From Stylophora pistillata (Eukaryota), in assembly GCF_002571385.2 (NCBI RefSeq), contig NW_019217945.1, positions 419,090-483,089 on the forward strand: a stretch of DNA of 64,000 nucleotides, read 5' to 3'. Under the pieces are notes generated by a model that did not search any database, was not told where the DNA came from, and saw only the letters and a program-made list of their open reading frames with translations. Below, piece by piece: positions 1-64,000 of the stretch (its first letter is position 1; the number at the start of each line of letters is the position of its first letter). Both the position numbers and the translations under genes were made by a program.

Positions 1-24200: not shown

Positions 24201-27200
24201 TCTGTAATCTTACTTTCTCGTAGGTATGATCCAAACTGCTGTGAAGGTAAATTCTGCCGTACCGCTAGGGTTCTACAAACTAACTCCTTTTCCACTCCCT
24301 ATAGTAAAATTTCGAATTTGAATTCCAGAAAAATTTTGTCTGGAAACAGACACAATTTAAATTAATTAATAAAAATACCTCTGCTCCCACGTTCACTCGC
24401 CTGACCGAACGAGTTAGCAACTCGGACTTTATTTTGATTCTAAGTTGTTTGTTGATAGGATAAGATGTTGTTCTGTGACGAATGTGACCGTGGATACCAC
24501 AGTTTCTGCGTGGGACTCAAACAGATACCTGTGGGTGAGTACATAACCATAGTTATTACCCTAGAATCGTATTGAATCTGGTCGTTAGTAAGGGTGATCA
24601 TTAGTTATATTTTCCTGTTTCTTGCGTTTCTTGTTAATCTTGATAACAATCGGTCTACGTTGTTGTATACACTCATTGCAGTTAGATTAACCTTTTGACT
24701 AAGTCTAAACGCACCGAAACTTAAATTTCACCGCGAAAAGACGTTTAAGGACTTTCTGGAGAGGGGAGGGGAGGGAAGGGGAGATTGGGTAGGGGGAAGA
24801 GGGAGGGGGGAGGGGGGAAGGAGAGGGGGTGAACCCTTGAATGCGACACGCACGATCAAAACTATGAACCGTTTGCCAAGACAACGAAACCTAAAGTGGA
24901 AAACTGAACAATCCCATAGAGAGAACGAACTTAGACTCTTCTACCCCGTTATGCGTTCACTGTGTTGGTTTCTGTCATCAGGTCGGTGGACATGTGACAA
25001 GTGTGGTATGTGTGCATCCTGCTTGAGAAGATCCCCAGGTGAAGGACCAACCTCCAGATGGAAACACGAGGTTTTTATAGCCTCTCCTTACAGTGTTGAG
25101 ACCTTTTATCACAACCAGTACCATGAGTAAAGAGTACTTTGACTTCTATCAGCTAATTTGGTTTCTTATACACTCCACAGTACACCAAACCACGAGACGG
25201 ATCAGAAGTACAGTTCTTACAAACCTTGTGTACTGCTTGTTCCAGGTATAAACCGGTCACAGTATGCTATTTCTTGAACACTTCATGAACACTTCATGCG
25301 ATGCCAACGCATTGTTTATCTACATGTACCCTACACCCGCGCTACACGCATTTTACGCGTGTGGACTTCCTGCAATCACTGCGGACGCTGTTAAAGCGTC
25401 TTTTGCTTCGTCTTGTATCTTTCCTCATATTTAGTTTTTTAAGGGAAAGTTGCTTACATGCTTCATGAATGACTTACAATGTGGTGTCCTCTTTCCAGTC
25501 TTCTCTTTTGTGTTTACTTTGCGCTCTTGTTGATGTTGCGTTTTACATTGTTCCTTTCACAGGTTGAATGACTTACAATGTGGTGTCCTCTTTCCAGTCT
25601 TCTCTTTTGTGTTTACTTTGCGCTCTTGTTGATGTTGCGTTTTGCATTGTTCCTTTCACAGGTTGAATGACTTACAATGTGGTGTCCTCTTTCCAGTCTT
25701 CTCTTTTGTGTTTACTTTGCGCTCTTGTTGATGTTGCGTTTTTGNNNNNNNNNNNNNNNNNNNNNNNNNNNNNNNNNNNNNNNNNNNNNNNNNNNNNNNN
25801 NNNNNNNNNNNNNNNNNNNNNNNNNNNNNNNNNNNNNNNNNNNNNNNNNNNNNNNNNNNNNNNNNNNNNNNNNNNNNNNNNNNNNNNNNNNNNNNNNNNN
25901 NNNNNNNNNNNNNNNNNNNNNNNNNNNNNNNNNNNNNNNNNNNNNNNNNNNNNNNNNNNNNNNNNNNNNNNNNNNNNNNNNNNNNNNNNNNNNNNNNNNN
26001 NNNNNNNNNNNNNNNNNNNNNNNNNNNNNNNNNNNNNNNNNNNNNNNNNNNNNNNNNNNNNNNNNNNNNNNNNNNNNNNNNNNNNNNNNNNNNNNNNNNN
26101 NNNNNNNNNNNNNNNNNNNNNNNNNNNNNNNNNNNNNNNNNNNNNNNNNNNNNNNNNNNNNNNNNNNNNNNNNNNNNNNNNNNNNNNNNNNNNNNNNNNN
26201 NNNNNNNNNNNNNNNNNNNNNNNNNNNNNNNNNNNNNNNNNNNNNNNNNNNNNNNNNNNNNNNNNNNNNNNNNNNNNNNNNNNNNNNNNNNNNNNNNNNN
26301 NNNNNNNNNNNNNNNNNNNNNNNNNNNNNNNNNNNNNNNNNNNNNNNNNNNNNNNNNNNNNNNNNNNNNNNNNNNNNNNNNNNNNNNNNNNNNNNNNNNN
26401 NNNNNNNNNNNNNNNNNNNNNNNNNNNNNNNNNNNNNNNNNNNNNNNNNNNNNNNNNNNNNNNNNNNNNNNNNNNNNNNNNNNNNNNNNNNNNNNNNNNN
26501 NNNNNNNNNNNNNNNNNNNNCATTGTTCCTTTCACAGGTTGAATGACTTACAATGTGGTGTCCTCTTTCCAGTCTTCTCTTTTGTGTTTACTTTGCGCTC
26601 TTGTTGATGTTGCGTTTTACATTGTTCCTCTCACAGGTTGTTCCGAGCCGGTAACTTCTGCCCGGTTTGTTTGAAAGTTTACCGCAATGACGAGTCTGAT
26701 TTGCCTATGGTGTGTTGTGACATGTGTGACCGCTGGATTCACACAGGTTTGACTGAACTACTCTTTTGTCCTTATATAGTTTTGATTTGGAAGACATTAC
26801 AGCGCTGAATCCCAAAACAGAGGTTTGGGTTCGAGTCCTGGCTGGATCGCCGCGTTGTATTCTTAAGCAAAACACTTTACTCTCGTGATGCGTCGCCTCG
26901 GGCTCCCTATGAGTATAGCTGGGTACTGGCAAATGTCTGGGCGGTAACTCAAGGTGGAAGGGGCAGTATTGCTAGTAGTGTGCTTTGAAAACCAAGGTTA
27001 TTTCAGACAGGGTTGGGTATACGTCTTGTGTGGTGATTATTAGTGATATCACTTAAATCATGTGAATAGGTAAAGACTATATATACATGTTTGTGACAAT
27101 TTAGGTGGAAACAGAACCACCTGATCTTAGTTTCTCGTTACGTTGTAAATTAAGGTATTGAATGCACATGTATGTCTATATTTTGATAAATTACTTTAAG

Positions 27201-27586
27201 CTTGTGCTTGACATTTGATTTTCTTTTACTTGGAAGCACGCCTGAAAGGTTTTCCAGATTTACAAAGAATAACTGTATTTAGTTTTGGTTTACAGATATC
27301 TTACTCTGTCGCAACGAAGGTAACTTTAACATTGTATATGCAATGTAACCCCCCTCGAACACCTAGGTGGTTTTTGGGAAAACAATGACAAATATGTTTC
27401 AACAGAAAAACGCAATTGTACGTTAACCTACATAGTTTTTACTTTTCAGATTGTGATGGTATCGACGAAAAAGCTTATGCACAACTCGCCCGGACGAAAA
27501 GCAAGTACAGCTGTGTTCTGTGCCGCGGAGAGAAGCAAGAAAGAATGGATTCCTTTCACAGAAAGAACAGGAGCAAGGCTTCATGA
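18283..27586 (+). CDS. PHF10: PHD finger protein 10 (PHF10/BAF45A/SAYP homolog, PBAF subunit), ~553 aa, with an extra C-terminal PHD finger
   Basis: Exons 18283-18285 (ATG only, tentative), 18389-18677, 19390-19467, 20014-20081, 20395-20460, 20749-20877, 21323-21432, 22073-22205, 22554-22640, 22884-22992, 23494-23606, 24459-24534, 24982-25070, 25181-25245, 26637-26746, 27450-27586. All GT-AG with consistent phases, 1662 nt. SAY-region motifs [50 protein letters not shown] and [18 protein letters not shown]. Double PHD: [33 protein letters not shown]...[11 protein letters not shown]...[26 protein letters not shown]. Confidence 0.93.
19498..19690 (+). mobile_element. Non-autonomous DNA transposon/MITE fragment, family C (PHF10 intron)
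   Basis: Starts ctttaactcccaagatctga... The 3' half (ggtgt..at.aa.ataa...tattctcat...atatta...ggagaagttacatg) recurs at ~29750-29872. Confidence 0.55.
20154..20308 (+). mobile_element. PLE-like family B insertion (5'-truncated) in PHF10 intron
   Basis: Reverse complement of ~5289-5435. Flanked by a 13-bp direct repeat tatgtatacctac (20141-20153 and 20309-20321). The hammerhead core is mutated (ccaaaga). Confidence 0.75.
20905..21075 (-). mobile_element. SINE body fragment (headless)
   Basis: Minus strand atagatgggtactggc...ggggataacc...gatgga...ggggtagtgttact overlaps the 3' part of the SINE at 26797-26975 (atagctgggtactggc...gcggtaact...ggtgga..ggggcagtattgct). Confidence 0.55.
21131..21310 (+). 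repeat. Diverged direct duplication (period ~109 bp) just before the PHF10 exon 7 acceptor
   Basis: tatggaccttgaactc...gtatagatttctttctgatctacagctactgtacaaaatgttt versus tatgaaccttgaactt...gtatggatttctttctgctcttcagttattgtacaaaatgttt. Confidence 0.75.
21754..21977 (+). repeat. 111-bp tandem duplication, 2 near-identical copies (PHF10 intron 7)
   Basis: Unit atgttttatttcaat(a/g)ttccccagaaaggag...tgttgtgcacataca starts at 21754 and again at 21865. Confidence 0.9.
23759..24143. mobile_element. Palindromic (foldback) PLE-like element with a nested family B insertion at 23938-24100
   Basis: Outer arms gatcttgtagtctgatggtctgggcgag / ctcacctagaccattagaccacatgatc are inverted. Inner arms gtgactgacgtttcaacaacctaagcgg / ctgctcaggtggtcgaaacttccgtcac are inverted. 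The insert is flanked by tttgtcatg (23929-23937) and tttgccatg (24101-24109). Confidence 0.65.
24758..24830 (+). repeat. G/A-rich polypurine tract
   Basis: About 70 nt of almost only G and A with many GGG+ runs. Confidence 0.8.
25466..26640 (+). repeat. 99-bp tandem array spanning an assembly gap; each unit ends in the PHF10 exon 15 acceptor
   Basis: Unit tgaatgacttacaatgtgg...cattgttcctttcacaggt starts at 25466, 25565, 25664 and 26540. N gap 25745-26520. About 12 copies if the gap size is right. Confidence 0.9.
26797..26975 (+). mobile_element. tRNA-derived SINE (degenerate)
   Basis: Pol III B-box gggttcgagtcc, then gcgttgtattcttaagcaaaacactttactctc...gagtatagctgggtactggc, a central domain typical of metazoan tRNA-SINEs. 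No cloverleaf. Confidence 0.6.
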
Positions 27587-27814
27587 AACTTATTCAGATT
27601 TGATTATGCTATTTATAACTTACTTTTTAACTTATTTTTTGTGTCTTTTTTATTGTACAGACGTTTTTTGATGAACTGGTTCTGTAGGTTATACACAGTT
27701 TTGGCCAGTTTGGCACTCTACGAAGGATATTATCTTAAATTTCCGTAGCATGGGACGAATTCACTTTTGTTCGGGGTCGAGTGACTTTCCGTTTGGGGCA
27801 ATGTGATTTTCCTG

Positions 27815-27892
27815 GTATGGAAGGGGAGAAAGAGGGGGGAGGGCGAAGGGTGAGGGACTGGGGGGAGAGGGGTGGAGGAACAAGGAGGGAAA
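27815..27892 (+). repeat. G/A-rich polypurine tract downstream of the PHF10 stop
   Basis: ggaaggggagaaagagggggagggcgaagggtgagggactggggggagaggggtggagg. Confidence 0.7.
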
Positions 27893-29196
27893 TGACCATA
27901 GTAACGGACTGCTTGACCATCTTCGAAACCCAACCGAAATTGTGGCAGACTTAACGTTAGTCCAAACCACAAGAGAGAAAAGATACAAATGGCAAAACAC
28001 AAGAGATAATCTCTGCATACCCTAACGTGATCTTTCAATCTACAATCATCGTAGAGCAGCATGCCTTGAATTACAGCGGTTACTGGTTTGCATGTAGAGA
28101 GGCCAAAAATGTGATAGAACAGGGGAAGGGTTTAAGGTCGTTTGATGGCATTAGATGCTGCTTGACCTTCTTATGAAAGATAACTTTCATGTCCTAATGC
28201 TATAACTGAAGGTCAGTTATAGCTCTGGACCCAACCGATGTTCGACCAACCCTACTGGACGTCACGGAAAACTTGGATTTTAACCACATCATAATTTAAG
28301 AACGTGTTTATACTTCCAGTAGCATGCACCTACTGTTCTGCAAAATCTTTTTCGAATCCGAACCTTGAGTCCCCCGCCCAGTCCTCCGATAGGAGGAATA
28401 TTTAATATGTAATGAACTGGGTACGAGTTACTTTATAACCCTTGATAATTTCAATGGGGAGCATTGGTCCCGATAAAACCCTGATGGAACGATGTCACAC
28501 GACCTTCCTGGCTAAAATAAGGGAATGCTCCCCCCCGCCTCAAACGTTCTTCGAGACTCATGAAAACCGAATGGATGGTGACTGTGTAGTCCGATAAAAG
28601 AAATCTCAAACAGTTTTTAAGTTTTCCTTTTGTATTGAACTTTAAATGGGACTTTTGATTTCTACAAATGCAACCAGCATCGTAAATTGAATCGAAGAAG
28701 AGCATGACAAACACGAAGCAATAGATAACAAAGATGACTCTAAAATAACAAGGGAAGACTTGTGGCTCTGTTGAGAAACGAGAAAGACCTGGAAACCATC
28801 GCTGACGTTCTATATTTTATGTTGGGGGTCAGCCAACCATTTCTGTTTTTCCGAGACGACCAGTCCAGTCTTCAGTAAGAATAAATGTGTTTAAAACTTC
28901 TAAACGTGATATTTATGCTAGCTAATATACACGGCGTCTAGTGAAAAGCTGTGCGCTTTTAATCGTATCTACAACATTCCGCCAACTATATTTTTATTTT
29001 TTAAAAAAATTGCCTTTGAGAATTCAACCGAATTCCGTTAACGTCGTCCATCCGTACTCCTTGATGCTTCCGTACCCCTTGGATGCCTTCGGCAGTCTTC
29101 GTGAGATACTCGTGAGGTCTCTGTAGTGGATATTCCATTGGAGCTGACGAATCATGTGCATCACTGTTTTGCGAAAATCTAACAGTTGGATGGTCG

Positions 29197-31763
29197 TTAC
29201 ATGTGAGTCGGTGGGTACGCCTGCTCCCCAGGCCTATTCATGTGCATGTAAGGTGATGTTGACATGTACGAACAGTCCGAGTTCGGCCGATAATACGGTG
29301 GGGGTGCCGGCGCAGGGGGAGGATGTGGGGGAGGCATAAACACCGGACCGGAATTGTTTGTCAGCACGGGAGGGGTGGGGTAATTTTGACTGTGTGTCAG
29401 CGGAGTAGATGCTGGCCCATTCCACATGTTATTCATATTTGCGCTGCAGCTGGGAAGCTGATATGGGGAAGGACTTGATTTCTTTTGTTCAAGTTTGGAC
29501 GTCGGAATTGTTCCAGGAGGTGATTTCTTTTCGAGTTTTCTTTTATTTTCCGCGGCTTTGTCCAGTTGCCGACATTTGGCTCTTCTGTTTTTGAACCAAA
29601 CCTTAATCGGTGAAAAAAAATACAATTGAAACGCTTAGTTTAATCACAATGCATACGGAAACAAATTCTAAAATCTTGCTTTGTGTTACCGATTAACCCT
29701 CATATCTGTTTCAAACGTCACCTGGCAACCTGCCGTACCAGTACAGAGAAGGTGGTGTGCCATCAAAATAATACCTCGCAGCCAACAAGCGAGTTTATTC
29801 TCATCCTTTCTCTTTTAGATAATGCACTAATATTATAAGGAGAAGTTACATGTCGATCTCAGGAATGAAAGGAGCACGTCACAGTATGTCCTTAGTTCAT
29901 TCAGCTCAAATGTTTCAAGTTCATCATCTACAATTAATTTCAACCCCCAAGACTGACTGGCGTTCAATTTTTCCTGACAGTATCACCCTTGAACCAAATA
30001 CAAAGGTTATGAGGATGAAGGAAATGATCACATCACTTCATTAAGCTGCCCCTGATTGTCACACAAATTCTTCTGGTCAGTATCCCAGGAAATGTAGAGA
30101 CTAGTGTGGAGAATATCAATTTTGATGTTGGGGCGTGAAGACTTGACCCTTTGTAATTTTAACACAACCTCAACCTTTTTTGGTGTCATCTTCTCTTTTC
30201 ACGTTTCGTCATCCCAGTTAAGTCCTTTCATATTTTTATTCAAGTTATGAAGGGTTCTCTGTCACCTTAAAAATGTCTCTATTTGTCGTGAAGTCCGAAA
30301 TATGCTTTCCCGAAAACTCAGAGAAACGAATAGTACACGATAAACAATATAGAACCAAAATTCATGTGAAGTTTTACGAATTTCAAGGCGGAGAAAGGTT
30401 AATGTTTGTTGATCCCCGACAAGTGATTCCGGCAGGGAGAAGATATCGAGTTACTCGTTCATTGTGTTTGAATGTATTTTCAAATGTATGGCGCATCTCT
30501 CACTGCACCTCAGTTGATGATGCACAAACAAGACAGCTTTATTTTTAGCCGTAATCAACCAATATAAGATATCCTGTTGTGTAACCACAGCAAATTCTTG
30601 CGGTGAATAACTTTTCCCTCCCATGAAGGGTAAAGAAAAAAAAAATTAGCGGAATCGTGTAAGGCTTGTTCGGATGTTACACCTGTTTAACTTCGTACCC
30701 AGGCTGCCAAGGTTGGCACCTGTCAACATGCCTTATCTTTTGCTCTATCACTGATATCCTGATCGCATTTTCTCTGGAAGACGTCTTCGTTCCTTTGTGG
30801 ATTATCCAGACCGGTGATACGGGATTTACCCCACAACCGGGATTAAGGGTTTTAAAAAAATGTTTTTGTCTGGCGAGAAAAAACAATTTCCTAACTGAAT
30901 ATTGTCGCTTCCACCGTCATCCGAAAAGTGCGGTTTGTATCCTCACTCGCTCGCATCAGAAATTCTCCCTTCCAGCTGCCTTAGTTTTCCTCTTAAATTA
31001 GTTCGGAGAAATTGGTAGTGAACCCCAAACTAGTAACCCTCTCTATTCTAGTCATTTGTTCGCCTAATACTGCATATGAATGACTTAACGGATCAGAGGC
31101 AAAACTAGTCCTATGGCAAGAAAAACAGTACCACAAGGAAGAAAAGCTCTTTTGCTTTCACTGGAATGGTCACACACTAGGGTTTCACGCAGAGTCTAAC
31201 CGTTAGTATCCAAGTATCACAATTAACAGCGGTAAATGAAAGAGCTGCTTATTGTTAACATTTGTGGGGCAGAAAGCATCCAGCCCTCACAAAATGATTG
31301 CAACAAAGATTTTCAACTTAAAAGGAACTATAATAACCTTTTTTATGATTCTCCTGTTAGCAACGACAGCTCAGTCGTTTTCGTATGAAAAACATTCCTC
31401 TATCACATCACAACTTTTCAAATCCTCAACCTTCTTCATTCAAGGAAATGAAAAGAAAGACGACATTAAATAGGTTGGGATCAAGTTAGAGAAAACTTGT
31501 GTTTTATAAGGTATTTGTATTACCAAAACATTCAACGAGATTGGTAATGCTGTTATCATCAAATATCTTTCAAGAAATTTTATTGAAAATTAAACCCGTA
31601 TTCGTGACTTGAAATTCCGTGACTGTGAAGGCCAGACAGTTTTTATTACCAAAGTCTTTGTTGAAAGTAATCCTCGCTGTTAGATCACAACTGATAAAAC
31701 AGTACTTGTTTCCTTTAAGCTAATTTAGGCGACTAAGATCGAGTTCCATTCTGTGACATACGC

Positions 31764-31798
<35 letters not shown>

Positions 31799-34700
31799 AA
31801 AACAAAGATCAGAAATATTCCTTTGTTTGTTCGATATCTAGCATTAGTTCCTATCTTCGGAAACATATTGCTTCTTTTGTCTCGTTAACCTAGTTTAGCA
31901 GCTTAAGATCGGTTCTCTTCTTCCATTGCCTGACGAAATAAGCGAAATATTACAAGTGTTCCTTTCTATGTAGGCTATTCAGAGAAGGTACATATCTTCG
32001 AAACCACATAGCCACTTTAAATTTTAATGTTTCGTTTCCTTTGCCTACTTGTTTCATAAGAAATGACTGAATGGTATTTCCTGAAATCGAACTATAAATG
32101 TAACAAAAAACAAAAACTAAGATTAGGGTGTTGCCTTTTTCTGTTTTGAGCCTCTGGAAAGGCAAAGACAAAGAAAGATCTATTTTAAGACTGTTTGCTA
32201 AATATATAATGACAATTCATGATGGCATTCTACAGCAACCGCTCCAAAAATAAAATGGCTAGATAACCTGGTAGTAAAGGTACAACTCCAAAATATTAAA
32301 CAACGATGTGACTGTCCAGAAAATTTAGCTTAGTGACAGTCATATTACTCCTTGTAATTTTTTCCTGGGATAGGGTGTAACACAGTTATTGTAAACAGGC
32401 ATTGATCACGGTTCAAAAACTATCTTAAGCCGTTTTTTGATGATAAGGAAGATGTGAAGAAGGGATTATCTTCATTATTAGCTGACAACAATCGACATGA
32501 AAATGTACTTTGTACAGCTGGAAAAACTCAGATGGAGAATCTCGTGTATATGCAGAAGTATGCTGTAAAATCAAAAAGCAAAAATACTTTTAACAAAAGA
32601 AATTGGAATCGTCAGCCCCTGTTTTGGTAAACTAGTAGAATTTCCCATACCTTCAGTGAATTACCTTAAAATTTGACGGCAGACAGTTCAAAATTACACC
32701 AACGAGTGTGCGGAAGAAGTGATATTTACAGCCTTGTGGGACATCAGAGATAAAATTGACATTTTTATTCTAAATTATATAAAAATACTCATGCAGTGGG
32801 GCTAAAGACTGAGCTTCATGGAAAACCTCTCGTTGGGCTAGGTATTAAAGGATTGCTTTATACCCTCAAATAGGATTCACAAAATGATTAGTTATCAATT
32901 AGTTACGATGCAGAATTACCTCATAAGTCTTCGTTTACCCACTGCTCAATCGTTTTTTCATTAAAACTCGTATAGTCTCTTTTATTAACTGCTGAGGCAT
33001 GCAGTCACTAAAATAACCTCTATATGTTAAACGTTGGTTGTTGGCATGTCAAAGTCTGGAAGGGTAGCAAATTTTGACACTAAGAAAAGAAAAGACACGA
33101 TTCTCCTTCTCTGTAGTAATGATCCCACTGTACCAGTCAGCTTCACATATCCCGGCAAGCTCTGACACAAAATGATGAGAAATTTGCTTTCTCTTGATAT
33201 TATATTTTTCTTCAAGAGGTACACTGATAGGCAAATATAGGAAAAACAGTTTCTTTTTTCAGTTTTGTACCTGCAACGAAATATGCTTGTGAAGCCGATA
33301 TTTCATCACACCATGGCTGATAAAAAATAAAAATTCCAGCTTGAGATGGATTCCACACTTACGAAAAAGTATAGTGATCAATGTCTATGCTCTATCGATA
33401 AATTCTCTCATTCAATTATATGTAAGGCGAATGGTTGTCAGGAAACATTTTAAGAATTGAAATAAGTCACACCAAAAACATGGATTGACTAGAAGCCTAG
33501 TGCAAACTATTTTGGTAAGTTTAAAAATGACATACGATGTCTTGAGCTAAATGTGGCTACTAAAATTCATAACTCTCCAGAATAACCATTTAGTTTATCA
33601 ACTCTTTATTTCTTTCTTTTGACTTTTGTGGATATTTTTGGTTGAGCCTATGTTTGAAGCAACTCGTACTGACATTCTTGGTTTTAAGACACTGAATACT
33701 CGAAAGAACTCTACAAAATAGGCAACTTCAGTACATCGCGCAATAAAGTGAAATTTGCAGAGGCGTTTGTCGCTAGGACGGGACCCAGGTGTCGGCGATC
33801 TCTCATCCCCAAAAAAGGGCGTGGAAATTACTGTCACTAGCACTAACTTCAGGGAGGGTTCTTCTATAATAACAAGCAACTCTCCACTTTCGTCACTATC
33901 TTTTGCTCGTGGAAACGTATTGAAAAAGAAAAAGCAAATACCTGCACTCTGCTTTCTGGAAGGCTTATTTTCATTGCTACTTCTTCCCTCATGAAGATGT
34001 CGGGATATTTTGTTTTGCTAAATAACTCTTCTAGGATTTCAAGTTGGGCCTTGGTGAATGTCGTTCTTTCTCGACGTTGTTTTCTCGGGTGCGCTGTATG
34101 GGAGAAACAAAAACGGCATCTTCGGTTACGTGCTGACCAAAACGTAATTTTAACTATCCAAAATCAAAATATTGTCAATAAATGTGTGATGAGAATATAC
34201 AAAATTACCAGTAAAGGAAAAATAGTCCGAGGTAGCGAAGAAACCCCCCACAAGTGGAACAACAATGGAATTGAGTTAGAAATAGCAAACAATTCACACA
34301 TTTTGCCAAAGGATTATTAGGTTATGTCAGTTAAGCACTAAAGGCATTATTTTGCTGTTTAATCAAATTAACCACTTTACTTGGTGAAATTGCAAAAATG
34401 CAAGGACACCAGCCAAGATGCCTTCCCCACAGCTTCTCAATTTGCACCAATGGATATTTTTACTTATCGCAGCTTTACAATGTTAAACGCTGTTGACAGG
34501 AAACTGAAACTCTGACTTTTGCACAGGATTAAAATGAGATCTAAGCTTCCACTCGTTGCATTGAGTAAGCCATTAATTAGCACCCTTTCTGTGCAAAATG
34601 AATAAGTTTTAGCACATTTTATTCAACTTTCAGTATCGACTGTTTGTGACTTTAAAGAGGACGGAATGCCTTAGTTTTTTATCTCGATAAGTTGATGTAT

Positions 34701-37700
34701 TTTTAACTGATGGTTATTGGAGGAATGGAGCTCACCCAGTAGGAAAGATCTTTCTATCTACAGTATATTCGATGATCAAGCCTTGAATGGCATTTTTCAT
34801 GGGACAATCTGGTCTGTTTTGCATGTTGACACCATTTCCTTAAAGAGTGAAAAGAAATAACTGTTTTATTCTTTCTGCTGTCTATTCACATTGTCTCTGC
34901 CATTACTGTTGCTTGTGTTAACTTTTGCTTAAACGCATTATTTTTCGCCACCAGATATATCTACACTGCTCAATATATTCTGAAACAAAGGTGATTGGTT
35001 CCTGGTGACAATTATTGGTGAGCGTTTTTTACTGTTAAGTTCAGGCAAGGTTTCGTCTTTATCTGTTCCTACCAACGAATAAAAACGGTGAGTTTACCTG
35101 TGGATTTCGAGCATGGTTATGAATGGAAATTTTCTTTCTTGAAATTGAATTTCTCATCTAATATTTTTGGTGATTTTTTTCACTAAAGCAAAAATGATGA
35201 AGGTGCACTTCTATTTTCACTTTTGTTGTTGCGGGCTTCTCTTACAGATCGCTGGTGAATAATAAAATATAAACAAAGCGCGTTGTGTGTGAGATGCTTC
35301 CAACTGTGCCTCTGTACGACGCTTCACGCAATAAATGAGTTATTCAGTCATGCGCTCGACCCAAACCCAGAGCATTCCTCCTACTGCGCATGCCTATGCG
35401 GAGTATTGTGGCCAGCGATGGTCAACCATTGTTTATAAGCATATCATGTGCCTACTGTTTCGCTGTCGCTGAACAAACATATGGGATTTTATGATGGCAG
35501 AAGTCAGCTTTGTATAGAATATTTAATGTAAGTTTTTTAATCAGATTTATGATGGTTACTTCTGCTAAGCTATAAATCAATGGGTGCAATGAGCAAAAAA
35601 CTGCGAGGAAATAACTGAACAAGAACGAATGGCCATGGTTCGTATCAATTTTCGTATTTCGTGAGAGTGAGACGTTTGTGTCAGCAGAGGCGCTCTGCTT
35701 TGTTCGTTATAAACCACAGGTTTTCCGTTTGTCCATAAAGGAATCAGGAGAAGTTGTGTTTGTGAAAAATAAGATCAACTGCAGCGAAGGCATGCCAGGT
35801 TAACAAACAATGCATGTTTTGCTAACCATAGAAAAGAGGAAATGAAGTCACCTTGGTCAATGGCTGAATAACCCTATCTGAGGGGTTTGATAAACTGTGC
35901 GACTAAACCATGACAAGAAGAAAGTTTTCAAAAACTTAAATCAACAAAGAAAGAGCCCATGTCAACATAGAAATCAAATTGATCAATAATTTACAACGAG
36001 CTTTCTCAGGCTCTTTGAAGAGCAAAAAAGGAATAAAAACTGGAAAGAGTAGTGTATCAGCGAAAATAACAACAGCTGAGAGTTAATTGAAATGAAAACA
36101 ACAAATTATTAGAAGTATTCTATTTCGAATGGCCCTGGTTAAACGTTTTCAAAAATGAAATCATAAGTACCTGTAAAAGAAATTCAGTTTACATACTTTT
36201 ACTTGTCAGTATTTACTTGTAATGCGGTTAACAATACACGATGGTTACTTTTATCATTGCGTGCAGTCCTTGTCTGATACCCTTGACTCTTGTTTCACAC
36301 TTAAGCACGTAAAAGATTTAAGGAAACATGCCAATAACACCAGAGCGAATACCGCCCCTAGCGATTCAAATGGGGATAACCCGCAAGGTGAAGGAATATT
36401 TGCATGGAAAACGAAAGAGTCGAGCCACGGAATTGCGACTCGTTAAAAATTCTTAACTTGTTGCTTGTGCGTTGTGAAGGGACATAAGAAGATAAAAAGC
36501 GAAAGAATGCTCAGAACCAATTACACAAATCCCACAGTTACCATTCGAGACGAGTAAACAGGGAACGTCTAAATAACACGACCTCGCCCCAGTTTACGTA
36601 AGAATTTTCCAGCTATGTGGCTTAAATACACATTTCTCTCTAAGAAATTGCCAAGACGAATTAATTATATCGTTAAGTTTCCGGGAACTAACGCCCAACT
36701 TTCAACTTCAAAGAGTTTCGCGACAGTCGAAAGAAACCCGAGTGCCTCACGATATCAAACCATTTAATACATTGATTTAGTTCAGAAGTTGCCTATTTCA
36801 CGTCTAATTTTACACGGAAAAACCCAAAATTCCCTATTTTTTAGATTCTTAAAAATACAGAAGCTGAATAATATTTCGAAATAAGATTGAAATTGCCGAC
36901 AAGCTGTTTTATTCTTCTTCAGCTCAACGCAGGTCATAAAAATTGTGGTGGTCTTCACTTTACCTGTGGAAAACTTATTTTTACTTTCACTTAACACTTC
37001 CATTTACTAATAAAATATTTTACCATCTCTTATCAACAATGGCATGTTGCAAATACTAAACAAGCTTAACTTACTCGAATACTCATTCTTCTCTATAAAA
37101 GCCGTTGTGAATAAATAAAAAGCTTGACTGATTTACCCGAATCCTCATGCTTTCATTTCCACGTCAGAAGAATTCAACGGTTGAGCCCTGCTTTTTTACT
37201 AAGGAAATCACTCGTCTTAAGAATATTAAAAACTTTATTCGAGTACAAAATTCATTAGCTAAATAACTTGCGTCTAACTTTAAAATTTTAGGGGGACAGA
37301 GAGTAAAAAAGCCATCTATATAACGAAGACAAAGAATTGATTTCTTCCATTTAAATAATCAATAGAACGAGGCAGTGAAACTCAGCAAATTCTATGGAAC
37401 ATTACACAAGTTATTGATTTTTTTATCGAAAACGAAAGTTAACAGTAAAAGGTAACAATTATAATTATAATACGCAAAAGTTACCACCATAATAGAAAAT
37501 ATGATTCATGAAGTTAAAATGTATCGATCCACCTTTGGTGAACTTTCACCAACCTAAGTTGTTGCCTCGTCCATTTTACCCGGAGTCCATCTAAATCTGT
37601 ATCAACAAGTATACCAATGGATTTTTTCTCATATTTTGACATCAAGAATCGAGGAAACAAAATGATGCTAAAGTGACAAAATTTTGTCGACTGTTGTGAA

Positions 37701-38989
37701 GCAAAAAACAGGATATTTTGTCTACAATATCCAATTCTGTCTTGTTTCGTATTTCATTTCAGAATAAGTGGTCAGAGATTGACTAGCGTGGGTTGACAGT
37801 TGAAAACAACTTCGAAGAACGACATGTTTTTTTTAAATAAAGGCACATTGACAAGGCGAGATCTTCTTGGAGTATCCTGGAGTTTTATTGTCTTTTCTGA
37901 AACTCTTTATTAACTTGATTAAATTGGTTGATTAGGGCAGAGCTTTTAAGGCTAAAAAGAAGACAACTACTAGTTCTGCTAATAAAGAAGCACAACATAA
38001 GCAGCACCGCGTTGAAACCTCAGAGAAACCGCAAATGAACGTTTCATAAAGTTATCTCAACAGATTCAATTCAATCGGATGTCATGGTTTTCTTCTCAAA
38101 CGAAGCTTTGTTCCAAGTTAAAATAAAAACTGCCCAATATAGCGAAAAGTTTTTCCTGTATCCTGGTTAAATTCTGTCATCTTATAGGTTCATGACAGAT
38201 TTCACACCACAGTACTGCTAAAAGGGGATGATGATTTATTAAGCCTTTAACGATGTGTAATTATTTAACAAAACATGCACTGTTTAAACAACACTTTTAG
38301 GGGAAATCCTTACATAAAATCATTGTTTTTATTATGAAATATGACTGCCTATTACAATAACACCGTGAGGTTGGAAAGCTAACTTCAAAACAAGCAATCA
38401 TGCCTCAACATGCTTAGGTAGAAGTATCAGAGTGCTCTTCAGTGAAGCGAGCAAATGGCCGCTCGCGTTCTACACAGATACAAAGCGAGTTCAAATCATA
38501 TACCTTTTTATAATTTAGGATTGGTCAGAATACATGTTTTTAATTACAAAGTAAAGGATTTCAAGGCGCCCTTTTTCAAAGGTGAAATTTGCTGATGTGC
38601 CTTATTAGCAGCAAACGAATCGATCTCATGACCTTCACACTATAGCAGCCTACGTTTTTATTATAATCCGCTGTTGTTTTGTTTCAAATTGTCTGGGAAT
38701 ATGGAGTGTAGCGCACAGGCTAATCTACAGCGCAAGACTTTGTTACGTTACAGGGCTAAATAGCCAGTTAGGAAGCTCAAATTAAAAGCGGCAACCTTGG
38801 CTTGCCCTCCATTTATGAAACTATAGAGTTTGTAATTGGCTTTATTGAGTATTTAAAAAAGAACTTACCACACGGCGGAGGAGCCATTTGACTGAAGAAA
38901 TCGATATTCGGTGCAGGATGACTCAATCCGTGGCTTCCCACTGAATACGGAGGCACATGTCCTCCGACATGACCAAAATAGCCCGCCAT
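29197..38989 (-). CDS. otx: Orthodenticle/Otx homeobox protein, paralog 1 (225 aa)
   Basis: Exons 38989-38869, 34093-33942 and 29601-29197; GT-AG, phases 1 and 0, 678 nt. [18 protein letters not shown]...[49 protein letters not shown]|[12 protein letters not shown] (K50, diagnostic Otx homeodomain), followed by a Pro/Ser-rich tail. Confidence 0.96.
29693..30147 (+). mobile_element. Two adjacent degenerate MITE-like fragments (family C-related) in Otx intron 2
   Basis: 29693-29872 shares sequence with 19560-19690. 29941-30147 has caacccccaagactga... / ...ttggggcgtgaag inverted-like ends. Confidence 0.45.
31764..31796 (+). repeat. Poly(A) tract
   Basis: Run of more than 30 A. Confidence 0.9.
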
Positions 38990-41900
38990 TTTGTCACAAT
39001 CGACAATCCACTGAGAAGAGAAAAAAACAGACAACGCTTGTGGTTATAAAATTACTGTCATTTATGTTCTGGTCTATAACACTGTTACCACCAACTGAGA
39101 GTAGCTGTCAGGAGTCACTGTACAAAGGAATGCATTCAATTAAGTGGTCCCTGTTTCTATTCAAAGTATATATAGCCTTGAATTACTGGGAGTCAAATAA
39201 TCAACACGCCCATGTGATACGGAGCCCCCGATAGCATCAAAATAAATTTATGTCTGGTTCCGTTGTTTTTGTAAGTGCTCACTCAGCTATGAACATTTCG
39301 CTTTGGTTTGTGAGTTTTTTTGTTTACGAGGACAATGGAGTTCTTTGAGAAGATATGTTCTATTCAATAGTCATTGTTCGGTCTTTGTGTGTGGTATGGG
39401 TCTTATTCTATCTGCTGTATATCGGCGTCGACGCTTAGGAGCACTGAGCGAGCAGACATGGATCTTATCACAGCGACCAGGTGACATTGATTTATACACT
39501 AAAGGCCAATATCTGGTGTTGTCTATCTTCGCGGTCAGGGTGTTTAAGTGCTGTCGAACCGAGTCACATGGTGATTTAAAAGATACGTGTTAAGCTTGAG
39601 GTGTCAAGTTAAAGTTTTCCTTTTCAGTTGTTTGCTTCTTTTGAGGTAGCTTACGATTGCTTGATGTGAATGACTATTAAAGTTGACCGGTGACAGAGAT
39701 GGAGTGACGGCCCCGAACAGGCTAAACATGCACTGTAACCTACACCACAAAAGTCGTGTTTTCAATCAACTAATTGGGGGGGCGGACTTCGTTTCGTTTA
39801 GAGCAATAAGCAAATTACTACTGTCATCGGGCATAGCTGTCATGCTTGATTGTGGCTTTCAAAGATTCCATGTTTCTACCACATTTATTTAATGGTATCG
39901 TGCGTTTTCCTTTCACGCGTTAATTTCTCTTCCCCCCCTTTTGGCAAGCTTCGTAATTATCCGCACAAATCGTCTCAAGATTTATTTCTTGAGAAAATCA
40001 ATTTTTTTATGAAGCATATTTATAATCATGATAGGAAATGAATATCGTGGACAATTTAAAGGTGACTGCGATCAGACAAAACCCTACGTGAATTCTTCCG
40101 TTGCTCATGTTTCGACACGATTTTTCTCTCTCTTGATATATTGCTCTCATCATTCCTTCATCAAGGGACAGAACTGTCATTCAAAATTGATAGATGCTGT
40201 ACATTTGTGTTTGGGATTTTTCACGAAACGGGCTGCTGCACATCAAACAGTGAATCTTTACTGAAACCAAGATAGACCACCGTCGATCGATACATATAAA
40301 TTTTTCCAATGTGAATCTTCGCTCGTAAATGGTGTATTCTTTCTGGTTGTTTTTGCATTTGCTTTATGAATTGGGATTAAATTTTCTGGGATTATTATGT
40401 CTACATTTCTATTCACATTAAAATTATTATCTGAAGGATAAAGTTTGTAAAGTCCATTGAGATTTACCTTTATCTACATGGTCTCATTTCCGCTACAATT
40501 TGGGATTTAAGAGTGTTGGCTTTTTTTTCGGTAAATCGTGCTTTTTTCAGAGTGGTCAAATGTAATAGAACATTTAAGTTCCCATGCCTTTGATGCTTAA
40601 ACAATAAAATTTCAGCTTCATGTTTTTTTCAATTTTCATACGCTTTGTTCAGAATTGTATATCAGAAAGATTCGCATGACATCATGTACAAATTATTTTT
40701 GGACTGTATCCTTTCGAAATGATCTTTACCTGTTGTGATTTAAAATAACGAAAAGGTTGTAAAAGTGAATCAAAGTTTGGAGGACTCTAATGATTTCTTG
40801 TCTCGCAATCTTGACAAAGGAATAACATCTTTGCTTGCAACTTTATCTTCGCATTCACAAATCATTGCTGCATCCAAATTTCTTCAGTTTCTCTTAAATT
40901 CGGGTTAGATATGTTCTTCATACCTGTATCCTTATTAAGGTTAGCTTCAAGTGAACTACTGTGCTCCCGCAAACTCTGTAAGTGTTCTGCAACACGATAT
41001 TTCACGTTTCATACCTTTAACACTGTCGTGTCCTCATTTCAAGAGCACGCAAACTGTTTCCTGATACGCAATTAACCAGCAGGAATTTTCTTGTTTAATT
41101 TTGGAAAGTAATATTGCACTTTTATAAATCCATCAGAAGAAAAGGAAATAACAGGAGGTAGGGTTACCTTCCTCCTTAAACAATTTCACGAAGAAATTCA
41201 GGTTTCCAGGAGCATCATAAAATATGTGTCGAGTCAGCAAGAGTAGCGGTCCGAATTTTCGCAAAATTAGGCTTGTTTAATGAAGTTTTATGGAATGAAA
41301 ATATAGGCGTCAACTGAAACACATCACGCATCCAAACAACACAGTTATATTGTGACACGGAATGAACGCACGTAAGACAATTTTGCGCCATCAAATGTAC
41401 ATGACGAATATCACACCAGTGGCAAATAAATCGTACGATAAAGAGACGAAGAGTGAACTGTCTTTTGCTAGAGCTACATGAAGAAGATTGCTTCTAGCTC
41501 GGCACCTGTAATGCAGCACACGCTACTCCCTTCTTTCTGTTGAAATTGACCCTCGAAGAAACTTTGATATTTATATAGGGCTCGAGCTTTTTTTTAACGT
41601 CAATGAGGAAGAGGTTTTCATATATATTTACAGTAGTCTTTCACCACTTTACACGCTTGCTGTATACATGTACGCTGTACACATTTGCGCTACTTTTAAT
41701 AAAACGTTGAAAGATAATTGAAAACGTATACATAATTGATCTTGGTTTGTTATAACATTTACAAGCCTTAGTAAGTGGTAAATTTAAAATTAGCCACAGT
41801 AACGCACGATGAAGAATATGCAGTAATTAACAGTGCTGAAATAACTAAAAAAAAGTATCGCCGCAAACAGAATGTGAATACGATCCTTCAGTTTACAGAA

Positions 41901-43128
41901 AAATGCTCTTCTAAAATTTGCTTGGCGGAGGCAACTAATAAAACATCTAGGAAAGAGGATTTTGTTTCCAATGATGTGCGTTTTAGCTTTCATTACTTCA
42001 AGAAATGTTGTTATGTCATTGGCTTTAGTTTACGCAATAAAATTCAATATATTTCCACAACCATGAAGAATTACTCTCAAAAGTGGATACGAGAGTAAAG
42101 CTGCATTTCAACTTCGCTTTCCGTGTCCTTTTAAGTTTTTAAGTCAGGTGTGAATGCTTTGTTTCAAGAGAAGATCTTCATGGAGATAAGGGATGTATGT
42201 AACTTGTGTGGTGAGATTATCAAGGCCTCTGATTTACAAAGGTCACCATGCAAAGCTCGCATCTCTCTTAAAAGAAAAAATTGACTTGTTTTGTGTCTGC
42301 GGTTTCTAAGCTATCGATCTTAGTTAAAAAGGGACACATCCGCATGGTTTATTTTATCTTCCACAGACCCAAAATAACAGTATGCTTGGATGTATTGAAA
42401 CTACTGAGAACTGCTCGAGTTCAAAGGCAACTTTGTTACACACTTAACTGACGTTATTGAACAACCATCTCAAAAAATCAAGCTTGAAAAACACGTAATG
42501 TAAAGGTTAAATTAACTTTGCAAACTTCACGAAAGTTTGGGTAAAAAATTCTCCAGCAATCACCACCTGTCTCATAAAATATTTGACATTCCCACAAACA
42601 TTCTCAAGCTGGAAAATTATCCGCCAAATTCATCAGTTTCTGGCAGAACCTTCCTTGGAGTCTAAAGAGCATTTACATACGATTTTTCTGTGAATTTCAA
42701 ACTGATATCTGCAGATCTTGTAATTCAGTGTCGAAGCTGCTTTGAGGGGGGATGATAAACATGAAGACAGCTCATAAAGTTTCCTCATGCTGTGATGGCA
42801 TAGGGCGTTACCGAAGACGCATTGTATCTCAATGCAACCTTTCAAGTTCCTAAAGGAAGTCCACAACAACCTTCTATCTAATCTTTTTATGTGGTTTCCT
42901 GAAGATGCACTAACTCAGCCATGCACTCATCTCGAAATGAAAGTCACGAAGTCTAGAAAAATCGAAACGTCTGCAAACAAGGTGGCCTCTTTCCACTAAG
43001 TCCATACTTCAGATAAGAAAATTAACCATGAGTACGTCTCTACCGCAGAAACTTCAAGACCTATTTGAGGGAGGGATAAAATTTGATTTGGGAAACAAAA
43101 TCAGTTTAGGCAAAACTGCTTGATCTAC

Positions 43129-43189
43129 CAAATTGTGGCATTCAAATTGTGGCATTCAAATTGTGGCATTCAAATTGTGGCATTCAAAT
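43129..43189 (+). repeat. 14-bp minisatellite (caaattgtggcatt) x4.3
   Basis: Four perfect tandem copies plus caaat. Confidence 0.95.
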
Positions 43190-46100
43190 GAGTCCTCCAG
43201 TTTAGAGAATCCTCGCTCCATAGAGTTTTAGTCATATTTCTAGTTTGAAGATATTTGTCTGCTTTCAAATAAAACCTGCGTCAAAATAAAGTGGAAAAAA
43301 TAGTTTTAATTGATCGTTGAAAGAAACTCGCCCTTGCGTCCCTTGGAATTTGCTTTGCACAATTGTTCTGCTGTTCTTGGTTTATGGACTGCGACGTTAA
43401 GTGTCTAACCATGAGATTAATTTACCCCCAACTTAACGTGGGTGTCGCGCCATTCAATTTTGAAATTGGTTCCTTCGTTGGACTGAGTCTCAGCTGATAA
43501 AGAAATTCATACAAAAATAACTCTTTTGGTCGTGCGCAAAAGAAGCTGTTTTTACATCTGAAAGGATTAGTTTCTTCCTTTAATTCTCCGTGCATCGTTT
43601 TAAAAACAAAGCAATGCGTATCCAACGCAGTTAGTCAGAGATTCAAAATAAAGTAATATTGATGCAAATTTTCTTCGTTACACCAAAGGTTAATTTATTT
43701 TAACGCCCACCATTTGTAATGATAAATGATTTCGTTTGAAGCGCGGAAAATACGAGGATTTAATTTGCACGATTTCGTACCTTTCGTCACGATAGCGAGA
43801 GAGTCAAGTCAGATCCATTCATCGTTGGGTAATAATAATCTCTGTTTACCAGTTCCATGATTAGATTTCTACACTGGCAGATGTTACTAACACTTAGCTA
43901 ACATTTTGTATCGAGGAAAAAAAAATGACTGCTCCATCGAAAACCATCACAAGGACTTAAAGCACACAATGTACACCATCATCCAAGAGAAATTCGTTTG
44001 GTAAAGGACTAAAGCACGCCTTTGTTGTCCTGAAAGTCAACAATTCCTACTTTGTTGATGAAGGAAGTACTCTGTAAGCCCATTTATCTATCTAACTGAC
44101 TACTGATTGAAAAAATCCCAACATAACTTAAAAATGGAAAAAGAATCGCTGAGAATTAGAATTTACAACAAAATTCTGTATTCCGTGTCAAAATGAAATC
44201 TATCTACAAAATTGTCAGAGTGCTTTCACAGTCCTCTTGACACTAGGCAGGCGTGGGGGAGCAGCCAGCAATAGTGTTGGTGGAATGGACGACTATCAAA
44301 CGTCTCTTTAGAACTTCTCTGGCTCGCTAGTTAAAAGAAAGAGACTGTTAGATAAATTACTAGCACATTTTGGACTGGGTATAAAACTGATGGAATGTAG
44401 TTGCGTAACTCGAGTCAGACAATACCAAGATGTTCTAGTGCCTGTCTATGAAACGACAAGTTAAACGAAGACATTTGCCATCTGTAGTTCTGAGAGAAGT
44501 TGAATAAACTATTCTTTTGTCCCCTGGTTATTTTCATGAAACAAAATTATTGATTGTGTTCAATGAAGCCGTTGCGAATTTTGACGACTGAAGTTGAGAT
44601 ATGAAATGTTAATTAACTCAAAGAACGAATTTGATTTTTGGACGCGTTATGTTCAACCAACCGCTATTTACACTGGAGCTAACTTAAAATATTTCACGCA
44701 TTAAACGAATCCCACAGGAAAAATCAAATAGAAGAGTGAACGGAAAAGCGGTTTGGTCTCCCGCCCGTGCTACGTCTAAAGGAAAACACGCATGGACCCA
44801 ATTCGTTGTCTTGGTGCACCGCAGATGAACACAACAACATCCTCCCCAAGAGCGTGCATTCGCTATCCTACCACGCATCAACAAAACTAAACGTCGTGTT
44901 TTTTACATATATGTTCTTTCTATCTTTTTAGTTGTCGTCGTTAATATATTTCGATAGTTATCGCTTTGATACATGGGTGAAATTACTATAAACGAGAATA
45001 AAATATGACCGGAATGAACGAGCCTCGTGTTTTGAAACTAGACCAGCAGCATGAAAGTTTCCGGCTTCCTGTTAACTCTCCTTGGAGGATGATTCAAAAG
45101 AATACAGCAATCCAGTAGTCAAATCGACGGGAGAGGAGGGTAAAAAAATATTTCCACATTCGTCTCCGCGTTTCTTATCACGAATTCTAACCATGAATGC
45201 TGTAAGAAAATCGTTAAGGACATAGAACAGAGCAGAATTCGAAGCTTTGACGGAATGGAAGCGATATATTTTGACGAATTTTCCGTGGTGGTATCTCGAT
45301 AGGGACGAAGTAATTTCACATTGGGAGATCGAAATGATGACCACGAGATTTGTCGTGATTCTGTAAATCTAATGCCCGTTGTCGATCCTATTAGCAGTTT
45401 CAATGCATTAAGGTGTTGGATTTTGTTCCAAAAATGTTTGTGTGAATGCAAGGCATTGAAGCTTATCAAAACATTAATTTAATATAGCGAATGGTTTGAC
45501 AACTTAGCTCAGTACCAACAGAGCTCTTTCTGTAGAATACTGAATTGACTCTGCGCTGTTGGATGGTTTGAGTCGGATCTATGGACGCGATTGTGTCGCG
45601 CTGTTCTTGTACAAACACAGACCCTGCTAAAATTGAAGCCTTCTAAATACTAGATTTACCTCTGACATTTACTATCAATTAATTGAATAGCAGTTAAGTC
45701 TCTGTAAATAAGCAATTATCTACACAGATTCGATCCTGCCGATCTGACACTTTCACTGCATCATGCAAACTGAACATCGCACTTTTTACTGTAAAAATCT
45801 GCCAATTTTGTTTTGCCTGGCTCAATATAAGTGTATATGCGCTCTCGAATAGTAATTAAGAAACCCTTTAGCAACGATATAATGAATCAATATTCTCCAT
45901 CTCAACACCATTTGAGCGACGAACGAGTGCTTTTAGCCAAGCTAAACAACAATCTCAATAACATTGCGTTAGAGTCGTATGGGAAATAATTTCATCATAA
46001 TTATTCATTGCCTTTGGTTAAGACACGCGATTCGTAAAATCTTTAATTTCAATTTAACTGATGGACCGTTTAAGAAACTATTTGAGCGTATTATACGAAC

Positions 46101-49100
46101 CTTTTCCTGTAGAGAGGAGAGAGCTGAATTTCCTTCTTGAAGAACCTTGAAGCTTAAGATGACAGTTAAGGTAATTCCCTCTGACAACCAGCAAACTTTG
46201 AGTCTGAGATGCCCTAAGTAGCTGAAAAAAATTCGAAAATAACAAGGCGTATAACTTCAAATTTCGTTCGCACACAACTCGTGGTCAGTTTACAGTGGTC
46301 AGCAAATCCTGTTTGCTGTCGCTTGATGACTTTGCCGGTTGCGTGCGGTGAAGTGTCAATTGAGTGACAACCAAGAGCGAGCCAGAAACACGCATTTACC
46401 TTATATGTAAACTCCACGCAGCAGTAGGGTGATTTTGTTGCAGCGCGCGAGAAGCGCAGTATTGCGTTCGGGCTCACGCATCCAAAATACTGAAAGCTTT
46501 GTAGATCGTCATTAGAGCGAACAAAGGAAAACTTCAAATGCAATTGTCCAAGGTGCGAGCCACGATTTCAAGCAGCTGGTCTCAGCGCTCTGTTGCTTAA
46601 TTGAGTTAATTTCGATTCAGCGCAGTTCATTTTGAATATATGGGGCAGAGAAAAATATTCATTGCTGATCTTTTGTTCCTAAATGGCGGTTCGGTCTCAT
46701 TTCGGCCGTCTGTAAAGCGACAAGAAAAGAACAAATTAAATCACTGATTAGTTTATTGCATAATTTGCATCAAAAAGCCTTCGACTCTTCTTGCTTCTTC
46801 TAATATCTTTCGCATCCTCTTTCCGGTTAACGCGGCCTTTTTTATTTACGTATTTTGACTGTTCTTTACGAATACTCGTTATGTCGAGGACTGAAATGCA
46901 GTTGGGGAAAATTTTCCACTATGATCTTTTCTCGTTTTGAGGCCGACGCACTCGCGGTCTCCTACTTTCTAACCATTGCGTTACGTTCTGTGTCACAGCG
47001 AAACTGAGCGTCCACCACACAGTTCAGTTTAATCACTTGGGCTTAATGTAAATTTTTCCTAAACGCGCGCTTTCCAACAAAGCCACCGCCGAGATTGGAG
47101 CGAGGATATTAACAATTATTACTGAAACAATATCCCTTCAATCTAAATACTGTACGCGGTTGTTGGGTACTTAGAGGGAAAATTAAGCGATCGCTTTTAT
47201 TTTTTCATGCTACTAATTAAATTAAAACTTTAATAAAATTGTTGCTATTGACACCAAGAAGATATAATTGCGGATTTGATTACCGCAATAAAAGCGAAAT
47301 TATGTCGGCAAATGAGTTTCCCTTAACAATAAAAAGCTTGCCGAAGGTATCTGAATGTTTTGCCATCTGTACAAGGAACTTGATTATGAGTTTTCTTAGG
47401 AAATGGAGTGTTCTTCTACTTGTCCCTTTAGAATTAACTCCTTCGTCTAGAAAGCCTTTTGTGAGTTAACAGAGAGATCAAACTGACTTATTTCTAATCC
47501 GTTTGAACGAGTTTCGAGGTTTGAGGAGACCTGCAATTTTGCCGTATGATAGTTTAACTAAACATTTTCAAAGCAAAACAGTCATTTCCCGTTCGGGGCA
47601 ATCATGTTTTAGACGTCACTTTAAACAATTTCACTCCAGCGTGTTGATTTGCGGCGTATTCAAACGTCTCCTAAATGTTCCCCGGGTTTAAACTGATCAC
47701 AGTTTTCGCACGGGAGATAAAAATGGATCACTTAATTACTTTAACCCGTTTTAAATTGCTTTTCACAGGCTATTTTACCCCTGAAATTTTAACTTTTAGT
47801 TTCTAACTACAACCGAATACATGTTTGCACCTTTTATTTATTTTTCGGCTTTTAGACTAATGTTGAAATATCTTTCCCGCTGAAAACTAAATAGCGTTCA
47901 GAAAAATGCCACTAAAGACTAAAAAAATTGAGTCGAATTTTCAAACACAAATATAACAGCTCAGCGACTTCAGTTCTTTTTGCCTATAGCATAAAAATCT
48001 CCTTTCAAACCTCGTGATCAATATAAAGGGTCAAACACTCGATCTTTTCCACTCCATGGACAATATATTTTAGTTTTGGGAATATTGAATCAATGACAAA
48101 TCGATTATCAAATTTGTTTGCTCTATATAGTTCCTTTACCGTTTTTTAAAGAAATACCAAAATTCAAAGGGGTGTTTTGACCTTTTCTTAGTGCCTTTTA
48201 CAGCTGCTGTTTTGCGAAGGTGTTTTGCATGAAACGTCAAAGTTCACTTGCAAACCCCTAAGAACCGACCATAACTTCATTGATTTCTCAGTTCTTGCAT
48301 ATTTAAAGTGAAAGTAAAATATCTTGTAATCCGACCAAACAATCCGCTTTTTTGTTTATCTTAAAAGCATTGCCATTTAGCGATTCACGGCGTATTCTTC
48401 TAAAGCAGATCAAATATGTATCCCGTTTCAAAAACAATTTAACGGTGTAGCAGTTTGTCGGAATGTCAAATTCTGCCGAGTCAAAGTTTACGCAACTGCC
48501 GTTTAGCTGTTTACTTTTAAACAACAAACCAACACGCTTGTGTCTGTGGAAGAGTAATCCGAGCGAACTTAAGCAACGATAAACTAAGCGCTTTATTTCG
48601 TCTTAAGACAGTGTAAAATAAATACACCTTTTCTTTAGCGTTGGACCTTGCCATCATGTTTCTTTGAGATTTTGGGTACGCGACTTGGGGTAAATCAAGG
48701 TTTTCCGACTCGCCTTGTGCAGCAAGTACTGCTTAAGAACGTTGTCACAGTTGTGATTCGCTGGTGCGAGAAACCAAAGAGATTGTTTCTACAGGTGTAT
48801 TTTATTTGATGCTTACACGCTTGATAATAAGATTATACGCCCCTGAGCCGACAATTATAAAATACAGAAGAGACAGAAAACACGCGAGTAACGACAAGGG
48901 CTTGTATTTCTAATGTTGTCCCTTCAATATAGATAGAGTCTATATTTCAAGTCATGCCAATTTTACAAAAATTTAATTACAAAGTTATACTCCACTCGAC
49001 TCCGAAGCTGAATTCAAAAAGGACCTCCTATATGTCAAAACCTCGCACCGTCTCCGGTTTTGAATAACCTGGGGTTACTCTCCATATAAACGGGTGGCAA

Positions 49101-52100
49101 GTTTGGAAAGAAAAAATATTTGGTAATTAAGCCTTAGACATGCAAACACTCCCTTTCTTGGGGCATTTTAACCTATGGTATAATTAAGGGACTGTGCTTA
49201 TACGGTTACTGTTTTGAACATAACAGCTTCGGCGAGCAAACAACACGGATTGAATGCGGCAGATCTTGTGCCGAAATGTTGTTTTGATTTTCAAGTGACT
49301 GGCTTGCAGATGGGTGAGTAAGTTGAAGCGAAATGTTAATCGAGACTAGAAATTGTTGCACGGTTCATTGTGGCATAGGGATCGAGATCCTACAGATACG
49401 TAAATCAAGACCTTGCGACTTGAGTTTGAGGAACATTTTGAGTGAATCCCGTGAAAACAGGACAAACATTTGAAAAAGTGGTTTCTCATTGTCTCAGATA
49501 GCTCCTTTAAGATGCCTTACATGTCAAAAAGGGGGTAAAAATTGAACAAATTATCTAATTCTCCTTGTCGCAACTCATTCAAAGCAATTTAATATATATT
49601 CCGATGTTATGGCGGTTTTATCTCGCAATTCAAAGCCCTCTAACCGCGTCAGAAGCTTTACTTCATTGATGAAAAATTCATTACCTTACGCTTGCGGCTA
49701 GCTTTTCCAAATTGGCCCAAGTATTTCAAGAATCGGTCTAATTTTCATTTCAAAGAAAGTTTCAAAGTTCCGACATAGTTCACTGCACCACTTATTTTTG
49801 GGATAATTGTCGGTCAGCTTTGTTAGTGTGCAACCTACGTTCATTTCTAAGAAGTCTCAACTGTTTTCGCAAACTTTTATTAAACTCGGACTACCTTGGA
49901 CAAACACTCTAAACTTTCCAAGTTTTCTCGTTGTCATTCACTTGACACGGTATATCTAAACGGCTAATCTTCCTAATATGAAGAAAAAACGTTATAGACA
50001 AACACGACATAACTGAGAGACTTTACCGAGAAAGAACCGAAGGGCGGTGAATTGTGTGAAGTTAAACAACTATACTCTTGTCTCCGGCTTTATGATGCAA
50101 ATTTGAAGCCAACGTTTGAAAAGACTCCCTATCTAGAAACGTTGAGCTTTTTTCTAAAGGCTATCTTGAACTTAAAAGGACTTTGTATTATTCATTGAGT
50201 CAAGAGGGTCCATTTTATTTTCTATTTTTTTCCCGCGGTTTAAAACCAATCTGGCCGTGCTCGCTATATAGTAACGCCACGTACAATAATCTTTCAACAA
50301 AGGTTATTTCAGAACGTCTTACCAATGATTTTTTGTACTGCTTGTGAAGTAAACAAGTCGAGAGAGCTTTAAACAGGTCTTCGGGCATTAAAGACAACGT
50401 TTACAACTTGATAAGGGAGATTTCTTTGAAAAATATTCTCTCCTCTTTGTTTAATATTCAGTTGTCGTGTTAGATATCGGAAGCAATTTTTTTTTACTAA
50501 CATCTTCAAAAGATATTCGTTCCCTTTTCAATGAAATTTATAGACATTCGAGGGTGTTCCCTTAACTTAACAAATTCAAACGATTAGAACTTTTCCCACT
50601 CTCTGAAATTATTTCAAAACGAGTCTGTTTCTAAATTGGATTTTACTATGAAATTTGTGTTATGTACGAAAGATACTTAAGTTTCGTTGTGCTCGCTGTT
50701 TTGGGTGCATACATCTGTATCTGTCAACTAAAAAAACCTCCGTTATTCTACACAGTTGTTGTAATTCTTTTCTCGTACTATGTTTATATTTACGAGAGTT
50801 GGCAAGTCAAGCTATTCAAAAACCAAAATTTCTTCAGAGTAACGGGCTTCTTAGGCCATATTTTTTACATCGGTTGAACTTGGCCCCATTGCATCATTAG
50901 CCAGCCTTTTTTCAATAATCTGATGAGTTTATAGACTAAAGATTTGCTAGAAGATTTGGACAGCCTAAAGGGTTAATTTATTACAAATATTTCACAGCTT
51001 TCCGATAAGGAAGTGTTAAAAACTTCGTTGCATAAATTCACAAATCGAGCATTTGGCATGTTGAGCAGTTTTGACTGATAAATTGCAATCAAAATACTTA
51101 ATTATCAGACGAAGTTAGAACTCCAAGAAGTCGAATTCAAAGACCCAGGATATTTGAGACGAAAGGTAACAACCAGTTTAATTCAATATTGAGTCCGGCA
51201 CTTTTGCACTGTAAATGGGACGAGGCGCTCTGCTATTTAATTAATCTATTCTTTGGCTGTTTTTGTATGATGCATACATCTGCAGGCCTAGCTTGCGAAA
51301 CTCAAGGCCATGAAAATCTTGAGGGACACAGCAAGTTCCTTTTCACATCGATTGAATTAACTCAGATCCAAGCAATATAAACTTGAATACCATCAACCCT
51401 TTAGGAACCGAAACACTAAGGCTTAAGTTAAAAAAAAGGAACCAATAACTTTAGGAAGGACATTTAAACAATTATTAATTTGGTTCATTTATCTTCTCTG
51501 TGATTTTTTGGACAGCGAGTAATAACCAAACAGTTAAACTATTGAATGACCAACCCTCTGGTTATGTTTTTAGGGAAAGTTATGAATCACTCAACAATCG
51601 AAACAATGCTGATTTCCTTCTTGACTTAAGTCACTAAACACGTGTCTTCATTCAAAAGCGATTGGATTTTTGACATAAAAATTTTCTTAGCTGATCGTTC
51701 GGAAAGACGTCTCTTTCTTTTCAAAATGTCAAGTTTTCAGCGCTCTTGTTCTTAACCGCTTTGAAGCTTACGGTGTTCTCTGCGTTATTTGCTTTTGGTA
51801 TATAATGCTATCTTTGAATAAACACGGGTGGAAATTTGGAGTCTCTGTGGTCAGTAACTGAGGAACGAAACCTGACCTGAGTTAATGGTCAGGTGCAACT
51901 GCCATACGAAAGGCAATGTGCAAACTGCGTTTGTTAGGTTCATTTTCAACTATACTATACCAATATCTAGTTTTGAATAGCTACTTGCTCCAAATTTCGA
52001 AGAACAATTTTAATCTGATAATTTCAGACTTGCTATTAGGTTGAGCCTCGGAGCACGTCCGTATTCAACCTTGATCTTTGCACGTGTTGCTTGCTTGTTC

Positions 52101-55100
52101 TTCTCTCAGAAACAACCACTTGACGTTCATTACGGCACGTTTTTATTATTTTTTTATTTCACATTTCAAATAAGCACTTTGTATAGATTAGAAGAAAGAT
52201 TTCTGCATGCTCCGCGTGCGTGTAAAATGTTTCTAAAGCATGGCACACTCCTCCAAACAAGAGACTTTTTCCTCTTATGTTGATGTTCCTCAAATCTATC
52301 TCGTGGAAAAATCTGAAGTGCGTACCTTATAGAGAGACTTAAGAATCTTTTTGCATTCAAATTTAAACCACGTGCTAGTTATAGCAACAAAGAGAGCTTT
52401 TCGACCTCCTATTAGTATTTTGTTTGGCTCTGTGAAACCAAGTGAATCTATTGGATGCAAGAGGTAGACAATACCAGACTACCCCTCTTGTTGACTTTTA
52501 GTTTTTTAAGGATGGGCGAAACACGCAAACATGAATTTAAAAAAAAAAATAAAACATTTCCTCGCAAAATGGAGCGTTTTCTACTCAGACCGTCATTTGA
52601 CTATGGAAAATTTCAATTTCTTCTTTCAGTGATCTTTCTCACAGTAATGTCTAAATGTATATTTTTATCAAGTTTTGTTAATGCGGCGCATTTTTCAAAA
52701 GCAATCATATAGTTAAGCAATCACAACTGAGTCTGTTTCCTCTCTACCACTGATAACAAGAACGGCTTACTATAAAAGTTAAGCCAGGAAATTGCTCTAG
52801 AAATAGCTAAAAACACTTCACCCTCTATCGCTCTTTCGCAACTTGGGGATTATTTGTAAACACTGCCAGGGCACAAACTCTAAAATTAGCACAATCACAG
52901 CGACAAAGGCGTTGAAAAATGCCGGATCTTACTTAAATCTGGATCCGTGAGTGCGTAATACTAAAATGTTGTTGAGTGAAAAGAAAATGAAAAAAAGAGG
53001 GCATCTGATCCTTTGGGGAGAAAACAAGGAAATCCGCTTTATAAAAAGTAAAGTACTTTGTAGATGTCAAAAAGAGAAGTCTGGCTGTTCTTTCGGTTTA
53101 AAAAAAACTTATTCCTTGAGAGAACATGATCAATTCAAATAAGTGTTTATATAAATTTTCAATCTCAACAACAGCCTTTATTGCCACCTCTTATAATTAC
53201 GCCAGTTTCTGAAATCGTAAACGAAATGGTTGGAGGTTTTGCATCAGTAATACCGTAAAATCTCAGCGCGCAATTATTTGAATGAAAACTATAGAGTAAT
53301 TTTTCTCTACTGATGTTTGTTTTCAACATTTACCAAGAAAAATTTCTACAAAATTGGCTGTTTTTTTAAGCTTTTAAGTATTTCAAGGGTTAAAGACTAA
53401 ACAACAGGACAATTATGCCAAAGTGCGAAAAAAATGTCAATTTTACTCGAAGGCGTGTTGTTAAACAAACCCCATATCAGGCAGATATTTTGCTTTAACA
53501 AAGATGCGTAAAAAATATGTTTACATCTGGTGGAAAAGTGAAGAGCTCAGAGAGTCACGAGCTGAATGGAATCAGGGGGACTAATCTCGTTTCTCGTGTC
53601 CTTTAAGGCTTTCTTAAAAAAAAAAGCTTCTGGCGAACACGCAATGACGGTGCTCACAGCATAAGTATTACTTCGAAAGAGGGTTTATCGAGTCTGTAAG
53701 CCCTAAATAATCCCCAAGTACTTAAGGGTGGCATACACATTGTGCGCAGTTGATGGGATTTGACATGCGATTTCTTTTAAACAGCACTGATAACGTTTTG
53801 AAACTTGTAACCCACTTTTAGGTGTGATTCAAAATAAATCATTTTAATAACTAAATAGAAAAGTTTGAAAATGACAGCTTTGAGGGCTGGACATGTCTCA
53901 AGAGGAGTTTTAGAACGACCCCTCCCAGCTAGCCGGCTAGTAAAGGAGACATGAACATACAGTAAATTGATCTTCTGCACATCAGTTCGTTAGCAAGAAA
54001 TTGAAGCGTTATTGCAAGTTAAGAAGACTGTGTTTGACCTCCCACTGTATCTTGTTGTTCGATATTTCTTGCGCGTTCAGTGATATCAATTTGAGTCGCC
54101 GACAGTCTTGGGTCTTGTGATCTCTCATGTATGATATGCCTCATGTAATTAAAACCAGAAAAATGTTTTAATCCTTCACCTCTTAAGCCGGAACTTTGAG
54201 GAAAGTCATTCCCCTTAGAGCACACGTTTGTGTCGCGGTTTTTATCACCAAACTACTGTCTTTTCACCCACTCTAGGTTGGATTAAATCCAAAATTATCG
54301 TAATAGACCTCCCTTAGTCGACCTTTGATGAATTGGGCTTTCAACTGCACAAAAAAATGAAAACTTTCCAGAAATGTCCTTGCGTGTCCCACGGAAAAGT
54401 ATGTCTATTTACAGAGTATTGGTGTGGTATTGTTATTGACCTCAAGTCCGTGAATGCTGGAATATAAATCACGTATCACGAGAGCAAGGCAAATATTCAA
54501 GACATTTTTACACCGATGACAACTGTGCAGTATTGACTGGTGGGTGTTTCATGGTTTAATTCACTGCCTCTTTATTCAAAATTTCTGTTCACATGTAACT
54601 CATTGGCAGGCAACAGAAAACTGTAAATAGTTGGAATAAATAGGTAAGTCTACAATTTAACAAGTCACGGTACGATAAAGTGTTTTATCTATAGGCGCGC
54701 CACTACGAGCTTTGATGAAACACAGAGAGGCATCTACGGGTTAACAAGGTCCATCGCAAACCGCGCGCAGAAGAACTCATAAGGACCTAACTAATTTTTT
54801 CCCCTTCCGAAAGGCGGTCGACTCTTCTCCACTGAAAATACCACTGCAATTATCACGGGCGAGGATTTAGGATGATGATCCGTTTATAAAAATTTACCGC
54901 GATGACAGCCCATCGCCAAAATTAGCGAAGGTTAATTGATGTGTAGTAGTTTCCATATCTGACAATTGTCGATCTTTGTTAGATTGCAATTTATACGTTT
55001 CAGCCCTCGTTCTTTTCCGGTGAAAGGCGCTTTTCTTTTACCCGCCTGTAGGAAGGGATTTGCAAGAAGATTTTTCTTGTGTACAAGTTTAATATCTATG

Positions 55101-58100
55101 CAAAGTGGTAGTAAACCGTTACACTGGGAATACTTATAAAGAGAGATATAGGACAATTGATTTCTGCTTTTATCAAAATGATCATGTTTATAAAAACAAA
55201 ATTTATTGGATTCACAAACTATATGAATTGTCTTGACTTTGTTTTTGTTATATAGTCGATAGGTCGATAATTAAGAAGCGCCTTGTGCTCCAGTCTAAGA
55301 TTGTTGCTTGAATGTAGACATTGTGTTAACTGGAGTTCTGTTTGTCATCGTTAAAAATCGAAGAGAGCAAACGATGCAAGAACTAATAAAATTCGGATTT
55401 GATTTAATTTCCGGGGAAACTCTTTGTGGTACAATTCGTGCGGAGAGCAGATCTTAATCCCTCGGATTTTACTTCTTTTTTTATGACCTAACTGTCACTT
55501 TTTATTGCCCGAAATTTCAAAACAATGTCATTGAAAATCGATGGCGTCCTTACAAGTAATATGCACCACAAGTGAATAATGTTTATACATATCTGCTTCT
55601 GTGAAAGGAACTCTAAAAAGAACGTCGTAGAATAAGTGTATTCGATGGAATTCATAGGAAAAAGGCATACATTTCTCCATCGGCTAAAATGGAAAAAAGA
55701 GAGGTGGATTTGGTTGAATGAATTACAAAACTCTGATATGAAGCCACGAATACCAATTTAAAAATTTACAGGGATCAGAAATCAAATACGTGTGCGGTAT
55801 TTTGTATTTAAACATGATATAGCAACAAATATAAATATTGAAATTTATCATTGATGGTAGAATTATGACCAGTGGAGAGACAAACGTTTTATATGATGTG
55901 CTCTTTCACGCAGTGAAATCGATCTAGTTAATTATGACTAATAACTTGTCTTCCTCCGCTAGTCGGAATCATGAAAGGCCAGTGACAAACTTAAACTGAT
56001 GCAAGCTTTTGTCTTGACGGCGATGAATACATTTTAGAACTGGTCACAAGGAAAAGGATATATTCGTTTCTAGTGTATATTAAAGTCATTGAAACTAGTC
56101 CTATTGTATCACTCTATGGTATTGTAACGTTGTGAATGCTCAGAGTTTTCTCTCAGAGGTTAGTGTCTGGCGAACGTTGAATGCGTTCGAAATTTTCCTT
56201 TTAAATGCAAATAGAACAGAATGAAATAATTGGCAAAATATTCTCTTTTTACTTTATTACACCGTTAAAGTGGTGCAAATTAGAGTTGATGAGATCCTTC
56301 ACAATATGCTGTTGAAATAAACACTCTGGATAATTTCAATTTATTGAAGGTGATTTTAATAACAGTTGCCTTTTCAAGAGTTTTTGAACAGTGCGGCAAA
56401 AATTTTCGGCTGCAGCATCTGGAAAAGATCCCCGCCTCATTTGATTAAAATAACAAAACTCTATCTCCTCATGGCCTTCCAAGTTTAATATACAAGGATA
56501 AAAGCAATTATAAGGCGCAAAGCGAAACAGAGAAACTGCAATGCAATCTAAAGGACTGGCTAAAGAAGGGCTAAGAACTGTGCTTATTTCTTAACTCGTT
56601 GACTTATCGTACCGTGGTAACTAGATGAGACAGGTCTCTCACAGTGAGACTCTAACGATGTTAATGTTATATTAACCTTTTCCTGCGGGATACCGCATAC
56701 ATTTTGTGCTAAATCATGCTCTCTTCTTGCACCTCATTGATTTTGTTTTCATTCCAGAACTTGCAAGGATTTAATTTGTCTTGATCCTCGAGACTGTACG
56801 AACCAGTTTGTGACTAGATCCTTGTCCGCGCCAAGAAGCTGCATTTGAAATCTTAATTGCTGGTAAGTTACATTGAAGTAAACAAGATTCGTCATTCACA
56901 CCACGGCCCTTCTGCTGACATCAAGCAACCTTGATATCTAAAATTTCACTGATCCTTCGAAACTTATCGATGTACATACTACAAACAATCTTCTTTTAAG
57001 AAAGCCTGATATATTTTCATTTCTGTCTTAACCAGTGTTATAGAATAAGCTACTAAAGCTATCGGAAGCCTTTGTCTACGGTGACTATGATATCAACATC
57101 AGAGACGAAAGTGCAAGTAGACAGATAATTACAATAATCAGCGCATCTTGTGTTCCTTCTACTCCATGAAAAGCAAACTTGGCTAACCGAACTAAATAAT
57201 AGCAGCACATCACTAGCTTAAAAACGTGTGTGCAAGGTCTGTATTTGCGCGCTTGTATGTTTTCTGTTCGCTACGATACAAAACGAGCCGGCTATCGAGA
57301 AGCGGAAAATCGAACGAAATCACTTCCTTACGAGGGGCGCGCTAAGTACTTTTCGATCGCGATTTAGCGCTGAGCGCATTGTCTAGTTAAATCGTATTTT
57401 ACCTGCCTGTTTATCGGCTCGTGGGAGGGACGACTTCTTCTCTTAGACAAGCATGGAATTCTGGACAATTTACAGCAGCTTATTGCACGACGTGGAAGTC
57501 AATATCATCACGTCATGCTGAGCTAACACCGCCTCAGCTCAAGGACCTAAAGAAAAATCCTAACAATAAACTCTTTGTTTCTGCCAATCTTTCTCTAATT
57601 GTGAGTATCATAGGCAAATCGCGATGCGTACACTTATGAGAAGACTTTCACCTCGTAAAGTGTCGTGCATGAAAGTCAGCTATTCCTTTAGGCTCTTCAG
57701 TAATAGGATAGAAACGAAATAATCCATCAAGGTGAAAGAAAGATCACCAAACGCTTTCAAAAACCAATTATTCCGATAATAAGAGATTCGCGAAATCCCA
57801 CAAGGCGCTTCTATCGGCATAGGCCACTATTATGTATAGGTTATTATCAGAGTTCTAGCTGCATTTTCTCTAAGAATATTCTCTTAGAAAACAACACACA
57901 GCTAAGCGTCACAAAACTGATGAACACGCTTTAGATGGTAGTCCGGCATGTTCGAGGCTTATAACAGACAGACACCCAATAACGATTAGCAAAGAGTTAA
58001 AGTGACCTTTTCCACGCTTGTCTGTTTTATCCATTCTGTTACCCATGTACAAGAAATATTTCGGAGAGAGTGGACAGTTCGAGGAAAACTTACCATGTTT

Positions 58101-61100
58101 CTAGGTCAATATTTGTGTAGAGATTGTATATTTTTACAGTTTTATGTTTAATTGTGAGAACCATCTCAAGTGTGAGAGTTATGTTTACTTTCAATCCATT
58201 TTGGCAGCATGATCGACATGTTATAAAGCTTACAAAAGTTAATTTTAAAGCATCTTTATCTCTGAAAAGACATCGATCAGTATTTGCTACATAAACGTCT
58301 CTCAAGTGCAGTCTATCACGGGCAAATAGTCTTAGCCAAACGAAAGTTGTTTTGATCCTCTCCATCGATTGACCCAAACGCGCGGGTTTCATGAAGAATA
58401 TGGATTTAAGTACTGTTTATATAAGACCGATTATCGATCACGAACTCATGGACTTGATGTTAAAAAACAAACCCGCTGTTTAAATTTCCTCTTGATATGA
58501 CTCTTGCTGCTCTCACAAATAGACTCACAAGTGTGTGATCTGACCATATCTTACCACTGGATAAACAAAGAGTCCTAGGAGAAGGAAACTATCTCGTCAT
58601 CTCAGCGGGAGGGTGGGTGTCATGAAGAAGTGTTTAATTTTCACACAGGAATTTTTATCAGCGCCCCCTTACGAAGCGGTTTTCAGCGGAAACTTATCAA
58701 ACGAAATTTTGTTTTCTTTTTGTAAGCGCTTGTGCCAAGCATCGCCATGAGTTTTCTTAGATTTCTGTTAGTTGTAGACGCGTGAAATTGATTGAAAAAC
58801 CACAGATCGAAGACCTCTTAATCCGGAAACTCGGCCAGTAAGACAAACACGCGTGAAAGCATTCTTTCTCGTAGTTTTCCAAAGAGGGAAAAGTTAGATT
58901 CATGATTTCTCTTACAGCATAATTTTCGTGATTGCGAGAAAATATTGGATAGCGGTTTGTATTGCAGTTGTGGTTGTGCGTTGAAATAAAGCAAAAAGTG
59001 GCATTCCGTGTTCAGATTTGCAGTCCATGACAAGTTTTCTATTTTGAATGATTCTTTTGTGTTTTATCTTCTGAAACTCTTGAAACTTCAGTGTTTCCGA
59101 TACGCTTAATTGTTAAGTTTTCACACTTGATCGAGCGTTTTTTCTTGTTGTACGTAAAAACGTTTAATTCCCTAAGATTTCTTTTTCTTTTCGAGGCAAA
59201 TCCACTTTATGCGCGTGTTATCTAGCATGTTTTATTGCGCTCTCTTTTAATAAAACACACTTTTTGTTAAAACTGAAAGTAAAATGTGTTTTATTGAACG
59301 ACTTGTTTGAATTGTTTTGTCTTCCAGTGTTGTGCCTCTCACACAAGTGAAAGGGACAAATGAAAACAGTTCATCTAAATTTTTATTAATCTGTAAGACT
59401 GATCTCTGCTTTCCCAGTTTGAAGAGCGTTTGTGAGAAATCATTTCCCTAATTAGTTAACAAAAGTGAATGGATTTTACAAAGGGTGTTCAAAGACGAAT
59501 TTCTTTATCAAGGACTTTTTCAAAAAAACAAAAAACAGACTTAGTATGATTCATGCGAAAAATGGACTGAAAGATTCAAAGGAAAAATACTAGCTAGGAG
59601 GTCAGGATAATTTTGTCATTAGGGCAGCTGGTGGAAAATCGATGAGTAAAAATTTAACTTTAACGTTTCATGTAACAAATTGAGCTGATGTTCTTCGTAA
59701 TTCTGGTAACAGTGATTTTTTATCTTAAACATTTCGTTATCATTGTTTGTAGCTAAATTTCTAGTCATTATAGTACGCAGCTTTTCCAAAGCTGGTTTTT
59801 CTATTTGAGATGCAGCCCATTTTGTTTACAAAGGGTGGTGTATCGCGTTCTGTTCCCATGTTTCCAATATCTTAAGCTTAAAGGCAAGACCAAGTCTAAC
59901 AATCTTAAAATTAAAACGATAATTAGTCCGCGTTTGGTTTTAATTGAAAATCCTTTGAATTCGGGCTAGCGCTGAATTATTCGTTCTTCTGTGACGCAAG
60001 AGAGGATATTTATCCGTCTCTTTGGGATTCCATTGTATGCAATTGCAAATACAAGCAACGAATAAAAGGATCCTAACTCCTTGAGCGTCTTTCAAAATTA
60101 ACCTTTACCTAAGGCCGCCAATTCTCAGTTGTGTCATTTCACGCAATATACTTTCGTCAAACAATTTGAGTTAAATCAGCCTTTCAGTAAACTGGGGCTG
60201 TCAGTGGATTAGATTGCGTGAATCTATGGGACATCCGTTTTTTTCTTTAAGCATTAAATTAAAGGCGTAGTTCTCGAAACTTAACTTCCATAAAGGGTTC
60301 CTAGATACGTCTTTATCCAGGAAGCTCTTGCCTTATTACATGACGAGAAACTTCTATCAAAGGAAATCAAGAAAAAGAAATGTCTTGTTCAGGGTGTCAG
60401 GCCCACAACTCATGCCTTCCCACTCCACGCTCCTTCTTTTCAAAAAGTTCTCTGAATTCTTTCATCAAGGAAACGCAAGCTTTCGAGTTTGTAAGTAATA
60501 CTTTATTTTCTCTTGTCAGTGTCCTCTCATTACCTAAAGACTCACTCATCAAAATCCCAGGCTATCAATCGCCATCTTTCAATATCTACAGGTCTGTGGT
60601 TTCCTTTAGTAAATTAACGACACGAGTCGCCTGTCACTGGGGCGCGACGATATATCTGTTGGTTCTCTCTTCTTCTATTCTCTGTGGCAAGGAGATATAC
60701 TGTTTAATTAATCTTGTAAACCCGTTCTTCACACGTGTTCCTGGCGAAATTTAGGATTATGGTCTTTCAATATTAATTATTAGTTTTGTCCAACGACTTG
60801 CGAAGGGCTGCAGTACAAAAAAATGAGAGTTAATCCTCTCTAGAGCTTTACCATCAACTTGTCTTCATTTGTCTCTTGAGTCGTGAAAGTTAGGTATGGT
60901 TTGACAGATAAATTAATCATAAAAAGTCCTTACATAAACTGTAAATCTCTGGTAGAAACTAAAATTCCTTCAGAGTGTAAGACAGACCAGCTCATTCCCA
61001 ATTTACAACAACAAAAGTGTTTTACCAACAAGCCATAGATACATTTTCAAATTTCGTCGAAAAAGGTTTATTGATTTTTAACGGCAACAAAATCGTACAA

Positions 61101-62517
61101 GGAGATCAGTGATTTTTAACTGTCCTTGCACATGTAAATGCCAGCACTCTTCAACCTGAATGATATGTTCAGACTACAAAAATTCCACATCGGAAATGCA
61201 CAAGACCGTACTCAAAAAGGGTAACAATTCCATTTTCTTTTTGCATAACCAATGTTTTAGTTGAAACTAAGTCTTCCCTTTCGATTGAGCAGAAGTTGGA
61301 TAATGACCAAATTTATATGGTGATACTCGCGTAGTTCGGTTTTAACAGATTCCTTTGGAAACCAGTGATGATGTGATTGTAAATGAATTGTGTCGACACT
61401 AGTAACGTGAACTAGACACAGACAAGACACCCAGAGCAATTTGCGCCTTGTTACAGATGAGATAAGAACTAAACCAGCCCTCGAGGAGGGGTGAATTAGC
61501 CTTGAAGGTTGAGCGCGACTTACAGCTTTCACATCTTTCTTTCTTCTTGTTCACCACAATCCTCGTATTTTGAGTACTGTTCTTTAGTTCTCGCATATTC
61601 CTCAGAGTATGAGGCATATTCATTAATTACCTTAAAGGTCCCTATAGGTGACGATAATTAACAACATAACGAAACCATGTCTCCCTAATTACCTCTCTTT
61701 GCAGATTTGTTCTTTTCTTTTGAGGTACTTTACATCGATAAAATCCCTCTTCAAATCGCGCTACTAATTTCGTAACAAAACAATCCTCAATATTTTGTAT
61801 TTATACCTCAGCTATTGGTAGAATTTCTACTCTTTTTTACCCAAGGATACTCTCACGATGGACAACGCAGATCTTTCATGACTATTCTTTAAATTGCGTT
61901 GAGAAGGAAATATTATACGTATTATTTCCGATTGTCATAAAAAATATCCACGAAGTAGCTTCTCGCGCGAAGACAGGCATGTTTTCAATTCTCGTGACAA
62001 AGAGTTAATTTTAATCTACTGAATATGAATTTTTCATTTCACAACCACACGGCTTCCTATTTGGCTTCCATTGCAAATGTTACGACCTCCCACATTGTCC
62101 CAAATTAGAAAAATAGCAACAGTTATCCTACATTCGATTTGTGTTCTGAAAAAGCATTCAACCTCACTAGCTACACTCGGTGGCTTAGAACGGCAGTTTC
62201 TAGGCAGTCCAGAGTTTGCCCACTTAATCGCGTGCATATTTTCTCTGACCCGGGTACTATAATCCGGCTGGGTGTAGCTTTGACGGGCTTGTTTTTATTA
62301 TGTTGAATTTCAGGAAGAGTCCTTTATCAAGCGGATTTTCTGTCCCGTCTTTTTGTATTAATATCTTTGACAGGTATGATCTGCAGGGGGTCTCGAAGGG
62401 GCCAAATTGGTAAAGAAGGTCGTGCGTCTAAGCCTTGAGCTGATCATTTCGTGTTTTCATTTGCATCCGCAGCACACGGCGTACAACGCACTCCATAGCT
62501 TACACCAGGAATTCAAG

Positions 62518-64000
62518 ATGGCGGGCTTTCTGAATCATTACCCACCGTACCCAGTCAACGGTCTAAACATGCCTCCGCGGACCGCGGACATGTTTTCTCC
62601 TATGGTCGCTCCGCCGTATGGTAGGCCTCCTTTATTTTTAGACGCAAAATGGGAACAATGGTCTTGTCACTCTCCACAGAACCAAAAAACCCTCGGAGTA
62701 AAGCCCTGGTCGAATATAACAATTATCTAAGACTGCCACACTACTAGTTTCTTCACCATGAGCCGTGTTTAGTGGTTTAGCATATTTTTTGAGAACGCTA
62801 TTTGATCGATCGATTATTTTACTCGTGCTATTTCTGGACGTTATTTAGTTTGGCGAGACCTCCCAGATGTGTGGGTTTAGAACTTGTAACAGGCTCTTTG
62901 CAAAAACGCGAGCACATCCAAAACTATCCTAAAACTTTTATCTAGGAATAATAAGTAATAAATTGATACTTTCTTACTTCTAAAGTTGGGGATAGATGTT
63001 TTCGTTAATGAGACATGATGGCATCTGTTTCATTTATCTACCATAGGAAATTTCCGCGCTGTAGATCTAGTCATCAAGTTTGATTCCTGTTAAGATGGCT
63101 AAAATCATTCCTTATCTTGTTCAGGAAGAACACGACGTGATTTTTCGTTCCCACAGGATTTGTGGGCGCAAACACTTTTTAAGCTGGGCCGATTTCCAAA
63201 CGAAAATGTGTTCTGCGAGAACAATTTGCAAGTGGGAGAGGATGAAGCATTTTTCCCCTTGGAAAACAACCAAACTGATTTTCAGTTATTTGTTTGGAGA
63301 CTAACTTATGTTATTCCTTAAAGAGCAGTTTCTTTGAATGATTGCTCGGGCATTAAAATGATGAATTTATTTAAAGTTTAATTCTATGATGAGAACGGAA
63401 ATATCGTCCCATTGAGACGATAAAACAACAAAAAACATGTTAAAAACACCACAATGAAAAGGTTTCAAATACCTTTGAAATGTTTGCCAAAATTCGCCAT
63501 CGTCATTGCAAACTTATAAACTCGTTCTATTCTGCTATGAAAATAGCTCACTTTTTACATTTGATATTCAAACTACAGCTAGTCGAATTCCTTTGGCAAA
63601 TTAAAGGTAGGCTCAATTCCCCACACAGATTGTACGCAAATTCAACCACAAAGGAAAAAGTTGAACAAAGTTTGATGTAGACAAATTTGTTTCATAAATA
63701 CAACTAAATGAAGCCAAAGCGACTGTGTAATCCACCATGTAAACTTGGTTCGGTCTGAGGGCAAATCCTAAAGTCGAACTTTATTGCTGTAATAAAAGAT
63801 TTCGTTGATTATAGAGGATAAACACATTTCAGTATTTTAATGCTGAGCTGGATCTAGTTTAAGCGGCAATAAAACGATTCAGGCATTTTGTAGAGTTGAT
63901 GGAACTCAATCTTTCAGGTTATCCAAGAAAACAGAGAAGAGAGAGGACCACATTTACTAAGGCTCAACTTGAAATTTTGGAAGAACTATTCTCAAAGACA
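62518..64000 (+). CDS. otx: Orthodenticle/Otx homeobox protein, paralog 2 (partial, runs off the window)
   Basis: Exon 62518-62620 MAGFLNHYPPYPVNGLNMPPRTADMFSPMVAPPY (resembles the bilaterian Otx N-terminus YLKQPPYAVNGL), donor g|gtaggc, acceptor ctttcag at 63917, exon 63918-64000+ [28 protein letters not shown]. Confidence 0.93.

What the first reader, a model, noticed from the sequence alone, without database searches (positions are those of the whole stretch)
25466..26746. Tandem array of copied splice acceptors in front of the exon that starts PHF10's third PHD finger
Seen: the 99-bp unit is the end of intron 14 (pyrimidine tract + cacag) plus the first bases of exon 15 (gttg). Roughly a dozen near-identical 3' splice sites therefore precede the real exon, and only the last (ttcctctcacag|gttgttccga) leads into coding sequence. 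Splicing exon 14 to any upstream copy gives ...[25 protein letters not shown]-stop, which removes exactly the third PHD finger. Inference: a copy-number-variable switch between 3-PHD and 2-PHD (or NMD-targeted) isoforms. Alternatively, exon definition skips many perfect decoy acceptors.
Basis: partly seen in the sequence, partly recalled or inferred. Interest (0 to 1): 0.8.

Follow-up and report, generated by a model that had tools for sequence, protein, structure and literature searches.

The report
Silent copied splice acceptors in coral intron
A 99-base tandem repeat at the end of one intron of a coral PHF10-like gene copies the intron's splice acceptor several times, but RNA reads show the cell uses only the copy that touches the exon, so this is a harmless intronic minisatellite and not an isoform switch.

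Summary
The 99-bp tandem unit is real. About 2.8 copies lie left of the gap (25466-25744) and 1.2 right of it (26521-26640), 99% alike, and the unit occurs nowhere else in this genome. Its last copy carries the true acceptor of the exon starting at 26637. Only three copied acceptors are actually read. "About a dozen" rests on a 776-N gap whose length is not a whole number of units. Depth in an independent DNA run suggests about six units.

The gap lies wholly inside the intron. Spliced RNA reads from two raw-read runs (25 and 18) join 25245 to 26637 across it. No junction to a copied acceptor reached the reporting threshold of 3 reads. There was also no listed exon-15 skipping and no retention signal in the unique part of the intron.

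Its alternative, that the decoys are skipped, fits. The closest precedent is the F7 intron-7 minisatellite (PMC1557585), which repeats a donor site, with only the exon-adjacent copy used; this is the acceptor-side mirror image.

Rare decoy use hidden by NMD or by re-splicing is not excluded, because each unit is bounded by AG|GT.

The parts
24459..24534 (+). Exon holding the second half of the PHF10-type PHD finger ([23 protein letters not shown])
   Evidence: Pfam PHD E=2.5e-6. Joint 24534>24982 has 13 + 31 reads. Loose ends at 24457 carry the end of the previous exon.
24982..25070 (+).
   Evidence: Joints 24534>24982 and 25070>25181; borders read.
25181..25245 (+). Exon 14 ([21 protein letters not shown] + AG of a split codon); its donor is CAG|GTATAA
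   Evidence: Joints 25070>25181 (24 + 31 reads) and 25245>26637 (25 + 18 reads).
25246..26636 (+). Intron 14 (GT..AG). Its length of 1391 in this assembly includes the 776-N gap, so the true length is unknown.
   Evidence: Joint 'skips 1391, GT..AG' in X22 and X23.
25466..25744 (+). Left part of the 99-bp minisatellite: units 1 and 2 complete, unit 3 up to index 79. Unit variants are A/G at unit index 79 and one extra T at the contig end.
   Evidence: TRF, the repeat finder, register analysis. Unique to this locus in the genome.
25538..25562 (+). Pseudo-acceptor 1 (gcgttttacattgttcctttcacag|gttgaa), with a TTTAC branch-point-like motif at -18
   Evidence: pyrimidines 14/18, the same as the real site. 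No joint listed.
25637..25661 (+). Pseudo-acceptor 2 (G variant, which loses the TTTAC branch-point-like motif)
   Evidence: no joint listed.
25745..26520 (.). Assembly gap of 776 N inside the array and inside the intron.
   Evidence: 776/99 = 7.84, not a whole number of units.
26521..26640 (+). Right part of the minisatellite: the tail of one unit (index 80-98) plus the last unit, which ends 4 nt inside exon 15 (gttg)
   Evidence: phase 80, 0 mismatches over the first 100 nt.
26521..26537 (+). Pseudo-acceptor 3, 99 nt upstream of the real one; its upstream part lies in the gap
   Evidence: no joint listed.
26612..26636 (+). The real 3' splice site (gcgttttacattgttcctCtcacag|g). It differs from the decoys only by C at 26630.
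   Evidence: 43 junction reads end here. X1 DNA contig 3 starts at 26600, the first 31-mer that holds the C.
26637..26746 (+). Exon 15: first half of the third PHD finger ([36 protein letters not shown])
   Evidence: Pfam PHD E=4.7e-5. Best solved relative is MLL1 PHD3, E=4.8e-8. 33-36 of 36 residues are kept in three relatives' ORFs. Joints on both sides.
26747..27449 (+). Intron 15 (donor CAG|GTTTGA); contains a SINE-like interspersed repeat
   Evidence: Joint 26746>27450: 34 + 22 reads plus an RNA contig.
27450..27586 (+). Last coding exon: second half of PHD3 ([26 protein letters not shown]...), stop at 27584-27586. The 3' UTR runs on past 28400.
   Evidence: RNA depth 17-29 up to 28400, in the direction that fits a + strand RNA.

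Best explanation
This is a young minisatellite found only at this locus. It arose by tandem duplication of the last ~95 nt of intron 14 plus the first 2-4 nt of exon 15 of a PHF10-like gene. Every unit therefore carries a full copy of the 3' splice site: a branch-point-like TTTAC, a pyrimidine tract and CAG. The spliceosome uses only the copy that abuts the exon body. The upstream copies are silent pseudo-sites, so the array is neutral intronic DNA and every detectable mRNA encodes the 3-PHD protein.

Shown: the array, its uniqueness in the genome, the near-identity of decoys and real site, and exclusive detectable use of 26637.

Inferred: the choice is made by context rather than by the site itself. 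That context would be exon definition, meaning enhancers in exon 15 and its donor 110 nt downstream, and proximity of the last copy to them. This would be the acceptor-side mirror of the exon-proximal rule shown for the F7 intron-7 donor minisatellite.
For: The array is 99% alike and unique in the 398-Mb genome. The decoys and the real site are identical over 25 nt except T/C at -7, with equal pyrimidine content of 14/18. Spliced reads for 25245>26637 number 25 (18 start points, X22) and 18 (5 start points, X23). No other joint from 25245 is listed at min_share 2% and 3 or more reads. No exon-15 skipping joint is listed. Depth is 0 in the unique part of the intron (25338-25471). Depth in the array is about 1.1 (about two whole reads) in X22 and 0 in X23. 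An independent DNA run holds a 129-nt contig (99 + 30, a closed cycle of 31-mers) across a unit-to-unit junction at 602x, against 91-100x in the flanks. The tandem array is therefore real, with about 6 units in that sample. Exon 15 and its R|LFRAGNF border are conserved in three relatives, which fits selection for the 3-PHD product. The precedent of silent reiterated splice sites in boundary-spanning minisatellites is PMC1557585.
Against: Only two raw RNA runs of one study were laid, each sampled at about 2%, with tissue and condition unknown. Up to 2 reads per decoy per run would go unlisted. Transcripts spliced to a decoy carry a stop more than 50 nt before the last junction and would be NMD targets, so steady-state reads understate use. 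The penultimate decoy would define a 209-nt exon, still an ordinary exon size, so exon definition alone does not obviously explain its silence. No experiment here shows what excludes the decoys.
Confidence: 0.72

Rival explanations
1. The decoys are used at a low or moderate rate, but the products are invisible. Either they are degraded by NMD (unproductive splicing that lowers expression), or they are re-spliced. Re-splicing is possible because each decoy AG is followed directly by GT. After ligation the sequence CAG|GTTGAA forms a donor-like site that could splice on to the next acceptor and restore the normal mRNA.
For: CAG|GTTGAA matches the U1 consensus at 5 of 9 positions, the same as the RNA-verified donor of intron 13 (GAG|GTTTTT). 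Two of the four verified donors in this gene have T at +3. A verified intron here is only 110 nt, so a 99-nt unit is a plausible mini-intron. A duplicated AGGT segment can be excised as an intron (PMC3265369). About two reads lie inside the array in X22.
Against: No decoy junction reached 3 reads in either run, and X23 has zero depth in the array. The two X22 reads add up to two full 150-nt reads inside the array, as expected of unspliced pre-mRNA.
Confidence: 0.17
2. One reading: the array is a copy-number-dependent switch that diverts a substantial, regulated share of transcripts to a 2-PHD protein ending ...[22 protein letters not shown].
For: The decoys are sequence-perfect, and the predicted truncation removes just the third PHD finger. 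Unit number may differ between samples: about 6 by depth in X1 against about 12 implied by the assembly's gap estimate.
Against: 43 of 43 listed junction reads use 26637. The array is not covered as an exon would be. The truncated mRNA would be an NMD substrate rather than a stable isoform. The third PHD exon is conserved in relatives.
Confidence: 0.07
3. Assembly artefact: there is really one unit, and the repeat and gap come from mis-assembly.
For: The gap sits inside the repeat and its length is not a multiple of 99. The contig ends coincide with the variable unit position.
Against: Two complete unit-to-unit junctions are read in the left flank and one in the right. An independent 2024 DNA run has a contig across a unit junction at 6.3 times the flank depth.
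Confidence: 0.02

Closest known systems
Human F7 intron-7 37-bp VNTR. The same paper cites similar boundary-spanning minisatellites in IFI6/6-16, CBS, LMNB2 and PDGF (PMC1557585).
   Same: A minisatellite whose terminal monomer spans an exon-intron boundary by about 4 nt of exon, so the authentic splice site is reiterated (near-)identically in the intron. Only the exon-adjacent copy is used physiologically.
   Different: Those examples reiterate the 5' (donor) site downstream of the exon. This one reiterates the 3' (acceptor) site, with branch point and pyrimidine tract, upstream of the exon. Here the unit is 99 nt and the host is a coral. Polymorphism and latent function of the pseudo-sites are shown for F7 and not here. 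My library searches found no acceptor-side case, which does not prove that none exists.
Decoy 3' splice sites that regulate splicing: caspase-2 In100 (PMC2082412) and cryptic-exon decoys that promote intron retention in SF3B1 (PMC6097662).
   Same: Intronic 3' splice-site-like elements that are not productively used.
   Different: Those decoys cause exon skipping or intron retention. Here no exon-15 skipping joint was listed and there was no depth in the unique part of intron 14.
Intron birth by tandem duplication of an AGGT-containing segment (Rogers model; PMC3265369), and recursive splice sites (named from my own knowledge).
   Same: The unit boundary is AG|GT, so each unit has GT...AG ends and its own pyrimidine tract.
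   Different: The units already lie in an intron, and no stepwise intermediates were seen. The intron is short, whereas recursive splicing is known from very long introns (own knowledge).
PHF10/BAF45a (PDB 7y8r chain R, 7vdv chain R) and MLL1 PHD3 (2kyu, 3lqh)
   Same: The exon at 23472-23612 matches the PHF10 PHD region at E=2.7e-15. Exon 15 matches MLL1 PHD3 at E=4.8e-8.
   Different: Human PHF10 ends after two PHD fingers (own knowledge; 498 aa). The coral mRNA continues through exons 13-16 into a third finger, as the junction reads confirm.

Membership tests
Boundary-spanning minisatellite with reiterated splice sites (F7 IVS7 type) | Tandem array whose terminal unit overlaps the exon-intron boundary | tested here: met
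   The last unit ends at 26640, 4 nt into the exon that starts at 26637. It is on the acceptor side, not the donor side.
Boundary-spanning minisatellite with reiterated splice sites (F7 IVS7 type) | Pseudo-sites identical in sequence to the authentic site | tested here: met
   Identical over -25..+4 except T/C at -7. One unit also has G for A at -18.
Boundary-spanning minisatellite with reiterated splice sites (F7 IVS7 type) | Only the exon-adjacent site is used under normal conditions | tested here: met
   25 + 18 junction reads go to 26637 and none is listed to the decoys. This rests on two runs of one study.
Boundary-spanning minisatellite with reiterated splice sites (F7 IVS7 type) | Copy number polymorphic among individuals (VNTR) | tested here: inconclusive
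   Depth ratio is 6.3 in X1, against about 12 units implied by an estimated gap and at least 4 demanded by the flanks. No direct count was made.
Boundary-spanning minisatellite with reiterated splice sites (F7 IVS7 type) | Pseudo-sites are functional when the authentic site is disabled | not testable with these tools
   Needs a minigene or mutant.
Regulatory decoy 3' splice site (In100 type) | The decoy causes skipping of a neighbouring exon or retention of the intron | tested here: not met
   No 25245>27450 joint is listed. Depth is 0 at 25338-25471 in both raw RNA runs.
Alternative 3' splice site coupled to NMD, or an isoform switch | Detectable junctions to the alternative acceptor(s) | tested here: not met
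   None reached 3 reads or 2% in X22 or X23. NMD masking was not tested.
Recursive splice site | Juxtaposed 3' and 5' splice-site motifs (Yn-CAG|GT...) | tested here: met
   ttcctttcacag|gttgaa. The donor half matches U1 at 5/9, equal to the verified intron-13 donor.
Recursive splice site | Stepwise intermediates (exon-to-recursive-site junctions, sawtooth depth, lariats) | tested here: not met
   No such joints are listed. The sampling is shallow and is not nascent RNA.
PHF10/BAF45a gene | Tandem PHD region most similar to PHF10 | tested here: met
   Best solved-structure hits are PHF10 at E=2.7e-15, ahead of DPF3 and KAT6A at about 1e-9. The test was exon by exon only; the N-terminal part was not examined.

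The most novel reading that the evidence does not exclude
Because the duplicated segment contains the AG|GT of the intron-exon border, every 99-nt unit is a self-contained mini-intron with a GT start, a branch point, a pyrimidine tract and an AG end. Splicing of exon 14 to any decoy would regenerate a donor (CAG|GTTGAA). That donor could splice on to the next acceptor until the real exon is reached. The array would then be a self-correcting 'ratchet' of zero-length exons, which would explain why perfect decoy acceptors can expand next to an essential exon without cost.
Probability: 0.08. Interest if true: 0.6.

Novelty: new variant of a known kind. Interest (0 to 1): 0.3.

Why it matters
As found, this is a natural experiment in 3' splice-site choice. 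Several essentially identical acceptors, each with its own branch-point-like motif and pyrimidine tract, lie 99 nt apart, and only the exon-adjacent one is detectably used. This argues that in a cnidarian the choice depends on context (the exon body, its downstream donor, proximity). It argues against site strength and against first-come-first-served use of the earliest transcribed site. It mirrors the F7 donor minisatellite that was used to argue for directional scanning. The practical consequences are two. The gene should be annotated with the 3-PHD product. The array should not be read as an isoform switch.

Tried and rejected
1. An isoform switch was rejected on the junction reads.

2. An assembly artefact was rejected on the unit junctions that are read and on X1's high-depth cyclic contig.

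3. A transposon or dispersed satellite origin was rejected, because the unit matches only this locus in the own genome. The element in intron 15, by contrast, has at least 104 candidate copies.

4. The orthologous intron was pursued through several tools.
- The word search found three relatives' ORFs on long ENA contigs.
- Only the in-frame translation upstream of the exon could be compared. It is unlike the unit, but those introns are diverged anyway, so this says little about the array's age.

5. Searches of the held paper library for an acceptor-side precedent found none. One search failed on a syntax slip.

6. The last coding exon has no solved-structure match on its own. ARAGORN finds no tRNA in intron 15.

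Left out on purpose:
- I did not search any collection for other copies of the array, because that would amount to reading the gap's letters.
Exons were searched one by one.

Full report
**What is in the sequence**

Tandem Repeats Finder reports a 99-bp period at 25466-25742, with 2.8 copies, 99% matches and score 547. The same unit resumes right after the N run, at 26521, and continues to 26640. The unit ends ...gcgttttacattgttcctttcacag|gt.

The array runs 4 nt (gttg) into the exon that encodes [36 protein letters not shown]. Copies of the acceptor have their AG ending at 25562, 25661 and 26537. The exon-adjacent copy ends at 26636. Over the 25 nt before the AG it differs from the others only by C for T at 26630. 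The second unit also has G for A at -18, which removes a TTTAC branch-point-like motif.

Each unit holds a second acceptor-like site (cctctttccag|t; AG ends 25498, 25597, 25696, 26572). Each unit boundary also reads AG|GT. The unit matches nothing else in the 398-Mb assembly. It is therefore a local duplication and not a dispersed element.

**The gap (tested first, as asked)**

The N run 25745-26520 has 776 letters, which is 7.84 units, so its length is only an estimate. The left flank stops at unit index 79, the variable A/G position, with one extra T. The right flank starts at index 80. The two flanks are thus in the same orientation and in abutting register. A graph assembler breaking at a variant inside a repeat would produce exactly this.

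The flanks cannot be overlapped further without mismatches, so there are at least four units, meaning three decoys plus the real site. "Roughly a dozen" is an extrapolation from the estimated gap.

The gap lies wholly inside an intron. Spliced RNA reads (25 in X22, 18 in X23) join 25245 to 26637 across it. Order, strand and reading frame (split codon AG|G) of the two exons therefore do not depend on what the gap holds.

**Independent DNA**

X1 is a 2024 run from a different study than the 2016 runs that may be the assembly's source. It covers introns and exons evenly, so it is DNA. In X1 a 129-nt contig lies across a unit-to-unit junction (25526-25654) at depth 602. The flanking single-copy contigs have depth 91 and 100.

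The length 129 equals 99 + 30, which is a closed cycle of 31-mers. The tandem array is therefore real in an independent sample. The depth ratio of 6.3 suggests about six units there, as a diploid average and a rough figure. The right flank contig starts at 26600, the first 31-mer containing the C at 26630. That base therefore marks the last unit in this sample too.

**RNA**

Two raw-read RNA runs (X22 and X23, about 2% of each read) give clean GT..AG joints:
- 24534>24982
- 25070>25181
- 25245>26637
- 26746>27450

The read direction is the one expected for a + strand RNA in a stranded library. With reporting set at 2% and 3 reads, no joint from 25245 to any decoy is listed, and none to 27450 (exon-15 skipping).

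Depth is 0 in the unique part of the intron (25338-25471) in both runs. Within the array it is about 1.1 in X22, which adds up to about 300 bases, or two whole 150-nt reads, as unspliced RNA would give. It is 0 in X23.

In the polyA RNA contigs of X15, the spliced exon 15-to-last-exon contig has depth 172. A contig running from exon 15 into intron 15 has depth 6.

Steady-state mRNA therefore carries the 3-PHD reading frame. Any single decoy can account for at most 2 unlisted reads per run.

**The gene**

Exons were searched one at a time; the joined model was not searched.
- The exon at 23472-23612 is closest to PHF10 among solved structures (E=2.7e-15), ahead of DPF3 and KAT6A.
- The next exon scores as PHD in Pfam.
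- Exon 15 scores as PHD and is closest to MLL1 PHD3 (E=4.8e-8).
- The last coding exon (27450-27586, stop at 27584) supplies the remaining Cys ligands but has no match on its own.

Three ORFs from long ENA contigs of relatives keep 33-36 of 36 exon-15 residues and the R|LFRAGNF border, so the third finger is conserved. Their in-frame translation upstream of the border is unlike the unit.

**Interpretation**

The decoys are not detectably used, however. The preferred reading, a copy-number-dependent isoform switch, is therefore not supported.

The decoys equal the real site in sequence, with pyrimidines 14/18 in each. The choice must then come from context. I infer exon definition and proximity to exon 15 and its donor 110 nt downstream. 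This step is inferred and not shown.

The penultimate decoy would give a 209-nt exon, so exon size alone does not explain its silence.

Two masked forms of use remain possible.
- NMD: the stop lies well upstream of the last junction.
- Re-splicing: CAG|GTTGAA matches U1 at 5/9, the same as the verified intron-13 donor GAG|GTTTTT. Two of the four verified donors here have T at +3, and a verified intron is only 110 nt long. Each unit could thus be removed as a mini-intron, in the sense of PMC3265369.

**Comparison with what is known**

PMC1557585 describes the human F7 intron-7 37-bp VNTR.
- Its first monomer spans the exon-intron border by four exon bases plus 33 intron bases.
- This gives four to eight identical pseudo-donor sites that stay silent.
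- The paper lists similar donor-side arrays in IFI6/6-16, CBS, LMNB2 and PDGF.

The coral array is the acceptor-side mirror image. My library searches found no acceptor-side example, which is weak evidence of rarity.

It does not behave like regulatory decoy 3' splice sites (In100, PMC2082412; SF3B1 decoys, PMC6097662). Neither exon skipping nor intron retention is seen.

**Verdict**

The feature is real and was mostly well described, but the copy number was overstated and the functional reading is not supported. It is a new variant (acceptor side, in a cnidarian) of a known kind of boundary-spanning minisatellite with silent pseudo-sites. Its interest is modest, mainly as a natural test case for 3' splice-site selection.

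Noticed in passing
window 26820-26950 (intron 15): A SINE-like interspersed repeat with a tRNA T-arm-like ggttcgagtcc motif. At least 104 candidate copies (40 scored) occur in the own genome at 70-85% identity. ARAGORN calls no tRNA here. RNA reads over it in X23 all carry three C>T differences, so they come from another allele or from very few molecules.
   Followed up: partly
window 25071-25180 and 26747-27449: Two of the four RNA-verified donors of this gene have T at +3 (GAG|GTTTTT and CAG|GTTTGA). This suggests a relaxed +3 preference in this coral, and it bears on whether the repeat's AG|GTTGAA could act as a donor.
   Followed up: partly
window 21754-21977: A second young tandem duplication (111-bp unit, 2.0 copies, 97% alike) lies upstream, probably in another intron of the same gene.
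   Followed up: no
window 29197-29625, minus strand: An ORF ending in a homeodomain helix-3 motif ([12 protein letters not shown]), followed by a Pro-rich tail. It looks like a homeobox gene convergent with the PHF10-like gene.
   Followed up: no
window 24754-24829 (intron 12): A purine-rich 21-bp low-complexity repeat (GGAGAGGGGGGAGGGGGGAA-like, 3.5 copies). The reads tool skipped it as a repeat.
   Followed up: no
window 25019 and 28194-28360: Common variants appear in the RNA reads. C>G at 25019 lies inside exon 13 (9/22 reads in X22, 32/38 in X23, and also in X1 DNA). Several variants lie in the 3' UTR. These are allelic polymorphisms and not editing.
   Followed up: no
window 25440-25470: The X1 DNA contig left of the array stops at 25439, about 55 nt earlier than a 31-mer graph would require if X1 matched the assembly up to the array. 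The start of the array may differ or be heterozygous in that sample.
   Followed up: no
window 18956-18975: A second, 20-N gap lies upstream in the window.
   Followed up: no
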